A DNA stretch of 63,381 bases, the filler included, from Stramenopiles sp. TOSAG23-2 (taxonomy: Eukaryota): NCBI GenBank assembly GCA_900128395.1. It is 7 parts of 7 records of this genome, joined end to end, with 100 filler letters (N's around TTAATTAATTAA, not from the genome) between each part and the next. Parts side by side here need not be neighbours in the genome. Positions count along the whole stretch, not along the records: positions 1 to 27,469 come from LT649417.1; 6 more parts are not named here. One strand, written 5' to 3'. The position numbers and the translations under genes were made by a program. A model generated the notes under the pieces. That model had not been told where the DNA came from and ran no database searches. It saw only the letters and a list, made by a program, of their open reading frames with translations. Positions 1 to 63,381 of this stretch are shown in pieces (positions within the stretch are counted from its first letter, which is position 1; every line of letters starts with the position of its first letter).

Positions 1-246
1 CTTCTACAGTAATGGATTTTTGTTTTGGCTGAGAAAAAAAATAATGGAACATCTATCTGTTTTAGCCGACATCTACAGTACATTGTAATTAGTTTTTAAT
101 ATTTACCTTAACAAGTAAATATTTATTTATATTCACATATAGTAGGTATCAAATGAGTAGGAATTATCATGAGTAAATTAAAAAAAAATATATAAAAAAT
201 ATTATGCGGTATATTCAATTAAATTGTATATACTGATATATCATCT

Positions 247-584
247 CTACTTCTTCTCTTTATCATCGATGAGCATATCGTTATGTTTAAACATGGCAGC
301 TTGGTAACGCTCACCACCTAATTTTTCCATGTAAACATCTTTCATGCTATCTAGTACCTTTGCTTTTGGAAGAGGATCTATAAATACGTTTGGTGGGGCA
401 CCACCAACAATTTCAATATTTGATGCAGTAGTTGTTAATCGTGAATCTTTCATCACGCGTACTACAAGTGTGTAAAAACCTGGTAAAAATATATATGGCG
501 GTACATTCACTGTAGCAGCTGCAGGAAAAGCAAAGGTTGTACCGTTTGTACTATTCCCATGATTTGCAAAGCATCCAATGTCGA
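247..584 (-). CDS. 3' exon or fragment resembling part of a REJ (polycystin-1-like) domain
   Basis: The frame stays open upstream of the track ORF (VDIGCFANHGNSTNGTTFAFPAAATVNVPPYIFLPGFYTLVVRVMKDSRLTTTASNIEIVGGAPPNVFI), which resembles the REJ beta-sandwich pattern. A possible TTTAG acceptor lies at 585. No upstream exon was found. Confidence 0.3.
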
Positions 585-1656
585 CTAAACGAAAATCTTT
601 CGATTAAATGTAACAACTTCATGTCGAATCTATTATTCATCATGTTATATATGTACGTATATACGATGACGTATGTACAAATTTAAAATTGCTTGTCTTG
701 ATTTATTATATATTTACATATTGTTTATTCTTTCTTTCTATATCGGAGAATAGTACATCAATATATGTTATTTAACAATTATTTATTATTTGATCCATCG
801 TGCCAATATGTGATTAGTTACATGTAGGCGTATTGTCATATTTGGTGAATTGCAATACTATTTCTATGTTAAATCTTGTTTATCATTTGGTGCCAAATGA
901 TGAAAGTGTAAAATGTATTCCATAGAGAGAGAACCCTGATTGGATTTTCACAGAGGCATATCCCGATGCTATGTTGCCTCTGCTTTTAATTGTTATACTT
1001 ATTAAGCTACGTCTACCTCTAAGTCCAACTTAGGATGGGTGTTTTTTAATTTGGGTGAATTCTGGTTGTATAGATTAAGTATTGTTCGTCATAGAGGCCG
1101 TGCCAAATTCTCATCAAGTGAAATCAGAGGGGGAATCGAGAGCATGATGACGAAGAAGTTGTTAATAAATGTGTCAATTGTCATTGTTATACATGGGAAA
1201 AATGGAATTAGATAGATTAGATAGAAATGTGTATGTATATATCGTATGTATATATTGGATATATATATATATATATATATATATTTGAACAATACATAGA
1301 AAAATTATTTCATATATTGTAGGATTGAAGTATATATACAGATATTTTAGACAGACGATGAAGGTATATGTATCATTTTGGTATTTTTAATTTTTTTTAA
1401 AAAATACACTGTACGAACTATTCGTCTATTTCGTACATGATATTATTTTTACGAGTACAAATTAAAAATATACTGTATGTGATGAAATATCTGTGACAAA
1501 ACTTTTGTACGTTTCTCGGGGTCAAAAAAACGAAAAGTTTATATTATCTCTCAATATATAAATACATATCATACACACACGCACACATAATATGCATATA
1601 CACACATATCAAACTCTGTCGCTCTCTCTCTCCTCTATCTTGCAGTGCAACATGTT

Positions 1657-3948
1657 TTAATCTAAACGAATTAACTCAATATCTTTTAACTCATCATCAT
1701 TATTCAACAAATCAGCTATATATTCAGTAAAACGCACAGGTCCGGATAGAATAATACATGCTTTCCCTTTCTTCTTCCCGAGTTCCATATTGTCTTCCTT
1801 TCTACTTAATAAACTATTGAATTTTTCTTTTATAATATTTGTTGTAATTCTTGTACCTTGAATAATTTTGTTTTTATTTGTTAATTTGCGTTTAATTTCG
1901 TGTATCGTGTCATCCTCCATTTCATCCTTATTGCTTTTACTTATAGCATTCTTTCTATCTGCTGCTACAATATATGCATTTGAGATAATATCATTCGATG
2001 CAGTTGTTTGTTTCTTTCTATTTTTCATCTGCGTAGTGCTATTTGTATTTTTATTAGATTGATTCCTACTGCTGAATAATGACGATAACGCTGATGTCGA
2101 ATTCTTATTATCATCATAATCATGTGACAAATGCGTTGGCGGCCGTGGTGTTAAAGTAATAATATAATGCATTTGTAAATACTTTTGACCTTGCGAATTA
2201 CATCTGCCTTCAATTAAATGTTTTTCTAGCAATGGACATTCGAAAATGTCAGTCAACTCTCGTGATTGCCACAGTACATCGGTGTATATATTCGTTTCCA
2301 TCAACATACTTAACATTTGTAAAAATACTACAATGCCAGTACCACCAACTATGTATAAAATGTGATCATTTTCCTCATTTGTTTTTATAATGTTTCGTAA
2401 TTTAGTGGTACCCAAACCTACGTGGGGACCTGATAGACGTAAACGTGATTCACCTATACTTAAGGATGATAAAAATTTAGACATTTCACCATTTGGGTAT
2501 AATCGAATGTAGAATTCAATCAATTTTTTTTTCTCGGCTCCAGAACTACTATTACTTTTACTGTTTCGGCTATTTCGTGATAGCAGCAATTCATTTGCAA
2601 GAGATTCAATCGGTGTATATGGTCTTTCAAATATATCAAACGATTCGCCAGTTGCAAGGAATTTATAATGACATCCTATAAAATCATCAAAATGTCCTAT
2701 ATCTATTTCAAATACAAATTTAACAACAGGTGCTATTGTCAAGTCCATATGTTCCTTATGAACCAATTTTGTAAATGTTATTGTATCCTTTATTTTTTCC
2801 TTTATTGGTACTATACTTTTGTCATTGACATCATTCATGACTATACGACCTCGAACACGCGTTGCCAATAATGTCATTGCAGAGATGGAATGACGATGGG
2901 AAGATTTGATTTTTGATTTACTATTATCATTTTTATTATTATTATTATTATTGTTGTTATTACTGGCGGTGGTAGTGGTGATAGTCATTTCACGATTTGG
3001 TCCTTTATTTTCAATATGATTATTATTTATATCATTTAATGCTTTTATTTCACCACCAATAAATTCTTCTGTTACGTCAAGCCCAATATGAGAACGTAAT
3101 AAATATGCCCCACCAGGATGTACATCAATCCAATCTGAAATATCAATTATAGCATTAGCAACAATAACCCAACGAGATCCGGTAGTAATTTTGCTTCGAA
3201 ATTCATGATGCGAAAACGTTGGTAAATTAAGACGTGTAATTCTATGTTGAAGTTCTTCAAATATATTAATTTTATTTGAAATATTATGAGACAGTTTCCT
3301 CCAACGAAACTCATTATATATAAAAAAAATAATTATAGCCAAAATCCATAAATAGACAACAATTCGCATTCCTATGGTAAACATCATATTTATGCCCATA
3401 ATGCATTGAAATATTCCAAACATTAACAATAAAGGCCCAACAATACGATGACATATTTTCATACGATTGAAGAATATTAATTTTTTCTTTGAATTTTGTG
3501 AATTATGCTGCAAAGCAAAAGCACAAATAAAACCAAGTACAAGTTGAGATCCTGACAATACTAATATTACAATACCTAGAAAGGCATGTGGATTGGACAA
3601 CATTTCAAGAATGCTACGTCGCGATGTTATAAATGTAAACGCTGTGCTAGATACACCAATTACTGTGGATTTTGCTAGTGTTGCATGTAACGTAAGCCAT
3701 CGTGTTTTGTGTCGATAATATTTTACAATGAAAATGGATAATGGTGCAGCAAAAAGCCAAGCATATATCATAATAAAAGAATGTAAATATAATACAAATT
3801 TTCTTGATTCCCAATGTGATTGAATGTCTGTTTTTGTACAATTATTCATTCCCTTTTTTTTTGTGTATATATTTGCTTCTTTCGTTGTTTCGTATGATGA
3901 TGATGGTGGTGATGGTGATGGTGACTTTTGGTTTGATACTTTAGACAA
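1657..3948 (-). CDS. Cytochrome b561 + cytochrome b5 + FAD/NAD(P)H reductase (b5 reductase-like) fusion; start uncertain (first in-frame ATG at 3849)
   Basis: TM region with four His (LHSFIM, WLTLHA, NPHAFLG, CHRIVG). b5 motif DWIDVHPGG...DVTEEF...HS. Reductase motifs RPYTP, GEMSKFL, GGTGI, LSGP. Confidence 0.85.
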   Translation of the reverse strand: MSKVSNQKSPSPSPPSSSYETTKEANIYTKKKGMNNCTKTDIQSHWESRKFVLYLHSFIMIYAWLFAAPLSIFIVKYYRHKTRWLTLHATLAKSTVIGVSSTAFTFITSRRSILEMLSNPHAFLGIVILVLSGSQLVLGFICAFALQHNSQNSKKKLIFFNRMKICHRIVGPLLLMFGIFQCIMGINMMFTIGMRIVVYLWILAIIIFFIYNEFRWRKLSHNISNKINIFEELQHRITRLNLPTFSHHEFRSKITTGSRWVIVANAIIDISDWIDVHPGGAYLLRSHIGLDVTEEFIGGEIKALNDINNNHIENKGPNREMTITTTTASNNNNNNNNNKNDNSKSKIKSSHRHSISAMTLLATRVRGRIVMNDVNDKSIVPIKEKIKDTITFTKLVHKEHMDLTIAPVVKFVFEIDIGHFDDFIGCHYKFLATGESFDIFERPYTPIESLANELLLSRNSRNSKSNSSSGAEKKKLIEFYIRLYPNGEMSKFLSSLSIGESRLRLSGPHVGLGTTKLRNIIKTNEENDHILYIVGGTGIVVFLQMLSMLMETNIYTDVLWQSRELTDIFECPLLEKHLIEGRCNSQGQKYLQMHYIITLTPRPPTHLSHDYDDNKNSTSALSSLFSSRNQSNKNTNSTTQMKNRKKQTTASNDIISNAYIVAADRKNAISKSNKDEMEDDTIHEIKRKLTNKNKIIQGTRITTNIIKEKFNSLLSRKEDNMELGKKKGKACIILSGPVRFTEYIADLLNNDDELKDIELIRLD

Positions 3949-4364
3949 ATGACTTTACAAATGACAAACACAAAATAATAATAAATATATATTCAATAAT
4001 AAAAAAAAAATTCAACACGGAAGGTGCGAAGAACCATAATAATAAATTTTTTTATAACGGGAGTGGAGAATGGAGACTACTATATCTTTCTCCTATAATA
4101 ATATTTTTTATATCAATTTACTATTAGTAATTTGTGCATTTTTTTCAATTTTAATTATTTTTAGTACTTGGTATAGATCTAGCCAGGATATTTTTTATAT
4201 TATTAGCAATGTAGATTTTTTTGTGTGTGTGTCCAACACAAATTCATCACCTCTGTCCTAAATAAAAGGGAAAAGAAGTTCATATACAACATAAACAAAT
4301 AGAAAACCAACCAAAAACAAACAAAACAAGCTAAGACAAAAGAAAAATTATTATTATTATTATT

Positions 4365-4961
4365 ATGTCGTCTGTTGTATCAAAAGATGATGGTATTATT
4401 ATATATTACTGGGGACCAACCATGATGAAAATGTATGGACGTGCAATTGGTATTTATTTAACATTGAACCAAGCCGGTGCTAAATATGACATGCAGCCTC
4501 CAAATAAAATGCCACCGGGCGGGTCATTTGCACCACCTTGCTTGAGTATGGACGGCGTGTTGATGGGACAAGCACCAATGATCCTTTCAGCTTTGGGCGA
4601 GAAATATGGCCTTGGTGGTCATAATGCTCAAGAGAAACTTATTGTTATGCATATGTTAGGTGATGTGAACGATATCGCAGTTGAGGTAATGGATAAAAAA
4701 TTTGATGACGAGAAACGCAAAGATAAATGGTTTGCATATCTTGAGAAACAACTTGAAGGGAGAAAATGGTTAGCTGGAACAAGCGCGCCAACTGTTGCTG
4801 ACTTTCATGGTGTATTTGCTATGGAATGGATTAAAAAATTTGGTTATGATTTCTCTGCTTATCCAAATATCAATAAATGGTGGGCAGATATACAGACATT
4901 CCCAGTTGTTAAAGACTTATATGAAAGCTTGAAACCAAATGGTTTGACGATGTTGCCATAA
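4365..4961 (+). CDS. Glutathione S-transferase
   Basis: N-terminal YYW..GRA and FAPP.L..DG..M.Q; C-terminal WLAG...TVADF, YPNI..W; 198 aa. Confidence 0.85.
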   Translation: MSSVVSKDDGIIIYYWGPTMMKMYGRAIGIYLTLNQAGAKYDMQPPNKMPPGGSFAPPCLSMDGVLMGQAPMILSALGEKYGLGGHNAQEKLIVMHMLGDVNDIAVEVMDKKFDDEKRKDKWFAYLEKQLEGRKWLAGTSAPTVADFHGVFAMEWIKKFGYDFSAYPNINKWWADIQTFPVVKDLYESLKPNGLTMLP

Positions 4962-5400
4962 TGCTATATATTAAGAAAAATATTACGTCGTAACACACAA
5001 AAATAAAAAAAAATCTTCTTAGATGATTTTAATGGTGTGTAATGTCGTGTGTGTCGATTATTGTGTGGGTTGTCATCTGACCATCTATGTGTAGAATAAT
5101 ACCCAGTTTATAATACAATTTTTAAAAAAAAATATATAATAATATATAATATAAATAAAATTAAAATATCAAAATATGGAGAGTGAAAAAAAAATATTTT
5201 TTTTATTTTTTTATATTTTTTTAAAAATATTTTTAAAAATTTTATTTATCATAATATCATCATATATCTCTCTCTCTCATTATATTTTTATAAAATATAC
5301 TACGAAGTTCGTATTTAAATTCACAAAAATTAACGCGTAATCAATTATTATATGGTACAATAATCAATACACCAACATTAATTCCACCTCTGTCCTTTTA

Positions 5401-5956
5401 TCAATTTTTCACTCCATCACCAACATCATTACTTAACAACGTCTCGCCATTTTTTTTCATATTTTTTATTTTTTCTAATAAACTATTTGCTTGTAACACA
5501 CTTTTGTATTTTTCTAAACGTTGTTTCATGGATGGACGGTTGCTTTCTTCTGAAATTTCATCTTTTACTTGTGAATATGCATCTAAAACCACTGATAAGA
5601 AAATATTAATAACAACGATAGATATTATCATACTAAAAACAGAGAATCGTTCTAAATTTTTCAGATGCTTCATATATAAAATCATTTCCCATTTTTAAAT
5701 TAATATATAAAATTAACGCTAAAAATATCCCAATTCGATAGATAATCATGAACCAAAATCCATGAGGTAAACGATCATATATTTTTTCTTTACATGTTTT
5801 TTTTTCCTTTTCCGTTTCATTTTTCTTTGTTTTACTTTTATTTTTCTTGGTATTCACGTTCTTCTTATCGTCGTCTATACCACCACCTAACCATGCTTGC
5901 TCCGCTTTCCGCAAGTTCTCCAAATTTTTCTCGCTTGGTTTCACTTTGCTTGTCAT
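5401..5956 (-). pseudogene. Internally deleted or frameshifted polycystin-2/TRP-like channel fragment
   Basis: ORF 5633-5956 (N-terminus plus one TM helix) overlaps out of frame with ORF 5401-5685, which carries an S6-like helix IVVINIFLSVVLDAYSQVK. Confidence 0.45.
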
Positions 5957-6658
5957 AATTTGTATGTGTATATATATGATTATGATGATTTAATGTTCAA
6001 GCTAGTTACATGTTTGACATTGTAATAATGTCTGGGTGTTAATTTTATTAAAATATGAGTATATATGTGTTATTATACAGTAATGATGTATTTTTAGTAA
6101 GGAATATGTTTCAAAATGTTTCTACAAAAAAATCTCAAAACAAAACTAGCTCAACAAGTTAAAGTATAGATTTAGTATATCAAGTTATGTATATTTATAT
6201 AGGTAGATATTGGATAATATCATAAAATCGGATATTTTGATATTTTCAACAAAGAGGAACATTTGGCCATTTTTGGATTTTATATTATTTAGAATTATGA
6301 AAAACTACCACTTTCAGAAACCTAAAACTCTTTTGCAACTTTTTGATGTTCGCGGTTAATTAGCAGGTATTTAGCATTAATCGTCTAGCACATGACATCG
6401 CAAAAAAAAACTACAAGATTAAGATTAGTAAACCAAAACAACATAGCACCATATAGCATCACTAACAAATATTGAAAATACATATATACATATATGTATA
6501 TATCACTCACAAGATATACAGAATCAAAAAAAGAAAACAAAAGAAGAACAAAAGAAATATATAAAGACAAAAAAAAACAAGATACGTATCTAAAATTATC
6601 ATATTAGAAAGAAAATTACCTCGTATAAATATTTACAAATATATAAACAAGATTAAAT

Positions 6659-7624
6659 ATGTCACTAAGTACATTAACAAAATTTGGAAAATTCACGCCG
6701 TGGACAAAGCCTGCAGCCTTTTTAACGCCATTACTGAAGCTCGTATCAGAACCAATGTGGTTATCATTCGTAGAAAATGTACAAAGCTTAGGAGAAGAAG
6801 CAATCAGGCTTTCGTATGATTTTATGTTACAGAATACATCATTGATTCTTTCAATTTGTGGCACTGCTGCTGCTACTGCGGCCCTTTCTAAATATATTCA
6901 TAAAAGAATTGAAGAAGAATTTGCAAACCATGCAAAAACAAATGGTGGTGAAGATGTTACAGATGATTTAAATAGAATGGAAAAACTTTTAAATGAAGTA
7001 AAGCATCTTTTGGAACAAAGCAGAAACAATGGCACCATTCAACCTCTTGCAATTGTACAGCATACACATGGTGCAACCGGCGGTGATGTTTATAATAATG
7101 GATACGTATCTTCTTCAAGTATTATGAGCAATTATTCAGAGGAAGATAATCATAATAATTATATTCAAGATGAAATTAATAATATGGATGTTGATGAAGA
7201 TAACAATGGCAACAACAATACCATTGCAGAATCTAATTATGCTAATGAAAATTACAATAATGACGATGCAAAAAGCGTTTCAAGTAACGCATCCAGTATC
7301 AACCTTATTGGTGAAACAAATGATGGTGAAGACAACAACATCGATGCTAAAAGTGTTTCCAGTTTAAGTGATATTACTGATGATGGAACACCATCACGCT
7401 CAGTATCTCCAAAAAGTGTAAAAAATACTACGTTACATGGAGCATGTCGTCGAAGTAAAAGACAAAGGTATCAAACCCGTGAACATGTGTTAACCAACAT
7501 GACGCCTGCGCAACAAAAAACGTGGGAAAAGGCACAACTCGAATCGCTAAAAGCAGAAAAACAACGTAAAAGACGCAAATTGGTTGTTACATCGGACGAA
7601 GAAAATTCTGGTGTTATTGTTTAA
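6659..7624 (+). CDS. Hypothetical protein with an Asn/Asp-rich low-complexity region
   Basis: 321-aa ATG ORF; DAKSVSS occurs twice; basic C-terminus. Confidence 0.6.
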   Translation: MSLSTLTKFGKFTPWTKPAAFLTPLLKLVSEPMWLSFVENVQSLGEEAIRLSYDFMLQNTSLILSICGTAAATAALSKYIHKRIEEEFANHAKTNGGEDVTDDLNRMEKLLNEVKHLLEQSRNNGTIQPLAIVQHTHGATGGDVYNNGYVSSSSIMSNYSEEDNHNNYIQDEINNMDVDEDNNGNNNTIAESNYANENYNNDDAKSVSSNASSINLIGETNDGEDNNIDAKSVSSLSDITDDGTPSRSVSPKSVKNTTLHGACRRSKRQRYQTREHVLTNMTPAQQKTWEKAQLESLKAEKQRKRRKLVVTSDEENSGVIV

Positions 7625-8081
7625 ATTTGTGTGTGTCCAAATTTTTAATAAATAATGAATTATAATGTATCGCATCTATGCAATCGTGAAATTGATAACA
7701 ATATTAAAAAATATTATATAATTATATCCAAAAACAAATACAAAACCAATATAAAACATAAAAAAAAAATAGCACAATATGTTTCGGGATTTGCACAAAC
7801 AAATGATGACGAACAAAAAGACATTTTCAACAATGTCACACGTATACTCCAAAAATATTTTTCTCTTGTAAAAATATTTTAAAATAAATATATATATATA
7901 TTTATATATCGTAAATCAAAATGTAATATGATACCATAATAATATGATATCATACTTCGTATCAGTATTATAATTATTTCAAACAACCATCATGTATTAA
8001 ATTAAAAACAATCTAAAATCCCATAGTCGCGTACTAATTAAATAATTATTACGTACGAAGCGTATTAATAATTAAAAAATA

Positions 8082-10839
8082 TTATTCTTCCTTCGATTTT
8101 TTTTTTTTATACAATAATTGATATAACATAAATACTATCCATCCTCCAAATATAATTAAAGGTATCAACAACAATACATTCTTATATAGTGGTACATTAT
8201 AAGTGCATTGAATATCAAATTCAATATCATCACGTGATGAGGTGGAATATTCATCATATAATTGCACAGCCAAATACCCGGGTGCAACACGTAAAATAGG
8301 TTGAACCTGCTTTTCATTGTTGATGTTACAATTCCAATGTGGATGATAATTAACTTTTAAAACAACAAAAATACCATCATCTTTCATTAATTCTTTTTTT
8401 CCTACTTTAACTTTACAACTATATGTATTTGGACTAATAGTTTCCTGTAAAATCTTGCTCTTTCTTTGTACTATTTTGAAACGACTTATTGGTAATTCAC
8501 TTGGTTTTCTATGATCCATTTGGTATAAAGTCAATGGTGGCTTCTTAAATTTTGGTGGTGCTGACATTGTATATTGCCAATCATCATCAACTTTATCAAC
8601 TGAATCAAATCCCCTTCCATAACCGCGTCCTGGCTTTGCATCATGAAAAAGTGGATGCAAACAATTGTTATATTTCATCGACTTTCCATGAGTATGACAC
8701 CTTGTAGTGACAATAAAATAGTTACTACGTTTAACTTTATAAACTTGAAAATGTCGACGATATTTTTTGTTGTTGTTATTATTATTATTTAAGTCTCCTT
8801 CCTCATAAACTTCTATTAAAAAATGCGGTGGGCGGATTTGTTTCGGTAATATAATATATTGAATATTAAATAAATAATAATGATCAATATTGCCATGATC
8901 AAACCATTCTATCCATGAATCAGCTGGTGCCATTGTATGTAATGTTGGCTTTTTTTTTTGTGTTAGAATATGTGAAAAAAAATTAATATATACATATTTA
9001 GTACATTGATCCAAACAATTATATACTTACACCTATCATTGGCCAATCATCTTCCAGCAATTTGGGAAATAGTGTATAAATTGGCCATTGAGTATATCCC
9101 GGCATGCCAGTAAATATACGACCTTTTAAATAACCATCATTTTTCTCTTTCTCCCGATTCAATATAGTTAAAATGGAATTATATTCTTGTTTTGATAATT
9201 GTTCCCAACGTTTCTTTTGTTTATCCAATGTAGCTATATTAAATGAATGTTGCATTTTATCTCTTTCAAAAAGTGAAGGATAAAGCAATGCAAAAATAAT
9301 TACTAAACACAAAGCAAATGTGATAACTCTTGCACTTTTCCTTCTTGTAATGGGCTCGTCTTCTTCATCAGTTTCCAACATGAATTTTTTCCTGTTCTGG
9401 TAAACCTTTTGTAAAATAAAAATATCATTTAAATACTTTGATGAAAAATGAAATAAAAAATCGAAAACAATGCCACCTGTTGTGTGGGGCGTTGCGTATA
9501 TGAAATGAAAGAGCAATGTGTTAGAGGGAGGTCTTTTATACTATTTGTAGGATTATTACGGAAATAGAATTTACTTACATGTACAAATGGCAAATATTTG
9601 CATTGCAGATATAAAACGATGGAAATGTAACGATGAACTAAATGGCAATAATTTTAATACAATTGGATACTGTGCAAAACATGTTGGCCCAGCAAACATT
9701 ATTCCCCAAAACAAGAATGACACGATAATCCATATATATAAAATAACATTTCTAATATCATACTGATATGATGATAATCTTTGCAGTGATATCACATAAA
9801 TGATTGTTTTATATATTGAAATTATAAATCCTACAAAAGTAGTATTTGTAATGATTTTTGATGTAAATCCAAAATCTAATAGGTCACCATCCATAAATTT
9901 AATATAAAACCAAGTCCAACCGACAGAATCAAATTTCCATTTACGATGTTCAATCTCATTAACGACATATCTATTTTTTAAAAATGGTATGACAAAATAC
10001 GATATCATCGATCCAACTAAAACTAAGATCAATAAAAAGCGAAAAATTGATTTTAAAATATTTGTTTGTTTAAACTGGTAAAATATAAATTGAATGCCGT
10101 CCGTAGTAATTCTTGAGTGTAAATAAATGGTCAATAAAAGTACTTCTAAAATGCATAGACTTCCTAAAACCATGTAACCATAAAAAACATTTGACAATAA
10201 TACGGAAGATATTAACATCGATGCCAATATGATATTCTTCCAAGTTTCATTACGATTTTGATGCAACTTGACCATTGCGTTAAAACTAATACCAAGCGCA
10301 GGAAAAAATAAATAAATTGCCAATAATTGGGAAAATAGACCGTGTCCATTATGAATTTGTGAATTGATTCCAATTCCATAACTATATTGTACTCCTTGTT
10401 GCCTATTTTGTGGTGGTGGGCAATCATTAATAATTGGATACAACATTGTAATAAATACAGCTGCTGCGCTGTTGAAACCTAATTTTTTTGACCCATAAAA
10501 TACCATAATTGGCATTGTAGATAATAAAAACAAGATTGCAGTATCAGCATTAATTTTTTCATAAAAACTGTTGCATATGCCAATTATAACATGTGGTAAA
10601 TGTTGATAATGTGACACTAAGGGAAATCCCGTGTTTAATCCGGGCAAAAAGAAATCATAAGGCGATATACCTTTTAAAACATATTTACCAATATATTTAA
10701 TAACATATCGGTGCAATAATAAATCATTGGTTGAAATATTATTTGTTGATTCAATAAATTGTGTAGATAATATGTAAAATAGCCAAATGACTTCGCACGC
10801 AATTATCGCACTACAGCAGTAGTCAATAATACTCTTCAT
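8082..10839 (-). CDS. Polytopic membrane protein, YfhO-like / GT-C glycosyltransferase-like; 3 exons (10839-9579, 9476-9031, 8948-8082)
   Basis: GFPLVSHYQHLPH loop, many TM helices and a YfhO-type C-terminus (VLKVNYHPHW...RVAPGYLAV). Two GT-AG introns join the three track ORFs in frame. Confidence 0.72.
8949..9030 (-). other. Spliceosomal intron (82 nt, phase 0)
   Basis: GTAAGT donor, CTAAC branch point and AAG acceptor; splicing gives ...MIG|PTLHTM in frame. Confidence 0.75.
9477..9578 (-). mobile_element. Introner-like intron, copy C (102 nt)
   Basis: GTAAGTAAATTCTATT...CCCTCTAACACAT...TTCATATACGC...CAACAG, sharing blocks with the introns at 18583 and 19246. Splicing joins the flanking ORFs in frame (CT-C-GIVF). 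Confidence 0.7.
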
Positions 10840-11226
10840 TTATCACTGATAATATTTTCTACGTGTCAGTTTAGAGTGGTTTCTTTGAGAAAGGTTTTGT
10901 CTTTCTTTCTTTTTCCGTATATATCAGGATAATTATATTTCAAAAAAAATTCAAAAGTTAATCTGAAGAATGCGTCGTCGTCGTCTCGCGTCGGTCGTAT
11001 TCTTTTCGTTGTGCTTTTTAATATAATATACCTTAAAATAAAGAAGCGTAGAGTCGTAGAATTTTAATTTGTATTTGCACATTCGTGTGCTTCTTATTAT
11101 ATTATTTTTTTTTCACGCGACACATTACCTATGTGTTGAGGTCGAAAAATTAGAAGTATGATATTGGATATGATATACCGAGAAGTACATACAGTATATC
11201 ATATATATATATAGTTCGTACGTACA

Positions 11227-11823
11227 TTAATAATAATATTTTGCCCGGTACATATAAATGTTTAATAACACTTGTACGTGGTTCGTATTTTTTTTACAAT
11301 TGTGGGATGCCGGGCATTGTTCAACGAATGCTAAATTGACATCATTTTTTTCAATTTCTCCAAATGCCACGCCTTTTATTCCATTACTAGTTGTCACTTG
11401 AAAAAGTTGTTGTGCAGTAAGATGATCATAAACTGTTATCGTTTTTCCGCCATCTGATGCCATTGCACACATTTCGTGTTCTACAAATTGTTGAAATGTT
11501 GCAAATGCGACGTATTTAACCGGCTTTGGTGTTTTGATCACTGGTAAATGAACCATTTTTTTCTTGTTAAATACACCTCCTAGCGTCACCACTTTTCGAT
11601 CGGAAACTTGTTTAAAAATTGAATTTGATTGCGTTCGCTTCAATTTTCTTTTTTTCGTACCATCTAAAGCAACCGTTGTTACAATGCTAGGACGTTTCTT
11701 TTCATGATCTAGTGGTGTATGTTCAATACTAATGCTTTTTCTTCTTTTCACATTCATACCCCCCTCCGATGGACTTTTTACTCCACTATCCACGATATAT
11801 TTATTGTCATTTGAGTTGCTCAT
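11227..11823 (-). CDS. Hypothetical protein, possibly a truncated WD40-like protein
   Basis: 198-aa ATG ORF; ASDGGKTITVYD...IKGVAF resembles one propeller blade. Confidence 0.45.
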   Translation of the reverse strand: MSNSNDNKYIVDSGVKSPSEGGMNVKRRKSISIEHTPLDHEKKRPSIVTTVALDGTKKRKLKRTQSNSIFKQVSDRKVVTLGGVFNKKKMVHLPVIKTPKPVKYVAFATFQQFVEHEMCAMASDGGKTITVYDHLTAQQLFQVTTSNGIKGVAFGEIEKNDVNLAFVEQCPASHNCKKNTNHVQVLLNIYMYRAKYYY

Positions 11824-12210
11824 AATATATATTTCCTCAACATTAATTTGGTCGTATTATTAATGAAAATGGATGATATATTCCTGAAGATGATGTAATA
11901 ATAATAGATAATATATCTAGTAATTTTATACAAATGTGTACATGCATGTATGTCCATTATAATATATATATTTATATAAATATGTGTACGGATATATAAA
12001 TATACCAGTTTATGCCAAAAAAACGAACATATCTTTGCCAGGCTTTTGTAGTGCTGTGTAGTGCTAATTATACTATTATTAGCTATTACTTTATACAGTA
12101 GTATGGGAGAGTTTAGCTTAGTATTCCAATTGGGGTTTTAGTTTAGCAGGTGCTTATAGGGTTAAAAATTATTAAAAAATTTCGATCTAAAAAACCTAGA
12201 AAAATGTTTT

Positions 12211-13446
12211 TTACTTTTTTTTAGTTTGTTGTTGTTGTTGATTGTTATTATTATCTTTTTCTTCAAATTTACCTTCGCTTATCTTCTTTCCATCATCCTC
12301 TACTTCATGATCATCATGTTCAGTTTCATTTTTCTTGTTAATAATTTCTTGTTGTTGCAATTGCAATTTTTGTAAACGTTGATTGGAACGTTTCATAATT
12401 TCCTCCCTTTTTGTTTGAAAATTAGTACGTGCAGTTTGTTGTTGAATGTTTAATTTCAAAACAGTTTGATTAAAATTTGTCCTATTAATAATCGTTTCAG
12501 ACGTTGTAGTAGAAGAGGAAGAATTATTTGATGTATTAGTACTACTATTCGCTATCTTTCTTGAACTACCTTTTTGAACAATCTTGATTTGTTCCGTATT
12601 TTTATTTCCTTGATTTAAAATTGCACGTTCATATGCACATCCAACACATAAATCTAATGTTTTTTCTTTACCATCATTCAATAAAACAACTTGAAATCTT
12701 GTGCCATATATAATACAACGACCACATTTTGTACCATCACATTGAAATAATGCATCCTCATCATCTTCTTCTTCTTCCTCCTCCTCCTCTTCTTCTTCTC
12801 CCCCAACATCACCAATTAATGTTGATACATCAATATCCATACGACTACCATCCAATGATAGTAATTTTGGGAAATATTTTCGAACATTGGCACGATAACT
12901 AGTATTATTTTCCAGACTACTACATGGATTACCATATAAATTTAAAATCATAAGTTTTTTAGTTGGCAAATTTGAATAATCGGCATTTTCTACTGAAATA
13001 TTATTTAATGATAAATCTAGCACTTTCAAGTTTCTTAAATGATTTAAATTTTCTATTTTCCTAATATAATTATCGCTTAGATTTAACCATGTTAAGTTCA
13101 TATGAAAATCTAAATTTTCAATTTTTTGAATATAATTTCCTTGTAAATATATACGCTCGACTTTATCAACAAGCTCTAAACCATCAATTTCAGGAATCAT
13201 CTTATTATCTAACCGAACAACTTTTGCTTTTAATAAGGCATCCATCACCTGATCTTCCGATTTATTTCCTACATTATTCACACCAAGCACACCAATTTTT
13301 AACAACTTGGCATTGATTCTTTGCCTATTCGTATTGTTGTCCTCGCGTGGATGACGTAATAAATATAAATTAGATGCAGAGTTATCCACTTCTTTTTGTA
13401 TTGGTGGGGCTGTTACAAAATCTGTTTTTTCCTCTTGTGATGTCAT
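12211..13446 (-). CDS. SDS22-type leucine-rich repeat protein (LRRC46-like) with a degenerate ZZ-like Cys cluster and coiled coil
   Basis: YLQGNYIQKIENL repeats, LRRcap (GNPC...YR..V...FPKLLSLDG), CDG..C...DLCVGC. Confidence 0.78.
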   Translation of the reverse strand: MTSQEEKTDFVTAPPIQKEVDNSASNLYLLRHPREDNNTNRQRINAKLLKIGVLGVNNVGNKSEDQVMDALLKAKVVRLDNKMIPEIDGLELVDKVERIYLQGNYIQKIENLDFHMNLTWLNLSDNYIRKIENLNHLRNLKVLDLSLNNISVENADYSNLPTKKLMILNLYGNPCSSLENNTSYRANVRKYFPKLLSLDGSRMDIDVSTLIGDVGGEEEEEEEEEEEDDEDALFQCDGTKCGRCIIYGTRFQVVLLNDGKEKTLDLCVGCAYERAILNQGNKNTEQIKIVQKGSSRKIANSSTNTSNNSSSSTTTSETIINRTNFNQTVLKLNIQQQTARTNFQTKREEIMKRSNQRLQKLQLQQQEIINKKNETEHDDHEVEDDGKKISEGKFEEKDNNNNQQQQQTKKK

Positions 13447-13776
13447 TTGTCTTTTCTTTTTGGTATGGTGGCACTCTTGTTGTAATTAGTTAATATTATT
13501 ATATACAATCTATGATATGAATCACGATAGCAGCAGATTGTTTGACCACACACACACATACACATATTACCTCTGTATAACTGTGTAACTTAAACTGGAA
13601 ATAGAAAGAAGAAAAAGGCCTGGAAAGCATGCGAAAGTCAGAAGAAGTAATCAAAAAAAAAAAATAACGTTTTGTTGGTATTTGGTACAAAAATAGGTAC
13701 TTGGTAATATACTAAGGATCTAACCCTATAAAGGAACATGAAAATTAAAAATTTTAACCCCGGTAGAACTACAGTA

Positions 13777-14316
13777 TCATCTGGTGTAAGAGGGTAAATA
13801 CTGTTCTGCTGTTACTGTTTCATCGAGATTAATTTCAATCTTAAATTCTGGCAAGTCCACGAACTTAGCCATCTTAACAGCCACTGCAAGTAAATATGGT
13901 TTTAACTTTTCTTCTGCCATATCCCTTATTGCTTCATATTCATCATTCTCTTGAACTTCCTTCTTTACACTTTCAATGTGTTCGACCGCCTTTGCTAAGA
14001 ACTTCCCGGATATCTTATTTGCCTCATACAGAATTGTAATTGCTGTTGCCTGTTCAATATTGTCAATATGCATATATAAGTTTTGGTGCCTTGTACGTAA
14101 AAGTGTATGGCAAAAGTTCAGCAATTCTTGCTTCGCTTGGTTGTTGGCTTCGCTATCTAGCTCAGCTATCGCTGGTATGCTGTCCATATTAATATATGGT
14201 GGTTCCACTGGTATACCAAAAGTCTGGAATGATATAGACTGTTCGTATAAAGTTTTCCACCTTTCGTGTGGAGACGGTCTGCTGCGTTGCATATTATTAC
14301 TAAATAAATTTTCCAT
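13777..14316 (-). CDS. Hypothetical protein
   Basis: 179-aa ATG ORF with globular-like composition; no recognised motif. Confidence 0.4.
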   Translation of the reverse strand: MENLFSNNMQRSRPSPHERWKTLYEQSISFQTFGIPVEPPYINMDSIPAIAELDSEANNQAKQELLNFCHTLLRTRHQNLYMHIDNIEQATAITILYEANKISGKFLAKAVEHIESVKKEVQENDEYEAIRDMAEEKLKPYLLAVAVKMAKFVDLPEFKIEINLDETVTAEQYLPSYTR

Positions 14317-14388
14317 GGTTTTGCTAAAATTTTAAATTATGTCTCGGATGGCAGTGCGGATGATTTTAGAAGAAAACATGGTGATGCG

Positions 14389-15042
14389 GTGGAGGACGCT
14401 CACAACATGTTGGGGATAGAGAAGTTTGTGAAGGAGCAGGATGGTAGTAATTATGGTGTCGATAAGTGTGTTAGTAAAAGTAAAAGTAATGCTAATATAT
14501 CTACAAATAATTCTATCAAAAATAATAGTAATAATTGGGTGCAATATGGTGATAATAATAATAGTGATAATACTAAGGGTATTAGTGGTGATAAGAATAT
14601 TAATAATATCAAGGATGGGAGAAGGAGTAGTGGTAAGATGAAAGGTCATCAGCATAATGAGAATTCGAAGCGCAAAGTAAATGAGGCTGGTAGTATGATT
14701 GAAGAAAATGCAGGTGAAACTTTGAAAGGTAGTACGACCAATAGTTTCAATAATACTAAAAAAGTAAGCCATATTTCGTATGAGGAGATGGATGGTAGCA
14801 GGGAGGATGCTGATATTAATAATAATAATACGGGCAGAAAGGAATTGAGGGAGGAGGAAGACGATGATAGCACTGAAAATAAGGGAGGTAATGCCCCTTG
14901 TCCTCCAACTCCAAAAAGCAATAATAAAGTAAATGAAATGTTAGATGCCATTAAAGGAATCGAGAGGGAAAATAATAATAATAATAATAAAAATAGATTT
15001 AGTGAGCTAGGGAAATCAGGGATTTTCTTTTTGGGGAACTAG
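14389..15042 (+). CDS. Low-complexity ORF fragment without a clear start codon
   Basis: Purine-rich open frame (N/K/E/S rich) lying head-to-head with the previous ORF. Confidence 0.3.
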   Translation: MEDAHNMLGIEKFVKEQDGSNYGVDKCVSKSKSNANISTNNSIKNNSNNWVQYGDNNNSDNTKGISGDKNINNIKDGRRSSGKMKGHQHNENSKRKVNEAGSMIEENAGETLKGSTTNSFNNTKKVSHISYEEMDGSREDADINNNNTGRKELREEEDDDSTENKGGNAPCPPTPKSNNKVNEMLDAIKGIERENNNNNNKNRFSELGKSGIFFLGN

Positions 15043-15473
15043 TTGAGAATTGGATTCTCAATTATTTTATGCTGGAGTGTGTATGTATAAAACTTTTTTT
15101 TAAAGTACTTAAATCTATTTAAACGTAACGAGAAGTTACTGTACCTAATTGGATTGCCAGTCCAAGATTAGTAGGACCATAGCATAGTGATATACCCATG
15201 CTATTCCTATGCTATATACCTTAAATAACCTTACCTGCTAAAACAAAAAAAACAACAACTCAGAGAGAACAACTCAAGGTGCCGCCAAGCAACAAAAAAA
15301 GGGAGGAACAGCACAAAAAAACAACAAAAAAGTTCATCTCTCAATTGATATATTGATATACATGACACAATCATTCACGATGAAAACATACATATTGCTC
15401 TTTTCATTCATAGGTAAATAGATATATATATAGAGAGAGAGAGAGAAAGAAAGAACTAGTTAGATAAAAAGCG

Positions 15474-17000
15474 ATGTTGAGAAAATACACGCCGAAATAT
15501 ACGAATACATTTCGTTTCTTTGTCTCCACGCACGCATCCCCATTTTTGACATACCAATTTTTATTGGGTGTATTACTATCCTGTATATATATATTTGCTA
15601 ATAATAATGTTGCCTTCGCTATTAAACGATTGCAATGTCCAAATCAATGTGGTAATAGTTTGGACAATATGACAACTACGCCTGGTGTAAAACGTGGTGT
15701 ATGTGTTGATGGTCTTTGTCATTGTTACACTGGTTTTTCTGGCGTTGATTGTTCAGAGGGTCACGGGCCTAAAAATAGACATACATTTCCTGTTAAAGAT
15801 AACGCAGTATTAAAAATTTTAGAAGAGGATGATACTACGTGTGACTCCACGACATGTTTTTCCCTATGTTCGTATGGTGGATCTTGTACATCTAAATTTA
15901 CATGTAAATGTTTCAATAAATGGGGTAAAGGCCCAGCAGATGTATTATCCAAAGAAAAAGATGATAAAAAAAACGAGACAAATACAACCACTAGTAGCGA
16001 TCCGACGAAAATTAAAGTATTTTATCGTAAACCACTTGTACCGAAGGAACGTATATATTTATTATCAGTCATGCGAAGTTTAGGAGTACCAAATCCAGGT
16101 GGTGATCCATGTAGAAATCAATGGAGAAATCCACGTGGATTTTTAATGGTCAGTTGTAACCCGGAAGGGCATGTAGTTGGTGTTGATTTTGGTAGAATGA
16201 ATTTACGTGGAACCATTTCCCCATCTATTGGTGGTTTAAAACATTTACGTGATATAGCGATGAATAATAATTTGATACGTGGTCATATTCCATCGCAAAT
16301 TGGTCAATTGCGTGAATTAGAAATGTTATTATTGTACAAAAATAATCTTGTCGGCCATATACCTGATTTGTCAAAAACGCGATTAATTAATTTAGTTTTG
16401 TATGGTAATTTTTTAACGGGTGGAATTCCATATTCACTTTCATTTTTGTTTCAAACATTATTGATGATTGACGTGTCGTTTAATAAATTAGATGGTGTGA
16501 TTGCTAAAAATATATGGAGAATGGAAAGATTAGATACTTTTTATGTGAATCATAATCATTTACATGGTGTAATACCAAAAGGTGTTAATCAATGGAGTCA
16601 TATTAAAAACATGCGATATGAAGAAAATAATTTCGATAATCAAGTCAAAAATGTTGGTAATGCAGAAGTATGGTCTGATCAAACACATTTAGATCGTACG
16701 GAAGAATGGGGAGAGGAATGGAAAAATGGCTTGGTATATGATCAACGTAATCGTCAAAGAATATTTGAAGAAATTGCAAAGAAGAAAGAAAAAGAAAAAA
16801 AAGAAGTAAAAGAGAAATTAGAAAAAGCTGCAGGTGTTGCGGCTGCAAAAAAAGGTGCTGAATGGCAAAAGGCAATGGTTAAAGAACCGGAGAAGAAAGA
16901 TGAAGAAGCTAAAGGAGGAGGAGGAGGAGGAGAAGCTGCACCTGCAGCAGGTATGAAGATAACAGATAAGCAACCAAGTGATACAGACGTAATCGAGTAA
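15474..17000 (+). CDS. Secreted or membrane-anchored EGF-like + plant-type LRR protein
   Basis: N-terminal hydrophobic segment; EGF motif GVCVDGLCHCYTGFSGVDC; LRRs of type NNLIRGHIPSQIGQLRELEML; charged tail. Confidence 0.8.
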   Translation: MLRKYTPKYTNTFRFFVSTHASPFLTYQFLLGVLLSCIYIFANNNVAFAIKRLQCPNQCGNSLDNMTTTPGVKRGVCVDGLCHCYTGFSGVDCSEGHGPKNRHTFPVKDNAVLKILEEDDTTCDSTTCFSLCSYGGSCTSKFTCKCFNKWGKGPADVLSKEKDDKKNETNTTTSSDPTKIKVFYRKPLVPKERIYLLSVMRSLGVPNPGGDPCRNQWRNPRGFLMVSCNPEGHVVGVDFGRMNLRGTISPSIGGLKHLRDIAMNNNLIRGHIPSQIGQLRELEMLLLYKNNLVGHIPDLSKTRLINLVLYGNFLTGGIPYSLSFLFQTLLMIDVSFNKLDGVIAKNIWRMERLDTFYVNHNHLHGVIPKGVNQWSHIKNMRYEENNFDNQVKNVGNAEVWSDQTHLDRTEEWGEEWKNGLVYDQRNRQRIFEEIAKKKEKEKKEVKEKLEKAAGVAAAKKGAEWQKAMVKEPEKKDEEAKGGGGGGEAAPAAGMKITDKQPSDTDVIE

Positions 17001-17322
17001 AAGGAAAAACACACAAATAGTATTATATAAAATTATTTGTTATCATATGATATCATTACGAATCGTATCAATAAAGTTGTGTTTTTATATTTTTTCTATT
17101 TTTCTAAATGATTCGAGTAAAAGGAAAAATACTCGTACACTCTAAATATTATTACGTTTATGAAATTATTTTTTTTATTGTTGTATAAAATTGTGTGTTT
17201 TTCATTTTTTTAAAATTATTTTTTATTACGCGAATACGAACTTTCGTATTATGACTTATAAAAATTATTGTGTTTCATATTTGATGATATTTTCTATTTT
17301 TCTATAAATATATGCATAATGC

Positions 17323-17943
17323 TCACTCACTAACCGCCGATCGCTTTTTTATATCAATTAACTTTGAATCGATATCATGCATCATTGTTTTCATATTATT
17401 TAATAATGATATATATTCATTTAAATCTTCACTAGCTTCTTTATATAGAGCTTGACTTTCTTCATTTTGATGTCGTAGTTGTGTTGACATTTGTCGCATT
17501 CTAGCAGTTATATCTATTTGATTATTTTCAATTTGTTCCAAGTCTTTTTTATTCACAAGGGCATGTCCTCCAAATAAATCTATAATTTTGACAATAGCAG
17601 CAGAGGGTGGTATTTCTTTTTTAGGTAGGGATTTTTTTACATTTGATTCTGTTTTGGTGGTTTGTATATCTAATGATGGCAATGGTAAAGTTGGGGGTAA
17701 AGCAGATGGCAATGGTAATGGATTTTCTTCATCATCATCATCAACTTCTTCCTCCTCACCATCTTCTTCTTTATCTTGATTATCAATATTTTCAATAGTA
17801 TTATTATTATTATCATCATCACCTTCCTCCTCATTATCGTCTGTCGTTAAATAATGTTGCATCAACGCTTCCATCCTTGCGCGCAATTGTGGATCTACTT
17901 CCACGTCGTCCATCTCTCCTTCACTATCATTAGTTGAATTCAT
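17323..17943 (-). CDS. KxDL-domain (KXD1/BORC subunit-like) coiled-coil protein
   Basis: C-terminal LVN..DL..I...Q...R.......L...N..S...MK pattern after an acidic N-terminus. The ATG at 17943 is preferred over the track start. Confidence 0.55.
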   Translation of the reverse strand: MNSTNDSEGEMDDVEVDPQLRARMEALMQHYLTTDDNEEEGDDDNNNNTIENIDNQDKEEDGEEEEVDDDDEENPLPLPSALPPTLPLPSLDIQTTKTESNVKKSLPKKEIPPSAAIVKIIDLFGGHALVNKKDLEQIENNQIDITARMRQMSTQLRHQNEESQALYKEASEDLNEYISLLNNMKTMMHDIDSKLIDIKKRSAVSE

Positions 17944-18305
17944 CTTTATGTCTGTATATATATATATTACAGCTAAGCTGTAATATATATATATATATTG
18001 CAGACATCTTTCTATCAATATTTATTTTAATTATGATGAAGGAATAGTTCTTCTTCTTTTTTCGAAATACAAAGCAACTGCCATACATTATTATTATTAT
18101 TATTATATTACCACCAGGTGGTATACAAAAAGAAATATATGAATAATGGATAGATAGCTGGATAGGACAGATAGAAGAATATAAATCATTAAACATCTTG
18201 GATATATTTATATATATATAGAGAGAGATTATTATAAAGTAGTGCTTTAGATTCTAACCCCTTTTGTCTTCACATTTTTTTTTTGTTTTATATAATCTAA
18301 TTAAT

Positions 18306-20237
18306 ATGTTGGAAACACCAAAGCAAAAGATTAAGATGGAAAATACAAGACGAAAGGAGGTGGAAGATAAAGAAAAAAAGGAGGAAGATGATATTTATAG
18401 AAGTATATCTCCACCAAATACATATGAAAAAATGTTAAAAAAACGTGCGGCAAGAACATCCACTTTTTACTTTTTAGTCATGGCACAAATATTAGTTTAT
18501 GCAGAAGCTGGTGCCGTCCCGGCATTACTACCAAATTTAACGAACTCTTTTAATTTGTCATATTCAATGCAAGGATTTTTAGGTAAGTAAATTCTATTCC
18601 CCTAAACCTGAAAAAAGAGAGACCCTCTAACACATCATCACTAATTCATACGCTTCGCTCCACAGGTGGAATAGTTTATATTGGAATTTCAATTGGTGCG
18701 CCATTGGCTTCTTCATTTTTCCAAACAAATGCAGCAAAAACTGTTTTAATGGCAGCCTTACTTATCAATGGAATCTTTGTATTATTTTTTGCATTACCAC
18801 CTGAAAATTGGAGTTATAGTTTATTAGCATGTCGTTTTATGATGGGAATGTCACAATCCTTTCTTGCAATTTTTACACCGGTATGGGTAGATGTTTTTGC
18901 TACTAGAAGTCAACAAACGCAATGGTTCAGTTGGATTCAGGCATCAACACCAGTTGGTATCATGTTTGGGTATTTATTAGGATTTATAGCAAATGCATTG
19001 AAATCATCGAATGCGAATAATGAAGAATGTTTTGGCGATCGCATTGATTGTTGGAGATTGCCATTTATTGCGCAAGCGATTTTAACAATCCCGTTATGTG
19101 TTCAATTAGCATTCATTTCGAAAAGTAATTTAAATATTAATGGAATACGACGTGCTAATACTCGTGGTCCATCTCTAGGTGACAATGATTTTGCAAAAGC
19201 TATGGATTATAGTGAAGAAGGTATTACAAATGAAGGTTTATCACGGTAAGTAAATTCTATTCCCCCTAAACCTAAAAAAAGAGACACCCTCTAACACATC
19301 ATACTCATTCATATACGCTACACTCAACAGGGTACGTGCTGATTCTTCGTTTTTGTATGGTGCAGCAGCTGCAATGCAACGGACATGGTCACAAACATTT
19401 ACTGCTATCTGTGATATATTATTAACAGGTTCATTTACAATTACGATTCTTGTATTATCTAGTTTATATTTTGTAGTTACATCCGTCCAATTTTGGGCTA
19501 CGGATTATTTAATAAATGGTCCACAGAGATATCCAGTGCATACGGTCATGTTGTGTTTCATTGTAACATCTGCCACTGGGCCAATTTTTGGTGTTCTATT
19601 CGGTGGATGGGCAGTAGATAGAATCGGTGGATATCGTTCATCACCAGAACAAAAATTAAGTAGTGTTAGTTTAGTTACAGGTTTTGCTGTAATATCAAAT
19701 ATATTTGCATTTTCAGCTACGTTTTGGCCAGCTGGAGGTATGTGGTTTGTTATGGGCTGCATTTGGTTTTTATTATTTTTTGGCGGTTCATGTTTACCAG
19801 CTTTAACTGGTATATTCATTGATGCTGTACCTAGGCGCGACAAAGCATTAGGATCATCGATGTCACAAATGGCTTTTAATTTCCTCGGGTATTTCATGTC
19901 TCCAGTATTATCAGGGGAATTGATGGCAACTTTTTCGAAAAGTTTCAAGGAATGTGAAGAATATAAAATCCCAGGTACATGCCCCGAAGCATTGGAATGG
20001 GGATTTCGTGCTAGTTTATTCGGTTCTGCAGTTGCATTGCTTTTTGTCATTTTTTTATGGTGGCATATTTTGTTACAAACAAAATGTTGGAAACATTTTA
20101 AAAGTAGAAATGATAGTGCGACTGAAAATTTGCTAAGTGGAAATACGCCACGTAAAAATAATTATAGCATTTTGGATCGTAGTGTAAATAGTGATGGTGG
20201 TGAGGAAGATGATCATCCTGCTGATGATATCTTTTAG
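18306..20237 (+). CDS. Spinster-like MFS transporter; 3 exons (18306-18582, 18666-19245, 19331-20237)
   Basis: Spliced product reads QGFLGGIVYIG, RFMMG...PVWVD, WRLPF, QFWATDY, TGPIFGVLFGG; about 12 TM helices. Confidence 0.88.
18583..18665 (+). mobile_element. Introner-like intron, copy A (83 nt)
   Basis: GT-AG intron whose removal restores the frame; nearly identical to 19246-19330. Confidence 0.8.
19246..19330 (+). mobile_element. Introner-like intron, copy B (85 nt)
   Basis: GT-AG intron whose removal restores the frame; about 10 differences from copy A by manual alignment. Confidence 0.8.
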
Positions 20238-20451
20238 AATATATATTTATATTATGATACTTTTTGTGTTTTTGTTTATTGATATGTACGAGAGTATAAT
20301 ATGATACGTCGTATATCGTTTTGCACCGCGAGCACCTTGTTGTTAATGTGTGTAAAATGTAGCACAATATAATTACGTACAAACGTTTAACATTTTATTT
20401 TTTAAAAATTTAATTTAAATAAACACATAACCAGAGACACAATTTACTTCT

Positions 20452-21471
20452 TCACACCTTCGCCATAAAATTTTGTTGAACCCAGCGCTGATTTGGAATA
20501 ACTGGTAAATTCGTTTGCATTATTTGATCATTCCGGCGATTTAACATTGCAACACGTGGTGAATTTCCACCTTTCGTAACATATTCTGGTCGCATCGCAG
20601 AGCTTTCCTTACTCCTTCTTGATGGACGACTACGTGGACTTCTACGTTTATTATTGCTTGGTGGCATTGGTTTCATAATTTTCAACTTTCTGTTTCTACG
20701 TTTATATGCATTGCTAACTTTAAATTTACTATTATAATATTGTGGTTTGCTAGATGTGTCCGTCCACACTTGGTTTGATGAGCGTAAAACTTGTGTCCAA
20801 TCCCGAGGACTACCTAATTTAATACTAGTTAATGGTGTCTCACTATCCCTTCGAGGTACATATTTTTTTTTACCATACTGCGTCGTTACCTGGCGTAATC
20901 CAGCACGTAGTCGCCTACCTTTCGTTGGTTCTGAATGTGGATTTATTTTTTTTTGACCTAATGATTTTGCTAATAACATTTCTAACTTCCTACGTTGCTT
21001 TGGTGGCATTTTTGGTGTAATTAATGAATTTCTTACATCGCCGTTTGCAGAAATGATATCATTTAATACATCATCGTTTGCGTTATTTTGATTAGATGTT
21101 TCAGGCATTTCTTGTTTTCTCAATTCTTCTTCTTCTTCTTCTTTCCTTTTTAAATCATTTGAACGCTTCCGTTCAATTGCTAATAAACGTTCAATCTTTT
21201 GTTTTTCTTCTTTAGCTTTTTTCCGATTTTCACGCACTTTTATTGGCGATGGCGGATTTGGATCTGTTACTTCAACTCTTGATCCTTTTATACACGTCTC
21301 CCGTCGTAATCCAGTTGCACCTAACATGCGTTTTGGTTTGCTACCTCTTGATTTTGGTCGTTTCTCAAAGTAACTCTCCCCGGTATAATCTTGATGTATA
21401 TTGCTAATAAATTCAATCAAATCAATATCTCCACTTTGATCGTCATCAAATTTGGTGAAAATTTTATCTAC
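20452..21471 (-). CDS. EF-hand protein with a basic disordered C-terminus (3' exon; 5' part unresolved)
   Basis: EF-hand loop FDDDQSGDIDLIEF; CAG acceptor at 21472. Confidence 0.6.
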   Translation of the reverse strand, partial: VDKIFTKFDDDQSGDIDLIEFISNIHQDYTGESYFEKRPKSRGSKPKRMLGATGLRRETCIKGSRVEVTDPNPPSPIKVRENRKKAKEEKQKIERLLAIERKRSNDLKRKEEEEEELRKQEMPETSNQNNANDDVLNDIISANGDVRNSLITPKMPPKQRRKLEMLLAKSLGQKKINPHSEPTKGRRLRAGLRQVTTQYGKKKYVPRRDSETPLTSIKLGSPRDWTQVLRSSNQVWTDTSSKPQYYNSKFKVSNAYKRRNRKLKIMKPMPPSNNKRRSPRSRPSRRSKESSAMRPEYVTKGGNSPRVAMLNRRNDQIMQTNLPVIPNQRWVQQNFMAKV

Positions 21472-22368
21472 CTGAGTGCAAGAATTTTTTTTTGTTCTAG
21501 AAAAATACGCGTGAAACGATTTTGATCGATTTCCAAAAGACAAAAGATCAATCGCTTATATGCCTATCAAATGAGCAATTATTTATACTTGAAAGGGGAC
21601 GACATTAGAATATACCTGATCTCAAACACCAAATCTCAACAAAAATCCTTAATCCACTGAAGGAAATCATCTAAAGGAAAGCTACAGTACTGTATAAGCT
21701 AGAAAGCTATAGAAAGCCAGGATAAGGAAGTTTATATGAGTTAAAAATGTTTGAAATGATGTTGTGAGACATAATGCAAATTTTATATATCTGATGAAAT
21801 TTCTCAATTTTTGTACCCATTTTGGCGGAACTTTTAAAAATGAAAATAAAATTGGCAAAAATATTCGTGTTTGAGGTGTTATAGAAATGTAGTATAAAGT
21901 TGGTAGTCTAATTTACATAATTTTGTTAGAGTACTTAAAACTATAGTATAGAGATTTTTTGTTATTTTCTATAGTAATGATAATTGTCCCTATGAAGTTT
22001 TTTTAATATATGGAAATAGCATGTAGAAATTAGCATGGACAGATGCCTTTCAACATTTTACACTTGAAAATTGTGTTTTTCTGCCATGTTTTCTGTTTTT
22101 CATTTCCTATTATATTTATACTTAATATAGTACTTTTCATATACTCAATAGATTTGTAGTGTTTGATATATTTGATAGGCCAAATTAGGTATTTTTTGTA
22201 CTTGGGAGAAGGGCATATTTCTTCTTTATTATTCACTATTCACTCGGATATTTATAACAAATTCTTATAGGAGCTTTTTAGATTTCATACTTACTAGTGA
22301 TAATAATACTTTATCACCAATTAGCACTAAATAGGCTTGATAATTTTTTCAATAGTAAACAGTTATAG

Positions 22369-22391
22369 TGACGGCGTCAAAAACGCCGTCA
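22369..22391. repeat. GC-rich perfect hairpin (9-bp stem, 5-nt loop)
   Basis: TGACGGCGT-CAAAA-ACGCCGTCA, followed by two copies of CCGTGGTCGG. Confidence 0.8.
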
Positions 22392-22820
22392 ATCCGTGGT
22401 CGGTTGTGGATTTTCCCCAGATGCCGTGGTCGGGCGATTAAGATTTTTTTAATATTTTCTTGAATAATTTCAATAATAGATATAGGGGAAATACTCTTTT
22501 TTTAAGTATAAAAAATAAATACATTATAATTATTATAGAATAATATATATGCTTTTTACTGGTTTAATTTGAATTAATATATAAGATTGTAAAAGTACGA
22601 TTGATTTTGTTGTTTGGATCTTTCTTCATATTGTTTTTTAAACAGCATATATCTGGACATCATAGAAAACATTAATATCATATATATATATATATATATC
22701 CATAATTCTGATAACTTATATACCATTTTTCATATCATTATTTTTTTTAGAAATAATACATTTGAAACAATTATATAAAGAACTACATTTACAAGATATA
22801 TATACGTACTATACCACAAA

Positions 22821-24704
22821 ATGACATCCTTAACACGAGATAAATTTATAGAAGAAATGGTTAAAGAATTAAAATTATCTCCGTCAGGTAATTTTGATTT
22901 ACCACGCCAACCAACTATATTAATGACGTTATCTGAAGCAGTGGAAGAATTGTCGTACGATTGGCCAGAAGTTCATATGGATGTCTTGAAAATGATAAGT
23001 GATTTTTTATACAACATACCAAATGACAATAGTAAAAATAATATAAAAAACTTGCAGTTGTATAGTAACATTAATATAACAACGTCAATTTTTGAAGGTT
23101 TGATGTCATGTACCATATTAGATGAAAATGATAAAAAAGATGGAAAAGGGTATAGAAGTAACATATGTGCACATTTATTTTTCACACTGCCATATAAAAT
23201 ATTGATGGAAGTAAAACGTAATTATGATAATAAGAAAAATATAAAAAATATGAAAATTTTGAAAAATATCTTTCATACTTGGAATTTAAATATAGAAGAC
23301 GATCATAGTAAAAAAAATACTCAAGATAATAATACGATTGATGATGTAATTACTAGTATTGTGAGAATAGTTCGTGTATTATTAAAACAAGGTGTTATAG
23401 CTGTACAAGAGAATATGATCACATCATCAACATGGAAAAAAATGAATGTTACAAATACATTATGTAATTTATTTTTATTACTATGTATGTCAACAAATAT
23501 TGCATCATCACAAAAATCTAATGATGATAAGCATGACGTAGAAATAATAAATGATGTTACATTATTAATACGTGAACATTGTACAATTGATGCTACAAAT
23601 ATTCCAAATGTTATAGAAATATTAATACCATATCTAGATCATTCAGAAGTGTCAATACATGTTTTGCCATTACTAGGGCAAGTAGTATCGAATGAAAATT
23701 TTATTATGAAAAAAAGTAAAAGTAATAGTGGTAAAAAATATTACAAAAAATCAACTATGAATACTATGATTATAAGTCAAGTATTGAAAAAAATTGAATT
23801 GGATCATTTAAAAAAAATACAAGTTATTATGAAACAATATATATTGAAAGATACGCCGTTAGAGATGTTCCCAATTTTCATTGGAGCTGTATCATTGTGT
23901 AAATTTATTGTTACGTATGTAGATTTATACTCCAATAATAATAATAATAATAATAATAATAATTCAACAATGCCAAATCCATTGATACAATCAGGTATTA
24001 TTCAACATTTTATTACATTGTGTGTAGGTAATAAGAAGAAAAAAATGAAAAAGAAACAAAATCAAAAAAGCGATAATGATAACAATAACAATAGTAGCAC
24101 AATAAATGAAACATTATTTTCAAAACCATCATGGATCATTTCACATAATTTTATGTTATGGTATATATTAAACGATTATACATTTGCTAAATATATTGTT
24201 AAAGTATCGGTATTTGTGAATTTAATACGCCACGAAGTTTATAAATCGAATAAACCAATCGATGCAATGTTTTGGGAAATTGGTTTTTGTTTTGGTAGAT
24301 ATTTAAATCATGATGATGAGAAGACGGGGGAAATATCATGTAACGATGTGATCGCATTATTGAGCAATAAATTTGCGTTGGAGTTATGTATGACCGTAGA
24401 AAAGGCACAACATTTGTATCTTTTTCTTGAACGATTAATTACCTCGAAACTATTGATTTATTGTAATACTGCTGTGAATACTACTAGTGTACCGCCATTA
24501 TTGATTGAATTTAAAAAATATTGTTTCAAATTGCAGAAAATAATTGCAAAGAGACAATTGGATTTTTTTTCGATGGAAAAAAAAGAACAGCTAGTGAAAA
24601 AAAATGAGGAAGATGAAAGAGAAAAAGAAATAGAAAAGATTACTAAGTTACGAAGTAAATTTACAAAATTGTTTAAGAATTTTTTAGATAACAAGGATGC
24701 ATAG
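22821..24704 (+). CDS. Hypothetical protein, probably alpha-helical
   Basis: 627-aa ATG ORF; no recognised motif. Confidence 0.65.
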   Translation: MTSLTRDKFIEEMVKELKLSPSGNFDLPRQPTILMTLSEAVEELSYDWPEVHMDVLKMISDFLYNIPNDNSKNNIKNLQLYSNINITTSIFEGLMSCTILDENDKKDGKGYRSNICAHLFFTLPYKILMEVKRNYDNKKNIKNMKILKNIFHTWNLNIEDDHSKKNTQDNNTIDDVITSIVRIVRVLLKQGVIAVQENMITSSTWKKMNVTNTLCNLFLLLCMSTNIASSQKSNDDKHDVEIINDVTLLIREHCTIDATNIPNVIEILIPYLDHSEVSIHVLPLLGQVVSNENFIMKKSKSNSGKKYYKKSTMNTMIISQVLKKIELDHLKKIQVIMKQYILKDTPLEMFPIFIGAVSLCKFIVTYVDLYSNNNNNNNNNNSTMPNPLIQSGIIQHFITLCVGNKKKKMKKKQNQKSDNDNNNNSSTINETLFSKPSWIISHNFMLWYILNDYTFAKYIVKVSVFVNLIRHEVYKSNKPIDAMFWEIGFCFGRYLNHDDEKTGEISCNDVIALLSNKFALELCMTVEKAQHLYLFLERLITSKLLIYCNTAVNTTSVPPLLIEFKKYCFKLQKIIAKRQLDFFSMEKKEQLVKKNEEDEREKEIEKITKLRSKFTKLFKNFLDNKDA

Positions 24705-24749
24705 TGTGTGATATAAAAAAGAGAAGCGCGTAAATAAATTTATTCCCCT

Positions 24750-24775
24750 CTAATAAGCTTATATAAGCTTATTAG
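24750..24775. repeat. Perfect 26-bp palindrome
   Basis: CTAATAAGCTTATATAAGCTTATTAG equals its own reverse complement. Confidence 0.9.
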
Positions 24776-24900
24776 CGAACTCCCATTTAGGGATCAGTAT
24801 CCATACTTAGTATACTATATATTGTACTTAAATTATCTAATGATTATAGAATATAGAATCATGCCCTGATCGTTTTAATTTAAAATAAAAATAAATTATT

Positions 24901-25776
24901 TTAATCATCATTTGCAGATGGACTCACTACCTTTGTTGATATTGGCAATCCTGCTGGAATAATCCAAGTTGATTGATATTCTTTTGAATATGCATTTGGT
25001 GTTATTTGGGATGAACCATTTACACTATTGTCCCAATTTAAAATAAATGGAACAGCCGTCTTCGACCATTTATCTGTAGGAATTGACCTAGCCGTATCTG
25101 TCATCATTTCAGATGTCACAACACCAGGAGCTAATGGAACACTTATAATATTTTTATTACCCTCAAAATAAAATAATTGTGCCATAGATTTACACATATA
25201 TTCTACACCAACTTTTGTGGTCGAATACGGTCCTGCTGCTGGTGATGTACTATGTGCTAAACCACTTGAAATACCAATAATTTTTTTTAAAGGTGCATTC
25301 GGTTCATTACTTTCCTTTACCATATCGCCAACAAAAGCTTTAAATGTATAAAAAACACTTGTAATATTAATTTGTATAATGCGTTCAAATTCAGATACAT
25401 CTATTTCATATAAACGCCCACCTTTAATTGAAATACCAGCATTTGCAATTAAAATATCAACCTTTAAACCAGTGGAATTAACTTTTTCTTTCAGTTCACA
25501 TACAGATTCATATTTTCCAACATCACATTGATAAAAAAAATGTTTTCCAGTTGGATTATTTGCATTTACATTTTTTTCTACTGTTTTTAAATTTTCAAGA
25601 CGACGACCACAACCTATAACGTTATGCCCTAATCTAGCAAATTCTTCAACTAACGCTTTTCCAATTCCTGAAGTACAACCAGTGACCAATACAGTCAATG
25701 GATTTGTACTTCCTGCTGTTAATTGCCTTGCCAATATTGTTGTTGAACGTGGTTTTATTAATTGTGCTCTTGACAT
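24901..25776 (-). CDS. Short-chain dehydrogenase/reductase (pterin aldehyde reductase-like)
   Basis: TGCTSGIG, NAG, catalytic YSTTK, PGVV. Confidence 0.9.
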   Translation of the reverse strand: MSRAQLIKPRSTTILARQLTAGSTNPLTVLVTGCTSGIGKALVEEFARLGHNVIGCGRRLENLKTVEKNVNANNPTGKHFFYQCDVGKYESVCELKEKVNSTGLKVDILIANAGISIKGGRLYEIDVSEFERIIQINITSVFYTFKAFVGDMVKESNEPNAPLKKIIGISSGLAHSTSPAAGPYSTTKVGVEYMCKSMAQLFYFEGNKNIISVPLAPGVVTSEMMTDTARSIPTDKWSKTAVPFILNWDNSVNGSSQITPNAYSKEYQSTWIIPAGLPISTKVVSPSANDD

Positions 25777-26553
25777 TATTATTTAATTATGATGTATATT
25801 TATGATTATGTATTATTAGTATTATTGATCAGTTTTCAATATCGAGGTATTATAACGAGAAAAGAAAGAAGTGAATTGGAATGTATTCTTTTGTTGTATC
25901 TCTCAGATCCCTGCGTATCATTTGTTGTATCTTTTTGCACATAAGGGGTAATACATATATTCATTTATGTTTTATATGTTCCCATTATTCTAATTATATA
26001 ATTTATACAATTTAAATTCACCTTTTTCTTCACCACCATTCCAACCTATCAAAAAAATATCGTCGATATTATACTTTGAAGAGCCACAGATTAGGATATA
26101 AATAACTTTAAGTTCTATATATATGCTAAATAGGTACGATGGAAAACCTTATACACATACTTAGCATATATAACTGTCGCACCTATACCCTAATCTTTAA
26201 TACAAGTTTTTTGTACCTGGTATTGCATGTTATAGTCTGTACTGTCTGTAGTACAGTATACGTGTGCCGCGAATAGCCGCGCTCGCAATAATATAATAGA
26301 CGACTAATAATTATCCCCTGCATTAGAGTGCATTGGGGCTGTCCAGAGAGGAAGAGAAAAAGAGCATAAAAGTCGTTAAAAAAAGTAAATAAGGAATTTA
26401 AATTATTATTTTTAGTTGTAGTACGAAAGAGTAGTATAGTTAAGTTGGAAATAGTACTAAGGGGGTGGTATTGGGGTACTCTAATTGGGAATCTGTTATT
26501 TTTATTACATTTCACCTTAATATTAGCATAAGCACAGTACTAAGTATTTTATG

Positions 26554-26991
26554 CTTTTCCGTTTTTTTAATATGAACACAGCAGGGGCCTTTTCGTTTTT
26601 TTAATATGAACACAGCAGGGGCCTTTTCGTTTTTTTAATATGAACACAAGCAGGGGCTAAATCCGTCACTTGTTGCATATGAACACAGCAGGGGCCATTT
26701 CGTCACCTGTTGCATAGGAACACAGCAGGGGCTAAATCCGTTCCTGTTATATGAACACAGCAGGGGCCTTTTCGTCTTTTTCGTTATGAACACAGCAGGG
26801 GCTAAATCCGTCACTTGTTGCATATGAACACAGCAGGGGCCATTTCGTCACCTGTTGCATAGGAACACAGCAGGGGCTAAATCCGTTCCTGTTATATGAA
26901 CACAGCAGGGGCTAAATCCGTTTCCTGTTATATCAACATATAGCAGGGGCCTTTTCGTCCTGTCGCATATGAACATAGCAGGGCAACACTA
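26554..26991. repeat. Minisatellite of 12 units (34-39 nt) with core ATATGAACACAGCAGGGGC, ending in a hAT-like terminus
   Basis: Counted directly; units 3-5 recur as units 7-9; the array ends in GGCAACACTA. Confidence 0.88.
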
Positions 26992-27129
26992 GAGATAGTT
27001 GCCATGCTGCATCATGCTGCCATGATTTTAGCAATAGTGCACTATACTCAACCACGCCCCTCCAAGCCGCGGGACACAAAAGAATACCTTTTTTAAGTAC
27101 GACATACATTTAATTACATAGGCAAAAAA

Positions 27130-27242
27130 ATTGTGGAGAGTTCAAACTCTCCACAATGTCTTGATAGGATTGTGGAGAGTTGTTAGAATATAAAAACTGT
27201 AGGTGGAGAGTGTGGAGAGTTTGTGGAGAGTTCAACTCTCCA
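27130..27242. repeat. Cluster of GTGGAGAGT direct and inverted repeats
   Basis: Five direct copies; perfect inverted repeats at 27130-27157 (13 bp) and 27224-27242 (9 bp). Confidence 0.85.
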
Positions 27243-27469
27243 TTTTTGTACCTCCCGGGACACAAAATTAAGTATGACTTAAACAATAGGAAAAGTAAAA
27301 ACCCTATCAAGATAATAAAAATTAACACAAATCCAATGCTGAGTAATTTATTTCTAAAATTTCATATATGGCGAAAAATGTGTAAATTATCTAAAATACT
27401 TTATGATAGGAATATCAAATATATGAAACACTCTCAGCTGCTTGATGTTGTTATTCATACTTGTTACAG

Positions 27470-27569
27470 NNNNNNNNNNNNNNNNNNNNNNNNNNNNNNN
27501 NNNNNNNNNNNNNTTAATTAATTAANNNNNNNNNNNNNNNNNNNNNNNNNNNNNNNNNNNNNNNNNNNN
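27470..27569. other. Artificial contig spacer
   Basis: N44-TTAATTAATTAA-N44, with stops in all six frames. Confidence 0.97.
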
Positions 27570-27694
27570 GTTCTGCTGGACCATTACGAAGACGACGATC
27601 TAGAAGCGAATCTAATTTACGAAATAGTAATAATAATGATAAAAATCTACCAACTTGGGCTGTAAATAATAAACATTATAATAGTAATGAACCA

Positions 27695-29371
27695 ATGGCT
27701 TTGCATCATAGGACGGGTGCTCAGCTGAAAAGACCCTTGTCTAAAAAAGAAAAACAAGCATTAGAAGGCGGATGGGATAGTAAATTTGCTCAAAATACTG
27801 TAAATAATAAATACATTTTATCAAATAGACCTCAAAAATATGTCATTGTAACGCAAGGGGAAATAAATAACAATAATGGGAGCAAGCAACAAAAAGAAGA
27901 ACGAGTTGTTTTCAATGGAAGTCCAACGACAAATAAAAGAAAATTAAGAAGGCCACGAAGTGCTGGACAATTGCGTAGATATAGATCAAATAAAATGGAT
28001 GGTTTAGCAACTAGAGCAGAACGAAAAAAATTGAAATCACGATTTCATAAGAAACAAAAAGGCAGCAATAACAATGTTAAAAAGAAAAAACGAAGAAATA
28101 AATATGTAGTCCATCAAGAACAAATAATAACATCGTCAAACAAAAAGTATCCAGCACAACTTTCACAACATGAGTATGGATTTGGATTAGACTATAGTAA
28201 CGATAATATTAATGATACCAGTTACGAAGATGATATGTCATACTATGGAACTGCAATGCCAACTGTACAATTACCCAAAGATGCTATATTTCGCAAAAAC
28301 TGTAACACAATTAGAGCTTTATGGGATGAATTACATGTCCCAAATCGAGATCGCAGGTATTTTTCTAGAACATTTATGCTAGAATATACAGATCATAATG
28401 ATAAATTTGTAAATGAACAATTGGAATTATTGTTAGCGCATAGAGAAGAAACAATACGTACATTAATAGCCATTAGAGAAAGAGAAAGTGCTATTAAAGA
28501 TTTAGATTCAATTTGTAAAGCAGCAGCAAGTGCATTGGTGCGTAGTAACGTTATTATTACTACTAGTAAAAATAGTAAAACTTTGTTGAATCATTCAAAA
28601 AAGAAAAAAAATGTGAAAGCGCCAGTACCACCTCCTAATGTACGACCACCAGTAATTAATTTAACAACATCAATTAAAAAAAGAAATGAAGAAATAAATA
28701 ACAACAACGTGAACGATCTAGATACTTCTACAGATTTAAACAATGACAATGGTCATAATGACATGAAAGACAAATTGCAATCATTACAAATAAAAAGTTT
28801 TAAAAAATTAATTATAGATAGATCTCGGCATGCACAATTGAAAACTATTGAAGTTATCCATGCTATTAAATCATGGAGAACTAATTTATGGAGACAGCAA
28901 CCATTTCGTTGGAGAAATTGCAACTATATTTTACGAGTAGGAAATTGCGTTGGTTTACAGGATATAGTAAAACAGGATGAAATCGCTGAAGCTATAAGAT
29001 TGTGCTCTATTGTATCGAAAGATTTCATTTTATTATTACCACCACATATACGTAAAATATTATTTATCGATGAAAATAATAATGATGGAGCGGATGCGGA
29101 TGATGAAGGAGGGGAGGATATTCATAATGAGAATGATGAAGGTGGTAAAGAAGAAAAAACTTCTGTTGTAAACGAATATGATACTATGGATAGGAAGAAA
29201 TTGAATATGAAAGATTTAATGATAGATGAAGAATATATACGAAATGAACAAAGAACTCAAATTGAATTAAGGAAAGAGTTAAATGATTTATTACAAGCAG
29301 GATACTATATTCCAACATTAAAATGGAATCCAAATAAATTAACATTTAACATGGATGAGAGTAAGGAATAA
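27695..29371 (+). CDS. Hypothetical coiled-coil protein with a basic N-terminus
   Basis: 558-aa ORF; IRALWDELHVP..DR..F followed by a coiled coil. Confidence 0.7.
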   Translation: MALHHRTGAQLKRPLSKKEKQALEGGWDSKFAQNTVNNKYILSNRPQKYVIVTQGEINNNNGSKQQKEERVVFNGSPTTNKRKLRRPRSAGQLRRYRSNKMDGLATRAERKKLKSRFHKKQKGSNNNVKKKKRRNKYVVHQEQIITSSNKKYPAQLSQHEYGFGLDYSNDNINDTSYEDDMSYYGTAMPTVQLPKDAIFRKNCNTIRALWDELHVPNRDRRYFSRTFMLEYTDHNDKFVNEQLELLLAHREETIRTLIAIRERESAIKDLDSICKAAASALVRSNVIITTSKNSKTLLNHSKKKKNVKAPVPPPNVRPPVINLTTSIKKRNEEINNNNVNDLDTSTDLNNDNGHNDMKDKLQSLQIKSFKKLIIDRSRHAQLKTIEVIHAIKSWRTNLWRQQPFRWRNCNYILRVGNCVGLQDIVKQDEIAEAIRLCSIVSKDFILLLPPHIRKILFIDENNNDGADADDEGGEDIHNENDEGGKEEKTSVVNEYDTMDRKKLNMKDLMIDEEYIRNEQRTQIELRKELNDLLQAGYYIPTLKWNPNKLTFNMDESKE

Positions 29372-29851
29372 AAGAGAGGAAAAATGTTTAATATTATTAA
29401 TGTGTTTCATTTGAATATGTACAGGTAGAGAATACAACACGTTTTTATTTTTTAGACGCAAAAATGTCGTCTACGACGTAGATATCTTTTCCATCATCAA
29501 TTTATACCGCTTTTACTTTGAGGTTATTTAAAAGCCCAGCTAGCCCAGCTAGCATGGACATACGAGGTGGTTACGATTAGATATAATAATACTGATGAGA
29601 TTATTAATATTCCACACAGCAGGTGCACAACAGGTGGTTTTAATATTATTATAAAATTATTTGATGGATATACATTTGTGCATTTATTGATAATAAGTAT
29701 CTTTTATAATAATATAGATTGAAATATCTTTTCCCATACAGTATAGAAGAAGAAAAGAAAATTGAAGAAACGAACATGAAATACAATCAACTTGTAAGCA
29801 TAATAATAGTAATATATACAAACTGTAAATAGAAAAAAACCCTCCGCCCCC

Positions 29852-32800
29852 ATGACGTCTGTAAATACCTCGATTGAATCACCATCTCGTAGTGATTCCG
29901 AGGAACCAGTTGTGGATGATGCAGCGATAGCACATAAATTAAAAGGTCATAGGGCAAAAATTGCTGGTATTATTAAAGATAATAGTAAAAAGTCTAAAAC
30001 AACAAAGTTTAAATATCTTGCGACCAAAGAGGAGCTACAAAAATTAAAGCCTCAAACATCTATTGGTGCTGGAGTCACTTTAGAAGTTGCAGAACGTCGA
30101 GTCCGAAGAATAACCACAGGGGAAGCTATTCTAGACAGTGATGACAATAATAATAATACAAATAATGAAAGTACATATTCAGGTATACATACCGTACGCA
30201 CTAATGAAGATATAAATGGTCTTACCGACCTTAATGAAGAAGAGAAGAATTACGAAGATGAAGATGGCCCAGAGGAAATTATAGATTTTATGAAAGTCGA
30301 TAGTTTTAGTCAATTAAATTCGGCAAGACCTGCTGATTATGATTCTGATGATGAAAATGCGAAACCAAAGCAAAACTCATCTAAAACCAAAGCAGCTCCA
30401 CCCACCCGTAAGTCCGACATTTTTATTGGAGTTGATGAAGTTGTTGACGATGATGGCGAGGACTTAGATGAAATTGGGAATCTCAGGTCAATTCATGACA
30501 TAATTGCAAATAAAAATCATAGCACTGGTAGTAAATTAAGAAAACAGGAAAGCGAAATTGATGGTAGATTTAATTATGCTACTGGATGCGATGGTGCTCA
30601 AGTTGTATATAGACAATGTATAGGTTCGTGTTTGATACCAATTTTTTCTATTTTGAAAGAACAGCCTTCAAAACCAAAATTTGCTATTGATTGGGAGACG
30701 GCAATGGTTAAAAAAATGTCCGCAATGTTAGAATATGTAAAGAAAATATTCCGCACATCAGATGCTAATCATAAGATGATGACAGAAAGTATTTGTAATA
30801 ATATTTTATGTGATGGATATTCGAGTGATGATTTTTTCCTTACGGAAAGATTGTTAACACCATCCTGTGTAGAGGATTTTGATATACCAGAAAATCGCGT
30901 TAACGCTTTAATTCGTGTATGCCAATCGCGTATGCAAAGTATAATTGCAGCATTAAAGGAAAAACCACTAGTTATTCCAGAAAGATTTAAAACAAAAAAT
31001 GATTGCGATAAGCGTATTATATATGAGATTAAACGTTTAGATACTCATGTGAAACAATTAGACAAAAGTTTGTACAATAAACAGACAGTAAAGCCGAAGC
31101 TTGTAAAAAAACCAACAACCGAAATGTTTGAATCAGAGGTACCCAATGTCCCAAAACCAACATGTTTTGGTTGCTTAGCTGAGACGAAAGCAGCGAAAGC
31201 AGCTCGAGAGGTAGAACGCAATGAAATGTTAAAAGCAATGGTACAGGAGGAGGAGAAAAGAATTCGGAATGAAGAAGAAAAAGAAGCAAGGCGAGTGGAG
31301 GCGTTGCCACCACCATGCCTTGAATTCGATGTAAAAACAGAAACCTTTCATCCTACTCACGCAGATGATACGGACGTTGCTGAAGGAAGATATCTATTGT
31401 TGTTAAAAATTTTATTGCAAAGTGATAATAAACATATGGTAACACCGGAAACAAGTGATGCATTTACATATGATTTTGCAAGTTCGAATGTACAGTTTTT
31501 AGAATCTGTATCGGCAGATAATCGTGTAAAAGATCAATCTTCTGCACGTAGTTTAAAAGTTGCTTTATCATCACATACTAGTTTAAGAAAATTTGCAAGT
31601 GAACAGTTTTATGAAGATGTGAAAGGTGTTCATGCATTGAAAAAAATAGATGATTTAGGAATTGAAGTATTGCAGAATTTTGCAATGTATTACGGTGTAG
31701 ATGAGATACATGAAAGCGTCATGCATGCAATTGTGTATATGCAAAGTTTTCGCGGCGCAATGTCTTTAGTAATGCAACCACAAATTTATCGTAGTGAACA
31801 CGTCATGTGTTTAACAAATTGTTTACATAATTTATTCAATCAAATTGTAACAACAAGAGCTTTGAAAAAAAGGGAAGAGTTTATAATTCAACAGCATTTG
31901 TTGATTAATGTCGAGTCAATAATAGATGACGCAATTCGAAATTATTTCAAGTTGTACCCGAGCGATAAGACGACAGGATTAAGCGAATTCGAAGATTTGC
32001 TACGTTTAAATGTGATTTATTATCGAGTGCAACAAGTAATTCTACATCTTCATGAAAAAGAAATAAATTTAAAAAAGTTGAACCACTCAGCTACAATCTT
32101 AATGTGGAAAGATATTGAACGTTGTTTAAAGACAAGAAGCAAGGAAATATTTCAATCGTTTAAAACTAACATCAATGATGACAAAGATGTTCTTTGGGAA
32201 TATTGTCAAAAAAAGAATTTCACTCACACGGAACAATGGGTATTATTTAGCCATCAAGATACAATGGATTTAGCGTTAGCCTACGTTAATAACGACCTTT
32301 CTAAGATCGAATTGAGCAACAATATAACAGTCGATTTGAAAACCTTTGAAAGATGTAATGATGATGGAACTCATATATCAAAAATAAGAGGAAAAGTAAA
32401 TGGAGTAGAAGCCACACCACTATATGCTGTACGTTGGGGCGAGGCTTATACAGTTGTATTAGAAGAGGAAAAAATTACATTTTCGTTGTGTTATGATGTG
32501 TACTCCAGAAAAATTATAGTGGAAGATATAGATGTCTTTGAAGATGAGGAGAAGAAGAAAGAAGTTGAAGAAAAAGAAAGATTAGATCACAATAAAGCTT
32601 CGAACCGTAACAGTGATAATAATAATAATAATAATAATAATATTGAAATAAATACTGGATTAAGCATAGGAGATCATTTAGCATATGTTGGTGATTGGCC
32701 AACTGCAGGGACACCACTTGGGGCAGTATACAGTCACTTGGCTGCTGTAAAAAGGCCAGTAACATTACGTTTGTACAGCACTGTAAATGCTGCTCAGCAA

Positions 32801-35509
32801 AATGAAAACGATTTCGAATACACCTATCATGTAACATTATCGAAGCAGGAGCATAATGGAAAAAAATATTTAGGGTTAGATTTAGCTGCACCAAAAAGTT
32901 GGACGATGTCGTATGTAATGAAATTTTCTCGTCTTGAAGATGGTTCTATTCTTCCAGCAGAAAGATGTAATCGAATCAGACAAGGAGATTTATTGATGGC
33001 AGTTAATGGCATTGATGTGTCAAAAGCTGACTATGACCATAACGATACAATTAAACTATTAATCAAAGACGATATTCTTGAATTGACATTCAAGCGGATA
33101 TATGTGCATCAAGCGATACAAGAAAAAATTAAAGTCCCTTCATTAAGTACATATCGTTTGCAAGAAGTTGTACAAGAAGCACGAGTGACGTTAATGTCAG
33201 ACGAGCAGTATTATTCAAAAGCAGCATCGACGATATTGGAAAGACAAATTGGTAGAGCAGCATTGAAAGAGTTAAATTCTTCTTTGTTGAAAATCAACGC
33301 CTTGGCATTTTACAAATTAATAGCAAAAGAGATAGAAAATTGGGTATCAAGAAATGAACCTGGACCAGGAGCAAATCATTATCCAGATGGCTATATTGTT
33401 TTGTACAATACAATAGCTGATTTTGAAAATCAGATGTGTGACTGGGCTGGAGAAACGTGGAGGCAAGAATATGAAAAGCATGACGATGAAGACAACTTCA
33501 AACCGTTGAACTTGAAGGAATTATTTGGACGATACGTCGTTAGCTGGATCGAACATACATATGTTATTCAAACAACAAAATTTATTCCAAATATGTTCCA
33601 GATTGAAACGTGGGAGCCAGAAGTTGACGATATGTATCCTGCCACCAGTAAATCGTTTATGGTTACATTGAATACCTTAACAGAATCATACCAATTACTA
33701 CCGAATCATGACATGCTGAGCAACGTTGTAAGATTTGGTAAACAAGGATTGTGTGAATTGTTTAAATTTTATGCGAATCAAACGAAAGAAAGTTTTAGAA
33801 ACATCGCTTTGAAAATTAAAGAAGTGCAAAAGGTACCGTCAAGCACGGCGAAAGATGATCAATTAGCAATGTATACAAATAAATTATGTGTTCATATAAA
33901 TGCAGTATATCGATGTTGGAGTGATTTTATTGATGTATTAGGTGGTTTAAATCAAATCAGATCTGTTCATGGTTTTCTAGGCATGAGTGATAGCGACGAA
34001 GATGAGGAAGAGTCAGATGACATAATGCATAAACCTAGTATGGAGGGAAGTGATTGGGCTGATAATTTAAACGAAGAGGAAATTGATCCAACATCAAAAT
34101 TATTGACCCATTACGTGAAAGTACGTGTATTTTCTGCAAGTGGAATACCTAAAATGGATTATGGTGGTTTAAGGCCGGGTGATCCATATGTTCAAATTTG
34201 TGTATATGAAGAAGAAGCAGAAGTTGGAAATTGGTTCGAGACTTTCCAAACTAAAGTCATAAATGGTTCGCAAAATCCAGTATGGAATGAAAATTTTGAA
34301 TTTTCAGTGGTCGCGAAAAACGCAAAAGTGATTTTTCGAATACTAGATTATGATCACGGAAGCGAACCGGAGGTTATTGGTACGGTCTCCATCAATTTGC
34401 AGGATTATTTTTATCAGGCTGGGGAAAAAGCAGGGGGACCGAAAACATTTAAAATACAACCACCATCATCACTTGATTCACAAACTCATATATCTTCTTC
34501 GAATAAACTAAAAGCCAATGACACTAATCGTGGCGAAATAGTTCTATTGCTAGTCTCTCGTGAAATTGAGCTAGGAGGTAGCACTTTGCGTTACATTGAT
34601 AATACAATCGATAATATGATTTGTGAGCCTGGATGGGGGTTGATTGATGCACATGTTGATAAAATACGTGAGCTTATAGAAGATTATCTATTTGATAAAA
34701 AGAAAAAATTTCGGAAATTGCCAAAAAAGATAGAAGACATTAAATACCAAATGGTTGAGGAACGCATAGATGATCTGATTGGATTAATGGCATGGTGTAT
34801 TAATTTAATACATGGAAACTTGCACGAGCGCAACTTTGCACGTGCACTATTGCGCATATGGCGTGTCACAATAGATCTATTTATTCAATTTTTATTACCT
34901 ACGCTTGATCGTGCGTATCCACATTTAAAAAAGAAAGATTCTTGGTCTTCATGGGGTTTTTCTATTACGAAAAAGAAGAAAACTTCATTTGATGCAATGA
35001 AATTACCACCAGTAAAAGATCGCATTAAGCATATTGACTATTTAAATGATGTACAAGTGCATATGATTACATTAGCATATGAAGAAATATTTAGTTTATT
35101 AAATTGCGACGGTGCTAAAGCTGGATTAAAAGAGAAAAAAGCGAAAGAGCAATTAGGTGATGACTTATTAATGTTGATAGAAATGTGGAATATAATCGAT
35201 ACAAATCCAGCAGAGTTAGAACAAACTGTTACGATGAAGACAAGTAATATTGCAGCTCAAATGGTGTTAAGAGAAGGGGAAGCAATGGAAACTGGATGGG
35301 ATGGTAAAGCTGGCCGAGAATGGAATAAATTGAATGATTCCAAGACGCACCTTCACCATTTACTATTGTACGCGGCGTATTTTAAACGTAACAAAGACGC
35401 TATCAATTATGTTGAAAGTGGTGACTTTTTAGCAAATACAAAGCGTAATGGTGGTATTCGTTTGATTAGCCGCAATAGTGGTAGTTTTGTGGAACATGAG
35501 AATTGGTAG
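29852..35509 (+). CDS. Munc13-like (MHD1-C2-MHD2) protein with PDZ domain(s)
   Basis: PDZ (LGLDL...IRQGDLLMAVNG). C2 (GDPYV, TKVI..SQNPVWNENFEF, ILDYD). MHD1-like LFGRYVVSWI...ETWEP and MHD2-like NL...NFARALLRIW. Confidence 0.72.
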   Translation: MTSVNTSIESPSRSDSEEPVVDDAAIAHKLKGHRAKIAGIIKDNSKKSKTTKFKYLATKEELQKLKPQTSIGAGVTLEVAERRVRRITTGEAILDSDDNNNNTNNESTYSGIHTVRTNEDINGLTDLNEEEKNYEDEDGPEEIIDFMKVDSFSQLNSARPADYDSDDENAKPKQNSSKTKAAPPTRKSDIFIGVDEVVDDDGEDLDEIGNLRSIHDIIANKNHSTGSKLRKQESEIDGRFNYATGCDGAQVVYRQCIGSCLIPIFSILKEQPSKPKFAIDWETAMVKKMSAMLEYVKKIFRTSDANHKMMTESICNNILCDGYSSDDFFLTERLLTPSCVEDFDIPENRVNALIRVCQSRMQSIIAALKEKPLVIPERFKTKNDCDKRIIYEIKRLDTHVKQLDKSLYNKQTVKPKLVKKPTTEMFESEVPNVPKPTCFGCLAETKAAKAAREVERNEMLKAMVQEEEKRIRNEEEKEARRVEALPPPCLEFDVKTETFHPTHADDTDVAEGRYLLLLKILLQSDNKHMVTPETSDAFTYDFASSNVQFLESVSADNRVKDQSSARSLKVALSSHTSLRKFASEQFYEDVKGVHALKKIDDLGIEVLQNFAMYYGVDEIHESVMHAIVYMQSFRGAMSLVMQPQIYRSEHVMCLTNCLHNLFNQIVTTRALKKREEFIIQQHLLINVESIIDDAIRNYFKLYPSDKTTGLSEFEDLLRLNVIYYRVQQVILHLHEKEINLKKLNHSATILMWKDIERCLKTRSKEIFQSFKTNINDDKDVLWEYCQKKNFTHTEQWVLFSHQDTMDLALAYVNNDLSKIELSNNITVDLKTFERCNDDGTHISKIRGKVNGVEATPLYAVRWGEAYTVVLEEEKITFSLCYDVYSRKIIVEDIDVFEDEEKKKEVEEKERLDHNKASNRNSDNNNNNNNNIEINTGLSIGDHLAYVGDWPTAGTPLGAVYSHLAAVKRPVTLRLYSTVNAAQQNENDFEYTYHVTLSKQEHNGKKYLGLDLAAPKSWTMSYVMKFSRLEDGSILPAERCNRIRQGDLLMAVNGIDVSKADYDHNDTIKLLIKDDILELTFKRIYVHQAIQEKIKVPSLSTYRLQEVVQEARVTLMSDEQYYSKAASTILERQIGRAALKELNSSLLKINALAFYKLIAKEIENWVSRNEPGPGANHYPDGYIVLYNTIADFENQMCDWAGETWRQEYEKHDDEDNFKPLNLKELFGRYVVSWIEHTYVIQTTKFIPNMFQIETWEPEVDDMYPATSKSFMVTLNTLTESYQLLPNHDMLSNVVRFGKQGLCELFKFYANQTKESFRNIALKIKEVQKVPSSTAKDDQLAMYTNKLCVHINAVYRCWSDFIDVLGGLNQIRSVHGFLGMSDSDEDEEESDDIMHKPSMEGSDWADNLNEEEIDPTSKLLTHYVKVRVFSASGIPKMDYGGLRPGDPYVQICVYEEEAEVGNWFETFQTKVINGSQNPVWNENFEFSVVAKNAKVIFRILDYDHGSEPEVIGTVSINLQDYFYQAGEKAGGPKTFKIQPPSSLDSQTHISSSNKLKANDTNRGEIVLLLVSREIELGGSTLRYIDNTIDNMICEPGWGLIDAHVDKIRELIEDYLFDKKKKFRKLPKKIEDIKYQMVEERIDDLIGLMAWCINLIHGNLHERNFARALLRIWRVTIDLFIQFLLPTLDRAYPHLKKKDSWSSWGFSITKKKKTSFDAMKLPPVKDRIKHIDYLNDVQVHMITLAYEEIFSLLNCDGAKAGLKEKKAKEQLGDDLLMLIEMWNIIDTNPAELEQTVTMKTSNIAAQMVLREGEAMETGWDGKAGREWNKLNDSKTHLHHLLLYAAYFKRNKDAINYVESGDFLANTKRNGGIRLISRNSGSFVEHENW

Positions 35510-35585
35510 AGAAGGGAAGAGAGTACAAATTTTTTTAAAAAATCGTAATTATCTTGTACGTCTACACAGTATCATACGAATATTT

Positions 35586-38500
35586 TTAATCTTTACTAAA
35601 TCCTGTCATAGCATCATCAGGTTTGATTGCATCAACAACTGGTACTTGATATCCATCAGGTGGGGTCCATGCAACTGCATCCCATACAGGAAGTGCTACT
35701 GCTGTTGCAGATACATACAATAATGGATGTGTCACAGTTGCTTCGACTAAAACTTCACCAACTGGGATAGAACAAATTCGTTTATTCAATTTGTTAAATT
35801 CTTTGGCATCTTCATAATGTATAACATCATCAGATGGATCTGGGTCTGTACATGGATAACGTAATCGTGCATTTGGTATTAACTTTTGCCTTGGTTCGAT
35901 TCGGTTTGCAATTCTACCAGCAAGGGCTACCAATCCATCACCTAGTACAGCTTCCATTTTTTTAAATGATTCATTTAACTTTTTCAATTCTTTGCTAGAT
36001 GCTGTTAGACCGGATACACATGGGCATTTGTTTATAAAAGCAGTAGTTGAATTCCTTGCAGATATTAAAGCAGCAATAATGTTTGCTGCTGTTGCTTTAA
36101 CGATCGGATTTGTCCTTGCTTCTGGCCCCAACGATTCAAAATATAATCGAATACTGTCGTATACAGCAATTCCATCAGCTTTCTCTTTGAATTTACTAGC
36201 CTTTGCATCTACTAATGCCCTTTCGCAAGTATCACGCAATAAGGAAAGCATTAACCATTTGAAATTGACATTCACCGCAGGTACTTTTTTATTGCAACAA
36301 TCAATAACTCCAGGAGCAATATATTCAGGCGAGACAAATTTCATATTGGATAGAAAATCATTTCTGGAAATATATCGACATTTAATCCAAGCTGGTTGTG
36401 CAGATAATAATGAAACAAATGCAAGTCCCCACGGGGTTGACAAATCAATTGGTTTACCTGATGGTATAAAGCTTGTCACCCCATCAAGTACCTGAGTACT
36501 AAATGGCAGCTCTGCAACGGATAGTGTACCTTCATTGTCACCATTATTTACACAAATTAATTGGGAATGTGCAGGTAAAATGGATTCATAGAATTCAACA
36601 CCATCCAAATGCATTCCAAAACAACTTTTAGTATAAGCTCTCCTGGGCATGTTGAAATCTACAACTGCTTGATGGGTTACTCCTTGTGGGCTTTGTTTTT
36701 GAAGCAATTTGTTATACAGCATTGCCGCGCTTATAACAGATTTTGTCTCTGTTTCTGCATTGCTTAAACAAGCTACTTGCCCTCTGCAGCTAGGTGTAAT
36801 GCAAGGCCCACATGCAATGTAACCAATTTGTTGCGGCGTTTTTGGATTTAAATAATCAAACCGTAAGTGGGATAAATCTTTCGAATCTCCACCAATTACG
36901 ATAATTGATGTATTTTGAAATGCAAAGTGTGTTTCAACATCTTGATGATACAAATCTTTGGCACCAATTACACCTTTAAAACAGGGTAAAATAACATGTG
37001 CAGCTCTTCCTACCCAACTTAATTGCGCAGCTGCAGTTAAGCGTTTATATCGACCAATGTCCCAAGCAGAATTCTGTAAGCCACATAAATTAAATAAATA
37101 TTGCCAAGCCAGGAAATTTTTCCTATCAATTTTGTTGCTAGTAATTAACAAGACATCATATGCTTTACTTGCATCAAAGACAGGGACAATCCGTATTTTC
37201 CTTGTATATCTTGAAATTGGTTTACCACGTAATTTTAATAATCCTTCAATAGAACTATCTTTGAATAAATTATTGCCAGCAGCACGTGTTGTTTTAATTG
37301 GAATTTGAGCAACAACTTCAGATTTAGCAGCAATTTCGGTGAACGTAACAATACATTTTTGTGAATTTATGACCTTCCACGCATATCCTACACCAGTTCC
37401 ATTAGGTTGTAAAAACGTCATTAGCTGATCTGTAGAAAGTTCTATTTCTACTTTGCCAGTTTTAGTATTTTCACCATATGGTTTGGTACTGATGTTTTTT
37501 ATTGCAATATTTAATATTGACTTTTCGTTTGGGCCTAGCAATTCTGGTGGATTGAAATTTGTTACTCTTGTAGGATACATTACACGTACAACAGCTTTCA
37601 TTTCACTATCTTCGAACAAACGGCCAATCATGGTGATTGATGGACTTAAAACAACTTCACTAACATGTGGTTGATTTAATGAAATTGGAGCATCTTGAAT
37701 TTGAAATTGTACCACACCATCTACCTTACCAATGGTTCCTTTCTTTACAAGTGGAAGTTGTTTAATTGGTTGACTAATTACTTTCAATGCAGGTGAGTAA
37801 CTTCTTCCAGTGCAAATGCTGCCATCAGGTAATGTGAAGTCACCATCGTTTTTGAATACAATTTTTTTCATTGCAAAAGTAGTATTTGGTTCCATAATTG
37901 TATCCGAATTTTCATCTAAAAGATAATATTCAGATACAGTTACATTGAAACGGTCTGAACCTTTTTCTCCTCCGCATATTATAGTAACTGTTCCATTGTT
38001 TCCATCTCGACCATTGCGACCTGCTCTTCCATTTTGGCCTCTACTTCCTGACCGGCCAGAGCTCCCAGATGGCCCTGTAGAGCCATTTGATCCTCGAGAT
38101 CCAGCACTTGTTGTAATTTTACCATCTTTGTCCCGACGAGCTGGTCCGCCTGAGCCTCCACTACCTCCTCGACCACCTCTTCCTCCAGAGCCACCACTAC
38201 CGCCTGCCCCGCCTGCGCCTGGGCCTTGTTGCCTTCCACCAATTCCTTTACGGGCATCAAATTCAAAAATTGCAAGATGCCGTAGATTTGTCAAAGTTAA
38301 TGTAATTTTTCCAGCATTACTTCCATCTGTTGAATTTCCAGAGTCTCCTCCCCCTGCCCCATTACCTCCATTTCCGCCGTTACCTCCACGTCCACCGTCC
38401 CCTCCTCTTCCGCCGTTCTGACCAGCTCCAGATGCATTATGGCCATTGGAACCGTCTCTACCAGCGCCACCCATCCCACCTCTTCCGCCATGTCCACCTT

Positions 38501-40649
38501 TACCTCCTCTCCCACCATGCCCTCCATCACCACCATGTGTATCAATTAAAATTTTACCATTTGGTGGTAAATTGTAGTCACGCCCAGCAACGTTAACTTT
38601 AGTACCACTGTCGTTTCCATTCACATTCAAATTTAGATCCTTCGCAGCAGATGAAGGTGTTGCATCGCCACCTCGCATCCCAGGCGTTCCATTTTGACCC
38701 TGTCCACCATTCCCTCCGCCATAGCCACCTGTCATTCCTGATGCCCCATTTCTTCCATTTATACCATCCTTTCCATTCTTACCAGTTTGCTGGCCACCAT
38801 CAATAATAGCTGCATAATTTCGTCGAGTAATACCAGCACGATTTGCTGTGTCATAGACACGTGCAAAATTATTGCCTCTAGCGCGTCTACCCATGCTCGA
38901 TATATCACCAGCTCGATGACCATTCGTAGTTTGCGTCGTCACTTTCAATTCCACATCTTGTAATATTTGATTAACATTATAAGAGAATATATTAATCACT
39001 TGTTGTACAGTTCTTTGTATTGCAGTGATAGCCTCTGTATCAAATCTATAACGCTCGTCTTTCTCCCGTTTTGCCTCTGCTTCAACATATTTTGTACCAT
39101 CTTTTGATTGTGTTAGCATTGCTCCGCATTGTAAACATTGAAAAACTAATATACCAGGAGGTTTTTTCACATTTTTTGAACATCGAGGACATTTACTAAA
39201 TGCTAATTCGATATTAACGATAGTATCTTTCCCTTGCGTCGTTTTTAATGCTTCCCCAACAAGTGCAGCACTAATTTCATCCTTTTCTTGATGCATTGGA
39301 TTGGTAGTTCCTCCATTCCAATATTTAAAGGCCTCTCCGTTGTAATCTTTCATTGCTGTGTAATGTAAGTACAATTTCAACAATTCGTTCACTGTTATGA
39401 TAAATATCAGAAGCAAAATTAAAGTAGAAAATGTTGTATCAGGTGCAGGACATTTTTCATCATTCTTTCCCATTGCATAAATTGTCCAAGAACCAATATT
39501 TTTCATTACATTATCTGTGCCCGACATTATGTAATTTATATATATTGGAGTAAAGGACTTGCTACTCTCACTACTTCTAGAGGAAACCATATTATTTGCC
39601 CTTTCAACCGTTGGTACATAATTAATTTCTTCGTCACTGTTACTTTCACCAATCTTTAAACATTTATCTAGATTTGACACCACACGGGTATGGCATTGAT
39701 AAAATGTTACTGATTCAGGCTTGTATGTTGTTTGACTATCTCCCGAACCAGATGTCCATTTGATTTTATAACTGTAATGGCTTCCACCACTACCATCATC
39801 ACATAATTCAAGATCAGTTCCATCTTGCTTATCATTTATGTAAACATATATAGATCCCTGTTTCGATACAGCCTTATATCTTTTATATAACCTATTGTCT
39901 GTATTTGCAGCGTAAATGATAATGTAACGATATGATGATGATGATGAATCCACCGTATTTGAAGGAATAGTGATACTACTAATTGTGCGTGAATTCCCAC
40001 TTGTACTACTTGGCACGACGCCATTATTTTCATTCTTAGTCAATGTTCTACAATCATTTGCTTCAGCGGTGCTGTATTTATTTTGCTTACAATCATAGAT
40101 CACATATTTTTGATTGGGTAGCTCAGGATCAACTTCAAACTCAAAATTATGAGTTGAACCTTCAAAAACTTCTGGGTTGTATCCTTGTATCCAGGAAGAC
40201 GTAATACTAGTGATCTGAGTTTCATCATATAATTTGTACCCAGTATAAAAACGATCATTTGAGTAGGAAGTTGAACCTTCTGGGTAAAAAAGCAAGTATC
40301 GAGGAGAAGAAGAAAAAGGGTTGAACTGTTTTAAACCAGTTTTATCAATTTTCCAATCATACGTTGTTACTTTAGCGGCTAAAGTGGTTAACTTCAAACA
40401 CCGTGAGCTACGGGTGGAAGCGCTAATAGTGTAAGAATAACACTCATAAATATCAATTCCTGTTGCTGTATTAGGATCAACCAAAGTAAAATTTAGCGTC
40501 TGTGTTTGACCAACGGCCCATTTAGACATTTTGCTTTCTTGTGATACCTTCGCTGGATTATACGTCCCACTAACTGCCGGGGAAGCATTTCCGACAGAGA
40601 AAAATGTTGCAACTGAAATAATTAGTAACAGTGATACTACAATTTTCAT
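35586..40649 (-). CDS. Large type I membrane protein: signal peptide, beta-rich ectodomain, TM helix, CxxC zinc ribbon, Gly-rich repeats, globular C-terminus
   Basis: 1687-aa ORF; MKIVVSLLLII signal; TM TLILLLIFIITV; CPRC...CLQC; GGxGGxGG tracts. Confidence 0.8.
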   Translation of the reverse strand: MKIVVSLLLIISVATFFSVGNASPAVSGTYNPAKVSQESKMSKWAVGQTQTLNFTLVDPNTATGIDIYECYSYTISASTRSSRCLKLTTLAAKVTTYDWKIDKTGLKQFNPFSSSPRYLLFYPEGSTSYSNDRFYTGYKLYDETQITSITSSWIQGYNPEVFEGSTHNFEFEVDPELPNQKYVIYDCKQNKYSTAEANDCRTLTKNENNGVVPSSTSGNSRTISSITIPSNTVDSSSSSYRYIIIYAANTDNRLYKRYKAVSKQGSIYVYINDKQDGTDLELCDDGSGGSHYSYKIKWTSGSGDSQTTYKPESVTFYQCHTRVVSNLDKCLKIGESNSDEEINYVPTVERANNMVSSRSSESSKSFTPIYINYIMSGTDNVMKNIGSWTIYAMGKNDEKCPAPDTTFSTLILLLIFIITVNELLKLYLHYTAMKDYNGEAFKYWNGGTTNPMHQEKDEISAALVGEALKTTQGKDTIVNIELAFSKCPRCSKNVKKPPGILVFQCLQCGAMLTQSKDGTKYVEAEAKREKDERYRFDTEAITAIQRTVQQVINIFSYNVNQILQDVELKVTTQTTNGHRAGDISSMGRRARGNNFARVYDTANRAGITRRNYAAIIDGGQQTGKNGKDGINGRNGASGMTGGYGGGNGGQGQNGTPGMRGGDATPSSAAKDLNLNVNGNDSGTKVNVAGRDYNLPPNGKILIDTHGGDGGHGGRGGKGGHGGRGGMGGAGRDGSNGHNASGAGQNGGRGGDGGRGGNGGNGGNGAGGGDSGNSTDGSNAGKITLTLTNLRHLAIFEFDARKGIGGRQQGPGAGGAGGSGGSGGRGGRGGSGGSGGPARRDKDGKITTSAGSRGSNGSTGPSGSSGRSGSRGQNGRAGRNGRDGNNGTVTIICGGEKGSDRFNVTVSEYYLLDENSDTIMEPNTTFAMKKIVFKNDGDFTLPDGSICTGRSYSPALKVISQPIKQLPLVKKGTIGKVDGVVQFQIQDAPISLNQPHVSEVVLSPSITMIGRLFEDSEMKAVVRVMYPTRVTNFNPPELLGPNEKSILNIAIKNISTKPYGENTKTGKVEIELSTDQLMTFLQPNGTGVGYAWKVINSQKCIVTFTEIAAKSEVVAQIPIKTTRAAGNNLFKDSSIEGLLKLRGKPISRYTRKIRIVPVFDASKAYDVLLITSNKIDRKNFLAWQYLFNLCGLQNSAWDIGRYKRLTAAAQLSWVGRAAHVILPCFKGVIGAKDLYHQDVETHFAFQNTSIIVIGGDSKDLSHLRFDYLNPKTPQQIGYIACGPCITPSCRGQVACLSNAETETKSVISAAMLYNKLLQKQSPQGVTHQAVVDFNMPRRAYTKSCFGMHLDGVEFYESILPAHSQLICVNNGDNEGTLSVAELPFSTQVLDGVTSFIPSGKPIDLSTPWGLAFVSLLSAQPAWIKCRYISRNDFLSNMKFVSPEYIAPGVIDCCNKKVPAVNVNFKWLMLSLLRDTCERALVDAKASKFKEKADGIAVYDSIRLYFESLGPEARTNPIVKATAANIIAALISARNSTTAFINKCPCVSGLTASSKELKKLNESFKKMEAVLGDGLVALAGRIANRIEPRQKLIPNARLRYPCTDPDPSDDVIHYEDAKEFNKLNKRICSIPVGEVLVEATVTHPLLYVSATAVALPVWDAVAWTPPDGYQVPVVDAIKPDDAMTGFSKD

Positions 40650-40811
40650 CTTACTTTAATAAATATGAAACAGAAATCAAATAGGTATAAACACGTACAA
40701 GCCACCTATTATATATCAACTAGCTATATGTACTAACTTTCCTCTTTTCAAGCGTTAGGTTTCGTAACTTTAAAATTGTTATTATATTATTATTATCCAC
40801 TATTACGTATA

Positions 40812-40936
40812 CCAAATAAATAAGTTATATATATATATATACACCATATGATTAAAACGTACGTTATTCTTGTCCAAATAAATAAGTTATATATATATAA
40901 TACCATATGATTAAAACATACGTTATTCTGATCCAA
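40812..40936. repeat. Imperfect intergenic tandem duplication (about 62 bp x2)
   Basis: CCAAATAAATAAGTTATATA...ACCATATGATTAAAAC.TACGTTATTCT occurs twice. Confidence 0.85.
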
Positions 40937-41325
40937 TGGGTTCTATTCAAATATATTATCTAATCAGTTAAATATTAACAAAATATAGAATTATTATATT
41001 AATATTATTAAAGGTGCAAAGTAATTGCAACGCAATTTTAAAAAAATAATTCGGCACATTTGTACACAAATTATTATCAATCAACAGGTACACACCATTG
41101 TGGATTTTTTCCTTATTAATATAATAGCATGGGAGAATTGCGGCCAAAGTGCCAAAGTGTAGTGGCCGAACCTCAACTAGAAAAAAGATATGGGTGATGT
41201 GCATGCAAGATGCAAAAATATATATATCTATATAATGCTGCAAACAGAAAGAGATCTTTGTATATGTCAATATATACATCTCTCTATCTCTCTATATATA
41301 CAACATCTCCAAATATACAAATAAG

Positions 41326-42555
41326 ATGACATCGATAATAACAAATAATGAACGAAAGGCACAGAAAAAAATAGCGTTACTAGGCAGAATAGATGCAAGA
41401 CCTGGAAAATCAACATATACTGCTGACCGCTTTCACAAATTATCAAATGCTTTGAAAGAAAAACATATTCATGCAACTAGTATTATGTATAGCAATAATA
41501 CAGCTAAAGAAACTGAAAAAGAATTATTAAATTTCGATGCCGTATTAGTATGGATAAATCCAGTAAGCCCAACTTTAGATGGCAATCAAGAGTCAAGAGG
41601 TGGTGATGATGGATTAGATGCAATGTTACGACGTGTTGCTAGCAAAGGTGTTATTGTAAGTGGTAATCCTGAAACAATAAAAAAGATGGGTACTAAAAAA
41701 GTTATATTTGATACAAAAGAGATGTCTTGGGGTTTAGAAGATACTAATTATTATCGGACATTTGATGAATTTAAGAATAATTTTGCTAAAAGCATATTAA
41801 AAAAACGTGATGTAATTTTAAAAATGCAACGAGGTAGTGCTGGTAAAGATGTATGGCGATTAACTTTAATAATATCAGATCATGAAAATCCAGAAGATCC
41901 AACATTTTTGATGTTACGAATGCAAAATGCTGGAAGTGATACTGAAGAGAAAATTTTATTAATAAATTTATTCAATCTATTGGAAAAATGGATGAAGAAA
42001 ACAGGTTCAGGTGGAATTGTCGAAATGCAATTTTTACCACGTATTGCAAATGGAATGATAAGATGTTATATGTTTCAAAATAAATGTGTTGGAATTTTAC
42101 ACCAATTACCAAAAGAAGAAAATAATTTTGATTTTAATGTTGATGGAAAGAATTTATATCCAAACTTAAACGTTTCCAACTCTGGTAAATTTAATACAAA
42201 TGGATTGCCTGAGGGAAGTAAGATACATTCTAGAGAGACACCTGCATATAAAAGTTTAATAGAAAAACTGGAAAAGGAATGGTTGTTGCAACTTGCCAAA
42301 GTAGTACAATTACCTGCAAACATTTATCATCATGAGGTCAAAAACCAACAAGAAACAAATACGAATATTAGAAAATCAAAAGTTAATGGACTGAAAGATA
42401 TGTTGCCAGTAATATGGGATATAGATTTTATACAAGGAAACGACGATGATGAATATAAATTATGTGAAATTAATTGTAGTTGTGTATTTCCTAATTCATT
42501 AGTAAATGAAATGGCTGAAGCAATTGATCAATGGTTTATTGAATATATTATTTGA
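41326..42555 (+). CDS. Cj0069/DUF6815-like ATP-grasp protein
   Basis: VLVWINP, LDAMLR, KMGTK, MIRCYM, IWDIDF and YKLCEINCSCV motifs. Confidence 0.72.
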   Translation: MTSIITNNERKAQKKIALLGRIDARPGKSTYTADRFHKLSNALKEKHIHATSIMYSNNTAKETEKELLNFDAVLVWINPVSPTLDGNQESRGGDDGLDAMLRRVASKGVIVSGNPETIKKMGTKKVIFDTKEMSWGLEDTNYYRTFDEFKNNFAKSILKKRDVILKMQRGSAGKDVWRLTLIISDHENPEDPTFLMLRMQNAGSDTEEKILLINLFNLLEKWMKKTGSGGIVEMQFLPRIANGMIRCYMFQNKCVGILHQLPKEENNFDFNVDGKNLYPNLNVSNSGKFNTNGLPEGSKIHSRETPAYKSLIEKLEKEWLLQLAKVVQLPANIYHHEVKNQQETNTNIRKSKVNGLKDMLPVIWDIDFIQGNDDDEYKLCEINCSCVFPNSLVNEMAEAIDQWFIEYII

Positions 42556-42734
42556 ATTTTTTAAGTGTTATAAAAGATGTAAATTTACTCACATGAGATA
42601 AAATTCCTTACTCTCCACCACCAGAAATAATACAATATAACTGTGGCAATAATATATCTAAGATTATATATGCATATATTAAAATATTTACTAATATTAT
42701 ATATGATATATCCTCGCCTCCTTTTCTCATTTTA

Positions 42735-43556
42735 CTACAATTTCCCGATATTTCCTTTAAATCGTGGATCACGTCCTAAAGGTCCACCAAATGAACCACC
42801 ATGGACTTCTAATATCGAACCGGTGGTATAACTGGAAGCATCTGATGCAAAATATAAAGCAGCACCTATAATTTCTTCTGGTCTTCCAGCTCGTTGCAAT
42901 GCAATTGAAGTTTTCCAACCCGGTTCCATTGCTTTAATATCCCATGCCTTAGATATATCTGTCAAGAATGGCCCTGGCATAATGCAATTACATCGAACTT
43001 TTGGCCCATATGAAACTGCGATTGCTTTTGTATAATAATTCAAAGCACTTTTCGCAGCACCATAGACAGTAGCACGAGCATTTGGATTAATGGTTTCTGC
43101 AGTTGAAACATTGATTATTGATCCACCATTATCTTGTGTACACATTTTAGTTGCAAATAAGGTAGACAGCCGAAATGGTCCTTTGAAATTTAGACTCATA
43201 ATTTTATCGAAATATTTTTCATCAATATCAACAAGAGATGGATATAATGGACTACCTCCAGCATTATTGACTAAGACATCACAATGATCAAATTTTTTCA
43301 TGGTTGTTTCATACAAAGCATTGCATGAGTCCCAACTGGATACATTACATACTGCTGGTACACATTTACAACTTGGAAATTTTGCCATAATCTCTTTTGC
43401 TAACGTTTTGCAATTACCAATTTTTCTTGATGCAATAACTATGCCTCTTGCACCGTTTTCAGCAAATGCTTGACACATTTCTCTTCCCAAACCACGGGAA
43501 CCTCCAGTTACAACACATATTTTATTATTTAAATTAAATATATTTTTCGTCGACAT
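42735..43556 (-). CDS. Short-chain dehydrogenase/reductase (classical type)
   Basis: TGGSRGLG, NNAG, YGAAK, PGPFLTD; C-terminal GKL. Confidence 0.92.
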   Translation of the reverse strand: MSTKNIFNLNNKICVVTGGSRGLGREMCQAFAENGARGIVIASRKIGNCKTLAKEIMAKFPSCKCVPAVCNVSSWDSCNALYETTMKKFDHCDVLVNNAGGSPLYPSLVDIDEKYFDKIMSLNFKGPFRLSTLFATKMCTQDNGGSIINVSTAETINPNARATVYGAAKSALNYYTKAIAVSYGPKVRCNCIMPGPFLTDISKAWDIKAMEPGWKTSIALQRAGRPEEIIGAALYFASDASSYTTGSILEVHGGSFGGPLGRDPRFKGNIGKL

Positions 43557-44010
43557 GATGTATGTATTTTGTTTTTATATATACGAGTAGTTTTCTGTTC
43601 TAAACATATAGTGTTGTGTTTTGTATATATTATATTTCTCAAAATACATTTTGTATACGACTATACGGAGTATATATATTATAAAATAAATTACATATCT
43701 TTTCAAAAAAATAGCGGAGAGAAGAGGGTAGGACATATGGCTGCGCTTGCCAGAGTAGGTAGAAATTATTACTTAGAAATCTGGAAATCAAAACTATAAA
43801 CAACAACAGAAATGTAAATGATAGATATATAGTTGTCGTCCAAACGTATATAGTAAAGAAACACAAAACCGAAACAAGTGAAAGTATATTTGTACCTAGA
43901 TACAATCGAAAAGTACATCTATATATATATATATATATATGTATATAAATAAACGACAATACGAAATAAAAAAATAATAAAAATATCACATCATACAAAT
44001 TATAAAATAA

Positions 44011-45213
44011 ATGAATAAAAATAATAATAATAATTTAAATTACAACAACAATAATACTCATCCAAATAATGTGACAACACGACGAAGGTTGAAAGTAATA
44101 CAAACACATTTAGTAGTTGCATCATCTTCTACTTCTGCACCAGAGCAGGAAAAAAAAGCAGAAGATCCATTTGACCTTTTACAACCGTCTACATATATGC
44201 ATGTCCCACGATTTGAACCTGGAGATCCAGCTGCAAGTAAATATTTAGAAACTGAAGGTTATGTTGTATTTAAAAATTGTTTAACAAAATCAGAATGTGA
44301 AAAAGGTATTCAGTATGCATGGGATTGGCTGGAAGAATATAATCCTAATTTAAATAGGAACAATATTGAAACGTGGAAAAATGAAAATTGGTATAATAAA
44401 GGAAGTGCTAGTAATGGAATTATAGGAGGGCATGGTATTGGACAATCAAAACTTCTATGGCATTGCAGATCTGCGCCTCGGGTGAAAGAGGCATTTGCAA
44501 ATATATTAGGAGATGATAATTTGTTAACATCATTTGATGGGGCAAATGTTTTTAGACCTTGGAAATATGATGCTAGTTGGAAAACGAAGCAAAGTTGGTT
44601 TCATACAGATCAATTGGCATTTCCGATAAAAGATAAAGATGGGAAGATGTTATATCATGGTGCAGTTGGCGGAAAACGGGAATACATTCAAGGTTTTGTC
44701 AATTTAGTAAAAACAACACCAGAAACTGGCGGGAACACTGTAGTCCCAAAAACTCATAAGATGTTTATGGAGTTAGCGAAAAAATATGGCAAAGGGAAAT
44801 ATGGTGAACGTGGTATGTATTACATTATTGCTAGGAAGGAACCAGAACTTTTAAATACTGCTATTAGAGCACATCTAGAAGCTGGTGATTTATTTTTATG
44901 GGATAGTAGAACAATACATGGTAATTCTTGTGGCTTTGATGATAGTGGAAAGATTGATAGCAATACCAATAAGAATCATGATTTAATTCGCGTGATTGCA
45001 TATGTTTGTATGGCACCGAAAGCAAAATTAAATGAAAAGGATCGAGACAAATACATCAAAATAAGGAAAAAAGCTGTTGAAAACGGATGGACAGACGGGC
45101 ATCAAGTATTGCATACACTCAATTTCATGGATACAGTTGGTAATCATCGTAATAAATTTGCAAAGAAGACTGGTATTATATTGAATGAATATCAAAAAGA
45201 ATTGGCATTTTAA
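44011..45213 (+). CDS. Phytanoyl-CoA dioxygenase (PhyH)-family Fe/2OG enzyme with PTS2
   Basis: EGYVV, SFDG, WFHTDQ (HxD), AGDLFLWDSRTIHG; N-terminal RLKVIQTHL. Confidence 0.85.
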   Translation: MNKNNNNNLNYNNNNTHPNNVTTRRRLKVIQTHLVVASSSTSAPEQEKKAEDPFDLLQPSTYMHVPRFEPGDPAASKYLETEGYVVFKNCLTKSECEKGIQYAWDWLEEYNPNLNRNNIETWKNENWYNKGSASNGIIGGHGIGQSKLLWHCRSAPRVKEAFANILGDDNLLTSFDGANVFRPWKYDASWKTKQSWFHTDQLAFPIKDKDGKMLYHGAVGGKREYIQGFVNLVKTTPETGGNTVVPKTHKMFMELAKKYGKGKYGERGMYYIIARKEPELLNTAIRAHLEAGDLFLWDSRTIHGNSCGFDDSGKIDSNTNKNHDLIRVIAYVCMAPKAKLNEKDRDKYIKIRKKAVENGWTDGHQVLHTLNFMDTVGNHRNKFAKKTGIILNEYQKELAF

Positions 45214-45631
45214 ATATGAAAAACAGACAAGAGAGGGAGGTGTGGCAGAGTGTGTGTGTGTTGCAATGGATTGTAAAAACTTTCAATTAAAGTATATAAA
45301 GTAATTCAGGTGTATAAATGTAAAGGGTTGTTTAGATGTGCAACATGTGATGGGGATAGTATATTTATAAATCTGATCTTTTGTACTTATTACACTTAAG
45401 TATACGAGTAATAGATAGGACCAAAAAATAAATATAGAATCTTCTATAAAATCTCGTATAACCAAAAAATTACAACAAAAAAGAAGATATTTTACCAAGT
45501 ATAAAATATAATATATAATATTATTCAACAATTAGAATAAGAAGAAGCATCACAACAACAATCCATAAAGTACAAACTATATATATCATTTGTTGTCTTC
45601 TTTGTTTTTATCATTGTATTTAAAATTATAA

Positions 45632-46294
45632 ATGCTCATACATAAAATTTTTAAACGTACGATGGCAACAACAACAACAACACGAACAAAAAATATTGTA
45701 ATCGATCCATTTTGTTTTCGACAATTTACAAAAAATTCAGGTAAAATCTTTATTGATTATGATCAAACCAGCTTTGAAAATAAAATAAATGAATTATATG
45801 ATGAGAAATTATTACAACCAGGATATGCACCATTTTGTAAACATATCTTTATTGAAAATTTTGTTGGAACGAACGAACAAGTATTAGAAATAAAGGACGA
45901 CACAAAACCATTTTTATTGTCAAAATATAGTGCTCGAAATGAAGACGAGTTGCCAGTTTTAGTAAGATATTTTCACATGAAAGATGTAAAAGATAAAATT
46001 ACATCAGCAAAATACCTTGATATTATATTATATAGTGGGGAACAAATTGAAAAAGAAAATAAAGCAATGGGAAAAACAAGAGATAGCGATGCTCCATGGG
46101 GAATTGTATCTATTAAACCACAAAATGTTAATTATGAATTACCAATGGCACCAATAACAATGATGCGTAATGCATTAGGGAAAGAACAAGGTGGAAGTGG
46201 TGTTGCATTAAAACGTGAAGAATATCTTAAAAGTGTTCAATATTGGATGAATCATGCTAGTGTTTTAGAAAGTGATCCTCCAAGTTTCTTGTAA
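45632..46294 (+). CDS. DUF3228 family protein
   Basis: GYAPFCKH, ELPVLVR, YLDIILYS, PITMMRNALGKEQGGSG. Confidence 0.88.
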   Translation: MLIHKIFKRTMATTTTTRTKNIVIDPFCFRQFTKNSGKIFIDYDQTSFENKINELYDEKLLQPGYAPFCKHIFIENFVGTNEQVLEIKDDTKPFLLSKYSARNEDELPVLVRYFHMKDVKDKITSAKYLDIILYSGEQIEKENKAMGKTRDSDAPWGIVSIKPQNVNYELPMAPITMMRNALGKEQGGSGVALKREEYLKSVQYWMNHASVLESDPPSFL

Positions 46295-46508
46295 AAATTT
46301 GTATATAATTATATGAAGGAGATGTGTTAGAGTACGCGGAGAACGTGTGGAGATATGACACACTACTAATATGTATGATTTCTCTCTCTCTTTTTTATAT
46401 ATACGAGTATATTTTTTTATAAAAACTCTCTGTGTTTTTTCTCTATTCTCTCTCTCTAAATATATAAAAATATTTCATATATATATAATTCTGCGTATAG
46501 TCTGCGTT

Positions 46509-48164
46509 TTACTCTTCCTCGTCGTCTACCCTATTGTTGTTAAATGATTTAACATTCTGTGAATGATGATCATCTAATATGGCACAAAAATTATCAAATG
46601 ATATACGATTCCCATCTACACTTCTCTCCTTTATCATCGCGGATAGTTCATCTGTTGCATGTGCTGGTGTGTTTTTAAATAATGTTTCAAAATCACTAAT
46701 ATCAATATATCCTGTATTTTCTTTATCCATCAACTTAAACGCTTCCTTTAAACGATCTTTTGCATGAAGTAAATGATGATCCATCGTTGCAGCTAAAAAC
46801 TCAGTATATGATAAACTTTCCTCCTCATGACCATCAGTCACAATTGAATGAAAAAGTTCATGTATATTTGTTTTTGTTATTTTATCTGCATGGCCTTCTT
46901 TAATAATTTTACTTAAATCTTTCCATGATATTCTACCATCGTTTTCCGTATCTATTTCCACAAATGTTTTTCTTAAATTTAAGATATCCTCTTGATGCAA
47001 TGCTGCTGCTAAGACGGTCATCGCTGCTTTTTCCATCTTATCAGCATTTGCAAAATATTGCATTCGTTTTAATAATTCAGCATCAAATTCTTCATCATCA
47101 GTAAGAGTATATTTACGTTTATTTTTGTTGCCCTTCTTATCATCTTCCTCTTGATCATCTTCGAAATCATTGTCCTTACTTGTAGTAAACCATGTATGTG
47201 ATAACAAATGACTTACTCCTAAACGCTCTTTTGCATCTGGGTTTAAAACACAATCTAAAAAATCTTTTGCATCATCGCTAATTTTGTTTTTCCAAAACTT
47301 TTCTGTATAATGACGTTGATACGAACGACCCATTTTACTATTTAAACTTACACAATCATGACCTTTTCGTTTAAATGGCATTTTTCCCGATAATAAACAA
47401 AATGTTATAACACCTATGGACCAAACGTCAACTTCACTGCCATATGATGATGTTTCACCTAAATGTGTACGTTGAATTTCCGGTGCAACAAACCCTGGTG
47501 TGCCAAGAAATTGCTTCATACCCCTGACATGATCATGGTCATTGTAATATCGTTTTGACAATCCAAAATCAATTAATTTCATATCTAATCCATCACCAGT
47601 AAATAACCAATTATCCATTTTTATATCACGATGACAAATATTATTTTGATGTACATAATAAATAGCGGTGCACATTTGTTTCACAATATCCCTGGCATCA
47701 TCTTCTACGTAACAATGCCTAGGTCTATCTGCGGATATCAATTGGTGCAATAAATCCCCACCAGCACAAAGCTCGCTGACCATGTACAAATAATGCTCAT
47801 CTTCATAACTAGCAATTAATTTCACAACATTTGGATGGTCCAGTTCACTTAATAAATGTATTTCTTTTTTCAACGATTTTATATTACGTATTAACTTTTT
47901 ATTGACACTTTTTAAAGCTACCATTTCATTCGTCACTTTATGCTTTACTTTTAACACGCTACCTGTCATACCTTCACCTAATACTACATCATCTTCCCCA
48001 AAGTCTATAAATTCACTTATATGTTGCCTACTTTTTAACGTATAAATATTTTTAACACTTGCAAGTGGATTATGCATTTTATTATTATTATGTGTAGTAT
48101 TTTTCATTTCTTGGTTGCCATTAGAATTACTATCCACACTGTTTACAGATGCACATATTCCCAT
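46509..48164 (-). CDS. Calcium-dependent protein kinase (CDPK)
   Basis: MGICAS acylation motif; kinase motifs HRDIK, DFG, APE; calmodulin-like EF-hand domain. Confidence 0.93.
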   Translation of the reverse strand: MGICASVNSVDSNSNGNQEMKNTTHNNNKMHNPLASVKNIYTLKSRQHISEFIDFGEDDVVLGEGMTGSVLKVKHKVTNEMVALKSVNKKLIRNIKSLKKEIHLLSELDHPNVVKLIASYEDEHYLYMVSELCAGGDLLHQLISADRPRHCYVEDDARDIVKQMCTAIYYVHQNNICHRDIKMDNWLFTGDGLDMKLIDFGLSKRYYNDHDHVRGMKQFLGTPGFVAPEIQRTHLGETSSYGSEVDVWSIGVITFCLLSGKMPFKRKGHDCVSLNSKMGRSYQRHYTEKFWKNKISDDAKDFLDCVLNPDAKERLGVSHLLSHTWFTTSKDNDFEDDQEEDDKKGNKNKRKYTLTDDEEFDAELLKRMQYFANADKMEKAAMTVLAAALHQEDILNLRKTFVEIDTENDGRISWKDLSKIIKEGHADKITKTNIHELFHSIVTDGHEEESLSYTEFLAATMDHHLLHAKDRLKEAFKLMDKENTGYIDISDFETLFKNTPAHATDELSAMIKERSVDGNRISFDNFCAILDDHHSQNVKSFNNNRVDDEEE

Positions 48165-48689
48165 CTTTACAACTTTACTGCCTCTCTATTCTATAATCTA
48201 TCTATATCTCTATATAATGTGTATATCTATATATATATATACGTTGTATGATATATATTTTTTATGGATAATCTCTTTGTACTCGGTCCCTTCACACCAA
48301 TGGTGTCACGTCTTCTACGTTTTGCTTCTCTCCTTTTAAAAATGAAGCAAGGAGTGAAGCGGTTAATCACTTTGTATGAGATGAATATATAACATACAGG
48401 ATTTATAATAAATAATATAAGTTTAAGTTTTTGAATGAAGAAAAAAATAGCATGAAATTAAAATATTATAGTGGTGCTTTTAAAATATTATAAATACACT
48501 ATGTTTGACGACTCTCTCTCTCTCTAAGATATTCAAATCTAAAATGTAATATTTGATGATGATAATATCTATAAAGTTATTCTTCTTTCCTCTATTTCTA
48601 TCTATCGGACTATATAAATATACATATATATATATATAATATACATTTTGTTGATCATCTCTTTCTCTCGATGATTTTATTATATTATA

Positions 48690-50012
48690 TTATGCTAAAT
48701 TTGCTTGGATTGCTTTGGTAGCTTCATCTTTTTTATTGAATTTATTTTTGTAATCATCTGGTACACCATATGCTGCACCGTAAATTGCACCAAGAGCAAT
48801 AGCACGACTACTACAATCACCATTCAACATGATGTTTTCTCTCATAGCTTCTTCATAAGTATTACACTTTAAGCATATTGAAATCGTAGCAACAAATGCA
48901 TGTGGATTCATACATCCAAGTGATATATGTGCTTTTTCAGGATTACCAGTCATCATAACACCATGATCATGTTGCGAGTCTTGTACATTCTTGTCCAAGT
49001 TTGATTTAACAAAATCATAAGAAAATTTAATACTTCCTTTATTCTCCGGATCTTCTTGATTTTCTGGTAATGCAGCTACTTCTTCAACTGCATCTTTAAT
49101 ACTTTTTCCATCTCTTGCAATTCTTAAAATAACTCTTCCATAAAAACGTGTTGTTTTAATAGCTTTTCCATAATCGCAATTATACATTAATTTTACCATT
49201 GTTTCCAAATTTTTCATGATCATTTCTTCATCCTCATTTAATCCAAAACGAGTTAAACATGGCATAATTTTACCATTGCATTCTGCCATTGTACTGTCAG
49301 CACCAATGTTTGGATATGTTTTTTGCAATTCAGCTTTTTCCTCTGCGGCTTTTTGTTTTTCAGCTTTTTTTGCATCATCATCACCTTCTTCCTCTTTGAT
49401 TGGATGTGGTTTTCCTTCATAGTGCATGCAAAAGTCTTTCAATGCGTGTGTTCTATAACCTTTGTACGGTTGCAAAGAATCGTAATAAAGTTTGGCCAAT
49501 GCCATTGGATCAGCAATTTCTTTGGTTTTATCAAGCCCTGCAGTATGAGCAAAATGCATAAGACTGTAATCGCCTGAAGGGCACATATCACCAAAGTTGT
49601 AATATCCTGGGAATGCAGATTTTTCAACAGTCCAACCGTACATAGGATCAAAGCCTAATGTTGTATGCGCTTTTGTCCAATCCGCCTTTGCTTTTTCTGT
49701 GTCACTATGAAAAAAAAGGCATGATGGATCTGGAAAAAAATTAGGTTCCGTGTCACCAATCAATTTTTTTAAATGTTCTCTGTTGTAAAACCATTCTAAA
49801 GGCATTGCGCATGCGCTACCAACAAGACTACCCATGGCGGCGTTGCCTAATTTTTCAGTAATTGTTTGCTGCCTTAATAATTTTCGTAACCTTATCACTT
49901 CATCCTTTGCATTTTCAGCTGTCACATCAGATGCATCCCCAGGCTTTTGTAATTCTTCTTGTACAATTGCTGAAGAGAAAGTTGGTTGTGTTGTTGAAGC
50001 TCCTGCACCCAT
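48690..50012 (-). CDS. ADP-ribosylglycohydrolase / crystallin J1-like protein with an N-myristoylation motif
   Basis: GSLVG..CAMPLEWFY, RENIMLNGDCSSRAIALGAIYGA; MGAGAS start. Confidence 0.75.
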   Translation of the reverse strand: MGAGASTTQPTFSSAIVQEELQKPGDASDVTAENAKDEVIRLRKLLRQQTITEKLGNAAMGSLVGSACAMPLEWFYNREHLKKLIGDTEPNFFPDPSCLFFHSDTEKAKADWTKAHTTLGFDPMYGWTVEKSAFPGYYNFGDMCPSGDYSLMHFAHTAGLDKTKEIADPMALAKLYYDSLQPYKGYRTHALKDFCMHYEGKPHPIKEEEGDDDAKKAEKQKAAEEKAELQKTYPNIGADSTMAECNGKIMPCLTRFGLNEDEEMIMKNLETMVKLMYNCDYGKAIKTTRFYGRVILRIARDGKSIKDAVEEVAALPENQEDPENKGSIKFSYDFVKSNLDKNVQDSQHDHGVMMTGNPEKAHISLGCMNPHAFVATISICLKCNTYEEAMRENIMLNGDCSSRAIALGAIYGAAYGVPDDYKNKFNKKDEATKAIQANLA

Positions 50013-50621
50013 ATTTTAATTAATTTGTTATTGTTGTTGTATAAAATTTGTATATATTTTGTTATTCTATTAATATTATTATTATATATATATATATAAT
50101 TGAATGTTTTCTATGATGTACATATATGTCTATGTCCATCTACACACACACACACTAATATTAGAATATATATTTTTCTCGATCTAGAACAGGATATAGA
50201 ATATGTTGTGTACAACAGTATTGGTGGTAGTCTATACTGTGTACCTGCTGTATTTTATTATATATGATGACTCATTCATCCACCACCGACGTCAGCATGT
50301 CAGTCCAGCAGTCGTCAGATGATTAACAGATTTGCTATACAGTAGACTATGGAAATACTGTTCTCTCTGGAAAGATCTGTGCTATTTGTAGAACCCTAAC
50401 ATTAACATGAAAATAACAAAAAGCTTTTTTATTAGTTGTACAGAGTTATACTTGTTATAATGACGCTCCTATAATATCGTCCTATATCGTTAAAGCACTA
50501 TTTGTGCATTGTTGAATTTGTTTAATAATCGCTTCGGCTTTTGCTGCATGATAATTTTTACCTGGTGGTGGTAATCCATGTTGCTTATTATTATTATTAT
50601 ATAACTCAGATAACTGACTGA

Positions 50622-51242
50622 TTGATTAAATGTTGTATGATCGTCATTGCTGTTATTTTTCAGTGTACATTTAATACTATCATCCAAGCACAATCATACA
50701 TTGGACAAACAAAAAGCACAATCAAGAAAAGGTTCAAAAATAGCTTAAATGGAAGAAGTGCCTGTTATATTTTTGTTGCAGCTCTACATGTTTATGGTGC
50801 TAAAATGTGGAACTTAAGAATTAGGAACTATGACAGGAAAATGCTAACAAATATGGAAGATCATTATATATCAAGTGAACAAACATTACATCCTGAAATA
50901 CATATAAAATATTATGGAGTTGGATTCATGAATCAATACAAGAGACTGCACCTTCAGCACCACCATCACCACCTGAGTTTTATGATGTTAAAGCAAAATG
51001 AATAATTGCTTCCAATGTCAAGATGTGGCAGGCAATATCAAAAGAGTGCTGGACAAATTTGTTATAACCGCCTGAAAAATGGCATTGATATAAATACTAT
51101 GGGACAAAAAAATTTATTTGTTGCAAGACGAAAAGGAGATTTTAAACGGAAAATTGTGGAATGGGGCTTTGGCCATTCAGTATTAGCTGCATGCGATGTA
51201 TGGAGGATAATCAATATATTAAAAGATAACACTGCTAACTAA
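50622..51242 (+). pseudogene. Degenerate GIY-YIG endonuclease
   Basis: SYIGQT...KKR...AL.VYG...E..YI...TLHP; an in-frame TAA at 51003-51005 separates two collinear ORFs. Confidence 0.55.
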
Positions 51243-51872
51243 AATATAAATAGGATGGTCCGATAAGGACAAATGATAAGCATCTAAATCAGTTTCTATC
51301 AGTAACATGGAACCTAATGTGTAGAGGTATCAACACTGAGCATCTGAAATTGCAGCACTATCCGCATTTAATCAATAAAGTCCAAGATAAAAACCACAAA
51401 ATTTTAGGTAGTACAACAGACCAGCGGCGCCTTGCATGAAGTAGAGTTAACTATGCATTCAAATTATGTAATTGTGTCAACAATGGGGTTGTTGATGACA
51501 CCACTGTTACATGACCATTTCTTCAATATTTTTGTGGATGAAAGAAAATTGGAGGTTTTGCAAAAAGCAGAAAGGATCTAGAAAATATCATAAAATTTAG
51601 GCTTTAGGCCTAACATACCATTAGGAAAACCTTAACCTTTACCTTTTAAAAACATCAGATGAACCTCATTTGTACTGTGTATTATTGAAATTATACCAGT
51701 ATATATTATTGTACCGCGGCGGAAAGGTTTTTCAAAAATGTATTAACTTTTGTAGAAAACAAAATAATAATACAGTAGAGGAGTGATAAGATCAATCATA
51801 ATACAATCAATAACATTGATAAATACAAAGCTAATTATATTAATTAAATACATCATTTCAATAATAAAAACC

Positions 51873-53370
51873 ATGAAATTAATCACACTGATTACAATAG
51901 TTCTTGCTACTTCAGCATTAACTGTTGTAGTAGAAGGTAAAAAAACAAAATGGCATCAGTTAAAATCATATAATTTTAAACAATATCAACAAGAATTTAA
52001 TAAAGTATATGAAAGTGAAACAGAAAAAATATTCCGTAAACATATATTCCAACAACGTTTGAAAATTATCATTGCTCATAATGATGATTCATCACAAACA
52101 TACAAACGAGGCGTGAATCATTTTACTGATCATACACCAGAGGAATTAAAACAATCACGTGGTTTGCATAAAGGATTATTATATCAAGGACATCAAGAGA
52201 GAAGGAAATTACAATCCATGAAAGTAATAAATTCTACAAACTCATTGCCAGATTCAGTTGATTGGAGAACTAAAAATGTTCTAACACCAATTAAAAATCA
52301 AGGTGAATGTGGATCGTGCTGGACATTTGCCTCTACTGAAACGTTAGAATCACATACTGCTATCAAAACAGGCATTTTACAAGAGTTAAGTGAACAATTT
52401 ATTTTAGGTAAGTACATTTGTTAAGATATATATATATATCACAGTTTCCTCTGTTTGGATGCTTTTTTCCCCTTCCCTGATACAATTGTTTCCAATGCGC
52501 ATACTATATATATATATCAATAAGGGTTATATTTCCCCATGTAAATATAAGCCAATAATTAATATGCAAGACAAAAGACTCTGATGATCAACACTTTAAA
52601 GGGATACTTAAGATGTGTCAATCATCTTTTTTATTATTGGATAGTGTTGAAACATATATTTTATAAATAAAAAAACTACAACTGATTTAAAAACCGCCTT
52701 ACTATATAAAATAAATGAAGCCGTTTTCTAACAATGTACACATTGTATTTTAGACTGCACACCAAATCCAAAACAATGTGGAGGTACAGGCGGTTGTGCA
52801 GGCGGTACTGCAGAATTAGCATATACACGATTAAAGGAACTTGGTGGTATGCCATCTGAATATACTTATCCATACATTAGTGGGACTGGTAAAGCAGGCA
52901 CATGTCATGGTGTTCCTTTAAAACCAGCAACCCCTCATACTGGAGTACCAATGGCCTCAGCAACATTAAAAGGCCACGTGTCAATTACATCAAACTCATA
53001 TTCTGCTGTTATGGATGGTATTGCAAATATTGGCCCATTAGCTGTATCGGTAGATGCTGGTGCTTGGCACGATTATGAAACTGGAGTATTCTCTGGTGGA
53101 AATCAAACCTCACCAACATTGGATCATCTTGTACAACTTGTTGGGTATGGTACAGATAAAGAATTAGGTGACTACTGGATCATACGAAATAGCTGGACAC
53201 CATTATGGGGAGAGAAAGGCTTTATGCTTTTGAAGCGATTCACTGATGGAGATCATTGTGGAATTGATGTAAATCCACTTGATGGCAATGGATGTAAAGG
53301 CGGCCCACCAACAGTTAAAGTATGTGGTCAAAATGGAGTATTATATGATGCCGTATATCCATTGGTTTAA
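51873..53370 (+). CDS. Papain-family (C1A) cathepsin L-like cysteine protease; exons 51873-52407 and 52754-53370
   Basis: Signal peptide, I29 prodomain (GVNHFTD), QGECGSCW, DH and NSW motifs. GT-AG intron 52408-52753 restores ILDC. Confidence 0.93.
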
Positions 53371-53712
53371 GCGAATGATAATGGGGGGGTAAAATTATAC
53401 ACACGCATGTACACAATTTAATACGACACTTGTACAATAACGAAAAAGTGTAATATTTAAATATATATACACGAGTTAAATATTTTTGTTCTTTTTGTAT
53501 TTTTTTAATAAAATCCATCTCATGTGCTCATCATGATGTATATTATGTGTCACATATTTAATAAAACATTAAATATAACAAAATATGTGTTTTCTCTTTT
53601 ACGAGCGTATAATTTTTTTTAATACGAATATAATTTTAAAAATAAAACGCACTTAAAATTCTTCATATCATATGATACTTCGTTAAAATAAACACACACA
53701 CTACTTTTCGTA

Positions 53713-54581
53713 TTAAATATTTTCAAAAATTGCATGCTCAACCGTTTCAATAAAAGCCATTAAAATAACATGCAAGCTGCTTCTACGTTTCCATTTCTTA
53801 CGATCTTTTTTATCCACTTTCATACCTTGTAACACAAAATTGACAACTTCAGTTATTTCAGCTAACATATCATTATTCTTATCCAAGTACGCTAAAAACT
53901 TTTTCGCATCCTTTTTCTTTATATCTTTACCAGTTAAAAATTTAACCATATTTGTAAATTCTACTTGATTTAAAACGTTATCTTTATCAACATCAAATTT
54001 ATGCCAAATCTTTTCAAAATAGTCTTGAACGAAAAACTTTGCATTTTCTTTTTCTACAGCTTCTATGAAATTCATCAATACAGAGTGCAACGGAGATTTG
54101 TTTCTCCATGATTTTCTATTTACTTTTTTCACCAACCTTCATCATCAACAATCATCTCCCATCCCTCTGGAACAGGAGCAAATAATGAATCTCGTCCTAT
54201 ATATATTAAATCTGGATGTGCTTTTGTATCTATACCTAAATATTTACAATGTTCCATGATCGCCATTTTATAATTTTTATCTGTATTCCATAATGGGTCA
54301 TTAATTAAATTATTCTTATTTTTATTATTACCGCCGTAAAATTTATTGATTTTTGGTTGAAACGTACATTCTTCCTCTATACTTTCATCTGCTTGTTTCT
54401 TCTTTAACTTTGCCAAACGTTTCAATTTTTTTTTCTTCCATTTTACAGTACGCTTATATAATTTTGCACTCATCTTGCCATTGATTGTTGTGGATTGATA
54501 TGCTTGTTTTTCCTCATTTGTCCATCCATCTATATATCCGGATATGAATTTCTTTTTTATAATATTGTCAAATAAAGTCAA
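53713..54581 (-). pseudogene. Out-of-frame fusion of a truncated CEP164-like WW segment and an EF-hand repeat
   Basis: CTFQPKIN; YLGID...LFAPVPEGW then a stop; the overlapping frame has DVDKDNVLNQVEF and DKNNDMLAEITE. Confidence 0.5.
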
Positions 54582-54749
54582 TTCTATATAAGAAATGTGT
54601 GTGCAAGTTGCAAGTTAATTATTCTATTTTTGGCAAGAGATCAACAGCTCAGCATGATGATGACAAAAATGGGCAAAATGCTAAATCAACGATAATTATA
54701 TTCTAAATTACCTTTTAAGTATAAATTATGTGTCATTTGATAGACCAAA

Positions 54750-54770
54750 AGGGTTAGGGTTAGGGTTAGG
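54750..54770 (+). repeat. Short interstitial telomere-type repeat (TTAGGG)x~3.5
   Basis: AGGGTTAGGGTTAGGGTTAGG. Confidence 0.8.
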
Positions 54771-54996
54771 AGAGATGCAGATCGTAAATGCTCTCTAGTC
54801 GGCCGTCTAACGTGTATGTTCTTATGTGTAGTGTTATTTTTGGATATAATTTAAGGTAAAATGTCTTTTTCAAGGCCTGTGTAGTGCTAATTGCATTTTT
54901 TTGTAAATCTACAACTTTTTTGCTGATGAAGAAGAAATGTTTTTTTTGTTGGGAATATAGATTGTTCATTTAACTATGCATTTATATTTTATACTT

Positions 54997-55096
54997 NNNN
55001 NNNNNNNNNNNNNNNNNNNNNNNNNNNNNNNNNNNNNNNNTTAATTAATTAANNNNNNNNNNNNNNNNNNNNNNNNNNNNNNNNNNNNNNNNNNNN
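54997..55096. other. Artificial contig spacer
   Basis: N44-TTAATTAATTAA-N44. Confidence 0.97.
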
Positions 55097-55134
55097 GATC
55101 TACACTCTTTCCCGACACGACGCTCTTCCGATCT
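55097..55134 (+). other. Illumina TruSeq adapter contamination
   Basis: GATCTACACTCTTTCCCGACACGACGCTCTTCCGATCT, one mismatch to the universal adapter; translates as [11 protein letters not shown] on the minus strand. Confidence 0.97.
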
Positions 55135-56675
<1,541 letters not shown>

Positions 56676-56775
56676 NNNNNNNNNNNNNNNNNNNNNNNNN
56701 NNNNNNNNNNNNNNNNNNNTTAATTAATTAANNNNNNNNNNNNNNNNNNNNNNNNNNNNNNNNNNNNNNNNNNNN
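56676..56775. other. Artificial contig spacer
   Basis: N44-TTAATTAATTAA-N44. Confidence 0.97.
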
Positions 56776-57095
56776 TGTAAAATATATATATTCTACTAAG
56801 TACAAATATGTCATATACAAGGAATTATATTTAAATTGAATTAAAATGTGCAAATATGCACATATATATATATAGTATAATATTTATAAGTGTTGGTTTT
56901 GGATGATTTTGATATACACGGAAGAACAATAAACAAAAATAAGAAGAATACCATTTTATTTTTGTTGTTGTTGTTGTTTTGCATTGTAATTATATACACA
57001 TTTTGATAATATTGAATAAGAAATATATATATAGAGAGAGAGAGCACGAGGGAGAGAATATACGTGGAAAATAATAATAAATCATAATAATAAAT

Positions 57096-57401
57096 TTTAA
57101 AATGGCTACTTCAATATTAAATGTTAATACAAGAAAAACAGTCGAAGAGTTAGCTATTAAAGCAGTGGAATATGATCGAAATGAAGATTATGATAATGCA
57201 TTGATCTTTTATGACAAAGTTGTAAGCTTGATTTTTGAAACATCAAAATTTAAAATGGCTACTTCAATATTAAATGTTAATACAAGAAAAACAGTCGAAG
57301 AGTTAGCTATTAAAGCAGTGGAATATGATCGAAATGAAGATTATGATAATGCATTGATCTTTTATGACAAAGTTGTAAGCTTGATTTTTGAAACATCAAA
57401 A
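57096..57401. repeat. Exact 153-bp tandem duplication
   Basis: 57096-57248 equals 57249-57401, including 6 nt upstream of the ATG. Confidence 0.92.
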
Positions 57402-58097
57402 ACTTTAAAAAAAAAGGAAAGCAAAAAATTAAGGAAAACGTTACAAATGTATATAGAGCGTATGGAATTAATCAAAGCGTTATTGCCTTCACTTGAAACA
57501 TCGAATAATGTACGTCAATTAGTCTCCCTTGAAAAACAACCTTCCACAGAAAATGTCGAAAAAGAAAAATTAAAACAACTGAAAGAAGATAGTATTAAGT
57601 TAAAAGCGTTAGAAAAGCTTGCTAGAGAAGATTTTCTTTGCCCAATTTCATGTATGTTAACCAAAGAATAACAAAAAACCATTTCCGCAATATATTTCGC
57701 TAACATTTTTATATTTATTATCACCCTCATTCATCATCATACATATAATCTTTATATTTTATTTAAATATTATCATATCAATATGATAATATATTTATTT
57801 AAATATATATATTGACGTATAATATATTTTATATTTAAAAATATAAATAAAATAATAATAGATGATATTATGGTAGATCCTGTTGTTGCAAATGATGGTT
57901 ATACATATGATCGAAAAAATATTGAAGAATGGTGGCAAAAATCAGATTTATCACCAATGACTGGTTTACCAATAGAATCTAAATCATTAATTCCAAATCA
58001 TACTTTAAAAAGTGCAATATCCAGTTGGAATGAGACAATGGGATTTCAAGATAAAGAAGGAGCAGAAGAAGATGAAGAAGAAGATGCATCATCATAG
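57102..58097 (+). CDS. MIT-domain + U-box E3 ubiquitin ligase; exons 57102-57651 and 57862-58097
   Basis: MIT-like KAVEYD...AL.FY...Y.ERME.IK. The spliced U-box reads FLCPISYDIMVDPV...GYTYDR..I..W..SPMT..L.PN. Confidence 0.85.
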
Positions 58098-58353
58098 TCG
58101 CGTGTGTAGTTTGTGTGTGTGTGTGTTGTACTGTAATATATAGTGAAGTAATTTAAAACGTTGTTTTCTTTTTTTACCAAACAGCAGCAGGCGGGGAAGA
58201 CAACACACACTATGCATACACACTATATTTTTTTTACTGGTATATTTATAAATACGACGTGTAATATTTTAATTTTACCCCCTCCCCCTTCCCTAGTATA
58301 TACCACTTTTAAAATCTCTTTTGATTATTTCGTACTTCCCAATCTCTACTAGC

Positions 58354-58453
58354 NNNNNNNNNNNNNNNNNNNNNNNNNNNNNNNNNNNNNNNNNNNNTTA
58401 ATTAATTAANNNNNNNNNNNNNNNNNNNNNNNNNNNNNNNNNNNNNNNNNNNN
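58354..58453. other. Artificial contig spacer
   Basis: N44-TTAATTAATTAA-N44. Confidence 0.97.
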
Positions 58454-58680
58454 AATGTTCTCTTACTCATATATTATATAAATTTCTTTTACTCCCGTTC
58501 ATTAACATCTCAAATCAAAAATGATTTTTAAATACTTATTTATTATACTGGTACGTAGTTAATATATATATATACGTATATATATATAATATATGAAAGA
58601 AGAGTATATAATATACGTTCGTATATATAAATAAAGTAAAAAAAAATAAAATATTTTGTTCTACACAATTTTTTTGTTGT

Positions 58681-59997
58681 TTAGTACCATTGTCCATTTT
58701 CTTGTATTGCTACGACATTTGTTGCTATTGGTACTACTACATCATCATTTTCAACCTGTTCTCTTCTTGTTCTTGATTCATTATTTACATAAATACTTTC
58801 ATAATCAGTAATATTTCTACTATTGTTGATAGGACCAAGATTATCATCGTTGTCCAAAAGTAATTCATATGGAGTCAATCCATTGTTCATGTTGTTGTTG
58901 TTGTTGTTGTTATCATCATCATAATGATCACCATCATTAATTCCAGCATCTTCTAATAAGTTGCTTAATCGTCTTCTTTCGTTTTCGTTTGGTAGATACG
59001 GTATTCTTCTCCAAACAAAAGATGCTGCAATTGTACATAAAAACAACCATGGAAATGTTGAAAACGTTTGAGTGATTGATAATATTGTAAATCCAGAAAT
59101 AGCAGAATCACACAATCCTCCTCTAACAACGTTGTTCCAGATATCATTTATCGCTTTGCATTCAATTAATGTATTCACTTGGTTTAATTGATCAATCGCA
59201 GATTCTAGTTCATTTATTAAATTAGTAACTGCAGGATCTGCCTTGTCCGGATCACAAAATTCCACCCATACATTCAATTTTAATTGAAAACCTAATATTG
59301 TATTATTAGCTTTTATCACTTTATCACGTATTGGATTTGTACCAGTACAGGTCAAATAATATTTAACTTCATCATAAATCAAGCCATGGCTATCATTATC
59401 ACTAATGGTAAAATGTTGTTTTAAATCTTGTGGAGATGAAGCCAAAGTTAAAGCTACTTTTTGTGGATCAATACAAATATCGCTTAACGTTAAACTTGCT
59501 CCAATTTCAAATGATGCAGCAAATAATAAAATTAATATGCATAATGGAGTAAGACAAATAAAAGTAAAACGCAACATGTATTTACTTCGTATACAACTAG
59601 TAGCAATATATGTAATGGCACCAATCACTAAAATGAATGCTAATGGCAAGCCAAAAACAATTCGTCGATCAAGTGCATATTTATTTAAAAAGCTATTTAT
59701 GTCTAAATTCAATATAAACGATATTATATTTTTCGTTGAAATTGCAATATCATCTAATGAATGGCCAAAGTGAGTTGCTTCAATTTTCATTTCACCTAAC
59801 TCTTTATCTGCTTGAGGCCATGGACATGATTTTACATTGTGTAAATTTTTTAGCATTCCATCATCTAATACGCTAGTTTTAATTGCAATATTTTTTGCAG
59901 GTGTTAAAAGGTTTGTAACATTTATTACACCATTTTCGATATCAGCAAAACCTGTATCTACAGCAATGTCTCCTAGAAATGGGCAATATTGTACCAT
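58681..59997 (-). CDS. Tweety-family-like membrane protein (probably 5' partial)
   Basis: SDICIDP, YYLTC.GTNP, C.......GLCD motifs with three TM segments. Confidence 0.65.
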   Translation of the reverse strand: MVQYCPFLGDIAVDTGFADIENGVINVTNLLTPAKNIAIKTSVLDDGMLKNLHNVKSCPWPQADKELGEMKIEATHFGHSLDDIAISTKNIISFILNLDINSFLNKYALDRRIVFGLPLAFILVIGAITYIATSCIRSKYMLRFTFICLTPLCILILLFAASFEIGASLTLSDICIDPQKVALTLASSPQDLKQHFTISDNDSHGLIYDEVKYYLTCTGTNPIRDKVIKANNTILGFQLKLNVWVEFCDPDKADPAVTNLINELESAIDQLNQVNTLIECKAINDIWNNVVRGGLCDSAISGFTILSITQTFSTFPWLFLCTIAASFVWRRIPYLPNENERRRLSNLLEDAGINDGDHYDDDNNNNNNNMNNGLTPYELLLDNDDNLGPINNSRNITDYESIYVNNESRTRREQVENDDVVVPIATNVVAIQENGQWY

Positions 59998-60030
59998 TTA
60001 TTTTGGTTGTTTATTTCTCAAAATTTTTGG

Positions 60031-60130
60031 NNNNNNNNNNNNNNNNNNNNNNNNNNNNNNNNNNNNNNNNNNNNTTAATTAATTAANNNNNNNNNNNNNN
60101 NNNNNNNNNNNNNNNNNNNNNNNNNNNNNN
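60031..60130. other. Artificial contig spacer
   Basis: N44-TTAATTAATTAA-N44. Confidence 0.97.
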
Positions 60131-60772
60131 GAACGTACGCCATTGCATTTATTGCTTTCAATGCCTCCACCAGCATTAAGTTTGACAAAGGAACATGTGT
60201 CTATCGTGAAACACTGCATATCAAGTGTCAATGTAAATGGTTTAATAGATATTAATGCAACTGATCGTTATGGCAATACGGCATTATTGGCATTTTGCAA
60301 AGTTACTGCTGGCATACCTCAAAAAGGTGAAGGTCGTGCATTTTATAAATGGGCTACCAATATTATTGATGCGTTATTGATGCAAGGTGCAGATGCAAAA
60401 ATTGTTAGTCGACATGGTTTAAGTCCATTAGACATGGCAGGATTTTGGGATCTTGCACCAGCTGCTAAAAAAGTCAGGGCACATGGTGGAACATTATATG
60501 ATTTAATATGGTCTCAATTGGCTTTAGATAATCGAAGGAAAGAGAAACAGAAAAAGCTAAATGTGCATCATTATGATAAGAGAGGATCAGAAAATTACAG
60601 CCGTCATGGTAATAATTTCAGTAACGATCGTCAACGCCATTATTCTGCAAATACGCCATTGTCTTCTGCAAATAATATTAATGCAACTACGCCAATGCAT
60701 GTGGAAAAAATAAATGGATTGTTAGATAAAGCATCGTCGATAAGTGAATTAACAAATAGGCATTTGAATTAA
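60131..60772 (+). CDS. Ankyrin-repeat protein (5' partial)
   Basis: RTPLHL, INATDRYGNTAL, GAD...HGLSPLDMA; the frame is open from the contig edge. Confidence 0.8.
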   Translation, partial: ERTPLHLLLSMPPPALSLTKEHVSIVKHCISSVNVNGLIDINATDRYGNTALLAFCKVTAGIPQKGEGRAFYKWATNIIDALLMQGADAKIVSRHGLSPLDMAGFWDLAPAAKKVRAHGGTLYDLIWSQLALDNRRKEKQKKLNVHHYDKRGSENYSRHGNNFSNDRQRHYSANTPLSSANNINATTPMHVEKINGLLDKASSISELTNRHLN

Positions 60773-61030
60773 AGAACAGTTTTGATTAATTTTTAATTGT
60801 AATATAGAAAATATGAGACATGATATTGATAAAATGATTGATTTTTATTTGTAATATATCATATACAGCTTTTCCGTATATTATATGTTTTGAGATTTTA
60901 TACGTATTTTACGCGCTTTTTTTGACAAATGCTGCATAGACTTGTGGCATTAATGGTTTATGTCGAACAACTGTTTCGCTGTTGCATCAGAGTAACGCGA
61001 TTATTTTGTACAAACATTTGTATTAAATGT

Positions 61031-61375
61031 TTAGCGGAAGAACCTTTTGCCTTGTTGAACAACTTTTTTACTTTTTTTGCCTTGTTGAACAACTTTTTTA
61101 CTTTTTTTGCCATTAGCAGGTTTACCTTTTCCAGGGATGATTCTGCGCAAAAGTTTGCCAGCATCTTCTTGCAATTGCAAGATCTTGCTAGAAATTTCGC
61201 GGTTTTCCTTTTCTCTGCTCCTCTGGTCACTTTTCCCAGCTTCCTTGCCTTCTTTAATAGCACTTACAAGTGTCATTAAAGCACCTTTCAAAGTTACAAC
61301 ATCTGATTTTACACTTGCTAATTCTTCATTCATTTGTTGCAACTTGATACCTTTGTCATAGTTGCAAATTTTCAA
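61031..61375 (-). CDS. Short coiled-coil/basic ORF containing a 30-bp tandem repeat
   Basis: GKKSKKVVQQ twice; no clear ATG; the frame runs into the upstream repeat cluster. Confidence 0.3.
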   Translation of the reverse strand: MKICNYDKGIKLQQMNEELASVKSDVVTLKGALMTLVSAIKEGKEAGKSDQRSREKENREISSKILQLQEDAGKLLRRIIPGKGKPANGKKSKKVVQQGKKSKKVVQQGKRFFR

Positions 61376-61395
61376 TGTCTTAATTTCGTCGCCAT

Positions 61396-61580
61396 TTTCT
61401 TGTCCTCCTGAGCGTCGTGTGTTCTGACTAAGCTCTATTCTTGTCCTAGCTCTCCTGAGCGTCGTGTGTTTCGACTATTCTTTTGTCCTAGTCTTGTCCT
61501 AGTCGGAACACACGACGCTCAGTCTCAGGAGAGCGTTTTCTTGTCCTAGTCGGAACACACGACACACGACGCGCAGGAAC
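61396..61580. repeat. Cluster of direct and inverted GC-rich repeats
   Basis: CTGAGCGTCGTGTGTT..GACTA twice forward and twice reverse (last copy partial), interleaved with TCTTGTCCTAG-type copies. Confidence 0.85.
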
Positions 61581-61707
61581 TCCCCTCGAACCCTACTTTA
61601 AACACTATCATGAAAATTGGGGTGGGAACGGCCCCTTTTCGCAGCTCTGCAAGTTTTGGACACCTTTCAGCAGCTGCAATATTTATTCTTTATGCATTTC
61701 TTGCATC

Positions 61708-61807
61708 NNNNNNNNNNNNNNNNNNNNNNNNNNNNNNNNNNNNNNNNNNNNTTAATTAATTAANNNNNNNNNNNNNNNNNNNNNNNNNNNNNNNNNNNNN
61801 NNNNNNN
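61708..61807. other. Artificial contig spacer
   Basis: N44-TTAATTAATTAA-N44. Confidence 0.97.
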
Positions 61808-62080
61808 ATTATTTTTTAAAAAGTTCTTCTTCTGGTTCTCGCACTAAATTCTCTCTCAAAACACATCGGCGGTTTGATGGAATAATTGCGTTATATCTCA
61901 TAAATATATACGCGCTTTCCATTATATTATTTTTTTATCAACTGTGTTTATCATTTTTTAAACATTGTACGACTAGAATATATAAACGTACATGTTATTA
62001 TAGAAATTTTAATCTATGCAATGTTTCCATGTCTCCTATGGTGTATATATGCTTATTTTATATATTATATCAGTATAGAA

Positions 62081-62431
62081 CTACTTCTTTTCATTTGCTG
62101 CACTATTAAGAATTTTAAGAATCTTCTTCGTACAGGCAAATAATTTTTCTTTCGTTGATATAAAACCTTGTCCTTTTAACTTTGAATGTACCATTTTATT
62201 ATTTACACTTACTTCAAATGACAATGGTACACTAGGTTTACATTCAACAGATACATGATGTCCTTTTTTTTTACATAGACGTTCGATTTGGCCTTTGACT
62301 TTTCGTGCATACGCACCAAAACCTCAGCTAGTACCATGGCTTAATGTAATAATAGTTACATTTTCTTTACTATAGTTTACATTTTCACATTCTTGTTTGC
62401 TGCCTCAGAACGAGGCTGTCTTGTTGTTCAT
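62081..62431 (-). CDS. Selenoprotein W / Rdx-family protein with in-frame TGA (putative Sec); absent from the ORF track
   Basis: Manual translation: MNNKTASF(TGA)GSKQECENVNYSKENVTIITLSHGTS(TGA)GFGAYARKVKGQIERL...SFEVSVNNKMVHSKLKGQGFISTKEKL...(TAG). The FEV..N...VHSK..G.GF signature and the U-G position match SelW. Confidence 0.75.
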
Positions 62432-63107
62432 ATTTTTGCGTTCGTCTTTTATTGATGCGGGTATTGTTACTATGTTTGGATATTTGTTCTATACTTGACG
62501 ATTATCTTTCGTTATCATTGAAATTTTATTAGGAACGAAAAAAACATATAATAACCTGGATAACGTTTTCACACACCACCGCACCTCCAGCACACAAAAA
62601 AAACAACAAAACATGTATAATATGCTTCTCGATTTCTTCTATAAATTAGTCCAAATTTCAATATCCAATATGTATGTTATACGTATGTTAAAATGGTAAA
62701 CAGGTGTCACATCTCGTTGATATAATAATAATAGTCTTGGAATACAAAGTGTGTTAGTGTTACAGAAGTTAAAGTATAAAAGGCTGATGTCGTCTGAGAT
62801 AAAAGACTGTTGTCAATTTTAAGTGCAATATTAGCATCCAAATACTATTAAATAACATTACACACCATAGGAATCTTTTTCATCTCCACATATTCATCAT
62901 CTCATCAGGTATTACCAGGTAGAAAAAGAATCAATAGAAGATATATTCTATACAGTCTGTATATAAATATTTACAACTTAATAGACGACATTTGAATATA
63001 GATATATAATCATCACATAACATTCTATCATACAAAGACTAAACTAGATATACAAATAATCAATAAAAATAAAAGAAAAATAATATATATATATATCACA
63101 AAAAAAT

Positions 63108-63381
63108 ATGGCATCATTAACTGCAATACAATCAGATGCATCTAAAGTATTTGGACATTTACGTCAATCTGGATTTGAAGCAAAAGAAGGACACCCATGT
63201 TGGATGGAATTAGGGGAAACTTTAAAAGAAACGAAAATACCAGAGGATAAAATTCCTATGTTACGTATGTTATCAAATATGGGTGTACAGCATTCTGATG
63301 AACAAAAACAATTGAAAGCATCTATTGAAGCATCTGCACCTATATCAAAATATTTACAATCTATTGAAGATACATTCAATG
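63108..63381 (+). CDS. Hypothetical protein, 3' truncated by the window end
   Basis: ATG after an A-rich leader; 91 open codons (MASLTAIQSDASKVFGHLRQSGFEAKEGHPCW...). Confidence 0.6.
   Translation, partial: MASLTAIQSDASKVFGHLRQSGFEAKEGHPCWMELGETLKETKIPEDKIPMLRMLSNMGVQHSDEQKQLKASIEASAPISKYLQSIEDTFN

Follow-up and report, generated by a model that had tools for sequence, protein, structure and literature searches.

The origin of new spliceosomal introns is an old open question, and to our knowledge introners are the only source of bursts of intron gain. Most of the well-studied introner families are DNA transposons that generate target duplications, and families that leave no such mark are recorded under 'unknown mechanism'. 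An initial annotation of 63,381 nt of DNA from Stramenopiles sp. TOSAG23-2 (the whole stretch that was analysed, hereafter the window) singled out a short intron as the third and more diverged copy of an introner that also interrupts, twice, an MFS transporter gene 9 kb away on the opposite strand. We asked whether this intron (copy C) is related by descent to the two MFS introns (copies A and B), how far such copies are dispersed, and by which route they could have spread. We find that copy C is very probably a member of a dispersed introner family; the positions of the features discussed here are collected in Table 1.

On the minus strand from 9578 to 9477, copy C starts with GTAAGT and ends with CAACAG. 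The boundaries given for it in the initial annotation are exact, in that removal of the sequence from GT to AG joins 10839-9579 to 9476-9031 in frame and in phase 1. When both copy C and the intron at 9030-8949 are removed, the three-exon reading of the host gene is free of stop codons. Exon 1 has no match in Pfam; it is 40% identical to the homologue P0001 across 97% of its length, and the alignment reaches to within 2 residues of the exon end. The C-terminal half of exon 2 aligns with residues 571-629 of P0001, and the stretch that directly follows the junction of copy C is poorly conserved relative to this homologue. An orthologue of copy C is present on contig L007, from a strain that is 98.4% identical.

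Table 1. Positions of the three family introns of the window, their blocks and their host genes.
Feature	Position	Strand	Remarks
Copy C, 102-nt introner-family intron, phase 1	9477..9578	(-)	Frame restored once removed; leave-out profile 39.4 bits, E 2.8e-11
5' block of copy C: 5' splice site and 10 family-specific bases	9563..9578	(-)	Exact 16-mer
Branch-point block of copy C, includes TCTAAC	9516..9528	(-)	13-mer exact in all three window copies
Exon 1 of copy C host gene	9579..10839	(-)	Conserved multi-pass membrane protein; homology to P0001
Exon 2 of copy C host gene	9031..9476	(-)	In frame after copy C is removed
Exon 3 of copy C host gene	8085..8948	(-)	After an ordinary non-family 82-nt intron, 8949-9030
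Copy A, 83-nt family intron, phase 1, MFS transporter gene	18583..18665	(+)	Profile 69.2 bits; orthologue in L012
Copy B, 85-nt family intron, phase 2, same MFS gene as copy A	19246..19330	(+)	Profile 55.3 bits; orthologue L012:2304-2388, 16-mer changed
MFS transporter gene of three exons that hosts copies A and B; first ATG near 18306	18258..20237	(+)	Frame open after both removals; Pfam MFS_1 2.1e-13 on exon 2

The proposed kinship was based on blocks of sequence that copy C shares, in the same order, with copies A and B. The 16-mer GTAAGTAAATTCTATT occurs exactly at 9563-9578 (minus strand), 18583-18598 (plus strand) and 19246-19261 (plus strand) and nowhere else in the window, where 0.15 occurrences are expected; three occurrences were reached in none of 100 dinucleotide shuffles of the 63 kb. 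The 13-mer CCCTCTAACACAT is likewise exact in all three copies, and chance is no explanation for the 16-mer and the 13-mer that copies C, A and B have in common. Two further blocks were shared in part. The block TTCATATACGC is exact in copies C and B, but copy A carries a form that is 2 nt shorter, and the CAACAG end is common to copies C and B, whereas copy A ends with CCACAG. Because the window contains no excess of the bare 5' decamer GTAAGTAAAT (11 found with one mismatch compared to 11.4 expected), it is the extended blocks, rather than the splice core, that carry the signal. The flanking exons of copies A, B and C have no similarity to each other, and removing copies A and B restores a single open frame in the MFS gene. 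The other introns of the window that had been set apart from the three copies (8949-9030, 52408-52753 and 57652-57861) indeed lie outside the family and do not match its profile. The family makes up approximately 3 of the 6-7 introns that are recognisable in the window.

We scanned metagenomes with a pattern in which the core of the branch-point block had to follow the 16-mer at a distance of 10-40 nt. This pattern matched 31 marine metagenome contigs, each of which contains an element of ~80 nt that is full-length and alignable, between flanks that differ. Because the two-block pattern had no match in 2.9 million viral contigs and none in a prokaryote genome collection, the 31 metagenome matches are not due to chance. 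Together with the three window copies, the 34 pattern-found copies represent 26 distinct sites. A profile built from these 26 sites gave 48 matches at E<1e-3 in ~200 kb, corresponding to 36 unique sites (3 in the window and 33 on other contigs), with E-values for the family from 1e-12 to 1e-21. Because the exact 5' block and branch-point pattern supplied 26 of the 36 sites, the sample is biased towards intact, spliceable copies. For the same reason, the 16-mer looks almost invariant in part as a result of the search itself, and one or two of its bases are changed in the copies that only the profile detected.

The initial annotation had proposed a profile and a comparison with shuffled introns as a check. 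A leave-out profile derived from 23 sites that lie on other contigs, with the window copies and their orthologues excluded, recovered copies C, A and B with 39.4, 69.2 and 55.3 bits, respectively, and the maximum over 1000 shuffles of copy C with the core splice sites kept fixed was 5.7 bits. The host genes are unrelated and include those of an MFS transporter, Fe-ADH, a desaturase, sulfatases, ZIP, ABC, SulP, RPE65, TPR, RCC1 and LRR proteins; 18 of the 22 host genes tested were assigned to Pfam families, all of different kinds. Several copies in one gene are common, and an LRR gene on contig L005 has four within 2 kb. The presence of the same element at 36 distinct sites in unrelated genes bears out the earlier view that the copies arose by dispersal and not by intragenic duplication.

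The family is also abundant in the samples that contain copy A. The summed contig depth over copy A was 1010.7 compared to ~12 in DNA run X3 and 409.8 compared to ~8 in DNA run X5. This is 50-80 times the depth of neighbouring single-copy sequence in both runs, a ratio that is not a copy number. The loose contig ends before position 18583 are mutually discordant, as other insertion sites would give, and the depth shows that many near-identical copies of the family occur in the same samples as copy A. Contig L007 is the orthologue of the copy C locus and contig L012 that of the copy A and B locus, from strains that are 96.7-99.1% identical to the window. Contig L029 was also considered as an orthologous locus and was rejected, its 430-nt match to 21776-22204 of the window being a shared non-coding repeat; this repeat contains no direct or inverted repeats.

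Reading frames and a homologue bear on whether the copies behave as introns. For all 34 pattern-found copies (26 unique sites), removal from GT to AG joins long ORFs in the orientation of the element, up to 758+867 codons. Frames were also restored at 8 of the ten further sites that were found by the profile only; of the other two, one is cut by the contig end and one is a weak match. All three phases are present (8/5/13 over the 26 sites; p 0.15 compared to a uniform distribution). In total, 34 of the 36 sites are sense-oriented in ORFs and the remaining 2 are not judgeable. No antisense or intergenic copy was found among the 34 judgeable sites, with ~20% of the DNA examined lying outside ORFs of at least 100 codons. 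The homologue P0005, which has no intron there, aligns colinearly over the junction of the copy on contig L020. From the reading frames and this colinearity, we infer that the copies are removed by splicing. The RNA contigs over 8000-20500 (runs X15 and X16) are uninformative on splicing, as none of them spans copy C, A or B and no splice joint was recovered from them.

Among the DNA contigs over 8000-20500 (X3 and X5), there was no intron-less allele, and no contig skips an intron. The copy was kept at every site seen in at least two strains, which is a weak test of presence/absence variation with strains only 1-3% diverged. Sites filled in multiple strains include that of copy B in L012, the second sites of L004/L022 and L025/L026/L030, and that of copy C in X3#17 and X5#26. 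The strains compared gave no sign of current activity or recent mobility of the family.

The copies are 74-105 nt long (median ~84) and poor in G, with a composition of 36% A, 29% C, 27% T and 8% G. The similarity among them begins at the G of GTAAGT and ends at CAG. Each element consists of a strong 5' splice site (GTAAGT followed by ~10 family-specific bases), a TCTAAC branch point located 35-45 nt from the element end, and a C/A-rich tail that ends with CAG. The copies can be aligned over their full length, including stretches that have no known role in splicing. We found no conserved fold (RNAalifold predicted 0 conserved pairs across 30 aligned copies, with no pairing between the ends) and no stable one, with an MFE of -1.7 to -2.9 kcal/mol and z-scores of -0.8 to +1.1 compared to shuffles. 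With ~80 nt, the architecture is unusually minimal and is essentially that of a minimal optimal intron.

The identity of the 30 aligned copies to their consensus ranges from 73.8 to 98.6%, with a mean pairwise identity of 82%; no two copies are identical, and the top pairwise identity is 95%. Copy C, with 77.5% identity to the consensus, is among the most diverged, while the two MFS copies reach 93.8% and 95%, and this divergence fits the proposal of copies of different ages. Two copies have damaged 5' ends and are seemingly spliced from an upstream GTGAGT. A 93-nt intron on the minus strand of L005 is a decayed look-alike of the family.

Several other readings of the shared blocks were weighed against descent from a common element. 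That the blocks are merely extended splice signals of the organism, and the three introns not kin, is highly improbable. GTAAGT (often GTAAGTAA or GTAAGTTA) and a TCTAAC near the 3' end do recur in non-family introns, both in the window (8949-9030 and 52408-52753) and at other loci (L006, L016 and L024), and these two motifs are general signals. The remaining blocks, however, are specific to the family according to the profile, which the non-family introns do not match and to which copies A, B and C align with 39-69 bits. The refuting condition named in the initial annotation, a general use of these motifs in introns, is therefore averted only in part. The full-length alignment beyond the stretches involved in splicing and the lack of enrichment of the 5' decamer in the window also stand against this reading. 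We give as little credence to local events of duplication or gene conversion confined to a single stretch of 27 kb. Copies A and B do lie in one gene with copy C only 9 kb away, and genes with multiple copies are common, but 33 more sites are located on other contigs in unrelated genes, and the exons around the three window copies are dissimilar. Least probable of all is an artefact of assembly or concatenation, in which the assembler would have put in a contaminating short sequence. The window does consist of joined contigs, linked by N44, a 12-base all-frame stop linker and another N44, and an adapter-like string lies beside one spacer. Copies C, A and B, however, are all located within the contig at 1-27469, the first of at least seven, far from the spacers; the same sites are filled in the independent assemblies L007, L012, X3#17 and X5#26, and the frame is preserved at each insertion.

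The initial annotation spoke of transposition as the mode of spread. The term holds in the broad sense of dispersal, but none of the hallmarks of DNA transposons was found, and mobility in the form of presence/absence between strains was not observed. We found no target-site duplication with a length of 2-4 nt at the 26 sites, at offsets of -6 to +6 on the 5' side and -8 to +6 on the 3' side, with matches approximately as frequent as expected. There were no terminal inverted repeats in the 30 aligned copies and no preference for a proto-splice site (AG before and G after the insertion point) in the exon flanks at the 26 sites. The last upstream base is T at 10, G at 7, A at 6 and C at 3 sites, the first downstream base T at 12, G at 10, A at 3 and C at 1, and the sole flank preference is for G or T as the first downstream base (22 of 26). 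Helitrons insert between A and T, have a 5' TC, a 3' CTRR and a 3' hairpin, and produce no target-site duplication. The family does not match this description: it lacks the A and T flanks and the hairpin and has GTAAGT and CAG as its ends on one strand, and only the absence of a target-site duplication agrees.

The family has features of reverse splicing, namely a similarity that is bounded by GT and AG, no target duplication and a sense-only placement in ORFs; these features are necessary, not sufficient, for RNA-mediated spread. The signature is somewhat more in line with spread via RNA than with a MITE-like DNA transposon, and transposition of the intron at the RNA level is the mechanism that we prefer, tentatively and with slightly less than even confidence. 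It would explain the exact GT and AG limits, the lack of target duplication and the sense-only coding placement. Each copy is very probably a complete, self-sufficient spliceosomal intron in the AT-rich (~32% GC) nuclear genome of an uncultured marine protist, so that a sense copy placed in an exon can be spliced out and leave the gene unharmed; at least 36 sites have been colonised, and old copies decay towards introns of ordinary look. Under the preferred mechanism, the excised intron would enter a different transcript (or DNA) by reverse splicing, a reverse transcriptase would copy it, and recombination would fix the copy. In its full form, in which the family multiplies via the spliceosome and with no transposase, an excised 80-nt intron being reverse-spliced, then reverse-transcribed and recombined into the genome, we regard the scheme as rather unlikely.

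The same family could instead have spread at the DNA level as an unclassified, non-autonomous transposon that leaves no target duplication that could be detected (it may be blunt, Helitron-like, Crypton-like or other), with sense genic insertions as the sole survivors since only these are spliced out. We consider this a serious possibility, although clearly short of probable. The flanks do not fit the target of Helitrons between A and T, and the lack of a 2-4 nt duplication at 26 sites and of inverted termini or a fold likewise stands against a DNA transposon. So does the finding that none of the 34 judgeable copies lies in the ~20% of the DNA outside long ORFs: if neutral intergenic copies made up one third of the survivors, the chance of this outcome would be ~(2/3)^34, or ~1e-6, a rough value that ignores the faster decay or deletion of unselected copies. 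In favour of DNA-level spread, the copy on L020 is located in a virus-type gene in GC-rich DNA that any DNA-level mobile element could reach. Precedent points the same way. For the introners of Micromonas, reverse splicing was at first argued from a sense-only genic distribution (PMC3879977), and these introners were later reinterpreted as DNA transposons with target-site duplications and terminal inverted repeats (PMC11282704). Because of this reinterpretation, the sense-only argument for reverse splicing is weak, and such a distribution can mislead. Most of the classified introner families are DNA transposons according to PMC12130899, which leaves ~72% of the families unclassified and whose table has a class termed 'direct insertion', a label that we read as an element carrying both splice sites.

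RNA-level transposition remains our preferred reading, and the family lends itself to a decision between the two. It is small and clean, resides in an intron-poor, compact genome and is abundant in ocean metagenomes. Because of these properties, it is a good natural case for distinguishing RNA-mediated from DNA-mediated intron gain via population data.

One copy differs from all others in its surroundings. The copy at L020:2937-3011 lies on a contig with 56.5% GC, compared to 29-36% for all other contigs with copies, and interrupts a gene for a P-loop helicase that weakly matches a phage primase family. A relative of this helicase carries DUF5906, and no relatives were found among the viral contigs. 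In language-model features and predicted structure, the adjacent ORF is similar to the AEP primase known from giant viruses and polinton-like viruses, which may serve as a lead only. L020 could represent viral DNA that has integrated into the same host, or else a different genome into which the family has spread. If it is not integrated in the same host, its virus-type primase/helicase module could be a vehicle for introns between hosts. This copy is relevant to the recent proposal of a transfer of introners from host to host by viruses.

The window has ~32% GC and a low intron density. In this respect it is similar to the MAST-4A single-cell assemblies, for which 33.9% GC and 0.56 introns per gene are given (PMC5269757); this is a resemblance only. 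The nearest Atlas cluster of a CDPK encoded in the window is commonest in diatoms, a weak lead to stramenopiles. The search of the window with Rfam gave only a match to IsrR, which is the antisense image of a plastid psbC fragment, and no tRNAs were found in the window.

Introners are a known kind of element, and none seems to have been described in this lineage. The literature searched contained no link of introners to MAST-4 or to uncultured single-cell genomes, and the motifs of the family were absent from the 12 supplement files of PMC12130899 that were searched, out of 14. The introner elements of Micromonas (IE classes A-D) are comparable in that they are similar introns that occur in hundreds to thousands of copies in a marine picoeukaryote, at unique positions and only on genes' sense strand (PMC3879977). 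They differ in having a 3-nt target-site duplication, terminal inverted repeats and one splice site, the other being co-opted from the duplication (PMC11282704). The present family carries both splice sites and the branch point, and neither target-site duplications nor terminal inverted repeats were found in it; the two are set apart by description, not by sequence. The introner-like elements of fungi (Dothideomycetes) also have a canonical donor, acceptor and branch point of their own, lie in genes that are unrelated and degenerate until they look like ordinary introns, but they are described as long and structured (PMC3609843). The present family is unstructured and, with 74-105 nt, not longer than nearby introns (82-346 nt).

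Among stramenopiles, family fam1 of Parmales sp. scaly parma is the dominant family of a marine species and is listed with 1,655 copies, nearly all GT..AG, an unclassified mechanism and 'direct insertion' (PMC12130899, Gozashti et al. 2025). In contrast to the present family, its listed lengths are 102-2081 and a 12-nt terminal inverted repeat was assigned by one tool (PMC12130899), a comparison made by description only. The introners of Aureococcus anophagefferens share with the present family a stramenopile host and the nature of a short, intron-generating repeat (PMC12130899, PMC11282704). They are listed as 'co-opt 5' carry 3'', with one splice site taken from the target (PMC12130899), whereas the present family carries both.

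The introns outside the introner family that we compared (window 8949-9030 and 52408-52753, together with the introns of contigs L006, L016 and L024) have a strict yeast-like branch point, (T/C)TCTAAC, 13-25 nt upstream of the 3′ splice site, and GTAAGT is also common to them. Judged from these sequences, GTAAGT and (T/C)TCTAAC together form a splice code that is both strong and general, in a genome with few introns.

In two cases a family copy no longer has a 5′ splice site of its own: one copy is at L004:1145-1244 and in its L022 orthologue, the other at the second site of L025, L026 and L030. According to the reading frame, splicing of both appears to start at a GTGAGT further upstream, the use of which gives introns of 100 nt (L004/L022) and 230 nt (L025/L026/L030), and this would be a route by which family copies become ordinary introns. 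The LRR gene at L005:350-2335 (+) contains four family introns in less than 2 kb. On the minus strand of the same contig, a gene of opposite orientation contains a 93-nt intron that starts at approximately position 1055 in reverse coordinates. Several short blocks are common to this intron and copy C (window 9477-9578, minus strand), of which it looks like a decayed relative.

A further family copy lies in a virus-type replication module carried by contig L020:1-3362, which has a GC content of 56.5%; in form it comes nearest to copy A of the window, an intron of the MFS transporter gene. Besides the introner family, the 430-nt non-coding stretch at window 21776-22204, which is 94.9% identical to L029:1919-2347 in an otherwise unrelated locus, is a second dispersed repeat. 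We looked for internal direct or inverted repeats in this stretch and found none.

Location of features in the window and in contig L020
Feature	Location	Strand	Remark
AEP-primase-like ORF	L020:1022-1816	-	
P-loop/DUF5906-type helicase	L020:1897-2934 + 3013-3360		interrupted by family copy
75-nt introner family copy	L020:2937-3011		inside helicase
psbC (plastid CP43)	window 55097-56675		short contig; N-terminal 298 residues encoded
Spacers	window 27470-27569, 54997-55096, 56676-56775, 58354-58453, 60031-60130, 61708-61807		

Contig depth at window 14255-14671 and 17591-18007 was 5-10x that of neighbouring bins in all four runs. Both bins span stretches of low-complexity coding sequence with a high content of N, D and E, and the excess is probably due to simple-repeat cross-mapping.

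The window is not a single molecule; it is made up of at least 7 contigs, with spacers between them in which a 12-base all-frame stop linker is flanked by 44 N on either side, and the last five pieces are ~1.58 kb each. An Illumina-adapter-like string opens the psbC contig directly after the spacer, and this contig probably derives from prey, a contaminant or a plastid, outside the AT-rich nuclear genome. We rejected an Rfam IsrR match at 55395-55581 as an antisense image of the psbC fragment. The best solved relatives of the encoded CP43 fragment reach an E value of 1e-176 and include the plant entries 3jcu and 5xnl.

Follow-up and report, generated by a model that had tools for sequence, protein, structure and literature searches.

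Two introns of one MFS transporter gene in an uncultured marine protist (Stramenopiles sp. TOSAG23-2) are nearly identical and sit at unrelated coding sites. This raises the question whether both are copies of an introner, i.e. of an element spreading as a ready-made intron, or whether their likeness arose by a local event in this gene, by convergence or by selection on old introns. The origin of new spliceosomal introns is a long-standing question. Introners are recorded for 201 species in 1,093 families, mostly from aquatic, unicellular or fungal hosts, and approximately 72% of these families are unclassified (Gozashti et al. 2025, PMC12130899). According to the same source, a single family of unknown mechanism accounts for over 91% of the recognisable gains in a Parmales species. 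Introner families without target-site duplications (TSDs) and terminal inverted repeats (TIRs) are also on record from a study for which 520 eukaryotic genomes from Tara Oceans were screened (Gozashti et al. 2022, PMC9860276).

Here, we analysed a stretch of DNA of 63,381 nucleotides, filler included, which consists of seven joined parts of this genome and is referred to as the window. The window has a GC content of 32% and is gene-dense, with 74% of the first 55 kb in ORFs of at least 100 codons, and it contains few introns. Its sequence is present in many marine metagenomes and polyA metatranscriptomes. The closest named relative of the MFS protein is from a diatom (33% identity), and no identity above 43% was obtained for the closest named relative of the CDPK; clusters of diatoms and of ciliates were listed by the atlas. 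For MAST-4A, a GC content of 33.9% and 0.56 introns per gene are reported in PMC5269757; the window resembles MAST-4A, as described there, in GC content, gene density and scarcity of introns, which serves as a lead only. A full-text literature search yielded no paper joining introners and MAST-4.

Structure of the MFS gene and splicing of its introns

A single gene on the plus strand starts with an ATG at 18306, ends with a stop codon at 20237 and is broken at two places. It consists of the following features:

18306..18582, plus strand: MFS transporter gene exon 1 with the ATG at 18306; its last base is the first base of a split codon, and its translation aligns with the N-terminal part of the homologues P0122-P0130 up to ...MQGFL
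18583..18665, plus strand: intron A, 83 nt, phase 1, member of the family, deviating from the consensus in 8 of 81 columns; homologues align across the junction
18666..19245, plus strand: MFS gene exon 2 with Pfam matches to MFS_1 (E 2e-13) and Sugar_tr (E 2e-10), also aligned with the homologues
19246..19330, plus strand: intron B, 85 nt, phase 2, member of the family, deviating from the consensus in 6 of 81 columns; based on an RNA joint and on the homologue alignment
19331..20237, plus strand: MFS gene exon 3, an ORF including the stop codon, which aligns with the C-terminal half of the homologues

Both introns start with GTAAGT and finish with CAG, and the split codons are interrupted after base 1 (A) and base 2 (B). 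The coordinates, the lengths of 83 and 85 nt, the GT..AG ends and the phases 1 and 2 are the same as in the first-pass annotation from which this study started. That both introns restore the reading frame could be confirmed by comparison with nine homologues that had been found with exon 2, since the three exon translations tile these proteins with neither gap nor overlap. The split codons give the G of ...MQGFL-G-GIVYIG... at intron A and the R of ...EGLS-R-VRADS... at intron B, and both residues are conserved in the homologues. For the colinearity across intron A, Pfam searches with exons 1 and 3 provided no usable matches.

Intron B is spliced in RNA. A polyA metatranscriptome contig of 151 nt (X15 record 12) covers positions 19148-19244 and continues with 19330-19383, thereby skipping 85 nt with GT..AG ends. 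RNA junctions had been proposed as a check on both introns, and this contig provides one for B; for intron A, no contig spanning the joint was among the RNA contigs listed, and its basis is protein colinearity alone. In the RNA cover of X15 and X16, the exons are covered and the bins of both introns have a depth of zero. The match of another RNA contig (X16 record 17) stops at 18664 with 7 letters left over, which fits a spliced junction and by itself proves nothing.

The global identity of introns A and B is 0.884, corresponding to the approximately 10 differences over 86 columns counted before, and the likeness stops exactly at GT and AG. The introns are 580 nt apart. The exon sequences flanking them share no similarity, and the two sites are indeed unrelated, as had been claimed.

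Copies of the introns in the window and in metagenomes

Short-word BLAST within the window revealed a third copy, which lies on the minus strand at 9477-9578 and is more diverged than A and B. For a comparison with other introns, strict criteria were applied, i.e. GTAAGT, CTAAC, a restored frame and a blocked read-through, a permissive scan being too noisy for weak introns. The window contains five such strict introns, three of which belong to the family (A, B and C) and two of which do not:

9477..9578, minus strand: intron C, 102 nt, phase 1, with 18 of 81 consensus columns deviating and 21 inserted nt, placed between the minus-strand ORFs 9571-10839 and 9019-9540 of an unrelated gene
8949..9030, minus strand: non-family comparator intron, 82 nt, in the gene that also contains intron C; it has nothing but GTAAGTA and TTCTAACACA in common with the family and no profile match
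52408..52753, plus strand: non-family comparator intron, 346 nt, splitting a gene for a papain-type protease with Pfam Peptidase_C1 profile positions 1-55 before and 55-215 after the intron; no profile match

A further candidate intron at 22294-21908 failed the frame test.

From the first 12 bases and an 11-base branch-point block common to introns A, B and C, a search pattern was derived. A scan of public metagenome contigs with this pattern resulted in 36 matching contigs, and a scan of viral contigs with the same pattern resulted in none. A comparison of the upstream flanks reduced the 39 pattern matches (three in the window and 36 loci) to 32 distinct sites. An HMM built from these 32 unique seeds gave 52 matches in 306,984 nt. 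The matches were then subjected to a frame test, in which the sequence was cut at the GT and AG at the match ends and, with 150 nt on each side included, an open frame of 99 or more codons was required. This test was passed by 46 of the 52 profile matches, and removal of same-site duplicates between contigs left 38 distinct introns of 64-109 nt. Phases 0, 1 and 2 occur 14, 8 and 16 times among them as found, the copy on contig L028 actually being in phase 2.

The six failures were re-read by hand and by script, whereby four matches at three further sites turned out to be sense introns: one sits 37 nt past a start codon, two matches represent a single site that has lost its own GT and uses GTGAGT 16 nt upstream instead, and one lies in a convergent gene and is in sense orientation relative to that gene. 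Another match is located at a contig end, and the last one is ambiguous: it has lost its own GT and lies, in sense orientation, immediately before an ORF. In total, 41 of 43 distinct sites in the window and the 36 metagenome contigs read as GT..AG introns on the sense strand and none reads as antisense, in a sample in which 32 of the 38 aligned copies were chosen by a pattern of intact splice motifs, which favours functional intronic copies. The census covers the window and metagenome contigs.

The pairwise identity among the copies is 0.756 on average and 0.95 at maximum. The copies cluster in genes, nine loci having at least two copies close by and locus L007 having four in approximately 2 kb. 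Sequence likeness over the whole length of the element at many unrelated genomic sites is a feature by which introners are recognised, and it is found here. Introns A and B very probably belong to one short introner family with many members, each of which is a complete intron. The further copies anticipated by the first-pass annotation do exist (the third one in the window, those on 36 metagenome contigs and the 52 profile matches), and its proposal of a TIR-less introner family in an intron-poor protist is borne out by the 43 distinct sites with 41 sense introns and by copies with unlike flanks in two DNA runs.

Sequence and boundaries of the element

The alignment of the 38 copies has 81 consensus columns, so the element is approximately 81 nt long. 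It starts with GTAAGTAAATTC, has a branch region of the sequence CTCTAACACAT approximately 30 nt from the 3' end and continues with a C/T-rich tail up to a 3' CACAG. In 32 seed sites, the 23 columns of GTAAGTAAATTC and CTCTAACACAT were fixed by the search pattern, and conservation there is partly imposed and inflated. Columns that the pattern left free are also kept at 70-90%, namely TATTCCCCTAAACCT after the 5' block and the tail of approximately 30 nt ending with CTCCACAG; the A-rich middle is the sole freely varying part. Divergence from the consensus is 5-30% of the columns (mean 14%), and the closest copy differs at 4 of 81. The element is poor in G, with 6 G in 80 nt. Both non-family introns have only GTAAGTA and TCTAACA in common with it.

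With respect to RNA structure, RNAalifold predicted 0 pairs for the consensus of the 38 copies, and single copies fold no better than shuffled sequences (MFE -1.7 to -4.5 kcal/mol; z -0.79 to +0.59). Rfam gave no match at E<=1 for the region 18400-19500.

The boundaries of the repeat were obtained from contigs of the DNA runs X1 and X3, of which 16 (X1) and 35 (X3) aligned on the MFS gene at 80% likeness. Partial fits were found for 15 of the 16 contigs (X1) and 26 of the 35 (X3), and the depth of X1 was confined to six bins at or beside the two introns. The non-fitting contig parts begin at 18582/18583, 18665, 19330 and 19331 and agree little with each other, and DNA contigs from other loci match just 18582-18665 and then diverge. 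Since the unlike parts start at the intron edges, the repeat unit ends exactly where the intron ends.

At the termini of the element, 5 of 20 positions are complementary, which is not a TIR of the MITE type and is in line with the lack of inverted repeats noted earlier. Short duplications at the junctions had been noted as well. They are present as letters, with AGGT at 18581-18584 and 18664-18667 on both sides of intron A and GGTA at 19245 and 19331 around intron B, but they are not a feature of the family and not a TSD: AG precedes the intron in 1 of the 38 unique copies, and the GGTA copies are 86 nt apart while intron B has 85 nt. With a spacing that exceeds the intron length by one nucleotide, they are out of register and form no target-site duplication that could be removed by precise splicing. 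Among the 38 copies, an upstream suffix equals the downstream prefix no more often than in shuffled pairs, i.e. there is no fixed-length TSD. Junction microhomology is 0.97 nt on average compared to 0.53 nt at controls shifted by 3-39 nt, and it comprises at least 2 nt in 11 of 38 copies compared to 4.5 expected. The bases at position -1 are G13/T12/A11/C2 and those at position +1 are G16/T13/A5/C4 (38 copies); G is thereby enriched at -1 (13/38) and +1 (16/38) over a background of 20%. This junction pattern resembles the exon context commonly seen at splice sites, or it would fit a mild preference during insertion. The ends of the intron are constant and do not depend on the site, and both splice sites are carried by the element.

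Gain and age of the introns

Comparison with orthologues had been named as a further check, and it points to intron gain. In four relatives, P0123 (83% identical over exon 2), P0124 (75%), P0126 (68%) and P0128 (64%), the MFS protein is uninterrupted at both sites. The contigs that encode P0126 and P0128 have lengths of 29 kb and 21.6 kb; their genomic origin was deduced from contig size, and proteins rather than DNA were compared. The end of P0123 reads into an apparent intron at a third place of the gene, and P0125 and P0127 read into one at a fourth place, which is uninterrupted in the window. Intron positions thus turn over among close MFS relatives, and gain in the lineage of the window is the best reading of A and B. 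Their insertion would be younger than the divergence from relatives whose MFS proteins are 64-83% identical and older than the separation of populations that are 96-97% identical.

Introns A, B and C are also present in contigs L016 and L009, whose identity to the window is 96-97%, with intron C being found in L009 (97%). A DNA form without the introns was not seen in X1 or X3, both of which consist of contigs that drop rare variants and give no proof of fixation. The gain is recent at the scale of species, and there is no sign of present activity; the best pair of copies is 95% identical. Of the recent or ongoing gain suggested by the first-pass annotation, the recent gain therefore stands at species level, the relatives being uninterrupted, but ongoing activity is not demonstrated because A, B and C are common to the 96-97% identical populations. 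Contig L009 also has a segment of 4.5 kb that is absent from the window; a mobile element was ruled out for this segment, which contains ordinary genes (WD40, ion channel).

Other explanations for the likeness of the introns

That the likeness of A and B goes back to a local event in the MFS gene, in which either a segment with an intron was duplicated or two older introns underwent gene conversion, is suggested by their location in one gene, 580 nt apart and 88% identical, and by the nine loci with two or more nearby copies. A duplicated segment should have left its trace in the flanking exons or in the protein, but neither the exons around A and B nor the MFS homologues show one. A copy in another contig, L023_5403, has an identity of 0.928 to A and 0.907 to B, compared to 0.884 between A and B. 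Since A and B are each nearer to a copy in another gene than to each other, a shared source sequence is indicated. Same-contig pairs are also not more alike than others, with a mean identity of 0.753 (n=12) compared to 0.756 for the rest (permutation p 0.56). We therefore regard a local origin as very improbable. By sequence comparison, the copies are star-like around one consensus, and A and B were probably inserted independently.

Convergence, by which a demanding spliceosome in an intron-poor organism would force all introns to one sequence without copying, has hardly any better prospects of being right. It would account for the splice signals being among the most conserved columns and for the use of GTAAGTA and TCTAACA(C)A in the non-family introns of the window as well. 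However, conservation of 70-90% extends between and after these signals in columns left free by the pattern, and the two strict introns of 82 and 346 nt lack this extended conservation. The distance from the branch point to the 3' end also differs, being approximately 30 nt in the family and 12 nt in the intron at 8949-9030. Only slightly less remote is the idea that the introns are old, were lost in the relatives and were kept alike by selection for an embedded functional RNA or regulatory site. Divergence from the consensus is fairly high (14% on average, at least 5%) and the three copies in the window are all fixed among the sampled populations, as would be expected in this case; on the other hand, no Rfam match at E<=1 and no consensus structure were obtained, and single folds resemble those of shuffled sequences. 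Moreover, the four relatives lack both introns and some have introns elsewhere in the gene, for which turnover by gain is a better fit than four parallel double losses. 

Mechanism of spread

The element is itself a whole intron and takes a 5' splice site, a branch point and a 3' splice site along to each new position. With these signals carried along, it can be cleanly removed wherever it lands in a transcribed gene and in any codon phase. The vehicle of spread may be the excised intron RNA. The spliceosome would insert it by reverse splicing, either into a transcript or into the DNA of an R-loop, and it would then be copied into DNA. Such a route would leave neither a duplication nor inverted ends, and it would place sense copies only inside transcription units. 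Insertions are found in all three phases, with little site preference, in sense orientation only and with nothing duplicated. At most 1 of approximately 40 copies lies outside ORF-supported DNA, compared to approximately 7 expected from the 18% share of such DNA in the sample (binomial 0.003). All four expectations of reverse splicing (exact intron, sense orientation, transcribed regions, nothing duplicated) agree with the observations, which selection and sampling could mimic. An unrecognised type of DNA element would also give this picture if selection removed all insertions that cannot be spliced from a gene-dense genome. We consider the chances of a spread via excised intron RNA by reverse splicing to be about even.

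The main competitor is a non-autonomous DNA transposon, i.e. a MITE-, Helitron- or Crypton-like introner with its enzyme encoded elsewhere, of which selection in a gene-dense genome would have left only sense and intronic copies. This possibility is unlikely but has to be taken seriously, because approximately 82% of the classifiable introner families are TIR DNA transposons according to PMC12130899. Antisense insertions in exons would be lethal and hence unseen, the mildly raised junction microhomology could also be produced by a mechanism acting on DNA, and the sampling favours intact intronic copies. Against these points stand the missing TIR (5 of 20 terminal positions match), the lack of a fixed-length flank duplication above the level of shuffled pairs and flanking bases (G13/T12/A11/C2 at -1, G16/T13/A5/C4 at +1) unlike the A|T or TT|TC of Helitrons. 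In addition, the near absence of copies from DNA outside ORFs (at most 1 of approximately 40, approximately 7 expected) has to be explained, and a profile search of 307 kb detected no longer relative of the element. This alternative concerns the proposed mechanism only and leaves the status as an introner family untouched. A more far-reaching proposal is that of a spliceosome-dependent mobile intron, in which an unstructured, G-poor intron of 81 nt would spread as RNA by reverse splicing, hit some genes repeatedly and travel between genomes in small DNA viruses; taken as a whole, this idea is unlikely.

Comparison with known introners

Fungal introner-like elements reportedly go back to van der Burgt et al. 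in 2012, and transposon-type introners with TIRs and TSDs are said to have been described by Huff et al. in 2016. The 81-nt family has the defining features of introners, and it has neither the features of the MITE type nor the structure of the fungal introner-like elements. Like the transposon-type introners, as portrayed in PMC9860276 and PMC12130899, it represents many new introns in an aquatic unicellular eukaryote; unlike them, it has neither TIR nor TSD, and both splice sites are borne by the element instead of being recruited from a duplication. With the fungal introner-like elements (Collemare et al. 2013, PMC3609843), it shares the complete spliceosomal intron, the many copies and, according to that source, a degeneration in sequence and length toward ordinary introns. 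In the description given there, the fungal elements exceed regular introns in length and have stable predicted structures, whereas the 81-nt family is unstructured and no longer than the neighbouring regular introns (82 and 346 nt).

For the introner elements of Micromonas, their strict location on the coding strand prompted models of reverse splicing, among them insertion into the DNA of R-loops (Simmons et al. 2015, PMC4540971, summarising Worden et al. 2009). As in the account given in PMC4540971, the family described here consists of highly similar repeated introns that are in sense orientation in transcription units, removed by the spliceosome and non-coding, and whose presence or absence indicates gain. 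A stem-loop is invoked for the Micromonas elements in that source, whereas no structure is predicted for the 81-nt family. The hosts also differ, being a GC-rich green alga in one case and an uncultured marine protist with 32% GC in the other; this comparison is one of descriptions.

The 81-nt family is a clean and small example of the unclassified kind of introners, being a whole intron without inverted ends or duplication that is confined to the sense orientation within genes. The host, with its few introns and densely packed genes, is abundant in the ocean. Many public metagenomes and polyA metatranscriptomes already contain the family, which may also be part of published introner catalogues.

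A copy of the family on a virus-like contig

One of the copies is located on contig L028, which has a GC content of 57% compared to 30-36% in the other 35 loci. This copy lies at 2937-3011 in phase 2 inside a gene resembling a P-loop primase/helicase. In five homologues of the helicase (43-50% identity, on contigs of up to 34 kb), the protein is uninterrupted over the site, and the two exon translations align with them without a gap. A search for relatives of the helicase in viral contigs gave 42 pattern matches, 0 of which were confirmed. L028 has the appearance of a polinton-like element or of a small DNA virus. Integrated viral genes that contain introners are on record (Gozashti et al. 2025, PMC12130899), and the intron in this virus-like gene parallels the cases presented there. 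The copy thereby bears on the published idea that viruses ferry introners between hosts. Variants of the L028 gene (99% and 85% identical) end where the intron lies, and the copy is kept in the 85% variant. Matches of the neighbouring ORFs on L028 are to DUF5754 (PF19058, E 7e-7) and, weakly, to a packaging-type ATPase (AAA_10, E 0.008, under the Pfam cut-off).

Intron positions and expression of the MFS gene in related species

The gene calls of three homologous MFS proteins of related species (P0123, P0125, and P0127), aligned to the MFS transporter gene of the window, run into introns at two further sites of this gene, one after the motif ...SLVT and the other after ...D[KT]IG. Since both sites are without interruption in the window gene, intron positions change quickly in this clade. 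RNA contigs of run X16 match the same gene, differing from it at 13 of 95 letters (window 18852-18946) and at 30 of 170 letters (window 19461-19630). An MFS orthologue is therefore expressed by a related species in the same water.

Clustering and enlargement of intron copies

In the marine metagenome contig L007, a single gene carries four copies of the intron family over a stretch of about 2 kb (350-2335, plus strand; copies at 350, 622, 1161, and 2257). A fifth, diverged copy lies on the opposite strand in a convergent WD40-like gene. Single copies were also enlarged by internal events in three further metagenome contigs (L024:528-619, L025:3476-3572, and L030:2313-2417), the events being a tandem repeat of the 5′ sequence GTAAATTCTAT, a (TA)n stretch in the central part, and a (CA)n stretch ahead of the 3′ splice site.

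A family copy in a virus-like contig

Metagenome contig L028 has a GC content of 57% and virus-like content, and one copy of the intron family of the AT-rich host is present in it. The copy is located within the following gene:

L028 1897-3360, P-loop primase/helicase-like gene with the family intron copy inside (2937-3011)

Homologues of this helicase at 43-50% identity have no break at the site of the intron copy; variants at 99% and 85% identity end at the copy. Besides this gene, the contig has one ORF matching DUF5754 and another that weakly resembles a packaging ATPase.

Composition of the window and comparison with contig L009

The window consists of contigs chained via spacers, each composed of 44 N, 12 nt, and 44 N (as at 27470-27569). 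In the part from position 54997 on (54997-61807), every piece has a length of about 1.58 kb. The intron-family finding in the MFS gene lies within the first piece. One of the small pieces contains a plastid gene:

55045-56169, minus strand, plastid CP43 (psbC), first ~300 residues

It is most similar to chains from plants and green algae (E 1e-179), and the piece may represent prey or contaminant DNA rather than DNA of the host itself.

Metagenome contig L009 shares 97% identity with the window and has about 4.5 kb of extra DNA (L009:7441-11919) at window position 11311/11312. This extra DNA codes for ordinary genes (WD40 repeat, ion channel) and reflects either structural variation or a gap in the assembly.
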